DNA of 64,000 nucleotides from an uncultured Chloroflexia bacterium. GTDB lineage: Bacteria > Chloroflexota > Dehalococcoidia > DSTF01 > WHTK01. Location of the stretch: positions 416,554-480,553 of the forward strand of contig CAVYAY010000003.1 in the NCBI GenBank assembly GCA_963766645.1, read 5' to 3'. The notes under the pieces were generated by a model that saw only the letters and a list, made by a program, of their open reading frames with translations, did not search any database and had not been told where the DNA came from. Of the stretch, positions 1 through 64,000 are shown piece after piece (the first letter of the stretch is position 1; each line of letters starts with the position of its first letter). A program made the translations under genes and the position numbers.

Positions 1-1291
1 GCGCCTTCGCCTCGGCTGCTTCCACCGGCGCGTTATGCGTATCGCCATCATTGATGCAAATCGTTGCGCTGTTGCCGTCCTCGCCCAGCTTCGCCCCCCA
101 GCCACCACCCAGCGGTCCCAGCTGCCCGAAGAACACGCGTCCGGTCCCCGGCTCGAAGCCGTGCGGGCTGGCGGAGATCAGATCGGCGTGATGTCCCGCT
201 GCCACACGGTCGGGACAGGCGTCCGCGACCGCCTTGAACACCGTGTCGACCACGGTCATCGGGATCGTCATCCACATCCGCATCGGTGACGGCTTCGTCG
301 CGCTCACGACGCGCCCCGGCGGCAGCACGATCTTCAGCGGCCGGAACGACCCTTCGTTGATCGGCAGCAGGACCGGCGTCGTCAGGCACTTGAACGCCAC
401 TTCGCAGGCCGAGCGTCCAGCGGTCGCGCCCGAGTTGTAGTGGCCCGCCACCTGCAAACTGACGTCCGACAAGTCGATCGTCATCTCGTCGCCCCGAATC
501 TCCACACGTACCTTGATCGGCAGCGGCTTGCCCAACACGACTCCGTCATCGTCCATGAACGACTCGCCCTCGTAGACGCCGTCCGGGATCGCGCCCACAG
601 CCGCCCGCGCCTGGCGCTCGCTCTGGTCGTAGATCATCTCGATGCTCTGCTTGAACGCCTCTGAACCGTACCGCTGCAGCAACCGTGCTAGCCGTCGCTC
701 CCCCGTCCGGATCGCCGCCACCTGGGCCCGGAAGTCGCCCATCGCCAACTCCGGCAGGCGCACGTTCATCCGGATGATCGCGGTCAGCTCCTCATCTTGC
801 TTCCCAGCCTTGAATATCTTCACGAACGGCAGCTGCAAGCCCTCCGAGAAGATGTCGCGCGTCCCGCTGCCAAGGACGCCGCCGACGTCCTGCCAGTGCG
901 CCATCGACGACGAAAACGCCACGAGCTCGCCCTCGTGGAACACCGGCATCGTGAAGATCATGTGGTTGAGGTGGCTGCCCATGATGTACGCATCGTTGGT
1001 CAGCAGGATGTCACCCGGCTCTATGTTCTCGCGCCCCCAGAAGGCCAACTTTGCCTTGATCGTGTCGGACAGGCCGCGGATGAACATCGGCAGGCCTAGG
1101 CCTATCGAGATCGTATTTCCCTCCGCGTCGAACAGCCCAACGGTGAAGTCTTCGGCCTCGTAAATGATCATGTTGTAGGCGGTCCGCATCAGGTTCGTCT
1201 TCATCTCGTCCGTGATCGAGACGACGGCGTTACGCACGACCTCCGCGGTAATCGCGTCCACCGTCTGTGTCCTGGCTTCAGTTGAACTCAT
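1..1291 (-). CDS. Hydantoinase B/oxoprolinase family protein (HyuB-like); 3' end runs off the window
   Basis: Absent from the ORF track because it has no in-window stop. My minus-strand translation from ATG 1291..1289 reads MSSTEARTQTVDAITAEVVRNAVVSITDEMKTNLMRTAYNMIIYEAEDFTVGLFDAEGN...AYIMGSHLNHM...MAHWQDVGG..., typical of the hydantoinase_B family. Its ATG overlaps the TGA of the upstream gene (ATGA). Confidence 0.9.
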   Translation of the reverse strand, partial: MSSTEARTQTVDAITAEVVRNAVVSITDEMKTNLMRTAYNMIIYEAEDFTVGLFDAEGNTISIGLGLPMFIRGLSDTIKAKLAFWGRENIEPGDILLTNDAYIMGSHLNHMIFTMPVFHEGELVAFSSSMAHWQDVGGVLGSGTRDIFSEGLQLPFVKIFKAGKQDEELTAIIRMNVRLPELAMGDFRAQVAAIRTGERRLARLLQRYGSEAFKQSIEMIYDQSERQARAAVGAIPDGVYEGESFMDDDGVVLGKPLPIKVRVEIRGDEMTIDLSDVSLQVAGHYNSGATAGRSACEVAFKCLTTPVLLPINEGSFRPLKIVLPPGRVVSATKPSPMRMWMTIPMTVVDTVFKAVADACPDRVAAGHHADLISASPHGFEPGTGRVFFGQLGPLGGGWGAKLGEDGNSATICINDGDTHNAPVEAAEAKA

Positions 1292-3345
1292 ACGACCGCT
1301 CCAACCGTGATCACCAGGTGCCCGAACTCGTTGACCGTGGCGCGGTCTGTCGGACTCAGCACCGTCACCGACGCAGCTTCCTCGATCACCGCCGGCCCCT
1401 CAATCTGATTTCCTGCCAGCAATCGCTCCCGGTCGTACACCGCGCACGCCACCGTCCCGGCCGCCTCAAAGCTGACGTCCCTTGTACCACGTCTCGCGCC
1501 TGTCTCGGGCTCTACGCCACCCTGCGCCAACTCGGGCAGCACCGGCTTCTCCAGGCGTCCCACGACCGAGACCCGCAGGCTGACTATCTCCGCCGGCTCA
1601 TCCGCGGCGCTGTGGCTGAAACGCTGCTCATGCGCCGCGTCGAAAATCTGCTTGATTGCCGCTCGCGAGGCCTCGTCCAGCGGCCAGCCGGGCATTGCTA
1701 CTCCAACCGCGTGCTCCTGGCCCACGTACCGCATATCCGCCGAACGCTCGAAAACAACGCCCACGGGCTGCACCCCCGATTCCGCCAGAGCGGCCTCGCC
1801 CTCCGCCTGCAGCTGTCTGAACAGGGCCTCGACATCCTCCATCGGCACGTCTGCCAGTCGCATGAAGGCCGTCTGCACGTAGTCCCGCCGCAGGTCTGCC
1901 TGCAGCATGCCGAACGCCGAGAAGTGGCCCGGCGCCTCCGGCACGATCACCGTCCCGATCGATAGCTCCCTGGCCACGTTCGCCGCGTGGAGCGGCCCCG
2001 CGCCGCCGTAAGCCACCAGCGTGAAGTCTCGCGGGTCCAGGCCACGTTCCAGCGTGACGTGGCGCACGGCGTTCGCCATCGACGCCGTCGCGATCTCGAG
2101 AATGCCGGCCGCCGCCCGCTCGAGGCCCAGCCCCAACGGCTGCGCCACGCGCACTTTCAAGGCTTCCGTAGCCGCCAGCCGGTCCAGCGTCATCTCGCCG
2201 CCCAGGAAGTCAGCCGGCGACATCCGCCCCAGGACCACGTTCGCGTCCGTGATCGTCGGTTCCCAACCGCCGCGTCCGTAACACACGGGACCCGGCTCGG
2301 CACCGGCGCTCTGCGGCCCAACGTGCAGCGCACCGCCTTCATCGACCCAGGCAATGCTGCCGCCACCTGTACCGACCTCAACGATGTCCAGGACCGGGAT
2401 CCGAATCGCCAGCCCTTCGTTGTAGCCGCCCAGGAAGTAATCCGATGAGAACGTCGGCTGGCCCCGCTGCACCACGCACGCCTTCGCCGTCGTCCCGCCC
2501 ATGTCGAACGCGATCACCGATTCCAACCCCAGCGCCTCGCACAGGCTCATCGTCCCAACCACACCCCCTGCAGGCCCTGACTCCATCATCTGGATGCACA
2601 GCCGCCGCGCCGTCTCCAGGTCATAGAGCCCGCCGTTGGACTGCATGATCATCAGGTCACCGGCGAATGCGTCGTCCCGCAGGCGTGTCTCCAGCTGGCC
2701 CAGGTAGCTGCTGACAGTCGGCCCCACAAACGCGTTCGCCGCCGTTGTCGAAGTCCGCTCGTACTCGCGGTATTCCCGCGACAGCTCGTGCGACGCCACG
2801 ACGAACAAGGACGGGTCCGCTTCGAGCAGAATTTCCCGCATCCGCGTCTCGTGCTCCGGGGCGCGGTAAGCGTGCAGGAAGACAATGCCGACCGCCTCGA
2901 CGCCTTCGTCCTTGAGGATGCGGGCGACTTCCCGCGCAGCAGCCTCGTCCAGCGGTGTCTGCACCGAGCCATCGGCCAGCATCCGCTCCCGCACCTCGAA
3001 GATCAGCTCTCGTGGCACCAGCGGTTTGTGCTTCTTGAAGTGCAGGTTGAAGGATTCCGGCCGGTTGATCCGCCCGATCTCGTAGACGTCGCGGAAGCCC
3101 TTCGTCGTCACGATCGCGGTCCGCGCGCCTTTGCGCTCGATGATCGCGTTCACCACCACGGTCGAGCCGTGGATCAGGGACGTTACCTCATCCAGGCGTG
3201 CGTTGGACTTGCCCAGGGCGTCCTGCACCCCGCGCGCCAGCTCCCCCGGTGTGCTCAGCGCCTTCGACAGCGAGACCTCGCTCGTCGCCTCGTCGAAGAC
3301 GACGACGTCAGTGAAGGTCCCGCCGATATCCACGCCGACACGCAT
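1288..3345 (-). CDS. Hydantoinase A / N-methylhydantoinase A / oxoprolinase family protein (HyuA-like)
   Basis: 685-aa ORF. N-terminus MRVGVDIGGTFTDVV is the ASKHA-type ATPase motif of hydantoinase_A. Translationally coupled to the HyuB-like gene. Confidence 0.9.
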   Translation of the reverse strand: MRVGVDIGGTFTDVVVFDEATSEVSLSKALSTPGELARGVQDALGKSNARLDEVTSLIHGSTVVVNAIIERKGARTAIVTTKGFRDVYEIGRINRPESFNLHFKKHKPLVPRELIFEVRERMLADGSVQTPLDEAAAREVARILKDEGVEAVGIVFLHAYRAPEHETRMREILLEADPSLFVVASHELSREYREYERTSTTAANAFVGPTVSSYLGQLETRLRDDAFAGDLMIMQSNGGLYDLETARRLCIQMMESGPAGGVVGTMSLCEALGLESVIAFDMGGTTAKACVVQRGQPTFSSDYFLGGYNEGLAIRIPVLDIVEVGTGGGSIAWVDEGGALHVGPQSAGAEPGPVCYGRGGWEPTITDANVVLGRMSPADFLGGEMTLDRLAATEALKVRVAQPLGLGLERAAAGILEIATASMANAVRHVTLERGLDPRDFTLVAYGGAGPLHAANVARELSIGTVIVPEAPGHFSAFGMLQADLRRDYVQTAFMRLADVPMEDVEALFRQLQAEGEAALAESGVQPVGVVFERSADMRYVGQEHAVGVAMPGWPLDEASRAAIKQIFDAAHEQRFSHSAADEPAEIVSLRVSVVGRLEKPVLPELAQGGVEPETGARRGTRDVSFEAAGTVACAVYDRERLLAGNQIEGPAVIEEAASVTVLSPTDRATVNEFGHLVITVGAVV

Positions 3346-3361
3346 CGATTCCCGCTCCCGA

Positions 3362-3682
3362 CTATGTGCAGCGGTGGTTGGCGAGATAGCCCTTCAGCCA
3401 CTCCTGCCACGCCGCGTCAATTGATCTCAGCGTCGTCTCGGCATCCCCGTCCCGCACCAGCGCCACTAGACGCAGGTCCGTTCCCTCGAGGTGCGGGTCG
3501 GCGCAGTACTGCGGCCTCACCACGATTTCGCCACCGCGTTCCAGTTCGGCCAGTTCCTCTTCGAAGGCGTCCGGCCGCGGCGCGGCCCAAAGTAGCGAGT
3601 CCGCCAGCTCGGCTACGAACCGTGCCGGCCGCGCGCCGCTTTCCAGCCGCTCCAGTATCAGCATGCGCAGCGAGTCACCCAT
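3362..3682 (-). CDS. Hypothetical small protein upstream of the hydantoinase pair
   Basis: 106-aa ORF on the same strand, 16 nt upstream of hyuA-like. Normal amino-acid composition. No family recognised. Confidence 0.5.
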   Translation of the reverse strand: MGDSLRMLILERLESGARPARFVAELADSLLWAAPRPDAFEEELAELERGGEIVVRPQYCADPHLEGTDLRLVALVRDGDAETTLRSIDAAWQEWLKGYLANHRCT

Positions 3683-3699
3683 CGCGTCGATTCTAGCGC

Positions 3700-4662
3700 T
3701 CAGTTCGAAGGCGGCGCGTAGTGCCCGAACGTGCTCTCGTAGTCGCGCTGCTGCTCTCTCGGCAGAAACTCGCTCTCCAGCCGGGTGATGTCATCGTGAC
3801 TGAACGACGCGAACGTGTCGAAGCGCACGCGGCCCCATTTACTCTCGGTTGCCGCCGCGCGACGCTCGTCTAGCGCTGCCTGCCCGCTCTGCTTCAGTTC
3901 GTTCAGCAGATCCCACGTCGCCTGCAGGCCCAGCGAAGACGTCATGCCCGGGAACAGGCACGCCGCCACGCCCATATCCTCCAGGTCCTGCAGAGTCGGT
4001 GCCGGCGGCGGCCCGCCGAAGTGCGGGATCACCGCTCCCGGGATCTTCTCCGCCGCAATACGCACCTCGTCCATGGTCTGGACGTTGTTCAGCCAGATCA
4101 GGTCGACGTGTGCCTCCTCGACATACGCGATGCAGCGCTCCACCGCCTCCTGGAACGACCCGTTCTCCGCGCCGATCAGGTCGCAGCGCGCGCAGATCAC
4201 GAAGTCCGGGTCAAGCTCCTGCTTCGCTGCCATCGCCGCCTTGAATTTCCCGAGCGCTTCGGCCTGCGAGATGCATTTGCGCCCTGCACCCGTCCCGGAC
4301 CGCTTCGGGAACTCCTGGTCCTCGATATGCAGTCCCGCCGCGCCGGCTCGGATGTAGCCCCGCACCGCGTGGTACACGTTCAGCGCGTTGCCGTACCCCG
4401 TATCAGCGTCGACGAAGATCGGGATACGGCACGCCGCCGTCACGCGCTGCGTCACCTGCGTCATCTCCTCGCGGCCCATGAAGCCCACATCTGGCAGGCC
4501 GTAAACGTAAGCCGCCGTCTGCGAGCCGGCCAGGAAGAACGACTCCAGCCCAGCCTCCTGGACCATCCGCGCGGCGATCGGGCTGAACCCGCCCGGCATC
4601 AGCAGCAGCTTCTCCTCCTTCAGCAATCGCTGGAATCGAGTTGTTACCTTCTCGTTAGCCAT
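3700..4662 (-). CDS. Isocitrate lyase / PEP mutase superfamily protein (methylisocitrate lyase / carboxyvinyl-carboxyphosphonate phosphorylmutase-like)
   Basis: Motifs FVDADTGYGN and HIEDQEFPKR. Start chosen at ATG 4662 (MANEKVTTRF...), preceded by GGAGG. The upstream 99 codons of the track ORF are Arg/His/Gly-rich junk. Confidence 0.85.
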   Translation of the reverse strand: MANEKVTTRFQRLLKEEKLLLMPGGFSPIAARMVQEAGLESFFLAGSQTAAYVYGLPDVGFMGREEMTQVTQRVTAACRIPIFVDADTGYGNALNVYHAVRGYIRAGAAGLHIEDQEFPKRSGTGAGRKCISQAEALGKFKAAMAAKQELDPDFVICARCDLIGAENGSFQEAVERCIAYVEEAHVDLIWLNNVQTMDEVRIAAEKIPGAVIPHFGGPPPAPTLQDLEDMGVAACLFPGMTSSLGLQATWDLLNELKQSGQAALDERRAAATESKWGRVRFDTFASFSHDDITRLESEFLPREQQRDYESTFGHYAPPSN

Positions 4663-4691
4663 ATCTGCCTCCAAGTCCACCACGGCGGGCG

Positions 4692-5474
4692 CTAAGACTC
4701 GCGCAATACCGGGTTCCTCAGCGTCCCGATGCCCGTGATTTCGATGCTCACCGTGTCGCCGTGCTTGATGTTCTCCGGCACGCCATCCGTTCCCAGCCAC
4801 ATGATGTCGCCGGGATAGATCGTGTTGTACTTCGACACCTCGGAAATGAACGTGGCAGCCGAGAAGATCATGTCGTTCGTCTCGAAGTCCTCGACCAGCC
4901 GGTCGTTGACCCAGACCTTGGTGCGCATGCCCTCCAGCGGTACGTCCGTCACGATCCACGGCCCCATCGGCTTAAACGTGTCCGTGTTCTTGCTGCGCCA
5001 GAAAGTGCGGTCCTTGGCCTGCCACTGGCGCTCGCTGACGTCGTTGCCTATCGTCCAACCCATGACGCAGTCCAGCGCCTCTTCTTTCGACACGTTCCGC
5101 GCCCTTTTGCCGAAGACCGCCACCAGCTCGCCCTCGTACTGCACCTCCTCCGACGCGTCCTTCGGGATGACAATCGGCTCGCCGTGCGCGATCAGCGCGT
5201 TGTTGGCCCGGTACCCGATATCGGCCTGAGTCGGAAACACGGGTTCCACGCCGCGCATCGCCGCCATCCTGCGCACGTGGTCGCGGTAGTTGATCCCGGC
5301 GCAGTAGAAGTTCGAAGGCACCACAGGCACCAGCAGCTTTACCGTCGAAAAGTCATGCGTCTGGCCCGTCAGCGCGTACTCGCCAAACGGCCCGCCCTCC
5401 ACCTCCGAAACCTTCTCGCCCTCGACGATCCCGTAGCGCGGCGAACCGTCGACTTCAAATCGGCACCAGATCAT
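4692..5474 (-). CDS. Fumarylacetoacetate hydrolase (FAH) family protein
   Basis: 260-aa ORF. Shows ...GINYRDH..., YEGELVAVFGK... and GTPxG-like GTDGVPENI, a typical FAH-fold C-terminal domain. Confidence 0.85.
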   Translation of the reverse strand: MIWCRFEVDGSPRYGIVEGEKVSEVEGGPFGEYALTGQTHDFSTVKLLVPVVPSNFYCAGINYRDHVRRMAAMRGVEPVFPTQADIGYRANNALIAHGEPIVIPKDASEEVQYEGELVAVFGKRARNVSKEEALDCVMGWTIGNDVSERQWQAKDRTFWRSKNTDTFKPMGPWIVTDVPLEGMRTKVWVNDRLVEDFETNDMIFSAATFISEVSKYNTIYPGDIMWLGTDGVPENIKHGDTVSIEITGIGTLRNPVLRES

Positions 5475-5492
5475 TCCTCATCTCCTCGCAGG

Positions 5493-6024
5493 CTACTCAG
5501 CCGGGCTGCTCGCCGGCGCCCCCACCGGGAATAACGACGACAGGTAAATCACGACCGCCACCTTCCCATCGTTGCGCGCCATGTGAACCATCCCCGGCGT
5601 CTCCAGCACCGCGGTTCCGGGCGTCAGGTCCACCGTCTCACCAGCTCCTACCGTCTGGCTACGCGCCGACGCCGTTCCCGAATCATGAGTCACCTGCCAC
5701 CTCGCCCTCGATCACAAAGTAAGTCAACGTCCCCTCGACGATGACTGCCTGCTGCAACCCCGGGTGCGTGTGCGGCGCTATCTCCATCCCCGCCGGGATA
5801 ATCACGCGCGTCAGCTGGAGTAGCTGACCCGCCGCGCTCGCCGGCTCCCCCTCCTCGATGACCTGGCGCGTGATTGCATCGATGCCGTCCGCCGGCTGCA
5901 ACACATCGCCGCGACCGCCATCATCGTCACCGCCGCAGGCCGCAACCAGCAGTCCCAGCGCCAAGACCGCGACAACCGTCAGACCGAAGACGCGCCCCAT
6001 CATCAACTTGCCCCTCTGTCGCAT
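5493..6024 (-). CDS. Cupin-domain lipoprotein, split by one frameshift near 5690 in this assembly
   Basis: N-terminal piece 5683..6024 has a signal peptide with lipobox (LLVAAC) and a cupin motif (PHTHPG). C-terminal piece 5493..5693 in another frame completes the barrel (...TPGMVHMARNDG...). The frame switch must lie within about 6 nt of 5690. Confidence 0.7.
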
Positions 6025-6030
6025 GACGGC

Positions 6031-6570
6031 CTACTCCTCCAGCTCGAAACGCTCCCCATTCACCGTCACCTGCAGCTCCACGGGCGTCGGCTTACGCAGC
6101 GCCGCTATCGTGAAGCAGCTCGCCTCCGCCAGCCTCACCAGCTGCTTCACGCGCTCGGGCGGCTCGTCGCTGTCCAGCGAAAGCTCCGTCGTCAGCGAGT
6201 CCGCGAAGGCCTCGATGTCACCCGCCAGCACCGACCCGGTCCGCGAATAGAGCCCGTGGACCTTGATGTTCGCGTTGCGAAACTCGATCTTTAGACCCCG
6301 TGCAACCTGCACGAGCTGAGTCGCCAGTCAAAACCCAACAGCGATCGTGAAGTAGCTCAGCGGCGAGGGCGCCGTGTCCGTACCGCCCAGGCGCGCGCCC
6401 TCGTCGCAGCGCACCGCAAACCCGCCGACGGTCCCTGTCTTGAGGTGGTCTTCGAGCAGTGTCACCTCGGCCAGAAAGTACGGCCCCTGGCGTCCGTCGT
6501 CTCGCTGCGGCATGGCGTAATCCGGGTCCCTCGGCATCGGCGCGGGGACATCGTTCCACTGATTCGTCAT
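6031..6570 (-). CDS. OsmC/Ohr-family peroxiredoxin-like protein with an in-frame TGA (6328..6330) at the peroxidatic Cys position; candidate selenocysteine protein
   Basis: Track ORFs 6328..6570 and 6031..6312 share one frame and are separated only by TGA. Joined, ...TAPSPLSYFTIAVGF-[TGA]-LATQLVQVARGL... matches the OsmC motif around the first Cys. The second Cys motif (AEASCF) is retained. Confidence 0.7.
6299..6313 (-). promoter_or_regulatory. Putative bacterial SECIS hairpin downstream of the OsmC-like TGA
   Basis: The mRNA reads UGA-CUGGCGACUCAGCU-CGUGC-AGGUU-GCACG. That is a perfect 5-bp stem, extendable by U.G and C-G pairs, with a GGU-containing apical loop about 23-27 nt from the UGA. 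It resembles E. coli fdhF GUUGC-AGGUC-UGCAC as I recall it. Confidence 0.55.
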
Positions 6571-6653
6571 GTGTGCCTCCTGACGCCGCCCAGTATAGGG
6601 TGGACTCAGCTTGGTATGATGTCGGGCGTAACGTTACGTAAACGAGGCCGCCG

Positions 6654-7466
6654 GTGACCCCGCCCAAAGCTGTCCTCATCGCCCTCATTGCCTTCGCCGC
6701 GATGTCCACCGCCGGCTACGTGACGGCCAGCTTTGCCCTGCTGGGCGCTGACGAGCCCAATACGACGCACGCCGAAAGTCGCATCTCTGTCGTCGGAAGC
6801 TCGCTGCTCGGAGCCCCGCAGCGCCAGAACCGGACGCTCCTCGAGCTCACCGCGACGGACTCGCCCACCGCAACCCTGACCGCCACCGCGGAACCGTCTG
6901 CCACGCCAACCGAGATGCCGCCCACAGCCACACCCGAATCACCGACCGAAACGCCGGAACCACCGACGCCAACCCTCGAGCCGCCCACCGCGACGCCCGT
7001 ACCTCCAACTCCAACGCCTGAACCGCCGACGCCCACGCCCGTACCTTCAACACCAACGCCTGAACCCCCGACGCCCACGCTAACTCCGTTACCGCCCACC
7101 GCTACGCCAACGCAAGTCCCGCCGCCACCTGCCGGCTCCGGTCTCGTGCTCGGCAGCATCACGCCCTACGCCGACTCCCTCGCCGGGTCGAATATGGGCT
7201 GCAGCGGCGCCGGCCCGTACGACCCCGGCGACGCCACGGTCATCGCTGTCGGGCCCCAGCACTACGACGACTGGCCCTGCGGCACGCAACTCGGCATCTG
7301 CGGCATCGACGCCAACGGCATCATCACCGGCTGCATCGTCGGCGTCCGCCAGGACTCTTGCCCCGGCTGCACTGAGAACCACCTTGACGTTTCCCGCGCC
7401 GCCTTCGAAATCATCTGCGGCCCCGCTGCCAACCGCTGCAACGTCGTAGTCACACCACTCTCGTAG
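6654..7466 (+). CDS. Secreted/anchored protein with a Pro-Thr-rich linker and a C-terminal RlpA/expansin-like double-psi beta-barrel (DPBB) domain
   Basis: N-terminal hydrophobic anchor (VLIALIAFAAMSTAGYV). Long EPPTPTP repeats. The C-terminal Cys-rich segment ...DSCPGCTENHLDVSRAAF... resembles DPBB/barwin-like domains. Confidence 0.65.
   Translation: MTPPKAVLIALIAFAAMSTAGYVTASFALLGADEPNTTHAESRISVVGSSLLGAPQRQNRTLLELTATDSPTATLTATAEPSATPTEMPPTATPESPTETPEPPTPTLEPPTATPVPPTPTPEPPTPTPVPSTPTPEPPTPTLTPLPPTATPTQVPPPPAGSGLVLGSITPYADSLAGSNMGCSGAGPYDPGDATVIAVGPQHYDDWPCGTQLGICGIDANGIITGCIVGVRQDSCPGCTENHLDVSRAAFEIICGPAANRCNVVVTPLS
6880..7130 (+). repeat. Imperfect tandem nucleotide repeats encoding the (E/V)PPTPTP linker
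   Basis: Repeating units such as acgcccgtacctccaactccaacgcctgaaccgccg / acgcccgtaccttcaacaccaacgcctgaacccccg are visible in the sequence. Confidence 0.8.
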
Positions 7467-7524
7467 CCAGCCAACCAGCCTCGGCGACTCACCAACGTCC
7501 AGTCGTCTGGCCAGGTCAGCGAGT

Positions 7525-7548
7525 GTAGCGGGAGCGCAGCTTCTAAGG
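7525..7548 (+). repeat. R1 element, internally deleted mini-copy
   Basis: gtagcgggagcgcag|cttctaagg joins the R1 5' end directly to the central ttctaaag motif (compare 31257-31320). Lies in a convergent intergenic gap. Confidence 0.5.
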
Positions 7549-7595
7549 CTCCGTCTCATCGATCGAGGGGCGCGTGAGAATCAGCCCCTCGGGCT

Positions 7596-8561
7596 TCACA
7601 TCTTCAGCAGCCGCTTCGCATTCCCGCTGAGGATCTTCTCCTTGTCCTCCGAAGACACCTGCAGCGACTCCATCCACTCCGTCCCCGGCGGGTTCTCCAC
7701 GTACGGATAGTCGATCGAGTACAGGATGCGGTCGATCCCCATCTCGAGCATGCTGCATACCAGCGCCGGCGTCGAAAAGTTCCCGCTCGTCGTGATCCAG
7801 AAGTGCTTCGCGAACAGCTCCTGAAACTCGATTGGCGCGTTGCCCGGCCGTTGCAGCGCCATGTTGATCCGCCACAGCAGGAACGGCAGGCCTTCGCCCA
7901 TGTGACCCAGGATCAGCTTTAGGTTCGGAAACTCCTCGAACGCCCCGCTCAGCACCATCCGGACCGCCTGCGTCGCCGTCTCAACCGTGAAGCCCCACGC
8001 CGCCGTCAGCAATCCCGGGTACTTAGACAGGTAGTCGCGATAATAGGTATCCACCACGGCACGCTCCGGCACCGCCGGATGCAGGTAGATCGGCACGTCC
8101 AGTGCCGCCGCGCGCTCCAGGATCGGCCAGAACCGCTGGTCGTCGAAGAACACACCATTTGTCAGGCCGTGCACCATCGCGCCCTTGAAGCCCAGCTGCT
8201 TCACCGTACGCTCCAGCTCATCCGCCGCCGGGCCTGGCTCAGCCGTCGGCAACGCTGCGAAGCCGGCGAACCGCGTCGAGTGAGCCGCCACCGTCTCCGC
8301 CAGCCGGTCGTTCACTTCGCGTGCCAACGTGATCGCCTGCTCGCCCGACAGCCGCTGCGTCGAAGGCGCCCCGTGCGACAGCACCTGCACGTCGATTCCC
8401 GCCTCGTCCATCTCACGAAGGCGCAGCTCGCCGGTATCCTCCAGCCGCTTCCGCACTTCCGACTCCGAAGCGCCGCCCAGCACGGTCGGATACGTCGCCA
8501 CCAGCGCCGCATCGTAGTAGTGCTCCTCCAACGCGATCACAAACTTCCCGGTAATAGCCAT
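7596..8561 (-). CDS. Amidohydrolase_2 family protein (ACMSD / gamma-resorcylate decarboxylase-like)
   Basis: 321-aa ORF. The N-terminal FVIALEEHYY motif is typical of non-oxidative decarboxylases of this family. C-terminal ...YSIDYPYVE. Confidence 0.8.
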   Translation of the reverse strand: MAITGKFVIALEEHYYDAALVATYPTVLGGASESEVRKRLEDTGELRLREMDEAGIDVQVLSHGAPSTQRLSGEQAITLAREVNDRLAETVAAHSTRFAGFAALPTAEPGPAADELERTVKQLGFKGAMVHGLTNGVFFDDQRFWPILERAAALDVPIYLHPAVPERAVVDTYYRDYLSKYPGLLTAAWGFTVETATQAVRMVLSGAFEEFPNLKLILGHMGEGLPFLLWRINMALQRPGNAPIEFQELFAKHFWITTSGNFSTPALVCSMLEMGIDRILYSIDYPYVENPPGTEWMESLQVSSEDKEKILSGNAKRLLKM

Positions 8562-8590
8562 TCGTTTTCTCCTGTCATCACCGCTTTACT

Positions 8591-8632
8591 GAAGTTGCAG
8601 GTTCAACCCGCAGCGAGGGCGCAGCCCTGTGC
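8591..8632 (+). repeat. Degenerate R2 hairpin plus R1 5'-end fragment
   Basis: gaagttgcaggttcaacccgcag followed by cgagggcgcagccctgtgc. Confidence 0.4.
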
Positions 8633-8662
8633 TGAAGTCGATTGATCTGTACCCTCTTTCGC

Positions 8663-10342
8663 TCACTCCATATTGGCGCCAAGGTGGACCGGTCGCGCTG
8701 TCTGCTGATACACGCCCAGGAACCCCCGCACGCCCGTCGCGCCGAACTCGCGCGGCTGCTCCCGCCGCTTCGCCAGCTCCTCCTCCGGCACCTCCAGGTC
8801 CACCGCCTTCGTTTCCACGTCGATCGAGATCATGTCGCCGTTGTCGATGAACGCCAGCGGGCCGCCCTCCGCTGCCTCGGGCGACGCCTCGCCGACCACC
8901 AGCCCGCGGTTGACCAGCCCCGACACCTGGCCCTCCGTGATCAGCGCCACGCGGTCGATCAAGTCCGCGCTGTCGAGGGCAAAGACGACCGCCGACGTGA
9001 ACGCCATCCCGGGCCCGCCGCGCACGCCGATGCCGCGCAGGACGACGACCTGTCCCGGCTTGACCTCGCCGTCGTTGATCGCAGCGACCGCTTCCTCGCG
9101 GGAGTGGTAGATGTTGGCCGGCCCGCGGAAGCGCCGCATGCGTTCGCCGGTGCCGCCCAGCCGCACGATGCCGCCGCCCGGCAAAAGCGAGCCGCGCACG
9201 ATGATGATCGTCGGCTGGTCCGACAGTGGGTCGTCCATCGGCCGCACCGGGTTGTCCGCCGCGAGGTGAACGCTGTCCAGCAGCTCGCCAATCGTCTGCC
9301 CCGAGACGCTACGAGCGATCCCCTCGATCAACGGCTCCAGCCGCTTCATCACGGTCCGCGCGCCGCCCGCCTCGTCGAGGTCTTCGATCAGGCTCTCGCC
9401 CGAGGGCCGGATCGCCATCAACAGCGGCACCCTGTCCGACAGCTCGGAGAACACGCCGTAGACGTCCGTATCCAGCTCCGCCTCCGCTGCGATCGCAGCC
9501 AGGTGCTTGATGCAGTTGATCGAGCCGCTCAGCGCCAGCGTTACGGCCGCCGCGTTGCGGATCGACTCCTCCGTGATGATGTCTCGCGGCTTCAGGTCCT
9601 CCCACACCATCTCGACGATGCGCTGGCCCGCACGACGCACCGCGTCGAACATCGCCGGGCTGTTCGCCGCCACGGGCGTGCTGCCTGGCAGCGCCATTCC
9701 CAGGGCCTCGGTCACCACGTGCATCGAGTTCGCCGTGCCCATGCCGGCGCAGACGCCCGGGCTGCAGATCGCGACGTCGGTCATCGCCGTGAGCTCCTCG
9801 ACGGTAATCCGCCCGGCCGCCACGTACGCCGCCTTGAGGAACACTTCTTCGACATCGATGTGCTGGCCGTTGTACATGCCGTGCTGCTGGTAGCCACACG
9901 CCACAACGATTGTCGGGATGTTGAGTCGCGCCGCCGCCATCATCTGGCCCGGCGCCGTCTTATCGCAGGACGCCAGGCAGATCATCCCGTCCAGCAGCGC
10001 CCCCTCGACCTGCACCTCGATATCCGCGGCGATCAGGTCACGGCTCGGCAGGATATACAGCCCGCGCTGCCCCACGCTGGTCACGAAGTCGCTCGGCGCT
10101 GCTGTCCGAACCTCGAACGGCAGCCCGCCCGCCGCCCGGATCGCCTCCTTCGCCGCCGCCGCCACGCCATCCAGGTGGCTGAAGCAGATCGCCAGTTCCG
10201 AAGACGAGTTCACGACCGCGATCTTTGGCTTCTGCATGTCCTCTTCCGACAGCCCCAACGCCCGCCACAGAGCGCGCCGTCCCGCCCATAAAGACGTCCC
10301 CGGCTCCAGGTTGCTGCGCAGCTTCCGACGCTCAGTAGTCAT
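8663..10342 (-). CDS. IlvD/Edd family dehydratase (dihydroxy-acid or sugar-acid dehydratase)
   Basis: 559-aa ORF with family features throughout (...KPKIAVVNSSSE..., CDKTAPG, ...GGPGM...). Confidence 0.9.
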   Translation of the reverse strand: MTTERRKLRSNLEPGTSLWAGRRALWRALGLSEEDMQKPKIAVVNSSSELAICFSHLDGVAAAAKEAIRAAGGLPFEVRTAAPSDFVTSVGQRGLYILPSRDLIAADIEVQVEGALLDGMICLASCDKTAPGQMMAAARLNIPTIVVACGYQQHGMYNGQHIDVEEVFLKAAYVAAGRITVEELTAMTDVAICSPGVCAGMGTANSMHVVTEALGMALPGSTPVAANSPAMFDAVRRAGQRIVEMVWEDLKPRDIITEESIRNAAAVTLALSGSINCIKHLAAIAAEAELDTDVYGVFSELSDRVPLLMAIRPSGESLIEDLDEAGGARTVMKRLEPLIEGIARSVSGQTIGELLDSVHLAADNPVRPMDDPLSDQPTIIIVRGSLLPGGGIVRLGGTGERMRRFRGPANIYHSREEAVAAINDGEVKPGQVVVLRGIGVRGGPGMAFTSAVVFALDSADLIDRVALITEGQVSGLVNRGLVVGEASPEAAEGGPLAFIDNGDMISIDVETKAVDLEVPEEELAKRREQPREFGATGVRGFLGVYQQTARPVHLGANME

Positions 10343-10388
10343 AGTCCCCTCCCGTCAATTCGCCGCGATCATATCTGAAAGCCAGGAT

Positions 10389-10468
10389 GTCATTCTGAGC
10401 CGCGGCTCGAAACCAGGGTCAGGAGGAGTGCGGACGCGGAGCCTTTGGGGCCCGAAGCCTCATCGACA
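10389..10468 (+). repeat. Composite degenerate intergenic repeat (gtcattctgagc-type module plus R1 3'-like module)
   Basis: gtcattctgagccgcggctcgaaaccagggtcaggaggagtgcggacgcggagcctttggggcccgaagcctcatcgac. The 3' part resembles the R1 tail gacgcgaagcc-tcgacgc. Confidence 0.4.
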
Positions 10469-10547
10469 CGCCTGTCTATGCAGGCAACCGCCAACCCCGT
10501 ATCCTTGCTCGAACGCCAACCTCGCCATATTGCTAAGCCCTTAACAA

Positions 10548-12317
10548 ATGACTGCACCTATCGACCTTGACCCCGCAGCCAAACGCGTAATCGTCGCCGG
10601 CGCCATGCTCGGCCTCCTCCTCGCCGCCTCGAACCAGACGATCATCAGCACCGCCCTCCCTACGATCGTCGGCGACCTCGGCGGCCTCAACCTGCTCAGC
10701 TGGATCTTCACCGGCTACATGCTCACCAGCACGACGATCGTCCCGATCACCGGCAAGCTCTCCGATATCTACGGCCGCAAGCCCTTCTTCATGGGCGGCA
10801 TCGTCATCTTCATGCTCGCCTCCATCGCCGGCGGTTTCGCCCAGAGCATGGAGCAATTGATCGTCGTTCGAGCCGTCCAGGGCATCGGCGGCGGCATGCT
10901 CATGTCATGCGTCTTCGCCATCATCGGCGACCTCTTCCCACCGGAGCAGCGCGGCCGTTATCAGGGCATCTTCATCAGCGGCTTCGGCGTCGCAAGCATC
11001 TTTGGCCCGACGCTGGGCGGCACGATCACGGACTACGTGAGCTGGCGCGGCATCTTCTACATCAACCTGCCCTTCGGTCTCGCCGCGCTCGCCATCATCG
11101 GCTCCCGGTTTCCCAACCTGCAGCGGCCCAACGTCAAGGTCAGCATCGACTACCCCGGCGTTGCGGTCCTCAGCTCAACGCTGGTCTGCTTTCTCCTCGC
11201 CCTCTCGTGGGGCGGCGACCTCTACGAGTGGGGCTCGGTCGAGATTGTCGGGCTGTTCGCCGCCGCAGGCGCCTTGTTCATCCTCTTCCTCATCGTCGAG
11301 CTCACGGCGAAGGAACCGATCATTCCGCTGCACCTGTTCAAGAACCGCATCTTCGCCGTTAGCAGCGCGCTGACATTCGTCTCCGGCATTAGCCTCCTGG
11401 GCATCCTGACCTTCATGCCGCTGTTCCTGCAGGGTGTCCTCGGCGCTTCCGCTACCAGCTCCGGACTCGTCCTCAGCCCGATGATGATCGCGGTCGTGTT
11501 CTCGAGCAACGGCGTCGGTTACCTGGTGCAACGCACCGGGCGATACCGCACCTACGTCGTCGCCGGCACCATCGTGCTTCTCGCCGGCATGTTCCTCCTC
11601 TCACGATTCGGCGCGTCCACCACCTGGCCCGAGGCGATCCTCGGCATGGCACTCGTCGGCTTCGGAATCGGGCTCGTGGTACCGGTCGTCAACCTCGCGG
11701 TGCAGAACGCCTTCTCGCGCCGGTACCTCGGCGTCGCTACTGCCTCCAGCCAGTTCTTCCGTCAGATCGGCGGCACCATCGGCGTCGCCGTCTTCGGCAC
11801 CCTCGTCGTCACCAGCCTCGCGTCTAACATCGACCGTAATCTGCCTGTCGAGGTCACAGAAACCGCGCCCCCGGCGCTCGTCGAGCGCATCCATGACTCC
11901 GAGGTACTGCTGCGCGAGCAAGGCCGCAAAAGCCTTGAACCCGCCTTCCTCGATATCGGCAGCGAAGGCGCGCGCCTCTTCGAAGCCACCTCCGCCGCGA
12001 TCAAGAAATCACTGGCCGACGCCGTCGCCGACATTTTCTTCGTCGCCTTCCTCGTGGCCATCATCGCGATGGCGCTCTCCGTCTTCATGCCCGAGCGCGT
12101 CCACGATCAGGAAATCCCTGACCGGGAGTCCCTGTTGCCGCCCACGCCGCGCATGGCGCCCGCCCTGGCTCCCAGCGCCGCGCCGCCGAACGCGTCCGCC
12201 TTCGTCGCCACACCTACTCGAGCCCCACGCTTGACCTGGTTCGCCCTTGCCGGCGGTGGCTTGGCACTCCTCGTCCTCGCCCGCCGCGCCCTCAACAACA
12301 ACCACCGCCTCGACTAG
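10548..12317 (+). CDS. MFS transporter, DHA2 (EmrB/QacA-like, 14-TMS) family
   Basis: 589-aa ORF. N-terminus ...LDQTIISTALPTI-like (ASNQTIISTALPTIVGDLGG) and ...GKLSDIYGRK..., with many predicted TM segments. Confidence 0.9.
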   Translation: MTAPIDLDPAAKRVIVAGAMLGLLLAASNQTIISTALPTIVGDLGGLNLLSWIFTGYMLTSTTIVPITGKLSDIYGRKPFFMGGIVIFMLASIAGGFAQSMEQLIVVRAVQGIGGGMLMSCVFAIIGDLFPPEQRGRYQGIFISGFGVASIFGPTLGGTITDYVSWRGIFYINLPFGLAALAIIGSRFPNLQRPNVKVSIDYPGVAVLSSTLVCFLLALSWGGDLYEWGSVEIVGLFAAAGALFILFLIVELTAKEPIIPLHLFKNRIFAVSSALTFVSGISLLGILTFMPLFLQGVLGASATSSGLVLSPMMIAVVFSSNGVGYLVQRTGRYRTYVVAGTIVLLAGMFLLSRFGASTTWPEAILGMALVGFGIGLVVPVVNLAVQNAFSRRYLGVATASSQFFRQIGGTIGVAVFGTLVVTSLASNIDRNLPVEVTETAPPALVERIHDSEVLLREQGRKSLEPAFLDIGSEGARLFEATSAAIKKSLADAVADIFFVAFLVAIIAMALSVFMPERVHDQEIPDRESLLPPTPRMAPALAPSAAPPNASAFVATPTRAPRLTWFALAGGGLALLVLARRALNNNHRLD

Positions 12318-12365
12318 CACACAAAGACGGAGGCCCTCAACCACCGCCCCGGCTATACTCCCCGC

Positions 12366-13139
12366 ATGTCCTACGTGACCCTTAACGACACCGATTTCTA
12401 CTACACCGACCACGGCGGCGCCGGTATACCCCTCGTCCTTCTCCACGCCGCTGCCGGCCATTCCGACTGCTGGACCGAGCAAATACCCACCTTCACCGCC
12501 GCCGGCTATCGCCTCGTCACTTACGACCTACGAGGCTTCGGCCGCACACCTGCCGAAGGCCACGCGACCGAAAGCTCAATCTCCGAGGACCTCTTCGGCC
12601 TCGCCAAGGCGCTGCAGCTACCGCCATTCTTCCTCGCCGGCACCGCCTACGGTGGCTTCGGCGCCCTCGAATTCGCCGTCGACCACCCCGAGATGCTGCG
12701 CGGCCTCGTCCTCTCGACCAGCTTCGGTGGCCTCACCGACCCCGAATATACCGCCCTGCGCGCGTCTCACATCCCGCCCGACCTCGCGTCCTGGCCCACG
12801 GTCGAAAAGGAGCTCGGCAAGACCTACCGCGCCGCCAACCCCAACGGAGTCGCCCGGTTCCTCGAAATGGAGTCGTCAGGCTACAAGCCCGACGGCGCCC
12901 GCCAATCGCTTCGCCAGCCCCTCACCCTCGACCGCATATCGAAGATCTCCATCCCAACTCTCGTCATCGCAGGCGACGAGGACGTCTACGCGCCGCCACC
13001 TGTCATGCAAGCGCTCGCCGCGGCCATCCCAGGTGCCCGATTCGAAGTCATCGCCGGCGCGGGCCACAGCGCCTACTGGGAACAACCCGCCGCCTGGAAC
13101 GCCCTCATCCTCGACTTCTGCGCCTCCGCCCAGTCCTGA
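12366..13139 (+). CDS. Alpha/beta hydrolase fold protein
   Basis: 257-aa ORF. Shows an HG-type oxyanion region (LVLLHAAAGH) and C-terminal GAGHSAYWEQP. Confidence 0.8.
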   Translation: MSYVTLNDTDFYYTDHGGAGIPLVLLHAAAGHSDCWTEQIPTFTAAGYRLVTYDLRGFGRTPAEGHATESSISEDLFGLAKALQLPPFFLAGTAYGGFGALEFAVDHPEMLRGLVLSTSFGGLTDPEYTALRASHIPPDLASWPTVEKELGKTYRAANPNGVARFLEMESSGYKPDGARQSLRQPLTLDRISKISIPTLVIAGDEDVYAPPPVMQALAAAIPGARFEVIAGAGHSAYWEQPAAWNALILDFCASAQS

Positions 13140-13180
13140 ACTCAGGCATCAGGCCTCGACGGGTCATAGATGGAAATGAC

Positions 13181-13238
13181 GGCGAAGCGCGCAAGCCCAG
13201 TTGACAGGGCGAATGCAAGACGCAAAGCCTTCACCGCC
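13181..13238 (+). repeat. R1 element, 3'-half copy
   Basis: ggcgaagcgcgcaagcccagttgacagggcgaatgcaagacgcaaagccttcaccgcc aligns with the 3' half of R1 at 61440-61497. Confidence 0.55.
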
Positions 13239-13350
13239 CTGAGTCGGAGACAGCGCACCACCTGCAGGCGCTCTAACCAATTCCTTCGCCACTCTTAAGC
13301 AAATCCTTGCTGGCGCAGCCGAGACCAGCGGTGTTAACTTTCACGGCAAC

Positions 13351-14613
13351 GTGAACGCTGCAACTCAGAAATTCCTCGGCCGCTATGGCGCCGCGCTCGA
13401 GTACCGCGAGTTCCGCACCATGTGGATCGCCAACGCCTTCGCCCAGGCTGCCGCCTGGGGCCTCATCGTCGCCCGTGGCCAGCTCGTCTTCAATGAAACG
13501 CACTCTTCGTTCTGGGTCGGCGCCACAACCTTCGCGGCTATGGCTCCGCTGTTCATCGTCCCGCCGATTGTCGGCGTCATGGCCGACCGAATGGACCGTC
13601 GCAGCATCCTCGCCGCCAGCTACGGCCTCAACGCTCTGCAGAACCTGGCGCTCTTTGCAGGCGCCCTGTTTGGCGTCCTTGAGGTTTGGATGATCGTCGC
13701 GCTCGCCGTCGTTAATGGCGTCGCGCGGGCCACACAGCAACCCACGTCGCAGGCTCTGGTTGCGACCCTGGTGCCGCGCGAAAAGCTGCTAAACGGCCTG
13801 TCGCTCAACGCTTCCACCCAGCACGGGTCCCGCCTCATCGGCCCAGGCATCGTCACGCCGATCCTCGCTCTCTTCGGCGCCGCACCCGCCTTCCTCCTGT
13901 GCGCAGCGTTCTACTTCATCGGCCTGGTCCAGATCATGCGCATGACGCCAAAGCTACCGGACGCCTCGCTGAAGCACGAGAACATCTTCGACAGCTTCAA
14001 AGGCGGCGTTGCCTACGTCTACAGCATGCCCGTCATCCGGTTCATGATCATGCTGGCGATCTTCCACTGCGGCCTGACCATGGCATTCGAATCCTTGCTG
14101 CCGGGCTTCTCCCACAACCGCCTCGGCGCCGGCGAGGGTGGCTTCGGCACGCTGCTGGCGGGTGTTGGCGCCGGCGCACTTGTTGCTAGCCTGTTCATTT
14201 CCGGGATCCAGACCTCCAAGGCGCGTGGCAACGCCCTGATTCTCACGGGACTGATCAGCGGAGTCGGCCAGACGGTCCTCTCGCTCACCTCCGTCCTCTG
14301 GCTCGCTACCGTAGCGGCCGCGGTGATGGGCGGCGCCGAGGCGGCCTTCATGACCATGACCCAGGCCGTTACCCAGGCCACAGCCGCCGACCAGTTCCGC
14401 GGCCGCGTCGCCAGCCTCAACACCGTCGCCCTCGGTGGCATGATGGCTACCATGAACCTGTTCAACGGCACGCTGGCCGACCAGTTCAGCGCCTCCACGA
14501 TGCTGTTCTGGGAAGGCCTCCTCTTCGTTGGAGTCGTGCTGATCAGCCTCTTCGCCGTCACCGGAAAGCGGGTCTACGGCCACGGCGGTACACTGGAGGC
14601 GCAGCCCGCCTGA
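13351..14613 (+). CDS. MFS transporter (MFS_3 / enterobactin-exporter-like)
   Basis: 420-aa ORF with 12 predicted TM segments. N-terminal YREFRTMWIANAFAQAAAWG and GVMADRMDRR are typical of this subfamily. Confidence 0.85.
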   Translation: MNAATQKFLGRYGAALEYREFRTMWIANAFAQAAAWGLIVARGQLVFNETHSSFWVGATTFAAMAPLFIVPPIVGVMADRMDRRSILAASYGLNALQNLALFAGALFGVLEVWMIVALAVVNGVARATQQPTSQALVATLVPREKLLNGLSLNASTQHGSRLIGPGIVTPILALFGAAPAFLLCAAFYFIGLVQIMRMTPKLPDASLKHENIFDSFKGGVAYVYSMPVIRFMIMLAIFHCGLTMAFESLLPGFSHNRLGAGEGGFGTLLAGVGAGALVASLFISGIQTSKARGNALILTGLISGVGQTVLSLTSVLWLATVAAAVMGGAEAAFMTMTQAVTQATAADQFRGRVASLNTVALGGMMATMNLFNGTLADQFSASTMLFWEGLLFVGVVLISLFAVTGKRVYGHGGTLEAQPA

Positions 14614-14626
14614 CTCGGAGCACCTC

Positions 14627-14881
14627 ATGTACGACTACCAGAGCCAGCCCACCGAGCCGTTCCGCGTCACACCTGGTTTTGTCGCATTCATCAGCCTTTG
14701 TTTCCTACCGGTCGTCCTCGCGCTCGCTATCTATCTGGGCGCTTGGGCCGTCTCCTCCGAGGTATACGCCGCCGAAGCTGCCGTCGAAGAACAACGCTCG
14801 GGCTTCAACACCGTCGACGCCGCCAACCCCGATGTCGCCGGCTGGAAACGCACCCTCGTAAGCGTCTGCCCCCTCCACTAA
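14627..14881 (+). CDS. Hypothetical small membrane protein
   Basis: 84-aa ORF with a GGAG 7 nt upstream of the ATG and one clear TM helix (FVAFISLCFLPVVLALAIYLGAW). Confidence 0.45.
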   Translation: MYDYQSQPTEPFRVTPGFVAFISLCFLPVVLALAIYLGAWAVSSEVYAAEAAVEEQRSGFNTVDAANPDVAGWKRTLVSVCPLH

Positions 14882-14927
14882 CGCATCGTATCGAGAGCCC
14901 CTTGGGGGCAGCAAACCCCTCCGCCCA

Positions 14928-14984
14928 TTGACACCGTTCCCACAAGAATTAACATGCATTCGCTATATATTGTCCTCACAATAT
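14928..14984 (+). promoter_or_regulatory. Putative sigma-70-type promoter (TTGACA-16 nt-TAACAT) followed by an AT-rich perfect palindrome (candidate operator)
   Basis: TTGACA at 14928-14933 and TAACAT at 14950-14955. ATATTGT-CCTC-ACAATAT at 14967-14984 stands out in GC-rich DNA. It lies about 40 nt upstream of the TTG start at 15025, which has a GGAGGG RBS. Confidence 0.45.
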
Positions 14985-15024
14985 TTCAGCGAGCTTTCAG
15001 CAGCCTAGCCCGGAGGGCCCTCCT

Positions 15025-16185
15025 TTGAAGCGCAGCACAGACCGTATCCTCACCACCCACATCGGCTCTCTCCCCCGGCCCCACGACCTCATGGACGCCA
15101 GCGCTAACAAGGAGAAGGACCCCGGCACCCACGACGCGACCCTCAAGCGCGCCGTCAACGAAGTCGTCCGCAAGCAGGCCGAAATCGGCCTCGACGTCGT
15201 CGACGACGGCGAGTTCGGCAAGCCCGGCTTCATCCACTACATCAACGAGCGCCTCGGCGGCTTCGAGCCCGGCCCGCCGGAAGGCAGCCCCTTCGGTGAA
15301 TCCAAGGAGTACCGCGACTTCCCGAAGGTCTACGCCGCACTCTCGGCCGGCGCCGCGCCCAACACGGTCGGCCCCGCGATCCACATGAAATGCACCGGCC
15401 CCATCACCTACACAGGTCACGCCCAACTCCAGCGCGACATTGACAACCTCAAAGCCGCGGCCCAGGGTAGGGACTTTGCCGACCTCTTCCTACCCGCCAT
15501 CTCTCCCACCAGCGTTGAGAAATGGCAGAGCGTCAACGAGTACTACAAGACTCAGGAGGAGTACCTCTTCGCCATCGCCGAAGCCCTGGGCGAGGAGTAC
15601 AAGCTGATTACCGACGCCGGTATCGTCGTCCAAATCGACGACCCCCACCTCTCGATGTACTACGTCATGGACCCCAGCATGACCGTCGAGTCGACGAAGA
15701 AGTGGGCCGCCGTCCGCGTCGAGGCCGTCAACCACGCGCTCAAGAAGAACGACGTCCCGCGCGACATGGTCCGCTGGCACACCTGTTACGGCATCGACGT
15801 CGGCCCCCGCATCCACGACCTCGAGCTCAAGCACATCATCGACATGATCCTCAGCATCGAAGCCGGCGCCTACTCCTTCGAGGGCGCCAATCCCCGGCAC
15901 GAGCACGAATACATCCTCTGGGAGGACCACAAGCTCCCCGACGGCGCCGTTCTCATCCCGGGCGTCATCACTCACTCCAGTCCCCTGATCGAGCACGAAG
16001 AGCTCGTCGCCCAGCGCCTCCTGCGTTACGCCAACCTCGTCGGCAAAGAAAACCTCATCGCCGGTGCCGACTGCGGATTCGGCACCTTCGCCTCTATGAA
16101 CGACGTCTCAGAGGGCGTCTGCTGGCCCAAGATGGAAGCTCTCGTCAAAGGCACCCGGATCGCCAGCAAGAAGCTCTGGGGGTAG
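15025..16185 (+). CDS. Stand-alone cobalamin-independent methionine synthase (MetE) C-terminal-domain-like protein (COG0620 / UROD-MetE superfamily)
   Basis: 386-aa ORF. Shows MKRSTDRILTTHIGSLPRP, HTCYG and DCGFG Zn-ligand-like motifs. Paralog at 23473..24645. Confidence 0.8.
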   Translation: MKRSTDRILTTHIGSLPRPHDLMDASANKEKDPGTHDATLKRAVNEVVRKQAEIGLDVVDDGEFGKPGFIHYINERLGGFEPGPPEGSPFGESKEYRDFPKVYAALSAGAAPNTVGPAIHMKCTGPITYTGHAQLQRDIDNLKAAAQGRDFADLFLPAISPTSVEKWQSVNEYYKTQEEYLFAIAEALGEEYKLITDAGIVVQIDDPHLSMYYVMDPSMTVESTKKWAAVRVEAVNHALKKNDVPRDMVRWHTCYGIDVGPRIHDLELKHIIDMILSIEAGAYSFEGANPRHEHEYILWEDHKLPDGAVLIPGVITHSSPLIEHEELVAQRLLRYANLVGKENLIAGADCGFGTFASMNDVSEGVCWPKMEALVKGTRIASKKLWG

Positions 16186-16197
16186 ATAATCGACCGG

Positions 16198-16661
16198 ATG
16201 AGCGCGATGAAGGACCTGTCCGCCCGAGGAGGTGGTTGCCTTTGAGAGCCTGTCCGAGGGAGCGATTTTCGTCTGAGGTGACCCTCTCCACCTCGGCTGT
16301 CGTGGAGTTTGCCAACGCCGCGGGTGACAACAACCCGGTTCATCACGACCCAGGTTTTGCCGCGACCACGCGTTTTGGCAAGCCGATAGCAAGCGGCCCG
16401 CACACCACCGCCCTGCTGCTGGCGTTGACGGCGTCCCACTTCACCAAGAAGGGTGCCATGCTCGGCCTGGAGTTCTGGGTTCGATTTCGGAGGCCGGTCT
16501 TCGCGGATGAAACGATTCGACTCGAGTGGATGGTCATCAAAGTAACCCCTAACGACAAACTCAAGGGTGAGATCGTGGAGTTACGTGGCCGTATCCAGGG
16601 CGAGGATGGCAAGACTTCTCTTGGCGCCAAAGGCAGAGTCCTGGTTACGGACAGACTCTAG
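16198..16661 (+). CDS. MaoC-like (R)-specific enoyl-CoA hydratase / dehydratase; 5' end disturbed by one or two frameshifts
   Basis: Body reads ...VVEFANAAGDNNPVHHDPGFA... (hot-dog fold motif). The expected N-terminus VVAFESLSEGAIF sits in another frame and ends at TGA 16272. Removing one T from the tttt run at about 16266 joins it to ...SSEVTLSTS. The true start is uncertain. Confidence 0.65.
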
Positions 16662-16689
16662 TCCATCGAGCAAAAGGCAGGATGACCTC

Positions 16690-17892
16690 ATGACCACAAA
16701 CACCCCGGCCCGCCTCAACGCCGAGACCTGGCTCGACCGCGCACGGTCGATGGCGCCCCTCGTCGCCGAGCACCGCGACGAGGCCGAGATGGACCGCCAC
16801 CTGCCTCGTGTCCTCTCCGACGCGATGCGTGACCGCGGCCTTTTCTGTCTCTGGCTGCCACAGTCGCTCCGCGGCCCCCAATTGCCAATCGAAATCGTCG
16901 TCCAGGTCATGGAGGAGCTTTCGCGGCAGGACGGGGCAGTCGGCTGGAACTCGATGATCAGTACCAACCACAGCATCCTCTGGGCCCACCTGCGCCACGA
17001 CGTCGCCGCGTCGATGACCGAGGGCGGCACGAACATCATCGCCGGAACCATCGGCGGCGGCGGCGACCGCAACGCGCCCGGCGGCGGCGTCGCGACGAAA
17101 GTCGATGGCGGCTACCGCATCACCGGCAAATGGGGCTACGCCTCCGGCTGCCACCACGCCGACTGGATGGTGGCCAACGGTCGCATCTCCGAAAACGGCG
17201 AGCTGCGCAAGACGCCGAACGGTAACGTCGGCCTCTACTCCTTCCTGCTCCAGCCCTCCGAGGTCACGCTGCTCGACACCTGGTACACCACCGGCATGCG
17301 CGGCACCGGCAGCCACCACTTCGAGGCCACGGACATCTTCGTCCCCGAGGAGCGCATGTTCCCGACCAACACGCCGGAGACCTACGAAGACAGTCCGATC
17401 TACAGCACGGCCCGCACTACGCCCTGGTCGTCCGCCATCGCCGGGGTCGCCATCGGCATCGCCCGTGACGCCATCGACAGCTTCATCGACCTCGCCGGCG
17501 TCAAACCTGCCAGCATGGGACGCTCCAGCCTGCTCGAGCGCGACAGCGTCCATCGCGCCGTCGGCGAGTGCGAAGGCAAGTTGCGCGCCGCCCGCGCCTT
17601 CCTGCTCGAGACAGCTCGCTACGTCGACGGCTTCATCGAGCGCGGCGAAGCCATCCCGGACGACGCCGCCGCCCAGATGCGCGCCGCTACCGGCACCGCC
17701 TCCCTGCTTTCCGCCGAGGTCGTCGACAGCCTGTTCACGCTCGGCGGCGGCAGCTCGATCTACACCACCAACCGCCTCGACCGCTGCTTCCGCGACGTCC
17801 ACACCACGATCTCGCACGCCGTAGGCGGCATCAACGGCCTCCCCGTCGCTGGCCGCTACTACCTCGGCCTGGGCATCAACTCCCCGCTGTAG
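16690..17892 (+). CDS. Acyl-CoA dehydrogenase-fold flavoprotein (ACAD type-2 / flavin-dependent monooxygenase-like)
   Basis: Start at ATG 16690 (MTTNTPARL...). Shows ...GWNSMIS..., ...YASGCHHADW... and TGMRGTGSHHF, typical of the ACAD-like family. Confidence 0.8.
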   Translation: MTTNTPARLNAETWLDRARSMAPLVAEHRDEAEMDRHLPRVLSDAMRDRGLFCLWLPQSLRGPQLPIEIVVQVMEELSRQDGAVGWNSMISTNHSILWAHLRHDVAASMTEGGTNIIAGTIGGGGDRNAPGGGVATKVDGGYRITGKWGYASGCHHADWMVANGRISENGELRKTPNGNVGLYSFLLQPSEVTLLDTWYTTGMRGTGSHHFEATDIFVPEERMFPTNTPETYEDSPIYSTARTTPWSSAIAGVAIGIARDAIDSFIDLAGVKPASMGRSSLLERDSVHRAVGECEGKLRAARAFLLETARYVDGFIERGEAIPDDAAAQMRAATGTASLLSAEVVDSLFTLGGGSSIYTTNRLDRCFRDVHTTISHAVGGINGLPVAGRYYLGLGINSPL

Positions 17893-17936
17893 GGAGCATG
17901 TTGCCGCTTCTTATGTACAACAATCAGATGATCGTG
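17851..17936 (+). repeat. Direct repeat copy 1 (3' end of the ACAD-like gene plus downstream sequence)
   Basis: cgctactacctcggcctgggcatcaactccccgctgtag... recurs at 19117-19209, with 39 of the first 42 nt identical by my alignment. Confidence 0.7.
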
Positions 17937-17946
17937 TCCCGCCTAC

Positions 17947-18999
17947 CTAGTCGAAGGTCAGGATGGCGCGGCCCTTGATCTCGCCCGCCTGCAGTGACTT
18001 GCAGGCCTCATCGATCTGGTCGAGCTTGTACCGCGCAGTGACGAGCCGATTGAGGTCAAGCTTGCCCTGCTTGAACCACTCGACGAACTTCGGATAGTCC
18101 TCATCCGGACGGCTACTGCCGCCGAAGCTGCCGCGGTAGGTCCGTGCCAGGAAGATGTCGCGCATGTTCAGTGTCGCGGGCGTTTGCGGCACACCGACCA
18201 GGATGGCGATACCACCCTCCCGAATCGCGGCGATTCCCGGCTTCACCGACGGCAGGAGCTGCTCCATGGTCTCCTTCCGGCCGATGGCATCGAAAGCATA
18301 GTCGGCGCCACCGTTGGTTAGCTCCTTGATCTTCTCAACCGGGTCTTCCTTGGAGGCGTTGATCGTGTCGGTGACCCCGAACTCTCGCGCGAACGCGAGC
18401 TTATCGTCACTCAGGTCCACAGCGATGATCCGGCCGGCCCCAGCCAGCACGCAGCCCAGGACCACGCTCAGCCCAACGCCCCCAACCCCATAGATCGCGA
18501 CCGTGCTGCCCTGCTCCACCTTTGCCGTGTTGATCGCGGCGCCGACACCGGTCATCACGGCGCAGCCGATGATCGCCGTAACGTCAGTGGCGACGTCGTT
18601 CGGCAGCGGCACAACGTACTGCTCGTGGGCAACCGTCGATTCGGTCCACGTCGGCGAGGCCTGCCAGCTTGCCGGCTTGCCGCCGTAGCTGATGCTGCCC
18701 TGCGTCGGTGGCGTCATCCCCTCGCTGCCGTTGCGCGGCACCCAGGTCACCATGACCCGGTCGCCTTCCTTTACGTGGTTAACGTTTCGCCCTTTGGCCA
18801 CGACGACGCCGGTCGATTCGTGCCCCAGCAGCAGCGGTCGCACCAGCGCCGGATTGTGCATCTGGTGCAGCTGTGAATGACAGATCCCGCTCGCGAACTG
18901 CTTGACGATAACCTGGTTCTCGTCCGGGTCGGGCAGGTCGATCTCGTCGACCAACAGCGGCCCGTTGTGTTCCAGTTGGATCGCGGCTCGTGTCTTCAT
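17947..18999 (-). CDS. Zinc-dependent alcohol dehydrogenase (MDR family)
   Basis: Start at ATG 18999 (MKTRAAIQLEHNG...) with GGAGGG upstream. Shows the GICHSQLH zinc motif and the GVGGVG Rossmann motif. Confidence 0.9.
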   Translation of the reverse strand: MKTRAAIQLEHNGPLLVDEIDLPDPDENQVIVKQFASGICHSQLHQMHNPALVRPLLLGHESTGVVVAKGRNVNHVKEGDRVMVTWVPRNGSEGMTPPTQGSISYGGKPASWQASPTWTESTVAHEQYVVPLPNDVATDVTAIIGCAVMTGVGAAINTAKVEQGSTVAIYGVGGVGLSVVLGCVLAGAGRIIAVDLSDDKLAFAREFGVTDTINASKEDPVEKIKELTNGGADYAFDAIGRKETMEQLLPSVKPGIAAIREGGIAILVGVPQTPATLNMRDIFLARTYRGSFGGSSRPDEDYPKFVEWFKQGKLDLNRLVTARYKLDQIDEACKSLQAGEIKGRAILTFD

Positions 19000-19116
19000 T
19001 CCACCCTCCGATGCGGCAAGACCGTTCAACACTGCGTGACGCAGTGTAGCCTCAGCCCACCCGAACGGTCGATCCCCAGAACGCGGAAGATGGGCGCACA
19101 TCTAGAGCTGCGCGAG

Positions 19117-19209
19117 CCGGCGCTACTACCTCGGCCTCGGCATCAACGCCCCGCTCTAGAGCACTCAGCTATTTCGTCTTATGTCTGGTTACACGATCAG
19201 AAGATAGTG
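19117..19209 (+). repeat. Direct repeat copy 2 (orphan duplicate of the ACAD-like gene 3' end: ...RYYLGLGINAPL-stop)
   Basis: See 17851-17936. The duplicate begins abruptly at cgctactacc with no similarity upstream. Confidence 0.7.
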
Positions 19210-19254
19210 AAACGAACCTCGGTCAACCAGCTGAACGACGGCGCCGGTCATCGC

Positions 19255-19629
19255 TTACAGCCGATGGCGTGTCAGCAACCAAGCAACGACGATAGAGAAG
19301 GGTACGAAAATCCAGAACTGGCTACGAGTGGCACGTTGAGCCTCACGGCTAATATCGACGCCAGCAAGCTCGCGCTCAATCGCGCCGGCTCGCAACAGCG
19401 AGGACGACTCTAGGAAGAGCGGCACGTAGTTAGCGCCCACGCCGATTAGCCACGCTCCGACTGCGAGCGCGACCGGGGAAGAGGCGGTCGTCCAGCTCCA
19501 GATGCCAAGCCCGATGCACCCGAGCATCCCAGCAGAAAACTCCAGGTAGATGATCCTTCTACGCCGACGGGATCCTGCAGGACCGTGCATGTCCAAGGCA
19601 GCGAGGCGGCGCACTTTCAGAAGAGGCAC
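19255..19629 (-). CDS. Hypothetical membrane protein
   Basis: 124-aa ORF with three or four hydrophobic segments. Start uncertain. Confidence 0.45.
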   Translation of the reverse strand: MPLLKVRRLAALDMHGPAGSRRRRRIIYLEFSAGMLGCIGLGIWSWTTASSPVALAVGAWLIGVGANYVPLFLESSSLLRAGAIERELAGVDISREAQRATRSQFWIFVPFSIVVAWLLTRHRL

Positions 19630-19690
19630 CCCCTGCTACTCCGAAATTCCCCGTTTGGACCGTCTACACGATCTCTACGGAGTGCAATCG

Positions 19691-20857
19691 TCACCCCTTC
19701 GCCACCAACGGCATAACCTCCGCCCCGAAGCGCTCGATCTGCTCGCAGATCACCGCCCGCGGCGTCCCCACCGGCTGGCCCACCATCACCTCTTCGAGGC
19801 CCGGATACGTCTCCTGCAGCTCCAGCAGCTTCTCTGCGATGCGCTCCGCCGGTCCGCAGATCCACGACCCCGCCTCGAACTGGTCCCGCACCGTCGGTAG
19901 TCCCGCCTGCCGCGCCCGCTTCGGGTCGGCCAGCATCTCGATCTGCTTGTCCGTCAGCGGCCCCGCGAAGCCCAGCGGACCGAACATCTTCTGGTGCTCC
20001 TCCACGTACGGCTGCACCCGCTTCATCACGTCTTCTTCGGAGCCCGAATCCGTCACGAAGCACGAGAATCCGACGATCAAATCGCCGCCCAGCGCCGTCG
20101 CGCGGCCGTGCTCCGCTAGGCGCTCTTGCCACGCCTGGATTAGTTCGTGACGCGCCCCGCCGACCGCCGCGCCGCCGCCCATGAAGCCCTTGATCCCGTT
20201 GCGTACCATGAAATCGAGCCCCCGCTCGCTCGCGCTGACGATCGGCTGCCAGCACTCGACCGGGTGCGTCGGCCGCGGCACCAGCGTGATTTCCTCCAGC
20301 TCGTAGCCCCGGTACGGCACCCGCGGTGGGATCGTGTAGTGCTTCCCGTGGTGCGAGAACGACTCCTCGTGCAGCGCCTTCAGCACCAGCTCCACCTGTT
20401 CCTCGAACAGGTCCCGGTTCGCCGTCGCGTCCTGCACCGGCCCGCCAAACGTTTCGACCTCGCGCGTGTGATACCCCCGGCCGACACCGAACCGCACCCG
20501 GCCACCCGTCAGGATGTCGGCCACCGCGTAGTCCTCGGCCAGCCGGATCGGGTGCCACATCGGCGCGATGTTGAAGCCGCAGCCGACGCGCAGATGCTCC
20601 GTCTGGTTGGCGATCTGGATCGCCAGCATCAGGATGTTCGGCAGGCACTCGTAGCCCTCACGCTGAAAATGGTGCTCGGCCAACCACAGCGTGTCGAAGC
20701 CGTAGCGGTCCATCAGCTTCGCCATCTCCTGCGCCGTCGCAAGCGGCGTGATCAGCTTCTCGTTGTCGTAGCGACGTGCGTTGACCGGCGTCCCCTCGAA
20801 GCCGATGTCGTCCAGGTCCACCTGCCCCGCGTACAGCGAACTGAATCCCTTGATCAA
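19691..20857 (-). CDS. LLM-class (luciferase-like) flavin-dependent oxidoreductase
   Basis: 388-aa ORF. Shows ...FDTLWLAEHHF... and ...GRVRFGVGRGY..., typical LLM motifs. Confidence 0.85.
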   Translation of the reverse strand: MIKGFSSLYAGQVDLDDIGFEGTPVNARRYDNEKLITPLATAQEMAKLMDRYGFDTLWLAEHHFQREGYECLPNILMLAIQIANQTEHLRVGCGFNIAPMWHPIRLAEDYAVADILTGGRVRFGVGRGYHTREVETFGGPVQDATANRDLFEEQVELVLKALHEESFSHHGKHYTIPPRVPYRGYELEEITLVPRPTHPVECWQPIVSASERGLDFMVRNGIKGFMGGGAAVGGARHELIQAWQERLAEHGRATALGGDLIVGFSCFVTDSGSEEDVMKRVQPYVEEHQKMFGPLGFAGPLTDKQIEMLADPKRARQAGLPTVRDQFEAGSWICGPAERIAEKLLELQETYPGLEEVMVGQPVGTPRAVICEQIERFGAEVMPLVAKG

Positions 20858-20895
20858 ACCCGGCTCCCCGATCTGTCCTCTAACCTATTTCTCGC

Positions 20896-21756
20896 CTACG
20901 CCCTCACCGGGCCCGCAACCCGCGCCATGAAGTCGACGAAGATTGGCGCCACGGCCTCGTCACGCTCGTAGATAATCTCGTTCCCCGCCGTCCGCTGCGC
21001 CTCGATCTCTTGCGGCGTCAGTGAGTCGTGTATCTCGCTGTTCGGCAGGATGCTGTCCAGCGTCGCGCGCCACAGGCTCCGGGTGCGTCTGGTCGTGCCC
21101 CGGCAGGATGCAGGCCGGCATCGTCAGCTTGACGAGGTCCTCTTCCGCGCTCCGATCACCGGCAGGTCGGCGCCGGCCAGGAAGTAGCGCTTCCAATCCT
21201 CCATCGCGCCGATGAAGACCTCGGGCGCCATGCTCATCAGGCGCTCCCGGTTCGACGGGTTCGCCGCGATCATCTCCGAGAAGTGCTCCGATTCGCACAC
21301 CGCGGCCATCCCGCCTCGCTGCGCCATCTCGATGAACTGCTCGTAGTAGTTGTAGGCCAGGCGCTTCGCTGCGTACTCACCGCCGGTGACGCGCCACAGC
21401 AGCAGTCCACGCACGACTTCCGGGTGTCGCATCGCGACCAGGAGTGAGAGACGGCACCCGGAAGACGCCCCGCCGACGAACGCCGGCGCCGCGCCCAGCT
21501 GCCGCAACAACTCCGCCAGGTCGTCCGCCCACACCTCGTACTCCGAGACCTCGCCGCCGATCGAAACGTCGGAAGCCCCGCAGTTGCGCCGGTCGTGTAG
21601 CAGCACCCGGTACCCCGAGTCCGCGATTAGCCTCGCCAGCCCCGCGACCTCGCTCCCGGCGCGCCGTCCGCCCGGCGATAGCGCCACCCAAGGCCCCGCC
21701 TCTCCCACCACCTCGTAATTCAGCTTCACGCCACGCACATCAGCTACAGCCATCAT
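20896..21756 (-). pseudogene. Alpha/beta hydrolase, disrupted as assembled by two closely spaced frameshifts (near 21150 and 21065)
   Basis: N-terminal 210 aa lie in one frame. The segment EEDLVKLTMPACILPGHDQTHPEPVA lies in a second frame. The tail TLDSILPNSEIHDSLTPQEIE...FVDFMARVAGPVRA-stop (stop at 20896-20898) is back in the first frame. Confidence 0.7.
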
Positions 21757-21797
21757 TTACCTCCAGGTTTCTCTCAAGCGCTTTCTGCCCAACGCCA

Positions 21798-21828
21798 CAA
21801 CCACGAAGCTGCAGGTTTCAACCGGCAG
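21798..21828 (+). repeat. R2 hairpin repeat copy
   Basis: caaccacgaagctgcaggtttcaaccggcag. Confidence 0.6.
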
Positions 21829-21869
21829 GCAACCCTGTTTCCAAACATCCCTAGTGACGAGGAGCCCTC

Positions 21870-23087
21870 TCACCAAGTTCCCTCGAGGATGTACAGCCCC
21901 CCGGTGAACCGCTCGATCGCGTAAATCAGCCCGTTCTCGTCCACGTAGACGTCGTTCATCTGCGCCGCGTCGAACCGCGAACCCGCCGGCGCCTCCGGGA
22001 TGTAGTACCCCAGCTCGACCGGCGACCACGGATTTGAAACGTCGTGCACCCGCACGCCCGCATTGAAATACGCCCCGTACACCAGCCCGTCGGACCGCAG
22101 TGCCGTCGCCAGCGGGTGATTCTCGTGCAGGTTGTGCGCGCCGAAGCGCCCCGCCCGATCAGCAAATTCGTCCACCGCCGGCAGCGGCAGCGTGCCCGTG
22201 ATCATCGGCCGCGTCTCGTCGTGCATGTCGACCACCCAGACCGGCTTCGGCCAGTCCTTGCCGCCCGGCTGGATCGCCTCGTCGCTGACGATCAGCGTCT
22301 CCTGGCTGAACAGCGGCAGCACCGTGTGCGTGAACCCCGACGCCGGCGGGTGGTAGTCCAGCTGACTGATCATCCGCGGCTTTGACTTGTCCGAAATGTC
22401 GAGGATCACAACTCCACCGTCGATGTAGCCGACGTACGCCCGGTCGGGCCGTTCCGGGTAGACGTTCGTGTTGTGCGTCCGATACCCCATGTCGAAGTCT
22501 GCGTGGCGCTGCGGTGGGTCGGCGCCGTCGCCCTCCATCGTCCCCGGCAGCCACCAGCGCCCGACCTCCGTCGGCTTCGTCGGGTCGCGCACGTCGATGA
22601 TCTGGTAGAACTGGTCGTCCAGCTTGTTCGTCGGCGTCACGTCCGGCGCCCCGCTCGACAGGTGGATGTACTCCCCGTCGACGAACCACAGGCAGTGCGC
22701 CCCGCGCGAATGCGACCCCGACCGGTCGAGAAACGCGATCGACCTGGGCTCCGCCGGGTCCGACACGTCGAATAGCTCGACGCCTGCCGGCGTCAGACCT
22801 GGCTCCTTTGTCTGGTACGCCACCGCCAGGATGTCGCCCACCGCGTCCAGCGAGTTCGACCGCACGTTCTCGTGCGGCAACTCCGTCTGCGCGATCACAA
22901 ACGCCTCGGTGGGATCCGACACGTCTACCACCGTGAAGTTCTTCGGCGCCGACTCATGCGCGATATACAGCACCCGCCGCCCGTCTGACGTCTGCTGCAG
23001 CGCCAGCCCTTCGCCGCCGTTGCCAAATCCGTTGAGGTCGTTGTGACTGATCAGGCGCATATTCCGCGCCTCTGGCACCCCGTTCAT
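21870..23087 (-). CDS. LVIVD-repeat beta-propeller protein
   Basis: Start at ATG 23087 (MNGVPEARNMRLISHNDL), with GGAGG 5 nt upstream. Repeated ...V.D.S.P..P... blades (FTVVDVSDPT, ELFDVSDPAEP, IIDVRDPTKP, VILDISDKSKP, VRVHDVSNPWSP). Confidence 0.8.
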   Translation of the reverse strand: MNGVPEARNMRLISHNDLNGFGNGGEGLALQQTSDGRRVLYIAHESAPKNFTVVDVSDPTEAFVIAQTELPHENVRSNSLDAVGDILAVAYQTKEPGLTPAGVELFDVSDPAEPRSIAFLDRSGSHSRGAHCLWFVDGEYIHLSSGAPDVTPTNKLDDQFYQIIDVRDPTKPTEVGRWWLPGTMEGDGADPPQRHADFDMGYRTHNTNVYPERPDRAYVGYIDGGVVILDISDKSKPRMISQLDYHPPASGFTHTVLPLFSQETLIVSDEAIQPGGKDWPKPVWVVDMHDETRPMITGTLPLPAVDEFADRAGRFGAHNLHENHPLATALRSDGLVYGAYFNAGVRVHDVSNPWSPVELGYYIPEAPAGSRFDAAQMNDVYVDENGLIYAIERFTGGLYILEGTW

Positions 23088-23131
23088 ATCAACCTCCAAT
23101 CGTCTTTCATCGCTAAGGTCCGGTTTCCGTA

Positions 23132-23188
23132 CCACTCATCCTGAGGCTCTCGCAAGCTAGCCCTGAGCACCTCTGAAGGGATGAGTGG
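23132..23188 (+). repeat. Inverted repeat (10-bp arms CCACTCATCC / GGATGAGTGG) of the tcatcctgag-type module
   Basis: The perfect arms at 23132-23141 and 23179-23188 lie upstream of the LVIVD gene. Confidence 0.55.
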
Positions 23189-23329
23189 CCCAGAACTCCG
23201 GCCAAACGTGATACGCCTCCGCACTGCGTCCCGACACCATCGCGGATCCCTACCCCCATTCCGTCATCTCCTGTCAGCTCACCAAACTCACTACCAGCGC
23301 CGCGTCATTACCCAACGCCGGCAGGCGTC

Positions 23330-23452
23330 GTGGGGGCGCAGCCCCTGCGGGGGAGTCTGAGGGGTCTCCCCTCAGGATGAGCGTTAGATAAAGCGAAGCG
23401 CCCTGGCCCGCCCGACAGGAAGGGCGTAGGTCGCGAAGCCTTCGAGGCGCAG
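23330..23452 (+). repeat. R1 interspersed element, full copy A
   Basis: gtgggggcgcagcccctgcgggggagtctgaggggtctcccctcagg...aagcgaagcgcc...cgacaggaagggcgtaggtcgcgaagccttcgaggcgc. Confidence 0.8.
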
Positions 23453-23472
23453 CGGTTCACGCCGTGCCCGCT

Positions 23473-24645
23473 CTACCCCCACAGCGCCTTGCTCGCCATC
23501 TCAGCCCCCTCGGCCAGTGCCTTCAACTTCGCCCAACCGATCTGCATGTGCACCCGGTTTCCCATTCCGCAGTCCGTCCCCGCGATCACGTTCTCCTTGC
23601 CCACCAGCGACGCGTACAGCTTGATCCGGTCCGCCACCAGCTCGGGGTGCTCGACCACGTTGCTGGCGTGGCTCACAACGCCCGGGATCAGGATCTTGCC
23701 CTCGGGCAGCTTCACGTCCTGCCACACCTTCCACTCGTGCTCGTGCTGCGGGTTCGCCGCCTCCACCGAGTATGCCTCGGCGTCCACCTGCAGCATCAGA
23801 TCGACCACGTGCTTCAGCGGCAGGTCATGCGTGTGCGGGCCATGCCAGCTACCCCAGCAGATGTGGTAGCGCACCCGGTCCGCCGGGATCCCCTGCAGCG
23901 CGTGGTTCTGCGCGTCGATGCGAAGCTGCGCGAACTTGCGATACTCCTCGATCGACGGGTTCGGCACGATCATGTCGTACGTGTCAGGCAAGCCCGGGTC
24001 GTCCAGCTGCAACACGAACCCGGCGTCGACGACCGCCTTGTACTCCTCGCCTATCGCCTCCGCCAGCGCGAAAAGGTACTCCTCGTCCGTCTTGTAGTAC
24101 TCGTTGTAGAAGAAGTGCTCCAGCCAGCCCGGCGCCAGCACGCACATGAACGTCTCTTCCGGCTTCACGCCCGACTGCGCCAGCGTCTCCTTGAAAAGCG
24201 CGACGTCATTCTTGACCTCGTCCTGGCCGATGTACTTGATCGGCCCGCTGACGACCGTCCGGTCCCGCTGGCCGAAACCGCCGCGCGTGCCGCCAATGGT
24301 CAACGAGTCGTAGAACTCGGCAAACTCGATGCGCTCGTTCGTATGGCCCGACATCATTGCCGCTTCGCCTTCTCTTACGGGCCGAGACGAAAGGCCCGTC
24401 ATCCGACGGCTGTAATACGCCAGCGAGAAGCCAATTTTCCCCAGCTCCCCATCGCTGATGACGTCGATCCCCGCCTCGTCCTGCTTGTGGATCACGTCGA
24501 CCATCTCGCGTTTGATCTGCGGCATGATCGCGTCGATATCCATCGAATCGCCGCGCTGGATCGCCCGCGTCTTCTCCTGCAGGTCGTCCGACCCGGCCAG
24601 GCGCCCCGCGTGCGTAGTCAAAATCCGGTCCGTACTCCGCTTCAT
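23473..24645 (-). CDS. Stand-alone MetE C-terminal-domain-like protein (paralog of 15025..16185)
   Basis: MKRSTDRILTTHAGRL... at ATG 24645. Shows HICWG and DCGMG motifs, and both paralogs end in LWG. Confidence 0.8.
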   Translation of the reverse strand: MKRSTDRILTTHAGRLAGSDDLQEKTRAIQRGDSMDIDAIMPQIKREMVDVIHKQDEAGIDVISDGELGKIGFSLAYYSRRMTGLSSRPVREGEAAMMSGHTNERIEFAEFYDSLTIGGTRGGFGQRDRTVVSGPIKYIGQDEVKNDVALFKETLAQSGVKPEETFMCVLAPGWLEHFFYNEYYKTDEEYLFALAEAIGEEYKAVVDAGFVLQLDDPGLPDTYDMIVPNPSIEEYRKFAQLRIDAQNHALQGIPADRVRYHICWGSWHGPHTHDLPLKHVVDLMLQVDAEAYSVEAANPQHEHEWKVWQDVKLPEGKILIPGVVSHASNVVEHPELVADRIKLYASLVGKENVIAGTDCGMGNRVHMQIGWAKLKALAEGAEMASKALWG

Positions 24646-24657
24646 GGCGTCCCTCAT

Positions 24658-24888
24658 CTAGTCATCGTAGCGGCGGGGTACCGCGTATCTGCGCCGAAGT
24701 CTACACCCGCTAACCTGTTCGCCCGCGAAGGTAAATTCGTTGGGCTGACCACCGCTAGTTGAACGTATGGCGCCGTAGACGTCGTAGTCCAAAGTCGTGT
24801 CCACGTCGCCGTCCTGGCCCATCGGCGCCATGGCAGAGTCAGGAGTTTTCAGCTTGACTCGCGAAATGTCACCGCGCCGCTCGACCAA
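24658..24888 (-). pseudogene. Rhs/YD-repeat core-tail fragment (orphan remnant)
   Basis: ...TLDYDVYGAIRSTSGGQPNEFTFAGEQVSGCRLRRRYAVP... resembles the terminal YD repeat and the F.G(Q/E)..D...GLYYLRARYYDP region of Rhs cores. It is truncated against the MetE-like gene. Confidence 0.5.
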
Positions 24889-25217
24889 AGAACGGCAACG
24901 AGCGCTAGCGCAAGAGGTGGCAAATGGAAGGGATCAGAGAAGATCACATACAGAGTATTGAGAAACAACAACGGTAGGCCTCCCAGCGCGAGGCAAAGTG
25001 TCTCGTGGCTTTTCGCTCTTGCCGCTATGAATATCGCGATACTCAAGGATCCATAAACGAACAGGAATACGCCGACTCCCGCCCAACCATAGCCAGGTAC
25101 GCCGATGTTCTCCCAGATGCCGATGAGCATTCCACTAACCACCGCGAGCCCGGCTACTGTAAGCGGCGATGTTATCTTCCGAGCTTCCTCACCATTCGTC
25201 ATTACATTCGCTGGCAA
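24849..25217 (-). CDS. Hypothetical 4-TM membrane protein in the low-G+C islet (possible immunity protein)
   Basis: 122-aa ORF with four hydrophobic helices. Hand count gives 50 G+C per 100 nt at 24941-25040. Confidence 0.5.
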   Translation of the reverse strand: MPANVMTNGEEARKITSPLTVAGLAVVSGMLIGIWENIGVPGYGWAGVGVFLFVYGSLSIAIFIAARAKSHETLCLALGGLPLLFLNTLYVIFSDPFHLPPLALALVAVLWSSGAVTFRESS

Positions 25218-25524
25218 TATTCTGCCCTAGAACAGAGCTGCTCGAGTTACCAGAGTAGCGGATATCACTGACGTTAACGAAGCCGCCCCCGCCCGGACTT
25301 AGGCCGGCAGTGAAGTCAACGGACACAGTAGCGTCGATGGGATCCAGCCCTGGAATGCCTTTGCCGCCGAAAAGTCGCCCCTCGCTGGTGAAGGTCAGGT
25401 CCACGTTTGCCTCATCCTGATTCTGAGTTATGCTGCCGCCTTCAGCTTTCCAGCCATAGTTCGTCTCTGGCTGATCAACAGACGCAGACACCAGAGAAGT
25501 GCCGTCCGCGCAACGCCACGTCAC
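25189..25524 (-). CDS. Hypothetical protein in the low-G+C islet (possible orphan toxin C-terminal domain)
   Basis: 111-aa ORF. The in-frame upstream extension reads ASGVFDTRGLV, a weak DPxGL-like junction. No family recognised. Confidence 0.4.
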   Translation of the reverse strand: MTWRCADGTSLVSASVDQPETNYGWKAEGGSITQNQDEANVDLTFTSEGRLFGGKGIPGLDPIDATVSVDFTAGLSPGGGGFVNVSDIRYSGNSSSSVLGQNIASECNDEW

Positions 25525-25590
25525 CAGACCCCGCGTGTCGAAAACCCCAGAGGCTCACGCCATTCATCGTGAGCCATCGGCCGCTCAGCC

Positions 25591-25700
25591 GAGACGAAGC
25601 AATCTCGCCCCCTGTCACTCCCAGACGTGCCCAATTTGCGAGCCCAGGAGCCCGCCCGACAGGAAGGGCGCAAGACGCGAAGCCTCGACGCTCCGAAGAT
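25591..25700 (+). repeat. Composite repeat: gacgaagcaatctc module plus R1 3'-half copy
   Basis: gagacgaagcaatctcgccccctgtcac..., then gcccgcccgacaggaagggcgcaagacgcgaagcctcgacgctccgaag, which matches the R1 3' half. Confidence 0.6.
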
Positions 25701-25741
25701 AATCGCCTCGGCTCCATCCCTTCACGACTCCAGCAGGGGAA

Positions 25742-25870
25742 GTGGGGGCGCAGCCCCCGCGGGGGGAGTCTGAGGGGTCTCCCCTCAGGTCTCAGGTTGA
25801 AAAGAAGGCGAAGCGCACAATCCCAAGCGACAGCGGGGTACAGGACGCGAAGCCTTCGTCGCCACGAAGT
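25742..25870 (+). repeat. R1 interspersed element, full copy B
   Basis: gtgggggcgcagcccccgcggggggagtctgaggggtctcccctcagg...ggcgaagcgcacaa...caggacgcgaagccttcgtcgcc. Confidence 0.8.
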
Positions 25871-25938
25871 CCGCCCAACGCTCGGCCGTCTTCGGCCCCT
25901 CCGTCGACGGAGAGGGGGCGCGCGGCAGCGGGGTGAGG

Positions 25939-26987
25939 TTACCCCGCCTCGTCCCGGTACAACCCCAAAGCCCGAAACACCGGCTCATCCGTAAAGCTGA
26001 AAAGGTAAGCCGGATGGCTCGCCGACAGGTTCACATGCTCGTGCCACGCCCACCCCGGCACCACGAAAACGTCCTTCGAATCCCACTCCAGCGTCTCGCC
26101 GTCCACCACCGTCGCCCCCTGCCCCTCCACCACGTGGTACACCTTGCTGTTCGTCTGCCGGTGCCGCGCCGTCCGCTCGCCCGGCCGCAACACCTGCACG
26201 TAGCACGCGATCGTCGGCATCACCGGTCCGCCGGTCGCCGGGTTCGTGTACTCCAGAATCACGCCGTCGGTCGCGCTCCCCGCTTCGCCTTCCGCCAGCT
26301 TGTCCAACGCCGCCTTCGCCTCCGACCAGGGGTAGTGCCACAGCGGCGAATGCGCCGCCTCGTGCGACTCCCACGCCGGCTTCAAAGCCGGGAAGCCATA
26401 CTTCACCAGCGACGAATCGACGTCTTCCTTCGTCTTCTGCGACTCCTCCGGGTACTGCTCCCGGAAACCCGCCTCCAACACACCGACCAGGGGCGAGTCC
26501 AGCCCATCCAGCCAGATCATCGGCGAATCCGAGTCGTTAGCGTGGTCGTGCCACGTCCAGTTCGGCGTCAGCACCAGGTCGCCCGGCAGCATCGGGATCG
26601 TGTCGCCGTTGACCACCGTATACCCGCCCGTGCTCTCGATGATGAAGCGCAGCGCCGCCGCCGTGTGCCGGTGCGCCCGAGCGATCTCGCCCGGCCCGAC
26701 TACCTGGACGTTCGCCACCAGCGTGTTCGTCGCGCCGCGGCCCGTCCCCGGGTTCACGCAGCAGATCACGCGGCGCTCCGCCTCTTTGGTCCCGACAAGC
26801 TCCAGCGCCCGCAACGCCTGCGGCCGCAGCTCCGACCACCGCCAGCGATACGGCTGCAGCTTGCTCGTGTGGCTCCTCGCGGCGCCTCCGGCCGCGTCCA
26901 CAACGGCGCCATATTCAACGACTCGAGGTCGCCGTAATAAGCCTGAAGGTCAGATTCCGACGACGCGATGCTGGAGCGCTGCAACAT
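25939..26987 (-). CDS. Gentisate 1,2-dioxygenase-like bicupin, one frameshift near 26880
   Basis: The 320-aa body has two cupin modules (GEIARAHRHTAAALRF..., GERTARHRQTNSKVYHV...). The expected N-terminus DLQAYYGDLESLNMAPLW is in the adjacent frame (track ORF 26766..26987). Confidence 0.8.
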
Positions 26988-27002
26988 GGAGCCACCTCCG
27001 GT

Positions 27003-27530
27003 TCAAGATCGCGGGCCAAGTCTACTACCGCGCGTGCCGCGTGAGTAGTAAATCGACTCCGCAATCCTCAGCAGCACGCCGGCCGTCAGCTCGCCACTCG
27101 CCAGCAGGAAGTGCATCTCGCCGTCCGACCACGTCACCACCGACGGCATCCGCCCATCCGGGTCGTCCGGCGGCACCTCCGGGCCCATCTCGTACGACCG
27201 GCCCTCGTGCCCCGCCACCTGCACCTCGTGCGGCTCGCGGCCGTATCGCAACTCCAGCGCCCGCCGCAAAGCGTCAGCCTTCGTGCTACGAACCTCGCTT
27301 AGCACGAAGCCGCCGTAGTGCGCCTCCAGCGTCCGGTCACCGATCGCCAGGTCTTTCTGCCGGTGGTCCCGCACGTGTACCCGCAAGCTCTGCAGCGAAT
27401 AGCCCACTGTATCGCGCGGCTCCACCGGCGTGAACGCCAGCATCGCCGCCGCCTCCCGCCAGTCCGCGGCCTCCGCGAAATGCTCGTTCCTCATCAAACT
27501 ACCCACAGGAAGATCGGCTCTGATCTGCAA
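27003..27530 (-). CDS. Hypothetical protein
   Basis: 175-aa ORF with ordinary composition, in the same-strand cluster. No family recognised. Confidence 0.45.
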   Translation of the reverse strand: MQIRADLPVGSLMRNEHFAEAADWREAAAMLAFTPVEPRDTVGYSLQSLRVHVRDHRQKDLAIGDRTLEAHYGGFVLSEVRSTKADALRRALELRYGREPHEVQVAGHEGRSYEMGPEVPPDDPDGRMPSVVTWSDGEMHFLLASGELTAGVLLRIAESIYYSRGTRGSRLGPRS

Positions 27531-27539
27531 AATCTGTCG

Positions 27540-27881
27540 CTAAGTCGAGCCCTCCGGATACCGCGCGCTCACCCGGATTTGCGCCACCGCCATCAACGTA
27601 TCGAACTCTGCCACGGCCAGCCCGCCCGCCACTGCGCGGACCGTCACCTCGCCATGCGGCAACTCCGCCTTCACCGCCTCGATGTCCACCTCCGACGGCT
27701 CCGGCACCCCGATCGTCACGTCCACCAGCATCGTCCCGCCGCGCTCCCGTATCTGCTGCAGCAGCGGCAAACTCGAATGCCGGATCGCGTCCGACACCGC
27801 CCGCCGCGCCGCTTTCGTGGCGTCCCCGCCGTGCACGTCGATCCCCATCCCGAACTCCAGCACCATCGCCTGCTCAGCCAT
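27540..27881 (-). CDS. Lin0512-family small conserved protein (tentative)
   Basis: 113-aa ORF with AGGAGGG upstream. ...GIDVHGGDATKAARRAVSDAIRHSSL... resembles my recollection of the Lin0512_fam (TIGR02058) pattern. Confidence 0.5.
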   Translation of the reverse strand: MAEQAMVLEFGMGIDVHGGDATKAARRAVSDAIRHSSLPLLQQIRERGGTMLVDVTIGVPEPSEVDIEAVKAELPHGEVTVRAVAGGLAVAEFDTLMAVAQIRVSARYPEGST

Positions 27882-28078
27882 CGAATCCCTCCTGTGCCAT
27901 CGATTCTACGAAAAACGCTGCAGAGACTTGCCAGGCTCGGCGTGACTCGGCACCAACGGCATGCCTGCACGGCCCAAACGGGGAATCGGCACCTCGGAAC
28001 GATTAGCTTCTAAAGACGGCGACTCGGATTAGCGGCATGAGGTTGCAGGACCAGGCGCCCGCAATGCTCCGTAATTCC

Positions 28079-29242
28079 CTACCGCGCCTCGCTAATCGAA
28101 TGCAGCGTCCGCGCCTTCGCTGCCTGCGCCGACACCGCCTCCTGGATCACCCGGTCGATCACCTCCACCGACGTGACCCCCTCCAGCTCCCAGAAGTACA
28201 GCGCCAGCGACCCCGGTATTGCGTTGACCTCGTTGATGTAAACCTTCCAACCGTTCGGGTCGACCAGGAAATCAACCCGCGCCACGCCGTTGAAGTTCAG
28301 CTCCGTGTACGCCAGCCGCGCCATCTCCTGCACCCGCGCTGCTACGTCGTCCGGGATGTCGGCCGGGATCACCCGCCGCGCCGCCGCCATCCCATCCTGT
28401 TTGCCACCCCGCAGATATTTCGTCGCGTAGTCCAGCACCTCGTCGTCTTTAATCGGGCGCTCGCACCGCGACACGTAGACGCCGCGCGTGTCCCGCAGCA
28501 CCGACACGTTGATGTCCATCCCGCCGTCGACCCCGCGCTCGATGATGCAGCGCCGGTCGTACGCCAGCACCGTGTCCACCGCAAACGCCAGCTCGTTCGC
28601 CGCGCCGACTCGAGACACACCAATGCTTGATCCTAATGTGGCCGGCTTCGCGTACACCGGCCAGCCCAGCATCGCCGCCTTCTCAACGATCGGTCCCTGC
28701 TCCAGCCCCCACGACGCCCGGTCGATCCAGAACCCGTCGACCACCGGCAGCCCCAGGCCTCTGAACGCCGCCTTCGCCGCGATCTTGTCCATCGAGACCG
28801 CCGCCGACGTCATATTCGGCCCCACGTAGGCCACGTCTGCCAGCTCGAAAACACCCTGCAACGAACCGTCTTCGCCATGCGTCCCGTGCATCACCGCGAA
28901 CGCCACGTCCACCTCGAGCGGTGCGACGCGCTCGCCGATTCCCGGCGTACTGCGCAACGTCGAAAGCAGACGGCCCTTCTCCGCCGAGAGCAGTACCCGG
29001 CGTCCCTTGTCGCGGGCAAACGCGTCGAACGAGGCCGGGTTCAGCGGCAGCCCGGCATGCACCGACACGTCGAACTCAGGCACCAGGAAGTAGTCGCCCT
29101 TCTCCGAGCAGTACACCGGCAGCAGGTCGTACTTGCCACGGTCCATCACGTTCATGACCTGCGCCGCGGTCACGATTGACACGCCGTGCTCCACGGACCG
29201 CCCGCCAAAGAACACCGCGACCTTGAGCCTCCCCTGATTCAC
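28079..29242 (-). CDS. ddl: D-alanine--D-alanine ligase family protein
   Basis: 387-aa ORF. N-terminus KVAVFFGGRSVEHGVSIVTA and ATP-grasp body (...HGTHGEDGSLQG..., ...VNEVNAIPG...). Confidence 0.9.
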   Translation of the reverse strand: MNQGRLKVAVFFGGRSVEHGVSIVTAAQVMNVMDRGKYDLLPVYCSEKGDYFLVPEFDVSVHAGLPLNPASFDAFARDKGRRVLLSAEKGRLLSTLRSTPGIGERVAPLEVDVAFAVMHGTHGEDGSLQGVFELADVAYVGPNMTSAAVSMDKIAAKAAFRGLGLPVVDGFWIDRASWGLEQGPIVEKAAMLGWPVYAKPATLGSSIGVSRVGAANELAFAVDTVLAYDRRCIIERGVDGGMDINVSVLRDTRGVYVSRCERPIKDDEVLDYATKYLRGGKQDGMAAARRVIPADIPDDVAARVQEMARLAYTELNFNGVARVDFLVDPNGWKVYINEVNAIPGSLALYFWELEGVTSVEVIDRVIQEAVSAQAAKARTLHSISEAR

Positions 29243-29427
29243 ACCGCAATCCTACGTTCGCCCCGCCCTACTGTCACCGCCGCCTCGGCGCGGTCATTGC
29301 GGGGAGGCGCCAGCCGAGGGGCAACCTCAGGTCCCCACCAACCCCCAAACCGCAGTCCACCCAACGCCTTTCCCAAGAAGACTTGCCGAGGTTCTCCAGC
29401 CTCGGCGTCATCAGACCTCCAACGTCC

Positions 29428-29463
29428 CAACCACGAAGCTGCAGGTTTCAACCTGCAGAGTCC
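29428..29463 (+). repeat. R2 hairpin repeat copy (perfect 8-bp stem CTGCAGGT-TTCA-ACCTGCAG)
   Basis: caaccacgaagctgcaggtttcaacctgcagagtcc. Confidence 0.7.
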
Positions 29464-29509
29464 TTCATCCGCGCAAACGGCTCGTCAGTCGCGAGGCTCA
29501 GGCAGAGTC

Positions 29510-29542
29510 AGTGGGGGCGCAGGACGCGCGGCTTTCGGCGCC
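29510..29542 (+). repeat. R1 element, internally deleted mini-copy
   Basis: gtgggggcgcag|gacgcgcggctttcggcgcc joins the R1 5' end to its 3' tail (compare 38803-38814 and 38900-38920). Confidence 0.55.
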
Positions 29543-29563
29543 CGTCATCACCGAGACCCACCG

Positions 29564-31276
29564 TCAAATCACCAATGTCTCGTCGAACTGGTCCGGCAGG
29601 TCATTCGCATACAACACCACGTCCCCCGCCGCCCCCATCCTCCCAAGCGCCTCGCGCGCCTCGTCCAGACTCCGCGTCACGTGCAACGATCCCTCCGGAA
29701 ACGACGCCTCCAGCATCGCCTGCCTGATGTCCGACGTCTGCTTCGGCCCCACCAGGAACGCCACGTCCACGTTCGCCGCCGCAGCTCTACCAATTCGAGT
29801 GTGATACTCCGCCTTCGCCCGGCCCATCTCGATCAGGCCCGGTGTCACCAGCACTCGACGCCGCGGCGCGTACCGCCCCAGCACCTCTATAGCGCCGATA
29901 ATCCCCTCCGGATTCGCGTTGTACGCGTCGTCCAGCACCGTAATCCCGTTCGCTTCCATCGGCTGCAATCGATGCTCCGGCGGGCGAAACTGCCGTATCG
30001 CGGCCGCCATGTAGCCCAGCTCCAGCCCGCAGCTCAGTCCCACTCCGATCGCCGCCAGCACGTTCGTAGCGTTATGTCGAGCCAGCAGCTGCGTGACGAC
30101 GTGCGCCGTTTCGCCCCCGAAGCTCACGTACAATTCGATCCCGTTATCCGTCTCGACAATGTTGCTGCCTCGCAGTTCCGCCTCTACGGACTCCACCCCA
30201 AAAGAGATCAATCCGATGCCGCCGTAGGCCGACGCCCGCTCCTCGATCGCCGCCACGTCGAAGTTCAGCACCGCCGTGCCGCCCGGCTTCAGCCCCTCGA
30301 CGATCTCCCACTTCGCCGCCGCTGTCGCCTCGAGCGACCCGAACCGCTCCAGGTGCTGCGCGTTTACCGTCGTGATCGCGCTCACGTCCGTGCCGCCCAC
30401 CAGCCGGCACAGCTTCTCGATCTCGCCCCGCCTGTACGCCCCCATCTCGACCACGAAGTACTCTTGCCCCTGCAACGAGTCGTTCACCGTCCGCGCGATC
30501 CCCAGGGGCGTATTAAAGCTCGCCGGTGTCTTCAACACTCGATACCGAGCCGACAGCAGGTGCGCCACCAGCTCCTTCGTCGTCGTCTTCCCTGCGCTCC
30601 CCGTGATCGCGATGATTCGCGGCCGCTGCTCCTGCAGCTTCGCCGCCGCCATCGACTGGAACCGCCGCCGCGACCGCTCCTCGAACGGCCACAGCGCCAG
30701 GTTCGCCAATAGGACCAGATGCCCGGGCAGCACAGCCACCAGCGTCGCGCCGAAGATGCCCAGTACCAGCCCATCGCGCGTTCCCTGTAGCAGCCCGAAT
30801 CCGAGACCCAACGCCACGATTCCCACGCCCAGAACGATTGCGATCACGAATATTCGTCGAGCTCGCGCCGTCATCACCAGTGGCTTCTTTGCCTTCGAGC
30901 CCGACCGATACTGGAGCCCCAGCATCGAAAGCCCTGTCGCCAACCAGACCGCCGATCCGACGACCGCCACCGATTCCGAGGCGAACCCCGCTAGCCAGAT
31001 CCCAAGAACCAGCCCGCCAACAGCCGGCACCAGGAACGGAAGCCGTAGATAACGGTCCGGGTGGTCCTGAAGCCACCACAGATACTGCCGCGTCAAATAC
31101 TCCTCGAGCTGCAGGATGTGCAGAAACCGCCGAGCCCGCAGCACCGTCAGCACCCCCCAAGGTGCCAACCCCACCCCAAACACCAGCCACGCTTCAGTCA
31201 CGCGTGAGCTCCGGCTGTGCGCGAGTAACCCAACATCGCTGTGTACGACAGCAAGGGTAGCGGGAGCGCAGCCCAC
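29564..31276 (-). CDS. MurF-like Mur ligase (middle and C-terminal domains) fused to an N-terminal polytopic membrane domain
   Basis: The C-terminal ~380 aa read ...IIAITGSAGKTTTKE..., ...VLDDAYNANPEG... and ...VTPGLIEMG..., which is MurF-like. The N-terminal ~190 aa carry about 5 hydrophobic helices in place of the MurF N-domain. Alternative start at GTG 31201. Confidence 0.8.
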   Translation of the reverse strand: MGCAPATLAVVHSDVGLLAHSRSSRVTEAWLVFGVGLAPWGVLTVLRARRFLHILQLEEYLTRQYLWWLQDHPDRYLRLPFLVPAVGGLVLGIWLAGFASESVAVVGSAVWLATGLSMLGLQYRSGSKAKKPLVMTARARRIFVIAIVLGVGIVALGLGFGLLQGTRDGLVLGIFGATLVAVLPGHLVLLANLALWPFEERSRRRFQSMAAAKLQEQRPRIIAITGSAGKTTTKELVAHLLSARYRVLKTPASFNTPLGIARTVNDSLQGQEYFVVEMGAYRRGEIEKLCRLVGGTDVSAITTVNAQHLERFGSLEATAAAKWEIVEGLKPGGTAVLNFDVAAIEERASAYGGIGLISFGVESVEAELRGSNIVETDNGIELYVSFGGETAHVVTQLLARHNATNVLAAIGVGLSCGLELGYMAAAIRQFRPPEHRLQPMEANGITVLDDAYNANPEGIIGAIEVLGRYAPRRRVLVTPGLIEMGRAKAEYHTRIGRAAAANVDVAFLVGPKQTSDIRQAMLEASFPEGSLHVTRSLDEAREALGRMGAAGDVVLYANDLPDQFDETLVI

Positions 31277-31378
31277 GCACGGGCAGCTCGAGGGGTGTCC
31301 CCTCGGAACGGCTTCGTTCTAAAGAGGGAGAAGCAGATGAGCCGAGAGGCAAGGACCCGCAGCCCTCGACACTCCAAG
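31255..31378 (+). repeat. R1 interspersed element, divergent full copy E
   Basis: ggtagcgggagcgcagcccacgcacgggcagctcgaggggtgtcccctcgg...ttctaaagagggag... Confidence 0.7.
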
Positions 31379-31390
31379 GAAGTCCACCCT

Positions 31391-32228
31391 TCACGCCAGA
31401 AACGACGCCACCGCCTCCGCGAACGCCTCCGGCTGATCCAGGAAAGGGAAGTGCCCCGCACCCTCCAGCGTCACCAGCCGAACGTCCTCCAGCTCCGCCA
31501 TCGCCTCCTCCGCCACGCCGCAACGGCACCTCCGTGTCCAACGACCCCCAGATCAGCAGCACCGGCGCCTGCACCGACGCCAGCAACGGCCGCATATCCT
31601 CATTCACGACGCGCACCAGCGTCGGCCGCAAGACTCCCGCCGACTTGTAGTCCGCCGAACCGAACCGCTCTCGTCCCCACGAAAGCATGCGCTCCCGTAA
31701 CGGCGGCAGAAGCGTCGCCGCACGGCGCAGCATCGCGAACCGCCGGCTGCGACGCCGCACGCCCGGCTCCAGCGGCAGCTGGACGATCGGAGACGCCACG
31801 ATGACCAGTCTCTTCACCAGCTCCGGATACGCCGTCGCCAGCGCGAGCGCCACCTTGCCACCAAACGAATGCCCCAACACATTCACCGACTCGAACCCTG
31901 CAGATCGCGGCAGCCCGGCGATAGCCCGCGCGTACTCCGCCGAACCCCACGCCTCCGGCGGCGGCTCACTAAATCCGAACCCCGGCAGGTCCGGCACCAG
32001 GGTCCGGTACTTCTCTTCCAGCAGACTCGCCGCGCCCATGAAGCTCAGCGAGCTCTGACCCCAGCCGTGCAGCATCAGCAACGGCTCGCCATCGGCCTTG
32101 CCGCGCAAGCGAAACTGCACACGCAGGCCCTCGACGTCTGTGAAATGCTGCGGGCTAACGACCATGGCGCTTCGATTGTCCTCTACGCCGCCCCGCCATT
32201 CAACGCGCTCTTTCTGATCCGAGCCCAC
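31391..32228 (-). CDS. Alpha/beta hydrolase, one frameshift near 31525
   Basis: ...LLMLHGWGQS..., GHSFGG nucleophile elbow. The tail ...VAEEAMAELEDVRLVTLEGAGHFPFLDQPEAFAEAVASFLA-stop (31391-31393) lies in the adjacent frame. Confidence 0.75.
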
Positions 32229-32237
32229 AAAGGATCC

Positions 32238-32636
32238 CTACTCCCGCTCCGCCCGCACGACCTCCTCGACCAGGAATTCAAAATAGGAAGTCGCCTCGGA
32301 GAGCCCGAAACGCTCCTTCTCAAAGCTCAACCGCGGCCCGCCCGCTTCGTAATACAGCACCTTCAGTCCACCGCCGTTCGGCCAGCCTGTCCGCACCGTC
32401 CGGCCCGCCCCGCCTGCCAGCCGGGACCCGCTCTCTGGCAGGTCGTCGCGAAACTGCGGCAGGTTATGCGGATTCGGTGGCGGAGGGACGAAATCGGGAC
32501 GCAGCTTCAGCAGTTCCAGGTACGTCTCAGCGCACAACCGCGCCGCATCGCCATACGTCCCGTCTTCCAGCAAGGCATCCACACGCTCCAACGCCTCCCG
32601 AAATCCCGCGTCCTTGATGTCAGCAGTACTCGCCAT
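32238..32636 (-). CDS. Hypothetical protein
   Basis: 132-aa ORF with normal composition. No family recognised. Confidence 0.45.
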   Translation of the reverse strand: MASTADIKDAGFREALERVDALLEDGTYGDAARLCAETYLELLKLRPDFVPPPPNPHNLPQFRDDLPESGSRLAGGAGRTVRTGWPNGGGLKVLYYEAGGPRLSFEKERFGLSEATSYFEFLVEEVVRAERE

Positions 32637-32672
32637 CTGGCGCTCTCTTGCCTACGGCTTGCCGTATGTCCT

Positions 32673-33881
32673 CTAGATCGTGCTGTTGATCTCGAACTTC
32701 ACGCCGTCCAGCTGCTCCTCGCGCCATTTCTGCTGCAGGTGGTGCCGCTCCTTGAACTCCGGCATTACCTCCCGCGCGAACAGCTCCAGCGACTCCATGA
32801 TGTGTTCGTGCTTGCGGTCGCCGCATTGCAGGATGAACAGCAGCATGTCTACGTTCGCCGCCTCGTACTTCCGCACGTTCTCCCGGATGTACTCCGTCGA
32901 ACCGATGAACATCCCCCGGCGTCCCGACCGCTGCAGCGCCCGCGCCCCCTCGTCCTCCGGTTCCTCCGCAAGCGCCACCTCTGCTGCCGCCTTGCTCTCC
33001 GCACTCTCGACGCGCCGCCTGAACTCACGGTAGACGTTGTCGTGCCCGTGCTGCACCGGCCCGTGCGTCCAGCCGAAGGAGAAGCCGAAGAACTGCGCCC
33101 CGCTCATACCTTTCTCCATCGCCTCGTCGTCTGTCCGCGCGCACATCAGGTTACCCAGCGTCACCAGCGCCGGGTTGATCGCCAGGCCCAGTGGCCGTCG
33201 TATCCCCCGGATCAGCTCGTAGTAGCGCTCGACCCGCTCCTGCGCCTCCTCCGGCGTCTCGAACCCGAAGCCCAACGCGCCGAGACCCAGGCGCCCGGCC
33301 AGCATGACCGTCTCCCGCCGCGACGCCGCGACCCACACCGGCGGGTGCGGCTTCTGCAGCGGCTTCGGGATCACGTTGCGCTGCGGCATGCTGAAGTGCT
33401 CGCCCTCGTAGCCCGGATACGGTGTCGAGGTCATCATCCGCAGGCACTCCCGCGTCGATTCTTCCCACGCGTCCTTCTTCAGACGCTGCTCCGTCAGGAA
33501 GCCGCCCAGCTCGGTGCTCGTCGCGCCCTCGCCCGTCCCGAACTCGACACGCCCGTTCGACAGCAGGTCCAGCGTCGCTATCCTCTCCGCCACACGCGCC
33601 GGGTGGTTCTGGTTCGGCGGCATCTGGACGATGCCATGGCCGAGGCGAATGTGCTGCGTACGCGCCGCTGCCGCGCCAAGGATCACCTCGGGCGCCGACG
33701 AGTGGCAGTATTCCTCGAGAAAGTGGTGCTCTACGTCGAAGACGTAGTCGTAGCCCAGCTTGTCGGCGAACTCGATCTGCTCCAGCGTCTCCTGGACGAT
33801 CCGATGCTCGTCATCCGGGTTCCATTGATCCTTGTCCGCGGGTCTCGGTAGCTGTAGTTCGTAGAAAAGCCCGAACTTCAT
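32673..33881 (-). CDS. LLM-class (luciferase-like) flavin-dependent oxidoreductase
   Basis: 402-aa ORF. MKFGLFYELQLPRP..., ...VFDVEHHF..., ...GRVEFGTGEG... Confidence 0.85.
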   Translation of the reverse strand: MKFGLFYELQLPRPADKDQWNPDDEHRIVQETLEQIEFADKLGYDYVFDVEHHFLEEYCHSSAPEVILGAAAARTQHIRLGHGIVQMPPNQNHPARVAERIATLDLLSNGRVEFGTGEGATSTELGGFLTEQRLKKDAWEESTRECLRMMTSTPYPGYEGEHFSMPQRNVIPKPLQKPHPPVWVAASRRETVMLAGRLGLGALGFGFETPEEAQERVERYYELIRGIRRPLGLAINPALVTLGNLMCARTDDEAMEKGMSGAQFFGFSFGWTHGPVQHGHDNVYREFRRRVESAESKAAAEVALAEEPEDEGARALQRSGRRGMFIGSTEYIRENVRKYEAANVDMLLFILQCGDRKHEHIMESLELFAREVMPEFKERHHLQQKWREEQLDGVKFEINSTI

Positions 33882-34051
33882 CGCCGCTCACCCCTCATTA
33901 CCGCCGATTATAGGCCTCTCGCGCCCGCACCTACTTGACATGCCCTCCCCGCATTCATACCTTGCAAAAGCCATCCTGCGGCTGCCCGAGGGGTCAGGCA
34001 GCCGTGTCCCCGACTACGTCTCGCATACTACGACTAGGAGGTCACATCCCC

Positions 34052-35681
34052 TTGGCAAACGCTACCGACTTCCCGATTCCGGCCGATCTCGCAAGGTTTC
34101 TGGATCTGGGACCGCCTCCACTGTCCCAGGCCGCTGACGCCCCTGGAGCACGAGCTCCTCGTCCAGTCCACCGGCACCGGCTTCACCAAGGCCATCGGCG
34201 AAATGGGCTCCGGCATCATCGCCGTCTGCGAGATGTACAACTACTACGCCTACCTCTGTGGCGTCGCGAGACCCCTCGGCCCCGGCGAAACCCAGGAGCA
34301 GCGCAACGCTGCCTACGAAAAGAGCGTCGCCGAGCTCAAGCCCATGGTCGGCGATAAGTGGACCAACGAATGGCTCCCCGAGATGAAGGCCAAACTCGCC
34401 CGCGGCCGCAACACAGATTACTCCGGCTACCCCGACAAGGGCCTCCTGGCACGCTTCGACGAGATGCGCAACGAGGTCCTCGACCGCTGGTATATCCACG
34501 GCCTCCTCCTCTACTCATTCGCCGCCGCCAACGACTTCTCCGACTTCTACAAGGAACACATCTCCAGGGGCAGCTCGATGGAGGGCTACGAGGCGCTCCA
34601 GGGCTTCGAAACCGAGGCCACCAAGAGCTCCCGCGGCCTCTGGAAGCTCAGCCGTACCGTCCGCGCCAACCCGGAGCTCAAGGCCCTCTTCGAAAAGTCG
34701 ACCCCGCAGGAGATCGCGAAGGCACTCCCCAGCAGCGCCGCCGGCAAGGCCCTGCTCAACGACCTCAACGCGTACCTCGAGGATTACGGTTGGCGCGCCG
34801 ACAGCGTTTACGAGCTCACCCAGCCCGCATGGCGCGAAGACCCCAGCATACCGCTCGGCGCCGTCCAGGGCTTCATCACCATCGATGACTCGAGCGGCCC
34901 CGAGTCGCAACTCGCGGCTGCCATCAAGCGGCGCGAGGAGCTCCTTGCGGACGCCCGCAAGAAGCTCGCCGGCAGCCCCGACCTCTTGAAGCAGTTCGAG
35001 TCCCTTTACGACGCAGCCAAGAGCTTCACACCCATCGTCGAGGACCACAACCACTGGATCGACCAGATGGGCGACATCACCATGCGCTACCCCTGTCTCG
35101 AGATCGGCAAGCGCCTCACCGCCCGCGGCCTGCTCGACGCACAAGAAGATGTCTTCTTGCTCTACTCCAGTGAACTGCACCTGGCGATGGCCGGTAACGA
35201 CTACCGCGACGTCGCCAGGCAACGCAAGGCCGACATCGCCAAGTACGCCAAGATCGTCCCGCCGCCCGCCATGGGGGTGCCCGCGCCGCCCACCGGAGAC
35301 CCGGTTGAGGACGTCCTCGTGCGCTTCTTCGGTGCCCCGGTTGAGCCCAGCGCCGACCCCAGCGTCCTGCAGGGCATCGCCGCCGCGCCCGGCCTCGTCA
35401 CTGGCGTCGCGAAGGTCGTCAAGACCCTCGACGAGGCCAGCAAGCTCTCCCAGGGTGACATCATGGTCTGCGAGATGACCCTCCCGCCGTGGACGCCCTT
35501 GTTCAGTACCGTTAGCGCTGTCGTCGCCGACACCGGCGGTATCCTCAGCCACTGTGCCATCGTTGCCCGTGAATACCGCATCCCCTGCGTCGTCGGCACC
35601 GGCGTCGGCACCATCACAATCAAAGACGGACAGACCGTCACCGTCGACGGCTCGAAAGGAATAGTCCGTATCGAGTCCTGA
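34052..35681 (+). CDS. PEP-utilising enzyme family protein (PEP synthase/PPDK-like mobile-domain protein), one frameshift near 34098
   Basis: C-terminal phosphohistidine swivel domain (...TGGILSHCAIVAREYRIPCVVGT...). The N-terminus M-ANATDFPIPADLARF starts at TTG 34052 (AGGAGG upstream) and continues in the next frame as WIWDRLHCPRPLTPLEHELL... Confidence 0.8.
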
Positions 35682-35750
35682 CGACTCCACCGCGAGCCAT
35701 CGAGCGTCAGCTCGAGGCGAAGCAATCCCGGACCATGCACACCGCAAAAG

Positions 35751-35779
35751 GAGAGGCCCTCTGAGTGAGGGCCTCTTTC
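35751..35779. terminator. Bidirectional intrinsic-terminator-like hairpin between convergent genes
   Basis: AGAGGCCCTC-TGAGT-GAGGGCCTCT, a perfect 10-bp stem. It is followed by TTT on the + strand and CCTTTT on the - strand. Confidence 0.55.
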
Positions 35780-35783
35780 AATC

Positions 35784-35817
35784 TACTGCTTTCCGTAGGC
35801 TACTGCTTTCCGTAGGC
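35784..35817 (+). repeat. Perfect 17-nt tandem duplication
   Basis: tactgctttccgtaggc occurs twice in a row. Confidence 0.8.
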
Positions 35818-35886
35818 AGAGGATAACCCTGCTCTGAGCTTGTAACGGTGAAGGATCACGAGCCCCGTCCAACCAGGATCGAGCCC

Positions 35887-37443
35887 CTAACTGCCTTCCT
35901 CCGGCACCAACCGTCCGTCGCCCGGCGACGCGGCGGCCGCCGCTTTCGCCTCCGCCTCGCCGCGCTCCCCGCCCGCCGACACCGCCAGCGAATCAGCGCT
36001 CCCGCGCGGGAACAGCAACGCCAGCCCGAACGCTATCACCGCCGCCGCGACGACGATGAAGTACACCTCGTGTAGCGTCGCCGCGAGGGCCCGCTGCATC
36101 CCGTCCAGCACCGCCGGCGCCAGCTCGGCGCGCGCGTGCGCGTTAAGCAGCGTCTGTGAGTCCGCGCCGGCCGGCACGCCAGGCACGTCCGCGTAGCGGC
36201 CCGACAGGTTGCTGTTCAGCAGCGCGCCCATGATCGCCACGCTGATCGCGCCACCGATTGTGCGGAAGAACTGGAACGAGGCCGTCGCCACGCCCCGGTG
36301 CCGCCACTCGACCGCGTTCTGCAATGAAATGATCAGCGCGCTGGTCATGAACCCCATACCGAAGCCGACGACCAGGGCCGCCAGCATCGCCAGCTCCCGC
36401 GGTGCGTCACGCGAAAGCGTTAGCAGGATCGCAGTACCGATCACCAGCGAAAATCCGCCCGTAATCGCCGCGGCGTAGTAACCGAACCGCAGGATCATCC
36501 GTCCGCCGATCACGCTCGCCACCGGCCAGCTGAACGACATCGGCAGGACGATCAGCCCTGCGTCGAACGCCGTCCCGCCGAAAACGCCCTGCGCGAACAA
36601 CGGCACGTAGGACTCAACGCCAAACATCAGACCGCCGCAGACCGCGATCGTCGCGCACGACATCACGATCACCCTGTTACGGAACAGCCACATCGGCAGC
36701 ACCGGCTCCCGGGCCCGGCTCTCCTGCGCAATGAATGCCGCCAGCAGCAGCGCTGAGACCGCGAACAGTGTCAGCGTCTCTACCGATATCCATCCATAGG
36801 CAGGACCGCCTTCCAGCAGGCCCAGAAGCAGTGCCACGACCGACCCCGATAGCAGCACCGTGCCGAAGTAATCGATCACGTGAGACTGCTTCTCCGTCTT
36901 CTCATCGAAGAAACGCCAGATCAACAGGATTGCGATTATCCCGATCGGTAAGTTGATGAAGAACACCCAGCGCCAGCTCAACCCGTCTGCCAGTAAGCCG
37001 CCGATCGCCGGCCCCGAAAGGCTCGTCACGCCCCAGACGCTGCTGAACAAACCCTGGATCCGCGCTCGTTGCTCGATGCTGAATACGTCGCCGATGATCG
37101 TCATTGTGATCGGCTGGGTCGCCCCAGCGCCCAAACCCTGCACAGCCCGGAAGATCACCAGCTCCAGCATGCTATTCGCCGTCCCGCATAGCATCGATCC
37201 CAGCAAGAAAACGCCGATGCCAAACAGCAGGACCGGCTTGCGCCCGTAGAGGTCTGCTAGCTTGCCGTACAGCGGCACCGTTACCGTCGAAGCCAGCAGG
37301 TAAACCGAGAACACCCAGCTGAACAAAGATAGGCCGCCGAGGTTTCCAACCACCGTCGGCAGCGCAGTGCTGATAATCGTTTGATCCAGCGCCGCGATCG
37401 CAATCGCGAACATCAGCGCCATGACCAGCAGAACTACTTTCAA
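35887..37443 (-). CDS. MFS transporter, DHA2 (14-TMS) family
   Basis: 518-aa ORF. ...LDQTIISTALPTVVGNLGG... and ...GKLADLYGRK... Confidence 0.9.
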   Translation of the reverse strand: MKVVLLVMALMFAIAIAALDQTIISTALPTVVGNLGGLSLFSWVFSVYLLASTVTVPLYGKLADLYGRKPVLLFGIGVFLLGSMLCGTANSMLELVIFRAVQGLGAGATQPITMTIIGDVFSIEQRARIQGLFSSVWGVTSLSGPAIGGLLADGLSWRWVFFINLPIGIIAILLIWRFFDEKTEKQSHVIDYFGTVLLSGSVVALLLGLLEGGPAYGWISVETLTLFAVSALLLAAFIAQESRAREPVLPMWLFRNRVIVMSCATIAVCGGLMFGVESYVPLFAQGVFGGTAFDAGLIVLPMSFSWPVASVIGGRMILRFGYYAAAITGGFSLVIGTAILLTLSRDAPRELAMLAALVVGFGMGFMTSALIISLQNAVEWRHRGVATASFQFFRTIGGAISVAIMGALLNSNLSGRYADVPGVPAGADSQTLLNAHARAELAPAVLDGMQRALAATLHEVYFIVVAAAVIAFGLALLFPRGSADSLAVSAGGERGEAEAKAAAAASPGDGRLVPEEGS

Positions 37444-37577
37444 GCCGTATCCGCTCTTCTAAACTACGCGCCCATTATACGGACGCACCTACCCCTCCAC
37501 CGCACTCGTACGTCATCAGCCCTCTTGTCACGCGCCCTTGGTCACGTCAAACTCACCCCGATTCCAAGGAGAACCAA

Positions 37578-38615
37578 ATGCCGCTGAAAGTCGTCATCCC
37601 CAACCAGCTCGGCCGCAACGAAGTGATAGCCCAGCTCCTCGAGGCCGAAGGCTGCGAGATGATCCGTTTGCCCGCCGTCCAGCCCGGCGGCCCGACAGAA
37701 TGGTCCGGCGAGGAAATCGAACGTTACTTCCTCGATGCCGACGCATTCGTCGGCATCTTCGCCGGACGTCCCATCTCCCGCAAGGTCCTAGAAGCCGCCG
37801 CGAAGCTGCGCGTTGGCGCCAGCCCGATCATCGGCACGGAGACCATCGACGTGGATGCGGCGACCGACCTCGGCATCGCGATCGGCTATGGTGCCGCTCC
37901 CGAAAACCTCCTGGGTGTCGCCGAAGCCGTCGTCATGCTCACCGCCGCCCTGCTCAAGAACCTGCCTGGCAAGTGGCAGTCCGTCGCCGAAGGCGGCTGG
38001 CGCACCGACGACCCCGGCCACATGGTCATGAACCGGACCGTCGGCCTCGTCGGACTCGGCAACATCGGCCGCGCCACCGCCAAACGACTCCAGGGCTGGG
38101 ACTGCAACCTCGTCGCCGCCGACCCCTTCGTCAAGGCCGAAGACGCCGCCGCCATCGGCGTCAAGCTCCTCTCGCTGGACGAGCTGATGAGCGTATCGGA
38201 CGTCGTCACTGTCATGGTCACGCTGACGGACTCAACCCACCACCTCATCGGCGAGCACGAGCTCTCGCTCATGAAGCCCGACGCCTACCTGATCAACACC
38301 TCGCGTGGGCCCTGCGTCGACGAAACGGCCCTGATCAAAGCCCTCGATGAAGGACGCCTCAAAGGCGCCGCTATCGACGCCTGGGAGCAGGAGCCTACCC
38401 GCGCCGACAACCCCCTGCGCACGCATCCACGTATCATCGCCACCGGCCATAACATCGGCCACTCCGAGGAGGTCTACGCCGCCCTCCCCGGACTCGCCGC
38501 CGAAAACATCCTCAAGGGCCTGCGCGGCGAAGACCCCACGTGCTTCCGCAACCCCGAAGTCCGCGAGCGCTGGTACCAGCGACTCAAGAACCTCGGCGTC
38601 CAACTCCCTGCGTAA
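37578..38615 (+). CDS. D-isomer-specific 2-hydroxyacid dehydrogenase family protein
   Basis: 345-aa ORF. Shows the NAD-binding motif GLVGLGNIGRA and ...LINTSRGPCVDE...AIDAWEQEP... Confidence 0.85.
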   Translation: MPLKVVIPNQLGRNEVIAQLLEAEGCEMIRLPAVQPGGPTEWSGEEIERYFLDADAFVGIFAGRPISRKVLEAAAKLRVGASPIIGTETIDVDAATDLGIAIGYGAAPENLLGVAEAVVMLTAALLKNLPGKWQSVAEGGWRTDDPGHMVMNRTVGLVGLGNIGRATAKRLQGWDCNLVAADPFVKAEDAAAIGVKLLSLDELMSVSDVVTVMVTLTDSTHHLIGEHELSLMKPDAYLINTSRGPCVDETALIKALDEGRLKGAAIDAWEQEPTRADNPLRTHPRIIATGHNIGHSEEVYAALPGLAAENILKGLRGEDPTCFRNPEVRERWYQRLKNLGVQLPA

Positions 38616-38658
38616 CGCCTCTGGAGGGACGAGCGCAACGCTTCGTCACCAACCCGCC

Positions 38659-38696
38659 GTCACTGCGAGGAGGCGACAGCCGACGCGCCAATCCCA
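38659..38696 (+). repeat. R3 38-nt repeat copy
   Basis: gtcactgcgaggaggcgacagccgacgcgccaatccca. Confidence 0.65.
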
Positions 38697-38801
38697 CGTT
38701 CCACTCCAAGCCACAACGCAGTCCGCCAGCCCAGCACCGTCTGCCCCACCCCAGACCAATTCCACGTTGCTTCCGAATCTCCTCAAGGCCCAGTGAGGTC
38801 A

Positions 38802-38922
38802 GTAGGGGCGCAGCCCCTGCGGGGGGAGTCTGAGGGGCCTCCCCTCAGTTCCTAGTAGGAGAAGGCGGAGCGCACAAGGGCGACGGCTAGGGAGCCCGCC
38901 GGACGCGCGGCCTTCGACGCCC
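38802..38922 (+). repeat. R1 interspersed element, full copy C
   Basis: gtaggggcgcagcccctgcggggggagtctgaggggcctcccctcag...ggcggagcgcacaa...ccggacgcgcggccttcgacgcc. Confidence 0.8.
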
Positions 38923-39015
38923 CAATGCAGTCCACCAACCCACTGCAACGCCATCGCCAGAAGAAAAAGGACGGCCAACCAGCCGTCCCTTCTAAACCTC
39001 AAACCCGAAAAGCGC

Positions 39016-39147
39016 CTACTCCTCCGAAGCCTGGTCTTCCGCTTTCATATTGCCCGGCTTCGGCTGACTCTCACCGAAGATATACAAGCCCCAGGCAAAC
39101 GCGGCCGCACCGGCCACGCCCAACCACGTCAGAACTTCTCCTAACAC
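39016..39147 (-). CDS. Possible 43-aa single-TM peptide (below the ORF-track cutoff)
   Basis: GTG at 39147 lies 6 nt after AGGAG. Translation: MLGEVLTWLGVAGAAAFAWGLYIFGESQPKPGNMKAEDQASEE. An AT-rich stretch lies upstream. Confidence 0.3.
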   Translation of the reverse strand: MLGEVLTWLGVAGAAAFAWGLYIFGESQPKPGNMKAEDQASEE

Positions 39148-39269
39148 TTCCGGCTCCTATGAAATTGATTTCTTATTTTACTTTCGGCAGCGACCGTGTC
39201 GCGCCGTAGCCCTCGGTCCCTTCCCTTACAATTTCGGCAACCAACACCAGAGACTGAACGCAGGACAGA

Positions 39270-40014
39270 TTGAAATCATCCCTGGACAAGAATTGGCATG
39301 GCCCCGAACCGTTGCCTAACCCCCTGGGCGTCGCTCGCCTCGGCGAGATCTACTCCCGTACCGCCGCGTTCTACGACGGCATAGTCGCCGAACGCCAGGC
39401 CGGCCCCAAGCTCGAAGCACTGCGCCAGCTCGACCGCCAGCCCGGAGAACGATTCCTCGAAGTCGGTGTCGGCACCGCCTGGGCTTTCGCCCGCCTCGTC
39501 ACCGAATCCGGCTTCGCAGACGCCTATGGCCTCGACGTCGCGACCGGCATGCTCGAAGTCGCTCGCCAAACCATTTCCGAGCTAGCAGCCAGGGGCGCCG
39601 CGCGCCTTCCCGAGCCCGTCGAAGGACCCGGCGCCCCGTCTCTCAGCATCCCCTTCCTCCTCGCCGACGCCCGTCACCTCCCCTTCCTCGACGCGACTTT
39701 CGACTGCCTTCTCAACACCTACACGTTCGAGGTTCTCGCCACCTCCGACACCCCGCCCGTCCTCGAAGAATGTCTCCGAGTCCTCAAGCCCGGCGGCCGC
39801 ATCGCCGTCGTCAACCTCACCGACGGCGAAGGACCCGACGCCGCCATGACCGAAGACTGGAAGCGCCGGTACCAGAATCGACCCCGAATACTTTGGCGGC
39901 GCCCGCCCTCTGCACCTTCAGTCCATGCTGCAAGCCCACGGCTTCACAAACGTCACCCGAACCTACGTAGGCCCAGATTGGCCCTCCGAAGTCCTCCTCG
40001 CACGCCGCCCCTGA
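39270..40014 (+). CDS. Class I SAM-dependent methyltransferase, one frameshift near 39873
   Basis: Motif I FLEVGVGTAWA and motif ...VLKPGGRIAVVN. The plausible tail IDPEYFGGARPLHLQSMLQAHGFTNVTRTYVGPDWPSEVLLARRP-stop (40012-40014) lies in the adjacent frame. Confidence 0.75.
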
Positions 40015-40046
40015 ACGTCCCGCCTCTCACGAGAGCCACCATCTCG

Positions 40047-40084
40047 GTCACTGCGTGGAAGCGCCAGCCGACGCGGCAATCTCA
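40047..40084 (+). repeat. R3 38-nt repeat copy
   Basis: gtcactgcgtggaagcgccagccgacgcggcaatctca. Confidence 0.65.
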
Positions 40085-40193
40085 TAAGGCACCGAAACAC
40101 CCCGACGCAGTTCAAAGAGCCAACCGCTGTCCTCAATAACAAAATCCCCTCTCCCCGGAAGGAGAAGGGATTACACGACGGCTCGTTCCAGAC

Positions 40194-40622
40194 CTACGAG
40201 GCCTTCGCGCACTCCCTGCACAGCCCGAAGATCGCGATATGGTCCAGGTCCGCCTGAAACCCCGTCTCACGCTGCAACGACCGCGTCAGCGCCGTCAGAT
40301 GCGACTCGTCAAGCTGGGTCACCTGACCACACGACCGGCAGATCAGGTGGTGATGCCTGTCTCCGCCCAGCCACTCGAAGAGCGTGTCTCCCGAGCCCAG
40401 GTTCGTCTCCGACACCAACCGCAGCTCCTTCGCCGCCGCCAGCGTCCGGTACACCGTTGACGCGTCGACATAGGGATAGCTGCGCCGAGCCTCCTCGAGA
40501 AGCTGGCTCGCCGTCACGTGCCCGCCCGCGTGCCGCAGGCAGCTCAAGATCAGCAGACGCTGCGGCGTTACCTTCTGCCCAGACGCCCGCAGCAGCTCTG
40601 CAGTGTCTTTCTCGCAGCTCAT
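40194..40622 (-). CDS. Fur-family transcriptional regulator (Fur/Zur/PerR type not resolved)
   Basis: Start at ATG 40622 (MSCEKDTAELLRASGQKVTPQRLLIL...). Shows the winged-helix TPQR motif and the HHHLIC..CG / C..C metal sites. Confidence 0.85.
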   Translation of the reverse strand: MSCEKDTAELLRASGQKVTPQRLLILSCLRHAGGHVTASQLLEEARRSYPYVDASTVYRTLAAAKELRLVSETNLGSGDTLFEWLGGDRHHHLICRSCGQVTQLDESHLTALTRSLQRETGFQADLDHIAIFGLCRECAKAS

Positions 40623-40743
40623 ACCCTGACACTCGCACCTCGCGCCAAGGCCGTCAAGCTCACGACGTTCCCTTCGACCGACCGCCACAACTCGGCAATG
40701 CGGATCCAAGCCCCCACTCAGCAGGGGTCGAAGGGAGTAAGGG

Positions 40744-42286
40744 CGTGCCCCATTTCCAGAGCCACCCCTATACTCCCACCGTGAGCGACCAGGACGATCC
40801 CCAGCCGGAGGACACGTCTCCGGTAACGCGCGGCCGGCGCGCCTTCGACGACGCGTACCACCGAGCCGAATCCCTGCTCGATACCGGCCAAGGCCACGCC
40901 TTTCGCGTCCTCTGGTTCTTCCTCCCCGATACCTCGGTCGTGCACCAGGTTCGCTTTCAGGCTGTCTTCGCTTCCCGATTCTTCTCCGACGCCGGCCAGC
41001 AAGCCCTCGCCTACGGCGCCCTCGTTGGCGTCGTCCGCGCCGGCGGCACCGCGATCGATGCTGCCATGATCGGTGTTGCCGCGCTGCTACCGCCCGCCCT
41101 CTTCGGTCTCTACGGGGGCGCCGTCGCCGATGCGCTACCCAAGCGCGTCGCGCTGGCCGCCATCTACAACCTGCAGGCCGCCCTCTGCTTCGCCGCCCCA
41201 GGCCTAATCGGCACCCATCTCGGCGGCCTCATGCTTCTGCTCTTCGCTGTCAACGCTCTCGGCCAAGTCAGCGGCCCCAGCGAGTCTTCCGTCGTCCCGC
41301 TCGTCGCCAGCGAAACGCAGCTCGCCAGCGCCGCGTCAATGCTCAGCCTGGCCTCTTCGCTCGGCACCGCCTTCGGCATGGCGTTCCTCGCCCCTATCCT
41401 CGTCCGCGTCTTCAGTGTCGAGGTCGTAATTTACTTCGCCGGCGCCATGCTCCTTATCGCCGCCAGCCGTGTCTTCGACCTCCCGGCCCACGCCTCCGAG
41501 CCGGAGAGCCGGCTACAACTCGAGCGCGTCCTCCGCCAGGTCAGTTATCGCTCCACAATCACCTGGTTCGCCCGCCAGCCCGCGGTCGCCACCATGGTCT
41601 TTGTCGCCGTCCTCGCCGGCACGGCTCAGATCGTCATCCAGACGCTTGCGCCACGCTACGTCCAGGCTGTTCTCCAGGTCGACGCCGCCGACACCGTCTA
41701 CGTCTTCGCTCCGTCTGCCCTCGGCCTCGCGCTCGCGGTCGTCGTCACGCCCATCCTCGTCCGCAGCCGCGGCGAGCGCATGACGGCGCTCCTTGGCTTC
41801 GTCCTCGTGACCGCGGCCCTCTTCTGCTTCGGTCTCGTCGCCGATCTGACCTGGATCGACGCTGCGAATCCGCTGCGAGCCCTCGCCAGCGTCGGCATCG
41901 AACTCGATTTACGGCTGCGCACGGCGGCCCTCTTCGCCCTGCCCCTCGGCTTTGGCCTATCCCTCACCTCGACGTCGGTGCATATCTACATCAACCGCCG
42001 CGTCCCGCTCGCCAGCCAAGGTCGCGCCTTTGCACTACAAAGCAGCCTCAAGAACGGTGTCGCCGTCATCCCGCTGGTTACGCTCGGCCTCGCCGCTTCC
42101 AAATTCGGCGTCGCTAGCGTGCTCATCGCATCCCCGTTCCTCCTCCTCGCCCTCGCGATCGGCCTGCTGCGCGCCAACCGCTATTTCGCCGGCAGCGACG
42201 ACCCCGGCCACCTCATTGAGCTCGCGACCTACTGGGAAGAACCGCTAATCGAAGCATCGCAGCAAGACCGAGAGGAATCCGAATGA
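40744..42286 (+). CDS. MFS transporter (divergent from the Fur-family gene; start uncertain, GTG 40744 or 40781)
   Basis: Multiple TM segments and ...GGAVADALPKR... The first ~95 codons of the 609-aa track ORF overlap fur in antisense and look non-coding. Confidence 0.75.
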
Positions 42287-43260
42287 TTCGCGCTCTGTAC
42301 CGCACCGAAACCGGAGAGCTTCACTCCGAGTTACGCCTGCACGAGATCAAAAGCGAGTTCGCATCCGCCAAAGGCCTGCTCTGGGTCGACCTCGACACCG
42401 CAGATCCTGAAGGCAGGCCGCTTCTCGAGCAGGCGTTCGGCTTCCACCCGCTCGCCGTCGACGACTGCTACAACGGCCACCTCGACACACCAAAAGTCGA
42501 TGACTACGACGCCTACCTCTTCATCGAGGCTCAAGGCATCGATTACTCTATGCAGACCAATCGTCTCGTCCTCACCGAGCTTGGCCTCTTCCTCGGCCCC
42601 CACTACGTCGTCACCATCCACGAAAAGCCAATCGACCCCATTGAGCAGCTGCTCGCTCGGGCTCAGGGAAACTCGCCCTTCATGGCCCGCGGCGCGGATT
42701 TCCTCACTCACACGATTCTCGACGTCGTGGTCGACCAGCTCCTGCCTGCCGCTGAAGAGATGGACGAGAAACTAGATGACCTTGAACGCTCCATCCTTGA
42801 GGATCCGGACAAAGAGCTGTTGTCGGAGGTCCTCCAACTCAAACGCAACATCCTGCGACTTCGCCGCTCCATCCTGCCCCAGCGCGACCTCGTCAACCAA
42901 CTCTCCCGCGGTGAATTCCCCAAGCTCATCCGACCCGAAGCCCTGATCTTCTACCGCGACGTCTACGATCACGTCGTCCGCATCGAGTCCCTGCTTGAAG
43001 GCCTGCGGGACCTCGCCGACAGCGCTCTCAACAGTTACCTCTCTTCGGTCAACAACCGCATGAATGAGGTCATGAAGGCCTTGTCCGTCGTAGCCGTGGT
43101 GTTCTTACCCTTGACGCTGATCGCCAGTATCTACGGCACCAACCTGGACCTGGCGCCCTTCGGCCTCACCTTCAAATACGGATTCGAGTTCATGATCGGC
43201 GCTATGCTGACGCTTTCCGCCGCCATGGCGCTCTACTTCCGGCGCCGCGGCTGGTTCTAA
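42283..43260 (+). CDS. corA: CorA-family divalent-cation transporter with GTN in place of the canonical GMN motif
   Basis: 325-aa ORF whose ATG overlaps the upstream stop (ATGA). C-terminus ...VFLPLTLIASIYGTNLDLAPF... plus two TM helices. Confidence 0.85.
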   Translation: MIRALYRTETGELHSELRLHEIKSEFASAKGLLWVDLDTADPEGRPLLEQAFGFHPLAVDDCYNGHLDTPKVDDYDAYLFIEAQGIDYSMQTNRLVLTELGLFLGPHYVVTIHEKPIDPIEQLLARAQGNSPFMARGADFLTHTILDVVVDQLLPAAEEMDEKLDDLERSILEDPDKELLSEVLQLKRNILRLRRSILPQRDLVNQLSRGEFPKLIRPEALIFYRDVYDHVVRIESLLEGLRDLADSALNSYLSSVNNRMNEVMKALSVVAVVFLPLTLIASIYGTNLDLAPFGLTFKYGFEFMIGAMLTLSAAMALYFRRRGWF

Positions 43261-43293
43261 CCTTGCTGCAGGCCTTCCCGCGCGGCAGCTGTG

Positions 43294-44274
43294 CTAGTCG
43301 AAGCTCGCCACCCGCGTCAAGAACACGAGCCCGCCATCCCCCATCCGGGCCGTCACTTCCCAGCAACCGGCCTCTGGGAACACCAAGACGGACCGGAAGA
43401 CGCCGTCGCCGGCGTCAATCGCCTGCTCGACGAAGAGGGGCGATGACGGCGCGTCCAGGCGGCGTCCGCTGATCTCCAGCTGCCCGGTCGTCCAGCGCAG
43501 CCACCACCACTCGACCGCCAATGATCCATCATCGCGAACCTCGGCGCGGGTATCAGCGCCGACTTTGACGATCCCCTCCGACCACAATGTCGTCGAAACA
43601 CCACCGCTCCCATACGCGAGGTCTCCCTTGCCGTCTGGCGGAAGCACGCCGTTCGGCTCGGTCACCGGACACGACGCGAGCGTCACTGAGCCGACCTCGA
43701 TGCGCTCAAACGGCGGATAGAAACTGACGACGCGCGTCACGAAGGTCAGGCTCGCGTCACCGGCGCGCCCGGTCACCTCCCAGCATCCCGGCGTCGGGAA
43801 CACCAGCCCGGTGGCCTGGAAGCCGATGTTGCCGTAGCCTCCCGGCGCTTCGCCGTGCATCGGTGGGGCGTCTCCGTCAAGACGTCGGCCCGTGATTTCC
43901 AGCTTTCCCTCGACACCACGCCACCACCAGAACTTCATGCCCAGCGAACCGTCAATGTCGCTTCGGCCGCCGGGCCCGCCCGGCTCGAACACCACCGTCC
44001 CCTCCGGGTACAGCCCCACCCAGATCGCCCCATTCCCCAGCACATCGGAAGAACGGTTGGGATCCTCGCCCGGCGGCGTCGAGCCGTTCGGCTTCGTCAC
44101 AGGGCAACCGTCGTTGAGAATCGAATCCGGCAGAGGCGTCGATGTCGGAATGGCCGGCGCCACAAACGTAACGCCTTTCGCAGGCGCGTTCGTTGACAAG
44201 GCGTCGGACTCGCTGGAGCACCCGACCATCAGGCCGGCGAACGCCATGCATCCAAGGACCCTCGCCCACGACAT
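43294..44274 (-). CDS. Lipoprotein made of two tandem copies of an unrecognised ~130-aa domain
   Basis: Signal peptide with lipobox LMVGC. Both halves share CPVT.PNG..PP...DGSL...WWW.R...G.LEI.GRRLD...LVFP..GCWEVT.R.GD..L.F.TRV.SF. Confidence 0.7.
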   Translation of the reverse strand: MSWARVLGCMAFAGLMVGCSSESDALSTNAPAKGVTFVAPAIPTSTPLPDSILNDGCPVTKPNGSTPPGEDPNRSSDVLGNGAIWVGLYPEGTVVFEPGGPGGRSDIDGSLGMKFWWWRGVEGKLEITGRRLDGDAPPMHGEAPGGYGNIGFQATGLVFPTPGCWEVTGRAGDASLTFVTRVVSFYPPFERIEVGSVTLASCPVTEPNGVLPPDGKGDLAYGSGGVSTTLWSEGIVKVGADTRAEVRDDGSLAVEWWWLRWTTGQLEISGRRLDAPSSPLFVEQAIDAGDGVFRSVLVFPEAGCWEVTARMGDGGLVFLTRVASFD

Positions 44275-44338
44275 GCCTCCATTATCACGCCACCCTGTAC
44301 AAAGTCACTCCCCTCGACCCCGAATCTGCAACCGCCTC

Positions 44339-44347
44339 TGCTAGAAT
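44339..44347 (+). promoter_or_regulatory. Possible extended -10 element (TGC-TAGAAT) giving a very short or absent leuS leader
   Basis: TAGAAT at 44342-44347 lies only 11 nt before the leuS ATG at 44359. I saw no convincing -35 and no RBS. Confidence 0.3.
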
Positions 44348-44358
44348 CAAAACCTGAC

Positions 44359-46839
<2,481 letters not shown>

Positions 46840-46904
46840 GGCGTGATTCATCCTCGCCACGTCCCCCAGCGGCCTTCACCCGGTGCACATGGAAGGACAC
46901 GCAA

Positions 46905-47399
46905 ATGCCCCAGACCGCCGTCGACACCCTCCTCTTCCTGATGGACAACGCATTCGAGAACAGTCGCGCCCACGCCCTCCTCAGCAATCTCGGCACCGTC
47001 ACCGAGGACGACTACGAACGCGAGCACGACGGCCGTTCCATCCTCGAAATGGTCCGCCACGTCGCCGCTGCCAAGCACGTCTACAACAACTTCGCCTTCG
47101 AAGACGCCTCCATGACCTGGCCCACCATGCAGGACCGCATCTTCGCCACCGACAAGACTATGGCCGACGACCTCGAATGGCTCCGCCACGGCCACCAGGT
47201 CCTGCGCGCCAGCGTCGCCGCCCTTGACGACGACGCTCTCGTCACCCAGCGCCCCGTCCACATGGGCGGCACCCTCGAAACTCGCAACATCATCTCGATC
47301 ATGATCGAGCACGACCTCTACCACGCCGGCGAGATCAACCACCTCCGCGCCCTCATGCAAGGCACCGACTACTGGCGCGGCCGCGAACCCCAGAAATAG
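46905..47399 (+). CDS. DinB-family (four-helix-bundle) protein
   Basis: ATG 46905 with GGAAGGA upstream. ...MVRHVAAAKHVY...IEHDLYHAGEINHLRAL... shows the DinB-type His pattern. Confidence 0.7.
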   Translation: MPQTAVDTLLFLMDNAFENSRAHALLSNLGTVTEDDYEREHDGRSILEMVRHVAAAKHVYNNFAFEDASMTWPTMQDRIFATDKTMADDLEWLRHGHQVLRASVAALDDDALVTQRPVHMGGTLETRNIISIMIEHDLYHAGEINHLRALMQGTDYWRGREPQK

Positions 47400-47459
47400 A
47401 CGCTTCCGATAGCCCCACCCACATCACGCCGGCCGTCCCGCGGTCGTAACATAAGCGTC

Positions 47460-48263
47460 ATGCCTCGCCTCGCCTTCCTCGCCCCGCTCATCCTCGCGAC
47501 CTTCCTCGTCGCCTGCGGCGGTGGCGACTATGACGGCACCCGCCGACTGGCAACGCATCGCCGACGTCCGCCGCCGCGGCCTCCGCCACAGCCCACCGCC
47601 GCGGAAGACAAGCCCACGCCGGAAGCCGCCCCCGCCGGCGTCACGGACGAGCCCGTACGCTTCGAGACCTCCGACGGCGTCGCCATCTCCGGCCACCTCT
47701 ACAGCGGCGGCGGCCCCAAGCGCAAAGTCGTCGTCCTCGCCCACGAGTTCCCCAGAGACCAGACCGCCTGGACCGCATTCGCCCAGCAGCTCGCCGCCGC
47801 CGGCATCGACGCGCTCACATTCGACTTCCGCGGCTACGGCGAGACCGGCGGCGACAAGGACGTCGCGAAGATCGACCTCGACCTCGAATCCGCCGCGCGC
47901 TTCATCGCCTCCCGCGACTACGCGCAGGTCTATCTCTTCGGCGCCAGCATGGGCGGCACCGCCGCGATCAAGGTCGCTGCTCGTCTCGACCTCGCCGGCC
48001 TCGTCACTATCTCAGCGCCGGACCAACTTCATGGGACTCGACGCCCGCACCGACGTCGCCAACGTCAGCCGAGCCGAAGCTCTTCATCGCCGCAAAGAGG
48101 CGACGATGGCGCCCCCGACGCCGTCGACTACTTCATGCAGCAGGCGTCACGGCCCCAAGGACAGCATCATCTACGACGGCTCTGAGCACGGCACGGAGCT
48201 GCTCGGCGGGCAAGCGGCACCCGACCTCAAGAGGCGCTATTCGGGTTTCTCGACCAGTACTGA
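47460..48263 (+). pseudogene. Lipoprotein alpha/beta hydrolase (dienelactone-hydrolase / S9-like), several frameshifts in its last ~250 nt
   Basis: Lipobox FLVAC and nucleophile elbow GASMGG. The C-terminal pieces TNFMGLDARTDVANVS, PKLFIAAKGDDGAPDAVDYFMQQA, GPKDSIIYDGSEHGTELL and ALFGFLDQY-stop lie in alternating frames. Confidence 0.7.
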
Positions 48264-48269
48264 GGACAG

Positions 48270-48494
48270 CTATTTAGGACGGAAGCGGTATCGGCGCAGG
48301 ACGCGCGGCAGGCTGATGACCAGCGTCAGCGCCACCGTTAGAGGCAGCACCACCTCAGCCACGGAGTCGGCGCCCGGCCTGCGACCAGCCCGTAGCCCAG
48401 GGCCGAGCATCGCGACGCCGCCGATCGCCAGGAACACCGAGTCGCCGACAATGAAGTCGTACCAGAAGTGCCCGAAGCCCACGATATACTTCAT
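48270..48494 (-). CDS. Hypothetical small membrane protein
   Basis: MKYIVGFGHFWYDFIVGDSVFLAIGGVAML..., with GGAGG 9 nt upstream of ATG 48494. It appears fused to the upstream ORF in the track only because that gene is frameshifted. Confidence 0.5.
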   Translation of the reverse strand: MKYIVGFGHFWYDFIVGDSVFLAIGGVAMLGPGLRAGRRPGADSVAEVVLPLTVALTLVISLPRVLRRYRFRPK

Positions 48495-48498
48495 CCCG

Positions 48499-49259
48499 CT
48501 ACGCCTCCGTCTGCCGCCGTTAGCCAGCACGGCCTCAGCGCGCGAGTCTCGCAGCGCCGCGATCAGTGCGTACGCCAGCGCCCAGTAAAACGCCACCAGC
48601 AGCAGGATCGTGGGCTCCTTCAGCGTCCATTCGATGCCGATGCCTTCGCCGCCCCAGAACGTCCCAAATGACGTCAACATCAGACCAACAGTGAACTTGA
48701 TCGCATTCTCAGGCACCCGCGTCAGCGGGCGGTGCAGCACGATGCCTGCCGCGAAGATCGACGAAGAACGCCCCGACGGCGCCGCCTGTCGCGATATCCA
48801 GACGCCCCGAGTTCGCCCCAAATGTGATGACGATGAATGCCACCTCAGGCCCTCGAGGAAGACACCCTTGAAGCAGACGACGAAGCCCTGCCAGTCGATC
48901 CCGGCAACGGGCGTGCCGCCCGCGCTAAGCTCGGTCACCTCTTCGGCGAAGATCGCGTCTTCGTCGTGCTTCGCTTTCAGGCCCGCCGCCCGCAGGATCG
49001 CCTTGCGCAGCCACTGCAGCCCAAAGATCAGCAGAAGCACGCCGACCACCACGCGAAGTACATCGATCGGTACGAACTGGACTAGCGACGCGCCGAGAAC
49101 TCCGACGATCACCGCCAGCGCGATGCTCGCGGCCACGATCCCGAGCAGCGCCGAGCGCCAGCCGCGCGTCACGCCCACCGCCAGGATGATCGTCAGCGCC
49201 TCGACCATCTCGACTGCCGATGCCAGGAATGCCGAACCGAAGAGAAGTACGTTGTGCAT
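48499..49259 (-). pseudogene. Uncharacterised polytopic membrane protein, frameshifted as assembled
   Basis: The N-terminal 140 aa and the later TM helices are coherent. The middle (...GLRWHSSSSHLGRTRGVW...) is out of frame. A stop at 48499-48501 appears in the alternative frame. Confidence 0.55.
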
Positions 49260-49278
49260 CGAATCTACCGTTTCCTCA

Positions 49279-49911
49279 TCACGGCTGGAGCCCGGTTGAA
49301 GCTACGCCTGGCCGCCTCTGACTTCTAGCGCCTACGTCTGCGCCGGCTCGCGCTCCTGCATCGTCCTCATACTCCACCGCCTGGGAGGCCATCGCGTCGC
49401 TCGTCCGCTCCTCCAGCGCCCCAATGCCTGAGCGCACTGTCGAAGCAAACGCCGTCAGTTGCGCGTCCAGCCGCCGTAGCATCTCCAGCGCGTAGCGGTC
49501 GGCCTCGTCCATCTGGTTCGTCGCCGCCTGCTCCGCCTGACGCAACCGCGACTGTACCTGGGCCTGCGCCTCGTCCAGCATCGTCTGCGCCCGCGTCTCC
49601 GCCCGCTCGATCACCGCCTCCGCCTCACGCTCGGCGGCCTGCATGAGCGCCGTCTCTTCCAGACGCTCCTGCGCCTCCATCTCGGCCCGATGCAACATGC
49701 CCTCGGCCTCGCGACGCGCCTCTTCCAGCACGGCGTCGCGCTCCGCGACGATCTGCTCCGCTTCGCGAACCTCCCACGGCACGCTAGACCGCATCTGGTC
49801 CACCAGCTCCAGCAGTCGTCTGCGGTCGACTACGACGCCCTGCCCGATCGGCATGCGACGCGCTTCCGCTACCAGCTCTTCCAGTCGATCGATGAGGTGA
49901 AGAATGTCCAT
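49279..49911 (-). CDS. Coiled-coil protein (ATP-synthase-subunit-b-like / DivIVA-like heptad composition)
   Basis: 210-aa ORF dominated by E/A/R/Q/L heptads. Lies upstream of coaD on the same strand. Confidence 0.6.
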   Translation of the reverse strand: MDILHLIDRLEELVAEARRMPIGQGVVVDRRRLLELVDQMRSSVPWEVREAEQIVAERDAVLEEARREAEGMLHRAEMEAQERLEETALMQAAEREAEAVIERAETRAQTMLDEAQAQVQSRLRQAEQAATNQMDEADRYALEMLRRLDAQLTAFASTVRSGIGALEERTSDAMASQAVEYEDDAGARAGADVGARSQRRPGVASTGLQP

Positions 49912-49956
49912 AGTAGCTTCAGCATGCCGCGGTTCGGGCGCGGTACTGCTAACTCC

Positions 49957-50434
49957 CTAGGCCCCTCCGAATTTGCGCTTCAGCGCCTCGGCAACGTTAG
50001 CGGGGACGAGGCCTGTGACATCATAGCCCAGCGCCGCAACCTCACGGATACGCGTCCCGCTGATGAACAGGTGCTCCAGCCGCGCGATCAGGTAGACCGA
50101 TTCGATCTCTGCCGCCATCTGCCGGTTCATCAGCGCTTGCGAGAACTCGTTCTCGAAGTCTGTGTTGCCGCGCATGCTGCGGATCAGCACCGTTGCTCCC
50201 AGGCTGCGAGCGAAGTCCACCGTCAACCCACTGTAGGGCTGTCACACGCGTGTTCTTAACGCCGCCGACAGCGCTCGCGAACAACTCGACGCGTTCTTCC
50301 GTCGTAAACAGTGTCGACTTCGACTCCGCAACGCCGATGACCAGCTCGTCGAACAGCTCCGCCGCCCGCATCGCGGTGTCCTGGTGGCCGTTGGTCACTG
50401 GATCGAAGCGTCCGGCAAACAATGCGATCGTCAA
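49957..50434 (-). CDS. coaD: Phosphopantetheine adenylyltransferase, one frameshift near 50230
   Basis: N-terminal piece (TTG 50434) TIALFAGRFDPVTNGHQD... The C-terminal piece ...TVDFARSLGATVLIRSMRGNTDFENE... lies in the adjacent frame. Confidence 0.85.
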
Positions 50435-50460
50435 GTTCCGTCCCCTGTCGTTGTAGGTTG

Positions 50461-51057
50461 TCAGGCCTGCCCGTACAACGTGATTCGCGTATCTCCATAT
50501 CGGCGGCTGGTCAATTGCTCCAGCCCGCCCAGTGTCTCGGCCACTCCTTGCGCTGCGAGTGCTCGACAACCAGCGTGCCGGCCGTCTGCCAGCAGCCCCT
50601 TCTCCACCACCAGCGCCATCTCCGCCTCCGCGCGATCATACTCGTAAGGCGGATCAGCCACTACCAGGTCGTAACTCTCAATCTCTTGCCTGGCGGCCTC
50701 ATCCTTCGCCATGCCCGATTGCTCGACCAACCTCGGTATTGCCTTCGACACCGTCATCGGCCACAGCTTCGCCTGCCCCTGCAACCCGGTGCGCCGCAGG
50801 TTCTCCCGGATCACCTCGCACGCCTTCGGATCCGACTCCACGAAGTCGCAATACTCCGCCCCTCGGCTCATCGCCTCGATGCCCATCGCCCCCGTGCCGC
50901 TGTACAGGTCGAGCATCCGGCGCATGGGCGCACCGCGCGCCGTCAGAATCTCGAACAACGCCTCGCGCACCCGGTCTGACGTCGGCCGCACGCCAGACCG
51001 CGGCGGGCCCCGCAGCACGCGTCCGCCCAGTTCGCCACCAATCACCCGCAGCGGCAT
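50461..51057 (-). CDS. rsmD: 16S rRNA (guanine966-N2)-methyltransferase RsmD family
   Basis: 198-aa ORF. ...RPTSDRVREALF..., ...LDLYSGTGAMGIEAMSRGA... and the ADPPY motif. Confidence 0.85.
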   Translation of the reverse strand: MPLRVIGGELGGRVLRGPPRSGVRPTSDRVREALFEILTARGAPMRRMLDLYSGTGAMGIEAMSRGAEYCDFVESDPKACEVIRENLRRTGLQGQAKLWPMTVSKAIPRLVEQSGMAKDEAARQEIESYDLVVADPPYEYDRAEAEMALVVEKGLLADGRHAGCRALAAQGVAETLGGLEQLTSRRYGDTRITLYGQA

Positions 51058-51081
51058 CTAATCTATCGCCCCCGCACACCC

Positions 51082-51119
51082 GTCACTGCGCAGAGGCGCC
51101 GGCCGACGCTTCGATCTCA
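51082..51119 (+). repeat. R3 38-nt repeat copy
   Basis: gtcactgcgcagaggcgccggccgacgcttcgatctca. Confidence 0.65.
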
Positions 51120-51165
51120 CGTCTTCATCCACCAATGCACCATCAAGTCCGTCCAGCCGTCTTCA

Positions 51166-51200
51166 GTGAGATGCGGGGTACCCCCGCCTTTAGTTATTCG
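51166..51200 (+). repeat. R4 repeat (CGGGGTACCCCCG palindrome module)
   Basis: gtgagatgcggggtacccccgcctttagttattcg. Compare 60067-60100, gtggggtccggggtacccccggttcaactattcc. Confidence 0.55.
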
Positions 51201-52860
51201 TCGCCGTGACCTGCAACGTGACCGTCTGCATCGCCCGGATCACGCCGTCGCTCACGACCAGCGAAACCTCGTACGACCCTGGTTGCGCCGGCGCCTTCCA
51301 GATGATGCTGCCCGCGGCGTCGGCCTCTTGCGACCCAGCCTGGATCTGCCACGAGGGCTCCAGCACCACTGTGTTCGCCTTGGCCAGCGGGGCCAGTCCC
51401 GACTCCGCGAAAGTCCGCAGAGGCTCCCAGTACGCTGGCGCGGCCGTGTTCGCGCCGATGTCCGCGATCGCCACGCCCGCCAGCCCGTTACGCCGCGCCA
51501 GGTCCAGCCGGAACGCCAGGCTCAGCGCGTTCTCCAGCCACACTGTCCGTTGCCCGCCGATGCCCGGGTAGCTGAACGACACCGCGAATGCGTTGTCATC
51601 CCACTGCATACCGCTCGCCCCGTCATCGCGATAGATGTTCGTCCCGACGATGACCACCGACGTGTTCGCCGTTATCTGCGTCGGCGTCCGCACCTCAATC
51701 GCGCTCGCTGTCCGCAACGCGTCGTGCAGCGATATCTCGCGCAGCCCGTCGCTCGCCTTCTCCCAGCTGCTCCGGGACACGATCAGCGCCACCTTCTTCA
51801 GGTCCACCTTGTCCCGCAGGAAGTCGAGCACCTCCGGTCATCCGCTGGTAGTAGATCGACGGGTCCGCCACCGGTGCCAGCTTCAGCAAGTCGGCCCGCT
51901 GCCCAGCTCGCCCCAGTCGTACGCCCCGGTATCCCAGCTCACGCCCGACCTCACCGGCGTCGGCAGCGCCACGCTCAGCGTGCGGTTCGCCTGGTGCAAT
52001 TGGTCCGCCAGCACGGTGACAAACGCCGTAAAGTCCGCCTTTCGCGCCGGGTTCACGTCCGGATAGTCGATGTCGACGCCCGCGTTGCCCGGCTGCAGCG
52101 CCAGCTGCACCAGCGCCTGGATATGCTCCTCGCGCAGCGCCGGAGAAGCCAGGATCGCGTTCACCGCAGTCAGCTTCTTCCGGCGTCGCGGCGCGTACCG
52201 TCGGCACGATGTTGCCGTCTGCCTGCGGGAATTCCCGCGGCGAGCCCGAAAGCGTCCCATCGGCACGCCGGCGCGAAGTCCACCGGATTCACTGTTGTCA
52301 CGATGCTCATCGCCTCGTCGTCCGGCGACGCGCCCGCCGGCAGCCAGCCCGTCACCTGCACTGCGCTCGACGTCAGCCGCAGCACCGCGATGTTGCCGGG
52401 CATCATCCCGACCTCACCCTTCGCCGCCGCGCCGTTGTTTACCAGCGTGGCCGAGGCGAGACGATCCCAGTTGCCGTTTCGGAACGTGTAGAGCCCCAGG
52501 TTGCGTCCATCGCTGACCGGCTGCAGCAGATTCACCGTCAGATCAAACGGCCCCGGCTTCCTTCGTCTTGCGAGAGGTCTTCGAACAGCCGGCTCAGCGC
52601 CTCGTAGCCGTCCGGCACCTTCGGCGCTGCGCTCAGCAGCGACGAAGGTCCTGGCCGCTACCGCCGGCTGTACTGTGCCGCCGTCTCCACCGCCGCCGAA
52701 CAACGAGAACGGGATTCACCACCACCAGCAGAAGGATCAGCCGATGGCCCCCATCCCGATGAAGATGATGCTGGCCGAACGGTCCTGAGCCTCCGCCTCC
52801 GGCTCCAGGATCTCGTCGAAGGGACCTCGCTCTCGCGGTTCTTCTGGTGGGTCTATCAAC
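51190..52860 (-). pseudogene. Membrane-anchored GH18-like (chitinase-fold) protein with a C-terminal Ig-like domain, at least five frameshifts as assembled
   Basis: The pieces read: M-IDPPEEPRERGPFDEILEPE...IIFIGMGAIG (anchor), APKVPDGYEALSRLFEDLSQDEG, PGPFDLTVNLLQPVSDGRNLGLYTF..., ...NAGVDIDYPDVNPARKADFTAFVTVLADQL... (GH18 DxDxDxE region), and ...SYEVSLVVSDGVIRAMQTVTLQVTATNN-stop. Confidence 0.6.
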
Positions 52861-53997
52861 GTGGCTCCAATTGAACGTCCAGCGTTACCGGCTGGCCGTT
52901 CCGCAGCACCTCAATGCTAAGCTTCGCGTCCGGTTGGGTCACGCCCAGCGCATTCAGCAATCCGAACTGGCTGCTCAGCGGATATCTCCCGAACATCGTA
53001 ATCATGTCGCCGACCTCCACGCCCGCCAGCGCCGCCGGGCTGCCTGCCGTCACGCCCTGGATCAAGCGCTCCCTGCTGCTCCGTCACGTTCATCTCTGCG
53101 CGCCACGTCCGGCGTCAGGTCGACGAAATCGACGCCGAAATATGGCCGCGGAAAGCTCCCAGTAAGGATCATCGATTGCACGATCGGCGCGAAGGTGCGG
53201 CTCGAATCGCGAACGAGATCCCGAACAGCGGATCGCCCTCGTCCAATGTCACGGAACGTATTGATCCCCACCATCTCCCCGTCCAGCGTCAGCAACGGCC
53301 CGCCGCTGTTGCCCACGTTGATCGCCGCGTCGGTTTGGATCAAGTCCTCGCAGCCAGCGATTATCAAGATACTTGCGCCGCCCCACGGCGCTGACAACCC
53401 CCGTCGTCACGCTGTTGAAGTAGTCGATGTCCGGGCTGCCGATCGCGACCACCGTCTGACCCGGCTTCAGCAACGCCGAGTCGCCGATGTTGATGCGCTG
53501 TGAGGCCGCCACCGTCCACGTGTATCACCGCCACGTCCGTAAACGGCGCGTCGTGCGAAACCAGCTGCGCCTGGCCGCACATCGCCGTTGTTCAGCAGCA
53601 CGATAGAGCGTTCCCGGTATCTGCACCAGATGCGCGTTGGTCAGGATGAAGCCCGCGCTCGTCGACGATGACGCCGGCGCCGCCCGCCGTCCCGGCCTCC
53701 ACGGTCGCCCTGCGCTTCGAACTCGTTGATGATCGCGACAACGGAAGGCAGCGCCTTCGCCGCAACCGCTGCCACGGCATCCCCCGCAAATCCCGAAGGC
53801 AAGGCGGGCTGGGTCGTTGACGCGGCAGTAGCCGGCGCGCCACCAGAATCAGAAGTAGAACTGGAATCGTGGAGTAAAGCGACAGCCGTCCCGGAAATCG
53901 CTCCCGCCAGGAGCGCCACTGCCAAAACGAGCGTCAGCAAAACGGCGGGTGAAGCCGGCCTGGAGCCCCCGCCTCCTGGTGAACCTAAGTCATTCAT
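52856..53997 (-). pseudogene. HtrA/DegP-type (S1C) serine protease with PDZ domain, at least five frameshifts as assembled
   Basis: The pieces read: N-terminal anchor, ...ALPSVVAIINE..., GAGVIVDERG..., ...SHDAPFTDVAVIHVD..., ...IGDSALLKPGQTVVAIGSP..., ...[17 protein letters not shown] (catalytic Ser motif), and PDZ ...GVTAGSPAALAGVEVGDMI... Confidence 0.85.
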
Positions 53998-54074
53998 TCA
54001 CTGATCAGACGACTGAGCAAATGTGGCCTCGATCTTAGCATGCCCCCCAGTCTCAAACACCCTCGCGTCGCCTC

Positions 54075-54133
54075 GCGCTCCCCGTACCGGCGCGATTCAT
54101 CGGGCCGGTACGGGGAGCGCAGGAGAGCTCTCC
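54075..54133. promoter_or_regulatory. 17-bp perfect inverted repeat plus an adjacent 12-nt palindrome in the htrA / rpsF divergent region
   Basis: GCGCTCCCCGTACCGGC (54075-54091) and GCCGGTACGGGGAGCGC (54104-54120) flank a 12-nt loop. GGAGAGCTCTCC follows at 54122-54133. Confidence 0.5.
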
Positions 54134-54161
54134 AGCCCCCTTCCCACGCAAGCGACTCTCA

Positions 54162-54190
54162 TTGACTTAGCCTATGCCGCTCCCTAGAAT
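54162..54190 (+). promoter_or_regulatory. Sigma-70-type promoter of the rpsF-ssb-rpsR operon
   Basis: TTGACT (54162-54167), 17-nt spacer, TAGAAT (54185-54190). It lies about 60 nt upstream of the rpsF start, and AGGAG sits at 54238-54242. Confidence 0.65.
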
Positions 54191-54248
54191 GCGAAGCGTC
54201 GCAGGGTGTGCCTTGCGGTTTCTTTGACTTCCAACCCAGGAGTGCAAT

Positions 54249-54543
54249 TTGGCCACGGCTCTACGTGATTACGAAATGGTTGTCATCCTCAGCCCCGAGA
54301 TCGGCGATGACGTTGTCGGCGAAAGCCTGGAGCGGCTCTCCCAGAACATCACCAACCGCGGCGGCGAAGTCGTGGACGTCAACCACTGGGGCCGCCGCCG
54401 CCTCGCCTACCCCATCAAGCGCCACCTCGAGGGCAACTACGTCGTCAGCCAGATCAAGCTCGACCCCGAGCCAGGTCCCGGACCTCGAGAGCAACCTCCG
54501 CATCTCGGAGGATGTCATTCGCCACCTGATCGTCAGAGACTGA
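54249..54543 (+). CDS. rpsF: 30S ribosomal protein S6, one frameshift near 54470
   Basis: LRDYEMVVILSPEIGDD...VDVNHWGRRRLAYPIKRHLEGNYVV... The tail ...VPDLESNLRISEDVIRHLIVRD-stop lies in the adjacent frame. Confidence 0.9.
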
Positions 54544-54629
54544 CGACTAGCGGCAGCTCTGCCAATCGGCAGGAACCTGTCCGTCTTCACGGCGGACCAT
54601 CTGGGTGGGTTGCGAAGAGGGGAATTGGC

Positions 54630-55049
54630 ATGCCGGACGGCCTAAACAAAGTGATGCTCATCGGCAACCTGGGCACGGACCCGGAAATGCGCTACACCGC
54701 GAACGGCAGCGCCGTCACCACCTTTCGGCTCGCCGTCAGCCGCTCCTTTGGCGGCGGTGAGAGCGGCGAACGCCGCGAAGAGACCGAATGGTTCACCGTC
54801 GTCACCTGGAACAAGCTGGCCGAGCTGCTCGGCCAGCACCTGCAAAAGGGACGCAAGGTCTACGTTGAAGGACGTCTCGCCAGCCGCAGCTGGGACGGTC
54901 CCGACGGCCAGAAGCGCTATCGCACCGAGGTCGTCGCCAACCAGGTCCTCTTCCTCGACAGGCCGCAGGGCGCAACCTTCGGCGGCGACGGCACGCCCAC
55001 CGACCCCTCCGGCGACATGGAGCTGGACGACATACCGTTTGAGAACTAG
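54630..55049 (+). CDS. ssb: Single-stranded DNA-binding protein
   Basis: MPDGLNKVMLIGNLGTDPEMRYTANGSAVTTFRLAV...TEWFTVVTWNKLAE...VYVEGRL..R.W. Acidic tail ...MELDDIPFEN. Confidence 0.9.
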   Translation: MPDGLNKVMLIGNLGTDPEMRYTANGSAVTTFRLAVSRSFGGGESGERREETEWFTVVTWNKLAELLGQHLQKGRKVYVEGRLASRSWDGPDGQKRYRTEVVANQVLFLDRPQGATFGGDGTPTDPSGDMELDDIPFEN

Positions 55050-55207
55050 GGTTCCTTTCGTCCCAGCTTCTAGATAAGCGCCGGATGATATATCCTTGGC
55101 TCAAATAGGCAAACCAGGATCAGAGCGGTCCCTTCTCTTTTGAACGAGAGAGGGTCAGGGCGAGGGCTGACGTCCCACCCAACAAAACACGAAGCGAGAC
55201 TCCACAA

Positions 55208-55651
55208 TTGAGCGAATCGACCGAGTCACCAGCAGCCAGCGAAGCAGCGCCTCAAGCGCCCATCGAGAGCACAAGCGCGCCTTCCGGTGACCGCCCACCA
55301 TACGGCGATCGCCCGTCTTACGGCGGCGACCGCGGCGGTGATCGCGGTGGCGGCGGTGGTCGAGACGAGCGCCCGCGCCGGCGGCCCGGTGGTGGCGGTG
55401 GCCGCTTCGGACGGCGCCGCGTCTGCTCCTTCTGCGTCGATAAAGTCGACTCCATCGACTACAAAGAAGCCTCCAAGCTGCGTCGCTATATCTCCGACCG
55501 CGGCAAGATCGAACCGCGGCGCAAGACTGGCACCTGCGCCAAGCATCAGCGCATGCTCACGCTTGCACTCAAGCGCGCCCGGCACGTTGCCCTGCTGCCC
55601 TTTACCGCGCAGCACATCCAGCTCACCGGCGCCTTCCCCACCCGCTCTTGA
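55208..55651 (+). CDS. rpsR: 30S ribosomal protein S18 with a ~65-aa Gly/Arg/Asp-rich N-terminal extension
   Basis: Core ...[60 protein letters not shown]. There is no in-frame ATG/GTG/TTG between TTG 55208 and the core. Confidence 0.85.
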
Positions 55652-55685
55652 TTGGCAACCAACCCTGAGCCCAAAATGAGCGAGA

Positions 55686-56690
55686 TGCCACGGAAGGGGG
55701 GCTCCCCAGTCTGAGCCGCCTCGCACGCTCGTTCACGAACCTGCTCGCAGGCCACGAAGTCGACCCCGAAAGACGCAACGGCGTCCTGATTGTTACGGGG
55801 ATCGGCCTGGTTGTCGTGCTTGCCATGCTCCTCATCGCTTACGGCTACTACGCCGACCGCATCGCGCCCCGCGGCGACATCGTCCTCCAGGTCGGCGAAC
55901 ATCAGTACACCTACGCCTACCTCGAACAACGCATCAAGTCGGACGTTGCGCAGGGCCGCTTTAACCTCAAGGACACCGCCAACAGCCTCACCGCCACGAT
56001 AGCCCGAATCCAGCGCGAAGAACTCGACCGCATCATCGGCCGCCAGCACGGCATCACCGTCAGCGAAGCTGAGCTCGACGACGGCATCCGCGACGACCTC
56101 AACCTCGACCCGGCAATCACTCGGAACGAGCTCGCCCCTCTCCTCCGCAGTGAGCTTCGCAGGATCGACCTCCCACTCGATGATTACCTCGCCATCATCG
56201 AAACGCGGGTCATCGAGAACAAAGTGCGCGCTGAGCTCACTGCATCGCTGCCGGCGGAGGCGGAGCAGGTCAACCTCCTCTACATCGAAGGCGGTTCCCA
56301 GGCCAACACAATCCTGGCCAAGCAGGCGCTCGATGAAGGCGCCGATTTCGGCACAGTTGCAGCTCAGTTCTCCCAGGACACCAACACAAAAGCAGACGGC
56401 GTCCTCGGCTGGGTGCCCCGCGAAGCTCTCGACCCCGAGCTCGCCGACGTCGCCTTCAGCATCACCGGCCGTAGCGGCATCATCGAGACCAAGGAGGACT
56501 TCTACATCATCGAGGTCCTCGGCAAAGAGACCCGCGCAATCGACCCCTCCGTAGTGGACAACATCGGCCACGACGAGTTGACAACCTCCTCAAGACCGCC
56601 ATCGACGAGACTCCCGTCGTCTACAACCTGTCCGAGACCCAGATCGTCAACCTCGCGAACGCTGTCGGAGGCACCTTCGGTGGTGGCTAA
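55686..56690 (+). pseudogene. Membrane-anchored parvulin-type peptidyl-prolyl isomerase (SurA/PrsA-like), at least two frameshifts as assembled
   Basis: ATG 55686 gives MSEMPRKGG, then a shift in the G-run near 55705 leads into ...LPSLSRLARSF...VTGIGLVVVLAMLL (anchor). Parvulin domain ...EGADFGTVAAQFSQDTNTKADGVLGWV... The tail VDNLLKTAIDETPVVYNL...GGTFGGG-stop (56688-56690) is in another frame. Confidence 0.75.
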
Positions 56691-57980
56691 CCAGCAGCCC
56701 GTCAACGTCGCCGTGCTCGGTGCAGGCACCGTCGGCGCCGAGGTCGGCCGCGTCCTGCAAGAAAAGCGCGACGTCTACGCCCGTCAGCTCGGGCGGCCAC
56801 TCAACCTCGCTGCAGTGCTCGTCCGCGATACCTCGAAGCCCCGCAGGGGCATCGACGCGGCCCTGCTAACCACCGACGCCGCCACGGTCCTCGATGACCC
56901 TGAGATCGACATCATCGTCGAACTCCTCGGCGTCGAGCAGCCCGCCGTCGACTGGATGAAGCCAGGCGCTGCGCAACGGAAAAGCACGTCGTCACCGCTA
57001 ACAAAGAGGTCATGGCAAAGCACGGCCCGCAGCTGCTCGCCCTCGCCCGCGAGAACGGCGTCGACCTCCTGTTCGAGGCCAGCGTCGGCGGTGGCATCCC
57101 GATCATCGCCCCGCTCAAGCGCGACCTGCTGGCCAACGACATCACGCGCCGTCTCCGCCATCATCAACGGCACCACCAACTACATCCTCACCGCCATGAC
57201 CCGCGAAGGCGCCGACTTCGCCGACGCCCTCAAGCGCGCCCAGGAGCTCGGCTACGCCGAACCCGATCCCGCCAACGACGTCGAGGGCGAAGACGCGCGC
57301 TACAAGCTCGCCATCCTCGCCTCGCTCGCCTTTCGACGCCTCTGTTCAGCGCGACGACATCTACCGCGAGGGCATCACGAAGCTCACCGCCCGCGATTTC
57401 CGCTACGCCGCCGAGCTCGGCTACGCGATCAAGCTGCTCGCCCTCGCCTCCCGCATCGATGGCGGCATCCAGGCGCGCGTCCACCCCGTCTTCCTGCCCG
57501 CCGATGCCCCGCTGGCCAAGGTCGATGGCGTCCTCAACGCCGTCCAGGTCGAAGGCGACCTCATCGGCCGCGTCAACTTCCAGGGCCCCGGCGCCGGCTT
57601 CCCCACGACCAGCGCCGTCATCGCCGACGTCCTCGATGCCGCCCAGAGCGTCATCGGCGGCCGCCGCGCCAGCTACGCGACGGAAGACGCGCCAGCGCGC
57701 ATCGTCCCCATGGCGGAGCTCGTAACGCGCTACTACATCCGGATCACCGTCGTCGACCAGCCCGGCGTCCTCGCCAGCATCGCAACGCTCCTCGGCGACG
57801 CCGAAGATCAGCATCGCCTCCGTGATCCAGAAAGAAACTCACGAAGCGTCAAACACGGCCGAGTTGGTTATCATGACCCATGAAGCCCGCGAGGCATCCG
57901 TACAGCAAGCGCTGAAGGCCGTGCAGGATCTGCCCGAAGTGCAGGAAATCGGCAACTTCATTCGCGTGGAGGAACAGTGA
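56683..57980 (+). pseudogene. hom: Homoserine dehydrogenase, at least five frameshifts as assembled
   Basis: VNVAVLGAGTVGAEV..., then KHVVTANKEVMAKHG...FEASVGGGIPII..., ...INGTTNYILT...GYAEPDPANDVEGEDA..., and the ACT-like tail ...YYIRITVVDQPGVLASIA...IGNFIRVEEQ-stop. Deleting one C at 56962-56963 and one A from 56980-56983 restores DWMKQALRNGKHVVTANKEV. Confidence 0.9.
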
Positions 57981-58987
57981 CCACCAGACGCGAAGTTCCT
58001 CTTAACGCCGACACGATGGCCTGGGTCCACTCTGAGCTCATGGAGCTCAAGGCGCGCATGGGCGTCGTCCAGCAGGCCGCCGAGCAGAGCCGTAACCTCG
58101 CCACCGACGCCGCCGACACCTCACACCAGCTACGCACCGCCTTCGGCCAGTTCGACGGCATCCCGCCCGCCCTGCAGCACCTCCAGGACGACTTCCGCAC
58201 CATCCGCGAGCTGCTCGCTCGCGCCCAGGACGACATCCACTCGCTGCGCCAGAGCCGCGAAGAGATCGAGCGCCAGGACGCGCTCGACTCCGAGCGTTTA
58301 CGCCAGGAGCGCAACGACATCGGCCGCCACTTCACCGACATCGAGCGCCACATCGAGCACTGGCAAGAGCGCCTCGTCGGCGCCGAAGAGCACAACCGCC
58401 GCACCCTCGAGATGCAGTCCCAGCTCGCCATGCGCCTCGAAACCCTCGAGACCATCCTCAGCGAGTCCGATTCCGCCCAGTCTCGCGCCAGCTCAACCCT
58501 CAGCCGCATCGACCAGGAGCTGCAGCGCATCTCCAGCGCCCTGCTGCAGGTCCAGAGCGAAGACAACACCCAGCGCGAGCGCATCAACAGCAACGTTGAA
58601 ATGCTGCGCCGGCTCGAAAACGACATCGACGCCCTGCGCAGCGAGACCAACAAGATCAGCCGCATCGACGACCGCCTCGAGCTCGTCCAGGCAGAGCGCA
58701 CGCGTCACAACGAGCGCCTCAACGACATCGCCGAAGAGCTCTCGCACGTCGACGACCGCCTCAACCAGGGCGACGAACGCGCCTCACTCCTCGAAGCCCG
58801 CATCAACTCCTTCCAGGACGAGCTGACCCGGGTGCGCCAGGGCCTCGAGCACGAACACGAAAACCTCGCCAACTATCTCGGCGGGTTGCGCGAGCTCGAA
58901 GCCGATATCCGCAAACGCCAGATCGTCGCTCTCGAGAAAGAAATTCGGGACATACGCGGCCGTGCCTTCGACACTGCCCAGGAGTAG
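57977..58987 (+). CDS. 336-aa coiled-coil protein of unknown function embedded between hom and thrC
   Basis: Intact ORF whose GTG overlaps the hom TGA (GTGA). The sequence is almost entirely heptad-like E/R/L/Q/D (…RIDQELQRISSALLQVQSEDNTQRERIN…RIDDRLELVQAERTRHNERLNDIAEEL…). Confidence 0.7.
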   Translation: MTTRREVPLNADTMAWVHSELMELKARMGVVQQAAEQSRNLATDAADTSHQLRTAFGQFDGIPPALQHLQDDFRTIRELLARAQDDIHSLRQSREEIERQDALDSERLRQERNDIGRHFTDIERHIEHWQERLVGAEEHNRRTLEMQSQLAMRLETLETILSESDSAQSRASSTLSRIDQELQRISSALLQVQSEDNTQRERINSNVEMLRRLENDIDALRSETNKISRIDDRLELVQAERTRHNERLNDIAEELSHVDDRLNQGDERASLLEARINSFQDELTRVRQGLEHEHENLANYLGGLRELEADIRKRQIVALEKEIRDIRGRAFDTAQE

Positions 58988-60040
58988 CGGCCGCCGTGGC
59001 GTGCTCGAGCGCTACGCCGACTTCCTGCCGCTGACTTCGGCCACGCCGCGCATTGACCTCGGCGAAGGCAGCACGCCGCTCGTGCGCTCCTCCCACATCG
59101 GCCCCTCGATCGGCATCGACAACCTCTACTTCAAGCTCGAGAGCAGCAACCCCACCGGCTCCTTCAAGGACCGCGGCATGGTGCTCGCCGTCGCCAAGGC
59201 CATGGAGGAAGGCGCCAAAGCCGTCCTCTGCGCCTCCACCGGCAACACCAGCGCCTCCGCCGCCGCCTACGCCGCGCACTGCGGCCTGGCCGCCTACGTC
59301 TTCCTGCCCAAGGGCGGCGCCGCCATCGGTAAGCTTGCCCAGAGCATCGCCTACGGCGCCCAGGTCGTCGCCATCCAGGGCACTTTCGACGACGCCCTCC
59401 GCCTCGCGCGCGAGTTCACCAGCCAGCCACCCCGTCGCGCTGGTCAACTCCGTCAACGCCTACCGCATCCAGGGCCAGAAGACGGCCGCCTTCGAGATCG
59501 TCGACGCCCTCGGCGACGCGCCGGACAACCTCTTCATCCCCGTTGGCAACGCCGGCAACATCACCGCCTACTGGGCCGGCTTCAAGGAATACGCCGAGAA
59601 CAAGCTCTCGACGCGCCTGCCCGCGCATGATGGGCTTCCAGGCCGCCGGCGCCGCGCCCATCGTCCTCGACCACATCGTCGAGAACCCGGAGACCATCGC
59701 CAGCGCCATCCGCATCGGCAACCCTGCCTCCTGGAAGCTCGCCATCACCGCCCGCGACGAGTCCCACGGCGCCATCGACAGCGTCACCGACGACGAGATC
59801 ATGGAGCCTACAAACGCATGGCCCGCGAGGAAGGCATCTTCTGCGAACCCGCCTCCGCAGCCAGCGTCGCCGGTCTCCTCAAGGCTGCCGCTACCCAGCG
59901 ACCTCCGCGGCACCACTTGCGTCTGCGTCATCACCGGCGCCGGCCTCAAAGACCCCGACACCGCCCGCACCCTCGACTGGCACGAAATCGAGGTCCCGGC
60001 CCGTCTGGACGCCCTCGAAGCGGCGCTACCAATCGCCTAG
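58962..60040 (+). pseudogene. thrC: Threonine synthase, about four frameshifts as assembled (near 59430, 59625, 59805, 59895)
   Basis: ...RGVLERYADFLPL...[11 protein letters not shown]..., the PLP-lysine motif [11 protein letters not shown], ...[14 protein letters not shown]..., ...[13 protein letters not shown]..., ...[10 protein letters not shown]..., and ...[13 protein letters not shown]... lie in alternating frames. Start uncertain (GTG 58962 or 59001). Confidence 0.9.
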
Positions 60041-60182
60041 GCAGCAGGCATCGCGAAACGTGCTTCGTGGGGTCCGGGGTACCCCCGGTTCAACTATTCC
60101 AGTCCCGGCCCGTCTGGACGCCCTCGAAGCGGCGCTACCAATCGCCTAGCCAGCAGGCATCGCGAGAACGTGCTTCAGTGGG
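59993..60182 (+). repeat. Tandem ~79-nt direct repeat (period 109 nt) duplicating the thrC 3' end and stop codon, separated by the R4 palindrome module
   Basis: gtcccggcccgtctggacgccctcgaagcggcgctaccaatcgcctag(g/c)cagcaggcatcgcga(-/g)aacgtgcttc occurs at 59993 and again at 60102. Confidence 0.85.
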
Positions 60183-60349
60183 CTCCGAATCCATGCCCGG
60201 CTTCAAAATCTGCTGGGTCTCGTCGCGAAGACCTCCGCGATTACAGTAGCTTGAAGCCCAAACCCTTTGCACAGTAAGATTTACACCGTCGGGTCACGCC
60301 TAAAGGCCCTGCATCAACAGAATCGATATCGCACCTAGAGGACACCATT

Positions 60350-61337
60350 TTGCAGGGAGCCGCCCCCGGCGCCGACCTCTCCAGGCTGGATTCCCGCCTC
60401 GAGGATCTGCTCAGCCGCCAAACTGAACGCCTCACCTTCCTCCACCCCTCCTGGCTCCGCACCTGGCTCTCCGAGTTCGGCGCAAACTGCGAGCCCCTCG
60501 TGCTGACATGCGGCGACGGCAACCTCGTCGGCCTCGCTCCACTCATGCGCGCCGACGACCGCCTCACCTTCATCGGCGACGCCTCGATCTGCGACTTCAT
60601 GGACATCATCGTCGACCCCGCCAACGCCGACGCCGCCTACGACGATCTCTGGCAGCCAGCTCAGCGCCCAGGACTGGAGCGAGATCGACCTCTGGGGCCT
60701 GATGGAGTCCTCTCCAACCCGCAGCGTGTCAAGGACTACGCCGCCCAGAACGGCTACACCGTCGAAGAAGATCCCCGAGGCCGTCTCCCCGCGCCTCGAC
60801 CTGCCCGCCACATGGGAGGACTACCTCGCCTCACTCGGCAAGAAGGACCGTCACGAGCTGCGGCGCAAGATCCGCCGCCTCTACGAGAGCGGCGCCAGCG
60901 TCGAATTCGACGTCCTATCAGCACGCAGGAGGAGGTCGTCGCCGCCATGGACGATTTCCTCGACGCTTCACACTCAGAGCCGCCAGGACAAGACCGACTT
61001 CATGACCCCGGAGATGGAGTCATTCTTCCGCCGCATGGCCTCCGCGCTCGCCGCCGATGGCCTCGTCAAGCTCTTCATGCTCCGGATCAACGGCAAGCCC
61101 GCGGCCACCGTCCTCTGTTTCGACGCCGGCAGCTACCTCTACCTCTACAACTCCGGCTACGACCCGGAGTTTTCTGGTCTGTCGGTCGGCCTCGTCTCCA
61201 AAGCCCTCGTCCTGCAATGGGCCATCGAAAACGGCATGACAGGCCTCGACTTCCTCCGCGGCGACGAACCTTACAAGTACGACCTCGGCGCCAAGGACCA
61301 GCAGATCTACACCCTCCGCCTCACCCGGAACTCATGA
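60350..61337 (+). pseudogene. CelD/BioF2-like (FemAB-fold, Acetyltransf_6-type) GNAT acyltransferase, several frameshifts as assembled
   Basis: The pieces read: ...FLHPSWLRTWLSEFG...LVGLAPLM..., ...LPATWEDYLASLGKKDRHELRRKIRRL..., and ...LRINGKPAATVLCFDAGSYLYLYNSGYDPEFSGLSVGLV...GLDFLRGDEPYKYDLGA... Confidence 0.65.
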
Positions 61338-61367
61338 CACACGGCGCGATCTCGACCAAAGCCAGCA

Positions 61368-61505
61368 GGGGTAGCGGGGGCGCAGCCCATGCGCGGGGTG
61401 CCCGAGGGGTGTCCCCTCGGCATGATGGGTTTCTAAAAGGGCGAAGCGCACAAGCCCGACCGATAGGAAGGGCGCAGGTCGCGAAGCTCAACGCCTCGAC
61501 GAAGT
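61368..61505 (+). repeat. R1 interspersed element, full copy D
   Basis: ggggtagcgggggcgcagcccatgcgcggggtgcccgaggggtgtcccctcgg...ttctaaaagggcgaagcgcacaagcccgaccgataggaagggcgcaggtcgcgaagctcaacgcctcgacgaag. Confidence 0.8.
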
Positions 61506-61535
61506 GGACCAGACCACCGTCAGGTTGGCAAACAG

Positions 61536-62811
61536 ATGACTAACCCACGGCGCGCTGACCTCCACGAAAGCCGTCCGACCCCCACGCTACGCGTCGCCGT
61601 GATCAGCGCCCACACCTCCCCCCTTGCACGCCCAGGCGGCGCTAAGTCCGGCGGCCTCAACGTCTACGTCCTCGAGCTCGCTCGCCAGCTCGCCACCCTC
61701 GGCTGCGCTGGTCGACATCTTCACCCGCGCCACCGCCCCCGGTCAGTCCGAAGTCACGCAGATCGGGCCTAACCTGCGCGCCATCGCCCTCACGGCTGGC
61801 CCTGCGGAGCTACTCTCCCCGGACGACCACTACAGCCACCTCGACGCCTTTTACGAGGCGCTTCTAGCCTTCACACGCAAAGATGGCGGCACCTACGACC
61901 TGGTGCACAGTCACTACTGGCTCTCCGGCCTCATCGGCGCCCGCCTCAAGGCGCTCTGGAACGTCCCCCACGTGGTCATGTTCCATACCCTCGGCGAGAT
62001 CAAGAACCGCGCCAGCTACGGCGAGCACGAGTCCGGCCTTCGCATCGAATCGGAAGCCGCCGTCCTCGCAGGCGCCGACCGCGTCATCTGCGCCACCGAG
62101 CTCGAACGCGACTCGCTGCGCCAGCTCTACGGCGCCCCCGACGACAAGGTCGCCGTCATCCCTCTCGGCGTCGACCTCGATCGCTTCCGGCCGGGCGGTA
62201 AGCAGGACGCCCGCAGCGCCCTCGGCCTCAAAGACGAGCGCATCATCCTCTTCGTGGGCCGCATCGAGCCGCTCAAAGGCATCGACATCCTGATCAACGC
62301 CGCCTCGCTCCTCGAGAGCGACGTCGAATGCACGGTTCTCGTCGTCGGCGGCGACGACGCATCGCAGGCCGAAGTCACCGAGCTGCGCGACCTCGCCCGC
62401 GATCGCGGCATCGAGCATCGCGTTGCCTTCGTCGGCGCGGTCGACCACGAAACGCTGCCGCTCTACTACAACGCCGCCGACGTTTGCGTCGTCCCCTCGC
62501 ACTATGAGAGCTTCGGCCTCGTCGCCATCGAAGCCATGGCCAGCGGCGTCCCCGTCGTCGCCTCCCGAGTCGGCGGCCTCACTGGCACCGTCAAAGATGG
62601 CGAGACCGGCTACCTCGTCCCCTGGCTCTGCCCCGAACCCTTCGCCGAACGCATCGAGCTGCTCCTCGAAAACGAGCCCCTGCGCAACAACCTCGGCGAA
62701 GCCGGCCGCGAAGCCATGTCCCGTTACCGCTGGGAAAACGTCGCCACCGCCGTCCTCGATCTCTACCGGGACCTCCTCAACCACCCCGAAAACGTAGCGA
62801 CCACCCCGTAG
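61536..62811 (+). CDS. GT4-family glycosyltransferase, MshA-like (D-inositol-3-phosphate glycosyltransferase-like), one frameshift near 61705
   Basis: [34 protein letters not shown]..., then in the next frame VDIFTRAT...HSHYWLSG...[21 protein letters not shown]. Confidence 0.8.
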
Positions 62812-62847
62812 CGACAGCTGCCACACATCTCACTTCAAATGCCGCCC

Positions 62848-62874
62848 AGCTGCAGGTTTCAATCTGCAGAGTCC
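62848..62874 (+). repeat. R2 hairpin repeat copy
   Basis: agctgcaggtttcaatctgcagagtcc. Confidence 0.6.
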
Positions 62875-62959
62875 GTGATCTCACTCCAACACCGTCTCCA
62901 CCCATCGAACCTCACACAAAACCTGCGCTAAACTCGATCACACTCACGCACACTACTCG

Positions 62960-63985
62960 ATGGAGCGCGCCATGTCTTTCCTCTCATCTTTCTTTCGTCG
63001 CAGCGCCCCGTCCTTCGGCGGCGGCTACGACGGCGACGTCAAGGGCCTACCTCCCCTTGGCCACGACGGCCCCAAGACGCTCATGGCCATCATGGCCCAC
63101 CCCGACGACATCGACTTCGGCTCTGCCGGGTCGGTCGCCAAGTGGTGCGCCGAGGGCTGGACCGTCTACTACGTCCTTGCCACCAGCGGCGACAAAGGCA
63201 CCCACGACCCCGCATTCACGCCCCAGGAGCTCGCCGCCACCCGCGAAGAAGAGCAGCGCGAAGCCGCCCGTGCCCTCGGCGTCAAGGAGGTCTTCTTCCT
63301 CGGCTACCCCGACGGCTTTCTCGAACCCACCCACGAGCTCCGCGAGCAGCTCGTTCGTCTCTTCCGAGTCTATAAACCAGACGTCGTCCTCACCTGGGAT
63401 GGCTTTCGCCCCAGCTTCAACCACCCGGACCACCGCAAGATCGGTATCGCCGTACGCGACGCCCTTTTCCCCGCCACCCGCGACCGCCTCTACTTCCCAC
63501 ATCACGCCGAAGAAGGCCTCGGCGAATGGCGTGTCAACGAGATCCTTCTCGTCGGCTCCCCCGACCCTAACTACTTCGTCGATGTCAGCCCCTTCATCGA
63601 ACAGAAGGCGGACGCTATCCTTGCTCATGCGAGCCAGGTTCAATCCCACGATCGCGATGAGCTGATTCAGCAAATGCGCGCCCGTGGCAGGCGACCCGGC
63701 GGCCGCGGACTCGTCGAGAGCTTCAAACGCGTCCACATGCGCAGCTCCCAGCGAGCCCAGGCCGCCGAAGAAGCTCAAAAGCAAGACGGCGCCGCCGCAA
63801 CCGAAGACGGCCCCATCAGGAGAAGCCAATGCGCCCGAGCGCACACCCGAACCCGCCGAATCCCGTCACTAACCACAACCGCCTTATCCCACCCTCGGGA
63901 GAGAGATGGACACGGAACAGCGAAGGAGATGTCTAGCCATGCAAAACCTCTCCTACTTCGCATTCCTCTCCGGCTTCATCTTTAG
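62960..63985 (+). CDS. PIG-L / LmbE-family N-acetylglucosaminyl deacetylase (MshB/BshB-like); 3' end uncertain
   Basis: ...IMAHPDDIDFGSAGS... and ...HPDHRKIG... zinc motifs. Beyond about 63740 the ORF looks non-native and overlaps the next gene start. The true stop may be 63934-63936 or 63870-63872 after a frameshift. Confidence 0.75.
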   Translation: MERAMSFLSSFFRRSAPSFGGGYDGDVKGLPPLGHDGPKTLMAIMAHPDDIDFGSAGSVAKWCAEGWTVYYVLATSGDKGTHDPAFTPQELAATREEEQREAARALGVKEVFFLGYPDGFLEPTHELREQLVRLFRVYKPDVVLTWDGFRPSFNHPDHRKIGIAVRDALFPATRDRLYFPHHAEEGLGEWRVNEILLVGSPDPNYFVDVSPFIEQKADAILAHASQVQSHDRDELIQQMRARGRRPGGRGLVESFKRVHMRSSQRAQAAEEAQKQDGAAATEDGPIRRSQCARAHTRTRRIPSLTTTALSHPRERDGHGTAKEMSSHAKPLLLRIPLRLHL

Positions 63986-64000
63986 CTGCGTCGCCTCGGC
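63939..64000 (+). CDS. Start of a membrane protein gene running off the window
   Basis: GAAGGAGA lies 9 nt upstream of ATG 63939. The translation MQNLSYFAFLSGFIFSCVAS... is hydrophobic. Confidence 0.4.
   Translation, partial: MQNLSYFAFLSGFIFSCVAS

Follow-up and report, generated by a model that had tools for sequence, protein, structure and literature searches.

In the 64-kb stretch of DNA analysed here (referred to as the window), the minus-strand region 6570..6031 very probably is a gene for a 179-residue OsmC-like selenoprotein of the NF041052 family (COG1765-type), in which UGA codon 81 would be read by SelB and the product would undergo a Sec81/Cys152 redox cycle. Judged from sequence comparisons, selenocysteine is almost certainly what the internal TGA specifies in the active site of this OsmC-like redox protein; SelB-dependent insertion of selenocysteine at codon 81, directed by an mRNA hairpin, is strongly supported by the comparative data, and the Sec81/Cys152 redox cycle is suggested by homology.

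The region 6031..6570 (minus strand) comprises a single frame of 179 codons plus a stop codon, and the sole stop between the ATG at 6570 and the TAG at 6033..6031 is the TGA at 6330..6328, which corresponds to codon 81. The minus-strand ORFs 6328..6570 (80 aa) and 6031..6312 (93 aa) lie in this same frame and are halves of one gene. The first-pass annotation, which had joined the two ORFs across a single TGA at 6328-6330 to a product of 179 residues, was correct in all coordinates, and its reading of the gene is upheld by the results below. The gene is complete, as indicated by full-length tblastn matches (residues 1-179) at many loci and by profile matches (see below), and its GC3 value is 0.82 both before and after the TGA. 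A Shine-Dalgarno-like AGGAGG motif at 6576..6581 (minus strand), read from the sequence, is located 5 nt upstream of the ATG, and GGAGG is kept in four close relatives. The hexamer TATACT at 6592..6597 (minus strand), a possible -10 element, is invariant in the window and in the related loci L002, L005 and L007; since a consensus promoter scan around the gene gave no full sigma-70 site, it is regarded only as a lead. A consensus scan for terminators around the gene found none. A 12-nt palindrome upstream of the gene was discarded as a conserved element, its palindromic form not being kept in the relatives.

For profile scans of the joined protein, Cys was written at position 81, i.e. at the TGA codon. 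The NCBIfam model NF041052 (“OsmC-related (seleno)protein”) matched residues 34-172 with 148.6 bits at E=1.1e-43 (cut-off 95 bits; profile positions 6-144 of 144), and Pfam OsmC (PF02566) matched residues 63-166 with 45 bits (cut-off 27.5; E=1.5e-11; profile positions 1-99 of 100). Both matches extend across the UGA, and they support the OsmC/Ohr-type fold that had been proposed from the sequence. The Ohr model NF052637 gave a score of only 26.2 bits at a cut-off of 240, and the NCBIfam scan gave no match at E<=1 to TIGR03561 (Ohr) or to the OsmC-proper subfamily models. These scores place the protein in the NF041052/COG1765 (YhfA-like) branch, outside OsmC or Ohr proper.

In 2005, a study of the Sargasso Sea described 15 new prokaryotic selenoprotein families, among them an “OsmC-like protein” (Zhang, Fomenko and Gladyshev; PMC1088965), which was assigned to COG1765 and listed with UxxT as its redox motif and with a predicted SECIS of the bacterial type. 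Analysis of the GOS data likewise lists an OsmC-like selenoprotein (pfam02566, UxxT), with 5 Sec versus 161 Cys homologues counted in the wider Pfam family (PMC2398784), and two reviews include the OsmC-like selenoprotein with its UxxT motif (PMC9312934, PMC13188914). Selenoproteins have also been reported for Chloroflexi (PMC1794560). The statement in the first-pass annotation that OsmC-like proteins are a reported selenoprotein family is thus confirmed by the two metagenomic studies (PMC1088965, PMC2398784). The window protein resembles this family in its HMM score, the UxxT motif, the OsmC domain and the hairpin after the UGA, and differs from it in nothing essential. It is encoded in a Dehalococcoidia-like, high-GC genome and falls within a clade found mostly in soil, unlike the original reports, which are marine. 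The window gene is an ordinary member of a known selenoprotein family, and its novelty is low because the family has been published since 2005 and the curated HMM NF041052 exists. Our search of the literature on the family found no biochemically characterised NF041052 member.

The TGA codon (6328..6330, minus strand), the presumptive Sec codon, opens the motif U81-L-A-T84, i.e. UxxT; position 84 is Thr in 70 of the 72 members of a family alignment and Ser in two. In three structure alignments, residue 81 coincides with the first Cys of the OsmC-like proteins 3cje and 2opl and of Ohr 3eer (context GLTGCVMTQ in 3cje and VGYAACFSNA in 3eer), in line with the earlier assignment of the TGA to the position of the peroxidatic Cys. 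Cys152 (codon 6115..6117, minus strand) in the motif AEASCF is matched by the second Cys in both 3cje (GCF) and 3eer (VCPYS) and thus occupies the resolving-Cys position of OsmC/Ohr, so that this motif is intact, as had been claimed; the column holds Cys in 69/72 members and gaps in the remaining three. Five residues (D56, E57, G63, P68 and P70) are invariant in all 72 aligned members, and the family also keeps U or C at position 81 and the nearly invariant T84, G112 and C152. The Asp56-Glu57 pair (codons 6400..6405, minus strand), which is present in Sec and Cys forms alike, may have a catalytic role.

The closest solved structures are those of the uncharacterised OsmC-like proteins 3cje and 2opl, of Ohr (3eer) and of OsmC (1vla). 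The nearest is 3cje from Jannaschia sp., which was aligned over window residues 51-165 (E=1.7e-7) and shares with the window protein the elements DEG, PPL, Cys/Sec-xxTQ and the Cys of the GCF region; it is, however, a distant relative of uncharacterised function and has Cys instead of Sec. The organic hydroperoxide reductases Ohr of Vibrio cholerae (3eer) and OsmC of Thermotoga (1vla) have the fold family in common with the window protein, and Sec81 and Cys152 match the peroxidatic and resolving Cys of 3eer, respectively. Unlike Ohr, the family of the window protein lacks the Glu of the NPEQLF motif and carries an N-terminal extension as well as an invariant DE motif of its own. In Ohr, this catalytic Glu is part of an Arg-Glu-Cys triad and positions the catalytic Arg; it aligns with Leu71 of the window protein, in a column that is occupied by Leu, Met, Ile or Val in 72/72 members. 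Because the position of the Ohr Glu is hydrophobic throughout the family, and because the scores with the Ohr models are far below the cut-offs, hydroperoxide reduction is a putative activity, and the name “peroxiredoxin” given to the protein in the first-pass annotation would express a hypothesis on the substrate, suggested by homology.

When one-genome-per-species contigs and metagenome contigs were scanned, 78 further loci emerged, and 70 related loci cover the TGA site. All 70 carry TGA at the aligned codon, and TGC or TGT occurs in none of them. Their proteins show 40 to 92% identity. Among the loci found, two belong to Dehalococcoidia MAGs (90% protein identity) and one to a Candidatus Entotheonellaceae MAG, and the remaining ones are mostly soil metagenome contigs with 40-65% identity. 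The loci L002 and L005 share with the window the flanking amidohydrolase and FAH-hydrolase genes, and L002 additionally has ilvD in common with it. A word-indexed protein search retrieved only one relative, namely a C-terminal half of 98 aa, whose contig contains the same in-frame TGA at the same place.

These data bear on the possibility that the gene is a pseudogene, in which a nonsense mutation or a base-call error changed a Cys codon (TGC or TGT) to TGA and left an inactive fragment of 80 residues. The window does contain several disrupted-looking genes (a split cupin gene, a split LeuRS gene and a fused S6/SSB gene), and Sec machinery was not seen within its 64 kb. However, these other disruptions are of the frameshift type and not substitutions, as the first-pass annotation had noted when it called them indels, and the TGA recurs at the same codon in 70/70 loci from different lineages and samples. 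As it is present in four close and 66 more distant relatives, it is not a base-call error, and the earlier judgement that such an error is unlikely is borne out. The close relatives do not show a truncation followed by decay: the part downstream of the TGA is conserved, with dN/dS values of 0.11 (L002), 0.085 (L005) and 0.18 (L007), and is thus under purifying selection. GC3 does not differ between the two sides of the TGA, and the TGA is followed by a conserved, covarying hairpin (see below). A pseudogene or sequencing artefact is effectively refuted by these comparative data, and we give it hardly any credence.

A search of protein cluster representatives (50% identity clusters) with the 98 residues after the TGA gave 185 relatives, of which the top 150 were examined. 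About 45 of these best 150 clusters are full-length proteins, and in all 20 full-length distant homologues that were read, position 81 is Cys. P0004 is such a full-length Cys form (GFCLSTQLVQVAR); the stretch around its Cys site reads AGAGFCLSTQLVQVAR. All eight full-length Cys forms that were scanned pass NF041052. Roughly 100 of the best 150 clusters, by contrast with the full-length ones, are C-terminal halves of roughly 90 aa; the 30 fragments that were read have M or V as their first residue, and in alignment coordinates the start of most fragments lies 1-13 residues past the Sec site. Gene calling on Sec forms yields just such fragments of about 90 aa, and from this proportion (about 100 of the best 150 clusters) Sec forms appear to predominate over Cys forms in the sampled clade. 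The 72-member alignment comprises 52 distinct Sec forms (U) and 20 Cys forms (C) at column 81. Given full-length Cys forms besides the TGA forms, Sec/Cys homologue pairs exist; the alignment with Cys- and Sec-containing homologues that had been suggested as a check thus gave Cys in 20/20 full-length proteins and TGA in 70/70 loci.

The fragments could also be taken at face value, the gene then coding for two peptides that assemble with each other, an N-terminal one of 80 residues that ends at the UGA and a C-terminal one of about 93 residues with its own start (the GTG at 6312); the hairpin would in this case serve translational coupling or mRNA stability. In all database copies seen, the gene is indeed annotated as two ORFs, and a GTG codon follows five codons past the TGA in the window and in close relatives. 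Such a split protein would, however, always lose exactly the catalytic residue. Moreover, the first start codon lies between 1 and 13 residues past the TGA, depending on the lineage, and these downstream starts are not preceded by any recognisable conserved ribosome-binding site, while the residues between the TGA and the starts (LATQL, including the Thr of UxxT) are strongly conserved. The Cys-form homologues, finally, are single chains. We therefore consider two separate peptides to be very improbable, and read the two ORFs annotated as “hypothetical” as one selenoprotein gene, which is a gain in annotation.

The hairpin (6297..6315, minus strand) is formed by CGUGC (6313-6309) and GCACG (6303-6299), which enclose the loop AGGUU (6308-6304), and is extended by the pairs U6314.G6298 and C6315-G6297. 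The full stem CUCGUGC/GCACGGG hence comprises seven pairs, one of them U.G, and begins 12 nt after the UGA; counting the U of the UGA as 1, the apical loop occupies nt 23-27. Position, extension and loop are as claimed in the first-pass annotation, and the helix is moreover conserved and covarying. Covariation was analysed in a gap-free alignment of 53 distinct sequences that covers the UGA with 9 nt on its 5' side and 50 nt on its 3' side. Pairing between columns 24-31 and 37-44, i.e. in a helix of eight pairs, was found in 87.7% of the cells and drops to 24-55% if the 3' strand of the helix is displaced by 1-3 columns. Changes on both sides were observed in 6/8 helix pairs, and none of 500 shuffles reached the observed covariation score.

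In most subgroups the hairpin keeps its position while its sequence changes. Stems in the same register are GUGC/GCAC in the main group and GUGU/GCAC, UUGCCCG/CGGGCAA, UUUCCCG/CGGGGAA or GUGGCC/GGCCAC in others; in the L041/L067 subgroup, GUGGGC/GCCCGC pairs one nucleotide out of register. In the main group, the stem starts 11 nt after the UGA by virtue of an extra G-C pair and carries the loop AGGU(U/G), and some subgroups have GUA or GUU triloops. The encoded peptides also differ between subgroups (LVQVAR, LVGVAR, VARYGQ, LSRYGE), so that conservation of the peptide does not account for the pairing. In sequences of the main peptide class, four-fold degenerate sites of the stem are nearly fixed (GTG for Val in 48/49 and GCA for Ala in 46/48 sequences), the latter being an A-ending codon in a genome of 65% G+C; four-fold sites just outside the stem show entropies of 0.9-1.7 bits, and the loop site 1.1 bits. 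Single-sequence folding energies were no better than those of shuffled sequences (z = -0.9, with 36/200 shuffles folding as well; z ranging from -0.9 to +0.5), so that the hairpin is supported by the comparison of sequences and not by thermodynamics. No Rfam family reached its gathering score in the 64-kb window, a result which says little about the hairpin because Rfam probably lacks a general bacterial SECIS model.

As is typical of bacterial SECIS elements, the hairpin follows soon after the UGA and has a small, G-containing apical loop. With the E. coli fdhF SECIS, whose upper stem begins 11 nt after the UGA, it shares a stem-loop 11-12 nt after the UGA and a small apical loop of the type AGGU(C/U/G) that contains the GU dinucleotide. 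The G and U of the fdhF loop take part in SelB binding. The two elements differ in that the fdhF stem contains a bulged U, whereas the window stem is a perfect helix of 7-8 bp without a bulge, and in that the fdhF loop AGGUC is located at nt 21-25 and the window loop, at nt 23-27, 2 nt further from the UGA. The fdhF apex sequence quoted in the first-pass annotation has exact matches in 5419/5426 E. coli genomes.

Genes for selenocysteine insertion were sought in the available DNA. ARAGORN found no tRNAs in the 64-kb window and no tRNA-Sec in 79 loci; Pfam scans detected no SelA, SelB or SelD domains among the approximately 50 window ORFs that were scanned, and regular expressions for SelA/SelB/SelD signature motifs had no match in the 395 kb of window and loci. 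Absence from a genome sample of 64 kb is expected by chance and is uninformative. The Dehalococcoidia-like host is a probable Sec user, and selA, selB, selC and selD are predicted elsewhere in its genome. In ten soil loci, the OsmC-like gene is adjoined by a PrdB/GrdB-like gene that likewise contains an in-frame TGA and whose product has a UxxC motif (LVPV-U-PAC) and matches Pfam GRDB with 42.9 bits at a cut-off of 22. The presence of this second TGA gene fits Sec decoding by those soil organisms, but has no direct bearing on the organism of the window.

An alternative that leaves the protein intact is read-through independent of selenocysteine, the UGA being decoded as Cys, Trp or Gly by a near-cognate tRNA or in a reassigned code. 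A UGA followed by C is a leaky termination context, and it is found in 69/70 loci; the lack of sel genes in the window would also agree with this explanation. In contrast, TGA ends 26 of the 54 called ORFs in the window and thus is not generally reassigned. The position-specific hairpin with its G-containing loop and fdhF-like spacing is a signature of SelB-dependent decoding, the family is curated as a selenoprotein family (NF041052), and the PrdB-like neighbours in related loci likewise have an in-frame UGA, in a UxxC motif. We regard Sec-independent read-through as improbable and favour selenocysteine at codon 81. Altogether, the window contains 18 sites where a TGA separates two open stretches (>=45 codons, high GC3), and the OsmC-like gene is the only one of the 18 with a flanking peptide that resembles an ordinary protein; the other 17, which were judged by eye, have flanking peptides that look off-frame.

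In the proposed mechanism, SelB carrying Sec-tRNA(Sec) would bind the mRNA hairpin 12 nt after the UGA and deliver selenocysteine to the ribosome in competition with RF2. Sec81 would then be located at the N-terminus of the helix that bears the peroxidatic Cys in OsmC/Ohr, where a hydroperoxide or another electrophile may oxidise it to the selenenic acid. Cys152 would trap this selenenic acid as a selenenylsulfide, and the 81-152 bond could be reduced back by a cellular dithiol.

This clade of NF041052 might instead consist of selenium-dependent redox proteins that act on a different substrate and are no Ohr-like peroxidases. We consider this unlikely, yet leave it open because the clade appears to have mostly Sec forms, lacks the Ohr Glu, possesses an invariant DE...UxxT...C signature of its own and, in at least ten soil loci, occurs next to a PrdB/GrdB-like gene. 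The OsmC-like and PrdB/GrdB-like proteins could form a two-selenoprotein reductase module. If so, the Dehalococcoidia copies, including that of the window, would be cases in which the OsmC-like partner was re-used by itself, in one operon with a FAH-family hydrolase. The apparently Sec-dominated soil clade and the repeated PrdB-like selenoprotein neighbour are modest points of interest of this family. A gene for a TetR-family regulator is located upstream in at least seven of at least ten of the soil loci in which the OsmC-like gene adjoins the PrdB/GrdB-like gene.

The OsmC-like selenoprotein gene adjoins a PrdB/GrdB-like gene, which contains an in-frame TGA of its own, in 10 loci from soil metagenome contigs (L045, L009, L013, L015, L026, L027, L036, L059, L068, and L071). 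In L045, the PrdB/GrdB-like gene spans positions 3692–4963 on the plus strand, with the TGA at 4187–4189, and is separated by 37 nt from the OsmC-like gene located downstream. The sequence context of the TGA, LVPV-U-PAC, corresponds to a UxxC motif, and visual inspection suggests a possible GC-rich hairpin 3' of this codon. The PrdB/GrdB-like protein scored 42.9 bits against the Pfam model GRDB (cut-off, 22) and 93.9 bits against the PrdB model TIGR04483, the latter value being below the cut-off of 300. A gene coding for a TetR-family regulator is located immediately upstream in at least seven of these loci (positions 2808–3620 in L045). The PrdB/GrdB-like and OsmC-like genes may constitute a two-selenoprotein module. 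Four loci, among them L026 (1485–2333, plus strand), contain a further ORF with the OsmC-type C-terminal motif AAEYCPVGQLF, located about 3 kb upstream of the Sec-containing OsmC-like gene. Its score against the Pfam OsmC model, 26.9 bits, is slightly below the cut-off of 27.5.

Three copies of the OsmC-like family are decayed or odd. The copy in L044 (1223–1273) carries an additional TGA in frame, together with several C-to-T differences, and in L068 (2221–2271) homology stops 24 nt past the UGA, within the SECIS-like hairpin. L006 harbors only a C-terminal remnant of 65 residues (9907–10104); this remnant and an intact Sec copy on L003 belong to the same MAG.

In the window, the OsmC-like gene is immediately followed by a small lipoprotein-like cupin gene (5493–6024, minus strand), which is broken by a frameshift near 5683–5693 into pieces of 113 and 66 amino acids. 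The entire cupin segment of about 550 bp is missing in the close relatives L002, L005, L007, and L008, where a gene of the FAH-family hydrolases starts 6–30 nt after the OsmC-like stop codon. On the other side, an 83-nt intergenic region separates the OsmC-like gene from a divergent gene (6654–7466, plus strand) whose product is rich in Pro and Thr and has a hydrophobic segment at the N terminus and a C-terminal domain rich in Cys. The protein has no Pfam match; its Cys-rich domain is kept in L002 and L005. The intergenic region contains a perfect 12-nt palindrome, CGTAACGTTACG (6627–6638), which as such is not conserved in the four relatives compared; its left half together with the flank (CTCGTTTACGTAACG) is invariant in all four.

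Several other genes of the window, in the regions 44359–46532, 54249–55049, and 55816–57825, are apparently disrupted or fused by indels. Leucyl-tRNA synthetase is divided into at least two separate ORFs. Single ORFs combine ribosomal protein S6 with SSB domains, and PPIase with homoserine dehydrogenase domains. These observations are consistent with the first-pass annotation, which had described the other disruptions as indels rather than nonsense substitutions, and the pattern fits indel errors of a long-read assembly.

Follow-up and report, generated by a model that had tools for sequence, protein, structure and literature searches.

What is a patch of compositionally foreign DNA, about 0.9 kb long, doing in the genome of this uncultured Chloroflexia bacterium, and does any of the small genes that it carries belong to a working system? 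The whole stretch of DNA analysed here, 64,000 nucleotides long, is referred to as the window. A first-pass annotation made from its letters described the patch as a low-G+C islet between R1 repeats, with remnants of an Rhs/YD-repeat gene and a possible orphan pair of a toxin and a membrane-bound immunity protein. Its hand counts of G+C, 50 per 100 nucleotides at 24941-25040 against 69 per 100 at 28081-28180, are exact, and the patch is indeed foreign in composition. The islet is the lowest-G+C 700-nucleotide stretch of the 64-kb window, and positions 24658-25557 have a G+C content of 56.9% compared to a genome mean of 64.2% (SD 3.3), which places them at the 2.3rd percentile of 900-nucleotide windows genome-wide. 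The difference is still larger in GC3, which is 0.61 in the 111-aa open reading frame (ORF), 0.58 in the 122-aa ORF and 0.70 in the Rhs stub, versus 0.87-0.90 in the flanking genes (MetE-like, dioxygenase and LVIVD-repeat). The three minus-strand ORFs proposed earlier lie where they had been placed, at 25524-25189, 25217-24849 and 24888-24658, within stop-to-stop frames of 121, 125 and 91 aa. None of the three has a match in Pfam or NCBIfam even at lenient thresholds, which agrees with the earlier remark that neither of the two small proteins belongs to a recognised family.

Homology and gene order point to an answer to which we give a probability of roughly 80%, namely, that this patch of low G+C content is a foreign piece broken from an Rhs toxin locus, made up of a truncated toxin tip, an intact membrane-protein gene and, from the next core, a stub. 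The islet is probably a horizontally acquired and non-functional piece of an Rhs polymorphic-toxin orphan array. The features on which this reading is built are collected in Table 1.

Table 1. Features of the islet and its flanks, of the homologous contig L021 and of the other Rhs stubs in the genome
Feature	Location	Strand	Basis or remark
Probable foreign low-G+C insert (~855 bp), read as part of an Rhs array of orphan toxin/immunity modules	24710..25564	-	Intergenic sequence common to relatives at both edges
Remnant of an Rhs C-terminal (toxin-tip) domain, 5'-truncated	25189..25554	-	Homology to the C-terminus of P0004
Four-helix membrane protein, intact, putative cognate immunity protein	24849..25217	-	Two homologues, L021 gene order, hydrophobic segments
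Rhs-associated core tail stub (…DSAMAPMGQDGDVDTTLDYDVYGAIRSTSGGQPNEFTFAGEQVS), start of the next orphan module; also decayed stub 1 of the genome	24710..24840	-	Homology to G007:C118
Read-through tail of the 76-aa ORF (GCRLRRRYAVPRRYDD, then stop); MetE-like gene leader, not Rhs	24658..24709	-	Shared with G007 and G015
MetE-C-terminal-like gene, native flank	23473..24657	-	Pfam Meth_synt_2, E 8e-10; likely true start ATG 24645
R1 dispersed repeat: half copy 25650-25685, full copy ~25727-25860	25650..25860	.	Repeat families D1-D4
R1, further copy	23315-23441		Repeat search
P0004, first in order	L021 6001-6906		TIGR03696 core, DPTGL and tip
Uncalled 113-aa homologue of the membrane protein	L021 6903-7244		Overlaps the P0004 stop by 4 nt
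141-aa Rhs core stub	L021 7258-7683		Matches TIGR03696 positions 1-36
Decayed stub 2, split over three frames	C1:24370-24901		Adjoins an IS110-like transposase ORF
Decayed stub 3, frameshifted	C3:324929-325240		Preceded by a small membrane ORF; low-G+C patch

The link to Rhs is most direct in the 76-aa fragment, in which the first-pass annotation had seen the last YD repeat and the closing motif of an Rhs core. A six-frame search of 30 relatives connected the core stub to the congener locus G007:C118 with 60% identity (E 2.7e-16), and the 236-aa ORF at that locus reads DGDVDTTWDYDVFGAVRNLTGSQPNDFTFAGEQVDGSTGLQYLRARYYDPEVGRF…DPLGL; its TIGR03696 score is 83.4 bits, against a cut-off of 32.5. 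A further HMM, constructed locally from 8 Rhs core tails, gave 52 bits over residues 32-78 (DSAMAPMGQDGDVDTTLDYDVYGAIRSTSGGQPNEFTFAGEQVSGCR) of the 91-aa frame. Because of the homology to a TIGR03696-positive congener protein and the score on the local HMM, the YD-type fragment is, as far as sequence similarity goes, genuine Rhs core-tail sequence from about 24840 to 24710. TIGR03696 itself gave no match to the 76-aa and 91-aa frames even at E<=10, nor did a six-frame search of the genome with this family; the stub covers only about the first 40 of the 76 model positions and ends at …FAGEQVS, before LRARYYDP and DPxGL would be reached. The other half of the earlier proposal, that LRRRYAVP corresponds to LRARYYDP, had to be abandoned, since this motif is part of the non-coding leader that precedes the MetE-like gene. 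G007 and G015 both lack the islet, and the window becomes homologous to them at precisely 24709-24707, so the tail of the ORF is MetE-like leader; the alignment GGTGTAGACT…(ATG) is common to the window, G007 and G015, with indels in G015 that are not multiples of three nucleotides. Including the 15-residue tail brought no gain in the HMM score, and 112 of 300 shuffled versions scored as high or higher. The MetE-like gene has 86-91% nucleotide identity in G007 and G015 and is missing from the syntenic site in G014.

The tip was recognised through a single relative. In a phmmer search of 1.84 billion representatives with the 121-aa stop-to-stop frame, the sole real match besides the query itself was P0004, a 301-aa metagenomic protein (E 2.9e-19, 53% identity), with query residues 16-119 aligned to P0004 residues 203-299. 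BLASTP lengthens the match to residues 190-299, the last 110 residues of P0004, and the identity ranges from 46 to 53%. The TIGR03696 score of P0004 is 77.8 bits, again above the cut-off of 32.5, and the protein carries LRARYYDP, followed by DPTGL at about residue 145. Two other phmmer matches, to the TIG/PKD giants P0005 and P0006, were discarded as artefacts in which one weak 27-residue match is summed over 17 tandem repeats. Compared to P0004, the remnant in the window lacks the core, the DPxGL junction and some 45 residues at the N-terminus of the domain. The in-frame residues VFDTRGLV, previously taken for a weak DPxGL junction, align with residues 190-197 of P0004 (LFDLYTTA), about 45 residues past the real DPTGL, and are thus not the junction. 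The tip frame is bounded upstream by an in-frame stop at 25557-25555, and from 25565 onward the sequence is ancestral intergenic DNA shared with G007; neither a core stub nor DPxGL is present upstream of the tip, where this intergenic DNA and R1 repeats are found instead. With the N-terminal part of the domain, the self-cleavage junction, the core, the YD shell and the export domain all missing, and with no shell in the assembly, the remnant, judged from its sequence, cannot serve as an Rhs toxin. We infer that the intact tip domain is toxic.

What is left of the tip is an open frame of 121 codons with no internal stops, which would make it either young or still under constraint. A profile search of the PDB with the tip gave no match, and AF2 modelling of the full tip from a two-sequence alignment reached a pLDDT of 39, too poor for a fold search, with an all-beta structure predicted at low confidence. 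Neither the remnant nor the tip of P0004 has hydrophobic or glycine-zipper segments. A word-based search of 5.8e9 clusters with the 111-aa ORF returned only the ORF itself, and neither GTDB genome contigs nor JGI metagenome contigs, scanned with the alignments of both families, tip and membrane protein, yielded further relatives.

One could imagine that the remnant and the membrane gene form a working toxin-antitoxin-like module, in which a toxic product is made from an internal start, either the 111-aa form from GTG 25524 or the 71-aa form that gene callers begin at ATG 25404, and is neutralised by the membrane protein. Both frames are open, they overlap in the manner of translationally coupled pairs, and there is a precedent in the orphan Rhs tips of Salmonella, reported to behave as toxin-antitoxin modules, with orphan rhs as a type II module (PMC7043789). 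However, the only homologue has some 45 N-terminal residues that are missing here, no promoter-like site was found in 24400-26100, no start codon has an obvious ribosome-binding site, and no other stand-alone homologue of such a size turned up among the 5.8e9 clusters, all of which makes a module of this kind very unlikely.

The membrane-protein gene is the only complete gene in the islet, and it overlaps the 3' end of the tip remnant. Its product has four hydrophobic segments, in agreement with the four-helix membrane type assigned to it at first, and AF2 modelling gives a helical bundle only, at low confidence (pLDDT 59). A search of 5.8 billion clusters recovered its own product, called as 93 aa, and P0002 (116 aa, 50% identity); the homologue in contig L021 has 44% identity, and the three-way alignment is full-length with 39 invariant columns. 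Since the invariant residues P18, T20, A25 and G29 lie upstream of M30, the start chosen by the gene caller, the true start is probably either TTG 25217 (122 aa) or ATG 25202 (117 aa). Together with the scans of GTDB and JGI contigs, these searches define a membrane family of three loci. The HMM and structure searches that the first-pass annotation had suggested for the 111-aa and 122-aa proteins thus produced homologues, P0004 and P0002, along with no curated family and only low-confidence models. A 116-aa four-helix protein of the congener G005, in a non-Rhs context of native G+C, is weakly similar to the membrane protein (E 8e-8), and this similarity may be only compositional, coming from the transmembrane segments.

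In L021, the tip and the membrane protein occur side by side once more: P0004 is followed by the uncalled membrane-protein homologue and then by an Rhs core stub, and this order of tip, membrane protein and next core stub is the same as in the window. The tip (G+C of 0.46) and the membrane gene (0.45) also differ from the rest of L021 (0.58), and a low G+C content relative to the contig is usual for exchangeable toxin/immunity cassettes. Both close membrane homologues with visible context are immediately preceded by the same toxin tip, and the DNA around them is foreign and low in G+C, so that a conserved small gene directly downstream of the tip is found at the two loci whose context can be read. 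Homology and conserved gene order thus support the reading of the islet as an Rhs remnant with an orphan tip and a putative membrane-bound immunity partner, the toxin/immunity assignment resting on one homologous locus (L021) and one more membrane homologue, and we think it more likely than not that the membrane protein provides the cognate immunity to the tip family. The pair that had been suspected from the letters is upheld by the homology to P0004 and the order in L021, with the amendment that its tip is 5'-truncated and hence a relic.

The same evidence bears on two more mundane explanations. The 122-aa protein might be an ordinary housekeeping or transport membrane protein that has come to lie next to Rhs sequence incidentally, as the non-Rhs, native-G+C setting of the weak G005 relative and faint sub-threshold matches to other transmembrane families could suggest. 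This is improbable, though, given that its close homologues are placed directly after the same tip in low-G+C DNA, that the family is extremely rare with its three loci, and that the likeness to the G005 protein may be one of composition only. The idea that the ORFs arose by chance in an AT-richer intergenic patch unrelated to Rhs has in its favour that no curated family matches them, but it is refuted by three independent significant homologies, all of them to components of Rhs arrays and in the same order.

The assembly lacks a YD-repeat shell to which the tip could be joined. It comprises 3.34 Mb in 4 contigs and contains no match to PF05593 (RHS_repeat), at a scored completeness of 67%. 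PF05593 is matched in 8 of 17 congeners sampled, where open frames with RHS repeats reach 1403 aa, and in G018 of the sister genus, where they reach 1578 aa. When the 1578-aa Rhs of G018 and six other Rhs tails were used in tblastn, only three short stubs were found in the genome, all of them decayed and one of them that of the window; for the small transmembrane ORF of the relic on C3 (C3:324619-324981), a search for homologues found none. As the assembly is only 67% complete, an Rhs gene may be located on unassembled DNA. The absence of any Rhs/YD gene from the genome had been named beforehand as evidence against the proposal, and the YD shell is indeed absent, with the three core stubs present. 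The truncated tip and the missing shell mean that the islet is a relic and not part of a working Rhs system, and for the same reasons, the original proposal is downgraded to a relic fragment with an intact immunity-type gene.

A full-length Rhs protein of the sister genus indicates how such toxins would be delivered in this clade. In this protein, that of G018, the N-terminus is hydrophobic and signal-like, and DUF6531 and 12 RHS-repeat matches are present, with no PAAR or VgrG-type domain; delivery is therefore probably not by type VI secretion but Sec-dependent and WapA-like. Sec-exported YD-repeat toxins of the WapA type have reportedly been described in Bacillus subtilis, and the G018 protein is like them in its signal-like N-terminus and its lack of PAAR and VgrG-type domains, whereas the window is without any delivery part.

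How the fragment came to its present site can be judged from its edges. The left edge coincides with the point, given above, at which homology to the two islet-less relatives begins, and at the right edge, 25565-25627 matches the syntenic intergenic region of G007 (78%, E 8e-8). The sequence in between, 24710-25564, has no DNA-level match in any of the 30 relatives, with both flanks shared, and no second copy in its own genome. The closest relative, G007, with 91% nucleotide identity in the flanks, has no islet sequence at the site, and the comparison of relatives therefore shows that the islet is not conserved. The R1 copies around it are real, but they are not specific to the islet: BLAST finds about 70 matches to R1 across the genome, and the MetE-like gene separates the islet from the left copy. 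Excision or insertion mediated by R1 was dropped as uninformative, with no R1 at the empty site of G014 and so many matches elsewhere.

A different history is that a complete Rhs locus once stood between the dioxygenase and MetE-like genes and was whittled down in place by deletions. The site is certainly variable, with a 427-aa TPR-like gene in G006, about 740 bp of repeats in G007 and a 286-bp gap separating the MetE-like gene from the dioxygenase in G015, and in G014 the MetE-like gene is missing and 120 bp lie between the LVIVD gene and the dioxygenase; the genome has two other decayed core stubs, and Rhs genes are patchy across the genus. In contrast, none of the 30 relatives, G007 included, keeps islet sequence at the site, GC3 is un-ameliorated and both flanks are ancestral intergenic DNA, and we regard decay in place as rather unlikely. 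Erosion of an older and larger array at this site may nevertheless have contributed to what is seen. Because both edges abut sequence shared with relatives, the composition is un-ameliorated and the closest relative lacks the islet, we favour a lineage-specific acquisition of the piece as a fragment instead of its later trimming, and the un-ameliorated GC3 points to a recent arrival.

Rhs loci expand through C-terminal displacement (Jackson et al. 2009, PMC2935791; Koskiniemi et al. 2014, PMC3967940; Steele et al. 2017, PMC5727410). By this mechanism, modules made of a core stub, DPxGL and a C-terminal toxin, each with its immunity gene, pile up behind a full-length rhs gene: through recombination within the conserved core tail, new tips arrive with their immunity genes and displace older tips downstream as orphans. 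A piece cut from such an array would look like that in the window, which starts in the middle of a tip, spans a complete immunity-type gene and ends in the middle of the core stub of the next module. It is best seen as a dead end, given its truncated tip, with no core for recombination and no shell in the genome. The membrane-protein gene is the one part of the islet that might still function, and its product could act as an orphan immunity factor against the cognate toxin when this is delivered by Rhs-armed neighbours. That immunity genes are orphaned when their toxins become pseudogenes is documented (PMC5727410; PMC10539506).

The orphan rhs modules of enterobacteria and Snodgrassella are the closest known parallel. 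They share with the window the succession of tip, small immunity gene and next core stub as well as the foreign composition, and they too include a pseudogenised toxin with its immunity gene left behind (PMC5727410). The window differs from them in that neither a full-length rhs upstream nor a YD shell in the assembly is present, in having a truncated tip with no core stub of its own, which cannot recombine back onto a core, and in the isolated position of the piece, with a metabolic gene on each side. In having an intact immunity-type ORF with no functional cognate toxin, the genome is similar to known cases of orphan immunity, such as the immunity to a Serratia Rhs NADase (PMC10539506). The acquired interbacterial defence (AID) systems of Bacteroidales are of this kind too. 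Compared to these systems, the window has a single gene, with no array and no mobile-element machinery, and its protection is putative.

If the membrane protein is an immunity protein, its location may say something about the target of the toxin. Membrane-acting toxins with integral-membrane immunity proteins include the pore-forming colicins (with Cai/Cei-type immunity) and the Rhs effector Tse5 with Tsi5, and the candidate in the window is, like their immunity proteins, a small multi-helix membrane protein. By analogy only, a membrane-embedded immunity candidate suggests a toxin whose site of action is the cytoplasmic membrane, at its surface or within it. The remnant and the P0004 tip differ from those toxins in having no hydrophobic or glycine-zipper segments; the tip is predicted, at low confidence, to be all-beta, and there is no sequence similarity to these families. 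It is conceivable, though on the whole doubtful, that the gene is a live orphan immunity gene, kept against an undescribed all-beta, membrane-directed Rhs toxin of neighbouring cells, and that the pair is a new polymorphic-toxin/immunity family with three loci, the pair being 25189-25554 with 24849-25217 in the window and P0004 with L021:6903-7244. Continued expression of the membrane protein and a protective role in the present organism are likewise only a tentative proposition.

In conclusion, the compositional anomaly in the window is best explained as a scrap of an interbacterial-warfare locus. As relics go, such a scrap is ordinary, though the toxin and immunity families found in this one are undescribed. 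The general phenomenon is well known, and what is gained here is not a new principle but a better annotation of two rare, uncurated families, the first based on context for two hypothetical ORFs outside Pfam and NCBIfam, as an Rhs tip and its putative membrane immunity partner. The genome has lost, or never had, the Rhs shell, in a genus in which YD repeats occur in about half of the sampled members. An active immunity gene would here provide defence in the absence of any offence, in a high-G+C lineage that has been little studied.

The islet lies in a stretch bounded by the LVIVD-repeat gene on one side and the gentisate-dioxygenase-like gene on the other, and this stretch varies within the genus, as seen from a comparison of the window (23105-25939) with the corresponding loci of the relatives (table). 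At the syntenic site of the closest relative, G007 (locus L004, on G007:C305, 2724-3130), the intergenic DNA is made up of short tandem repeats, one frame of which gives PQRKQPKPHR-like repeats, and R1-like pieces are also present there. The stand-alone MetE-C-terminal-like gene beside the islet (window 23473-24657) is a member of a very large paralogue family, with at least eight DNA matches in its own genome and, genus-wide, dozens per genome that are 68-77% identical.

Features of the variable interval, Rhs relics and related loci
Feature	Locus	Position	Remarks
LVIVD/dioxygenase interval, G014	L024		empty, 120 bp
LVIVD/dioxygenase interval, G015	L005		MetE-like gene only
LVIVD/dioxygenase interval, G007	L004		MetE-like gene, tandem or dispersed repeats
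LVIVD/dioxygenase interval, G006	L023		MetE-like gene; 427-aa TPR-like repeat protein on opposite strand
Second Rhs core-tail pseudogene		G000:C1:24370-24901	outside window; sequence split across three reading frames
Third Rhs relic		G000:C3:324619-325426	outside window; layout matches window islet
Four-helix membrane protein, 116 aa	L029	G005:C3:343591-343884	weak match to TM-family profile (E 8e-8)
Short Rhs tip ORF (236 aa), then acidic ORF (169 aa)	L014	G007:C118, 419-1665	minus strand

Rhs remnants in this genome are not confined to the islet. The reading-frame pieces of the second core-tail pseudogene are …YVYGLGLISIYDGSEMTY… / …SYTYDAYGNVRSESGAGTEFSF… / …GEQTDPNGLDFLRARSYDPEIGRF…, and immediately behind them a 290-aa ORF for an IS110-like transposase lies on the opposite strand. 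In the third relic, a frameshifted Rhs core stub (…KFTGEQVDGTS…) comes after a small membrane ORF of two to three helices, which sits within a patch of 54-56% G+C. A search of 5.8e9 clusters returned no homologues of this membrane ORF.

The four-helix membrane gene of the islet (24849-25217) and its homologue on the metagenome contig L021 (6903-7244) are mishandled by gene callers. In the window, the call starts from M30 (P0001, 93 aa), so that the conserved first helix is lost, and on L021 the gene is not called at all. The 116-aa protein of G005 may be a distant chromosomal relative of the family, or the similarity may be hydrophobic only; its gene has native G+C and lies between a luciferase-like monooxygenase gene and a RibD_C-like gene.

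The 236-aa ORF of G007 runs from a core tail through DPLGL to a tip that weakly matches a GntR-like HTH, and the acidic ORF is probably its immunity gene. With these two ORFs, the closest relative would carry an orphan-type module that is still intact.

Follow-up and report, generated by a model that had tools for sequence, protein, structure and literature searches.

The locus studied here raises the question of how a MurF-like ligase that begins with a membrane domain finds its acceptor, and which acceptor that is. An essential enzyme of near-universal occurrence and a target for antibiotics, MurF has been described as a soluble protein of three domains, of which domain 1 grips the UDP end of the substrate. 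In the window (the whole 64,000-nucleotide stretch of DNA that was analysed), a gene for such a membrane-embedded ligase, here called TM-MurF, lies beside a D-Ala-D-Ala ligase gene (ddl). The original prediction was that this ligase is membrane-localised and adds a Ddl-made dipeptide to an acceptor other than the soluble UDP-MurNAc-tripeptide.

A MurF-type ligase without domain 1

The maximal TM-MurF reading frame spans 29564-31276 on the minus strand and encodes 570 aa from its first in-frame start. It can be extended upstream to 31276 because a copy of an interspersed repeat (~125-150 nt, 31240..31390, identified by blastn) lies there, between TM-MurF and the gene upstream of it. This repeat has 29 blastn matches genome-wide, including two dcw intergenic slots that hold murF and ddl in sister species. 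Translation most likely begins at GTG 31201, which yields a putative D-Ala-D-Ala-adding Mur ligase of 545 aa (29564..31201, minus strand); GGAG is found at 31212-31209, 7 nt upstream of this GTG, which is also the start in the public gene call (P0001) and in homologues.

All motifs named in the original prediction (ITGSAGKTTTKE, DDAYNANP, GLIEMG and HILQLEEY) were found in the translation. Pfam Mur_ligase_M (PF08245) matched residues 224-412 of the 570-aa frame (E 4e-38) and Mur_ligase_C (PF02875) residues 435-556 (E 2e-16). The central ATPase domain accordingly occupies 30041..30607 on the minus strand, with its P-loop GSAGKTT at 30581-30601, and the MurF-type C-terminal domain with DDAYNANP occupies 29609..29974 on the same strand. 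The best Foldseek matches of the central domain were the MurF structures 4QF5, 3ZL8 and 4CVM, and the MurE-MurF fusion of B. pertussis (PDB 8F5D) was a further structure match to TM-MurF. In alignments that included E. coli MurF, the C-terminal domain carried the family-specific EHRLQ and TPGxxExG in place of the canonical GRL and GDMxELG.

The NCBIfam murF model TIGR01143 scored the window ligase at 244-245 bits, covering model positions 57-402 of 418; this is below the curated cut-off of 288.6 bits because the UDP-binding domain, on which substrate recognition by canonical MurF depends, is missing. Alignment with E. coli MurF (1GG4) began at 1GG4 residue 83 and ran through residue 396, and MurF domain 1 is therefore truly absent from TM-MurF. 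Together with the five helices found in the first ~190 residues, these boundaries bear out the claim that a membrane domain has replaced the N-domain of MurF. In a tree of ligase domains with MurE as the outgroup, the TM clade (support 94/91) was sister to the canonical MurF clade (94/94). Taken with the genome's lack of any other MurF-like gene and the gap in its dcw cluster, this places TM-MurF closer to MurF than to MurC, MurD or MurE and in the MurF slot.

A five-helix membrane domain with invariant cytoplasmic motifs

The N-terminal membrane domain comprises residues 1-192 (30626..31201, minus strand), as delimited by invariant alignment columns and AF2. Its five hydrophobic helices fill the first ~190 residues, with hydropathy judged by eye from the translation and helices modelled by AF2, and its predicted topology is N-out/C-in. 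Invariant columns define three conserved motifs assigned to the cytoplasmic side: LHxxQLxxY..W (residues 27-43; 31073-31123, minus strand), KKPLxxTxRxxR (residues 105-116; 30854-30889, minus strand) and PxE (residues 172-174, minus strand). The HILQLEEY segment, previously singled out as conserved-looking, proved to have H, Q and Y invariant across four phyla.

AF2 models reached pLDDT 91 and pTM 0.84 for the membrane domain and pLDDT 88.4 and pTM 0.78 for full-length TM-MurF, and helix 159-192 ran unbroken from TM5 into the P-loop strand. A spacing of ~30 residues between membrane sequence and P-loop had been proposed; the models reduce this to ~25 residues between the last membrane helix and the P-loop strand, and place them within one continuous helix from TM5. 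No Pfam family was assigned to the membrane domain. The one hit, DUF7937 (E 0.002 to 1e-5), stayed below the gathering score and was discounted, as it looks like generic hydrophobic similarity. When the N-domain model was run through Foldseek, no PDB fold matched meaningfully (the lowest E was 0.5, and the hits, for the most part rhodopsins and transporters, had TM-scores < 0.4), and neither Pfam nor NCBIfam holds a model for this domain.

A Ddl subtype and a serine hydrolase accompany TM-MurF

As the original prediction had it, ddl (28079..29242, minus strand, 387 aa) lies directly downstream on the same strand and is linked to the ligase gene; the two are separated by a spacer of 321 bp (29243..29563), which measures 168 bp in the complete genome G014. 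The protein matches Dala_Dala_lig_N (PF01820) and Dala_Dala_lig_C (PF07478) and scores 280 bits with NF002528, above the cut-off of 262. Alignments define a TM-MurF-associated subtype with a 4-residue deletion after IPG and an extended omega-loop (KYLRGGKQ-DGMAAARRVIPA), which exceeds that of canonical Ddl by 7-20 residues after KY. The VEH, GSS and KY motifs are present in the alignments, and with them probably the Glu, Ser and Tyr positions (DdlB E15, S150 and Y216) that mark D-Ala-D-Ala versus D-Ala-D-Lac ligases. Given the longer loop, D-Ala-D-Ala is the presumed product of the window Ddl. The subtype co-segregates with TM-MurF across phyla, even where the two genes are unlinked.

Directly upstream of TM-MurF lies a gene for an alpha/beta serine hydrolase (maximal ORF 31391..32228, minus strand; Pfam Abhydrolase_1/6, tblastn), whose start may be nearer 32186 than 32228. 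It contains one 1-nt frameshift, near 31517-31520, which we attribute to a long-read consensus error. With the intact G014 orthologue as query, tblastn matches fell in two frames, one covering 32180-31521 and the other 31516-31397; the genuine C-terminal sequence (VAEEAMAEL...ASFLA) stops at TGA 31393-31391. The best sequence matches in the PDB were alpha/beta-fold hydrolases and esterases of a generic kind (4NS4, 6I8W, 7C4D). GHSxGG, D217, H245 and an HGWG oxyanion motif were invariant in 10 hydrolase orthologues from four phyla, leaving the Ser-Asp-His triad intact.

Profile scores identified an orthologue of this hydrolase in all 37 TM-MurF genomes (>= 207 bits) versus none of 14 non-carriers (<= 124 bits). 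In each of the four phyla the two genes adjoin, and they overlap by 4 bp at L032, L033, L037, L038, L043 and L058; one protein (P0151, 869 aa) is a natural TM-MurF::hydrolase fusion with both domains in frame, the only such case found. Fusion-like open frames of 856-893 aa also occur in G458 and G460. In G460, the one translated, a hydrolase::TM-MurF fusion was rejected, as the upstream part is out of frame and Arg/Pro-rich, a stop-free frame in G+C-rich DNA. Judged from gene content and gene order, the hydrolase is an obligate and often translationally coupled partner of TM-MurF.

TM-MurF takes the place of canonical MurF

A profile of the membrane domain retrieved 1738 representative clusters at 50% identity. 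Our survey of its phyletic spread located the form in 104/151 Rhodothermales, including the cultured Rhodothermus marinus (P0208), in 43/201 Oscillospirales and in 8/301 Dehalococcoidia. Carriers with TM-MurF as their sole MurF comprise R. marinus, Salinibacter relatives, about one fifth of the sampled Oscillospirales (gut) and scattered Chloroflexota. In existing annotation the protein goes simply under MurF or under "Mur ligase family protein"; of ten representatives, most had no cluster name or one that said only "MurF". A literature search that covered MurF with a membrane anchor or transmembrane part, membrane proteins resembling MurF, and murF in Dehalococcoidia found no description of TM-MurF, which is also absent from the Lipocone paper and from that on MurF'-Alr; the form is apparently undescribed so far.

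A TIGR01143 search of the present genome returned no second MurF (the next-best match was MurD, 69 bits), and no second Ddl was found, the window ddl being the only one. The dcw cluster lies on the same contig (C3:515367-532138), ~70 kb from the TM-MurF/ddl pair, which agrees with the earlier view that the pair sits outside a dcw/mur context; a canonical MurF and a second Ddl were looked for there, and neither is present. The genes mraY, murD, murG, murC, murB, ftsW and ftsI are all present in this genome. The congeners G012 and G005 have the dcw order rsmH-ftsI-murF-mraY-murD-ftsW-murG-murC-murB-ddl-ftsQAZ, with canonical murF and ddl, and this genome and G014 have the same collinear cluster minus exactly these two genes. 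Between congeners with and without the module, mraY, murG and the remaining dcw genes are orthologous at 58-89% identity.

This exclusion extends beyond the genus: canonical MurF above the TIGR01143 cut-off was found in 0/36 carriers (19 Rhodothermales, 12 Oscillospirales and 5 Dehalococcoidia) versus 11/12 non-carriers. The TM-MurF proteins of 36 other carriers scored 222-261 bits with the same model. Mur ligases adjacent to mraY in Rhodothermales (TIGR01143 133-147 bits) were ruled out as canonical MurF and are MurE (TIGR01085 473-502 bits). In two proteobacterial MAGs the module occurs beside a canonical MurF, which scores 346 bits in one and 398 bits in the other, and the two MurF forms may not be fully redundant. 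In evolution TM-MurF, its hydrolase and the special Ddl act as a single module, which has taken over from canonical murF and ddl on several occasions.

Discussion

With a probability of about 60%, and on genomic grounds, we read TM-MurF as the housekeeping MurF of this cell, in a variant form embedded in the membrane, whose acceptor is most likely UDP-MurNAc-tripeptide and whose required partner is the hydrolase. The housekeeping role is proposed because TM-MurF and the window Ddl are the sole MurF and Ddl here, the dcw cluster lacks both, and TM-MurF and canonical MurF are mutually exclusive. The downstream Ddl would make D-Ala-D-Ala, and TM-MurF would convert the free carboxylate on residue three of the stem peptide into an acyl phosphate and ligate the dipeptide to it, yielding the MurNAc-pentapeptide needed by PBPs. 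The LHxxQLxxY..W, KKPLxxTxRxxR and PxE motifs, in the usual place of domain 1, may bind the UDP/diphosphate end of the acceptor, as their topology suggests. The reaction would take place at the inner membrane face, next to MraY, with the acceptor assumed still to be UDP-MurNAc-tripeptide. The catalytically intact hydrolase would be a required partner, probably in complex with TM-MurF; candidate roles are trimming or editing of stem peptides (carboxypeptidase-like), or substrate unmasking or supply, as by GatD for MurT. The textbook MurF reaction has no place for a strictly required hydrolase, a hint that the chemistry goes further than a simple replacement.

The leading rival is a re-ordered pathway in which TM-MurF adds D-Ala-D-Ala to lipid-linked MurNAc-tripeptide (lipid I/II) at the cytoplasmic membrane face. 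MraY would first move phospho-MurNAc-tripeptide to undecaprenyl phosphate, the membrane domain would bind the undecaprenyl-diphosphate end, and the hydrolase would act like GatD for MurT or edit lipid-linked stem peptides. The exchange of a UDP-binding domain for a polytopic membrane domain fits this order, as do the modelled position of the invariant Lys/Arg cluster KKPLxxTxRxxR at the membrane interface, the ligase core that AF2 joins rigidly to TM5, and the precedent of MurT (PMC6085368); an obligate hydrolase is also easier to rationalise if the chemistry is unlike textbook MurF. However, the module swaps with canonical murF and ddl between congeners whose mraY, murG and remaining genes are orthologous, which is simplest with an unchanged substrate, and the invariant His, Gln, Tyr and Trp of the cytoplasmic loops suit nucleotide as well as lipid binding. 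We hold the re-ordered pathway to be a tentative, rather unlikely reading. Of the claim for a membrane-localised ligase, the membrane domain is real and the non-peptidoglycan acceptor is not upheld; the lipid-linked tripeptide is a narrower version of that claim, with the same limited likelihood. It is doubtful, by a similar measure, that the last cytoplasmic precursor step has moved into the membrane, with a two-enzyme complex of TM-MurF and hydrolase completing the pentapeptide on lipid I/II.

Far less probable is an accessory system that works in parallel to a normal MurF and places the Ddl-made dipeptide on a non-peptidoglycan membrane acceptor such as a lipid or another glycopolymer. The location outside dcw, the membrane domain, the lipase/esterase-like partner and the canonical MurF of the two proteobacterial MAGs could all be read in this way. 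Yet the present genome has no other MurF or Ddl despite its mraY, murD, murG, murC, murB, ftsW and ftsI, canonical MurF is missing from every one of the 36 carriers tested, and murF and ddl are cleanly gone from dcw exactly in carriers. An acceptor other than a peptidoglycan precursor is thus contradicted for this genome by its sole MurF and Ddl, the dcw cluster that lacks both, and the mutual exclusion. Finally, although this error-prone long-read MAG has frameshifts (hydrolase, murC and, from fragmentary matches, probably murE are split) and an estimated completeness of 67% despite only 4 contigs, an assembly indel joining a separate membrane gene to a truncated murF is refuted by recurrence of the single-ORF architecture in 1738 representative clusters and hundreds of genomes, complete ones such as G014 and R. 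marinus included, and by the one continuous, high-confidence AF2 helix across the junction.

TM-MurF shares with the canonical enzyme (TIGR01143; 1GG4, 4CVM, 4QF5, 3ZL8) the ATPase domain with its P-loop, a C-terminal domain bearing DxYNANP, a sister-clade position, its best sequence and fold matches, and the MurF role in the genome. It differs in having a 190-residue five-helix domain with its own invariant motifs instead of domain 1, in its EHRLQ and TPGxxExG signatures and sub-cut-off score, and in its hydrolase and special Ddl partners. A second relevant system is the lipid II amidotransferase MurT/GatD. MurT is homologous to Mur ligases but has no structured domain 1; it acts on lipid II and lipid I and on no UDP-linked precursors, and depends on a partner enzyme that carries a catalytic triad (PMC6085368). 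TM-MurF and MurT/GatD have in common the lack of a structured UDP-binding domain, an obligate triad-bearing partner and action at the membrane (PMC6085368). However, MurT is soluble, has a DUF1727-type C-terminal domain and, with ammonia supplied by a Cys-His glutaminase, amidates D-Glu, whereas TM-MurF is polytopic, MurF-like in both catalytic domains and paired with a Ser-Asp-His alpha/beta hydrolase. The Pfam and NCBIfam scans placed no MurT-type family on the window ligase; its C-terminal domain is PF02875 and its partner is no glutaminase.

Csd complexes with MurF in H. pylori and a MurG scaffold in B. pertussis, as described in PMC9507126 and PMC6420597, likewise have MurF working next to membrane steps; in those accounts a canonical three-domain MurF is recruited or fused to MurE, whereas the attachment of TM-MurF is built in and replaces domain 1. 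The MurF'-Alr chimeras of Bacteroidota and Chloroflexota, in which three Mur domains are fused to an alanine racemase that MurF' modulates (PMC13726279), are a further unusual architecture derived from MurF within the D-Ala branch, but keep three Mur domains and have no membrane domain. In one Dehalococcoidia family (f28), an 877-aa gene of MurF'-Alr type, by TIGR01143 coverage and length, lies divergently beside hydrolase-TM-MurF-Ddl.

The sister clade of MurF as a whole is thus integral to the membrane, lacks domain 1 and has a dedicated serine hydrolase in 37/37 carriers, and the MurF and Ddl step emerges as a swappable two- or three-gene module. The finding gives a conserved hydrolase a proposed role in the cell wall, and inhibitors aimed at the domain 1/2 cleft of canonical MurF are not expected to bind TM-MurF. 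R. marinus offers a tractable system for acceptor recognition by a Mur ligase without domain 1. The architecture also raises the testable possibility of pentapeptide completion on a lipid carrier, which, if true, would mean that Rhodothermales, many gut Oscillospirales and some Chloroflexota run the Mur pathway in a different order.

A MurF-like ligase with a conserved membrane domain

Three consecutive minus-strand genes in the window encode an alpha/beta serine hydrolase (32228-31391, maximal ORF), TM-MurF, a MurF-like ligase in which a five-helix membrane domain replaces domain 1 (31276/31201-29564), and Ddl (29242-28079). TM-MurF matched Mur_ligase_M and Mur_ligase_C in Pfam, and its top NCBIfam match was murF (TIGR01143) at 244 bits, which is below the cut-off of 288.6 bits because only model positions 57-402 aligned. 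The alignment with E. coli MurF (1GG4) begins at 1GG4 residue 83. Thus, as the original prediction had it, the UDP-binding domain 1 is absent from TM-MurF. The most likely start of the gene is GTG 31201: a GGAG lies 7 nt upstream, homologues begin at the matching point in our alignment, a copy of an interspersed repeat occupies the DNA 5' of this codon, and the public gene call (P0001) is 545 aa long.

Across this alignment of 19 TM-MurF members from Dehalococcoidia, Rhodothermales, Clostridia/Oscillospirales and Proteobacteria, the membrane domain has five hydrophobic helices, and three polar motifs are invariant: LHxxQLxxY....W after TM1, KKPLxxTxRxxR after TM3 and PxE after TM5, each in a loop predicted to be cytoplasmic by the positive-inside rule. 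Judged by sequence, the region is a conserved domain and more than an anchor. AlphaFold2 modelled full-length TM-MurF with a pLDDT of 88.4 and a pTM of 0.78 (pLDDT 91 for the membrane domain alone), and predicted residues 159-192 to be a single helix in which TM5 runs into the first strand of the P-loop domain. Pfam holds no family for the membrane domain, with DUF7937 alone matching below threshold, and a PDB structure search returned no relative of it. Among 50%-identity clusters, a profile of the membrane domain alone retrieved 1738 representatives with E<=1e-3, of which 840 had E<=1e-10. The matches listed were mostly TM-plus-ligase proteins of 515-570 aa, and the shorter ones, of those scanned, were truncated copies. 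In public databases, TM-MurF is named either MurF or "Mur ligase family protein", and our literature searches found no paper that mentions its membrane domain, its partnership with the hydrolase or the exclusivity described below.

TM-MurF is the probable housekeeping MurF

The original prediction proposed looking for a canonical, three-domain MurF and a second Ddl in a dcw cluster of the source genome. Neither was found: the genome has no MurF-like gene besides TM-MurF and no Ddl gene besides the one next to it. The placement of the pair outside a dcw cluster did hold, since the genome has a full dcw cluster (rsmH, ftsI, mraY, murD, ftsW, murG, murC, murB and ftsQAZ) about 70 kb away. Two congeneric species, G012 and G005, carry rsmH-ftsI-murF-mraY-murD-ftsW-murG-murC-murB-ddl-ftsQAZ and no TM-MurF, while the source genome and a third congener with a complete genome, G014, have the same collinear cluster minus murF and ddl, and the module of hydrolase, TM-MurF and Ddl at another site. 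TM-MurF is probably the housekeeping MurF of these genomes.

The interspersed repeat, which has 29 blastn matches genome-wide, occupies the slots where sister species have ddl and murF in the dcw cluster (519325-519808 and 527693-528347 of contig C3, which also holds the window), as well as the spacer between hydrolase and TM-MurF (window 31240-31390). The corresponding dcw slots of G014 are only ~280 and ~55 bp long.

The source assembly contains indel errors. A single-base frameshift at window 31517-31520 (cgg-c-gtg; LRVAEE in the G014 orthologue), probably a long-read consensus error, puts the last 40 residues of the hydrolase, including the catalytic His, into another frame. Furthermore, murC (C3:520937-522173) is split into two overlapping ORFs of 246 and 314 aa, the probable murE (C3:241701-242614) gave fragmentary matches, and estimated completeness is 67% despite just 4 contigs, all consistent with widespread consensus indels.

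TM-MurF and canonical MurF are largely mutually exclusive sister lineages

In automatically drawn genome samples, where incomplete MAGs could conceal genes, the membrane domain was present in 8 of 301 Dehalococcoidia (4 of 177 genera), 104 of 151 Rhodothermales and 43 of 201 Oscillospirales. TM-MurF occurs in Rhodothermus marinus, R. profundi and one Salinibacter MAG, and one 90%-identity TM-MurF cluster from gut Oscillospirales comprises 4463 member sequences. No canonical MurF scored above the cut-off in any of 36 genomes carrying TM-MurF; of 12 genomes from the same orders that lack TM-MurF, 11 had one, scoring 314-412 bits over the full model. The 19 Rhodothermales carriers were chosen because their TM-MurF lies on contig 1 or else on one of at least several hundred kb. 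The Mur ligase adjoining mraY in Rhodothermales was ruled out as a canonical MurF, an NCBIfam scan identifying it as MurE.

Both forms were found in only two genomes, the small proteobacterial MAGs G046 and G047 (L050-L052), which have a canonical MurF in the dcw cluster together with a hydrolase/TM-MurF module, and in which the only detectable Ddl is of the module type. This may reflect a transitional state or non-redundancy. One Rhodothermales carrier, G401, has an extra 292-aa open frame (C4:786880-787755) that matches positions 118-418 of the murF model at 212 bits. This frame, which may be a remnant or a second copy, is on the same contig as its hydrolase orthologue and on a different contig from TM-MurF.

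In a maximum-likelihood tree of ligase domains with MurE as outgroup, all TM forms fell into one clade (support 94/91) and all canonical forms into another (94/94). This makes the TM form an old sister lineage rather than a local derivative, and its scattered occurrence among Dehalococcoidia suggests that it was acquired and that the resident genes were then lost. TM-MurF probably works like canonical MurF and forms its sister clade, but differs from a formally defined MurF in two respects, domain 1 and the curated score.

The acceptor

A lipid-linked MurNAc-tripeptide, the main rival acceptor, has a precedent by analogy in MurT/GatD: MurT is homologous to Mur ligases but lacks a structured domain 1; it uses lipid II and lipid I and none of the UDP-linked precursors, and requires a partner enzyme bearing a catalytic triad (PMC6085368). 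We nevertheless consider such an acceptor rather unlikely and favour UDP-MurNAc-tripeptide, with a probability of about 0.6, because the module and canonical murF plus ddl swap between congeners whose other pathway genes are orthologous, and because nucleotide binding also agrees with the invariance of His, Gln, Tyr and Trp. TM-MurF would carry out the reaction of MurF at the face of the membrane, and its conserved cytoplasmic loops would stand in for domain 1 by gripping the UDP/diphosphate end of the acceptor.

The hydrolase and a distinct Ddl accompany TM-MurF

The hydrolase and the Ddl subtype are obligate companions of TM-MurF. In all four phyla the hydrolase gene lies directly 5' of TM-MurF, and at six loci (L032, L033, L037, L038, L043 and L058) start and stop codons overlap by 4 bp. 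In one metagenomic protein of 869 aa (P0151), TM-MurF is fused to the hydrolase. A hydrolase profile scored 207-339 bits in 37 of 37 carriers; in 14 non-carriers the top score was 124 bits, or there was no match. The orthologues share an invariant HGWG, GHSxGG, Asp and His, and a polar lid motif, GSxDY(K/R)...R, is family-specific; no signal peptide was seen by eye, and among PDB entries the hydrolase resembles generic esterases and hydrolases in sequence. Least explained in the system is this strict coupling of the hydrolase to TM-MurF, which never extends to canonical MurF.

Some Rhodothermales loci vary around the pair. A 167-aa PIN-like ORF (5245-5748) parts hydrolase from TM-MurF in the Rhodothermus marinus-like G338 (L056), a membrane-transporter-like ORF of 461 aa (4253-5638), read from the opposite strand, lies between them at L057, and in one Rhodothermales MAG (L055, G042:C90) a ligase at 1740-3296, best matching Mpl (TIGR01081, 350 bits; cut-off 388.7), is encoded ~7 kb 5' of the pair.

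In Dehalococcoidia, Clostridia and Proteobacteria, the TM-MurF-linked Ddl has an omega-loop 7-20 residues longer than the canonical one (KYxxGGK...GM...R.IPA) and lacks 4 residues after IPG. Neither feature occurs in the dcw Ddl of the sister species, and both occur in the unlinked Ddl of Rhodothermales with TM-MurF. Against one such Rhodothermales Ddl, Ddls of TM lineages from other phyla scored 302-347 bits and those of canonical-MurF Rhodothermales 168-249 bits, the exception being Ddls of the Dehalococcoidia family f28 (209-227 bits). Ddl subtype tracks MurF form, giving two kinds of matched MurF-Ddl pair. In Rhodothermales with canonical MurF, ddl and murF directly adjoin outside dcw (L061-L063 and L069; G345, G347, G353 and G360), so that in this order MurF and Ddl stand apart from dcw for either type.

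At L058 (G120:C37), in family f28, an 877-aa minus-strand gene (1544-4177) adjoins the hydrolase-TM-MurF-Ddl genes in divergent orientation and matched the whole murF model at 186 bits. It resembles MurF'-Alr chimeras (PMC13726279) in this match and in its length; if it is confirmed as such a chimera, L058 would be a compact D-Ala-branch cluster.
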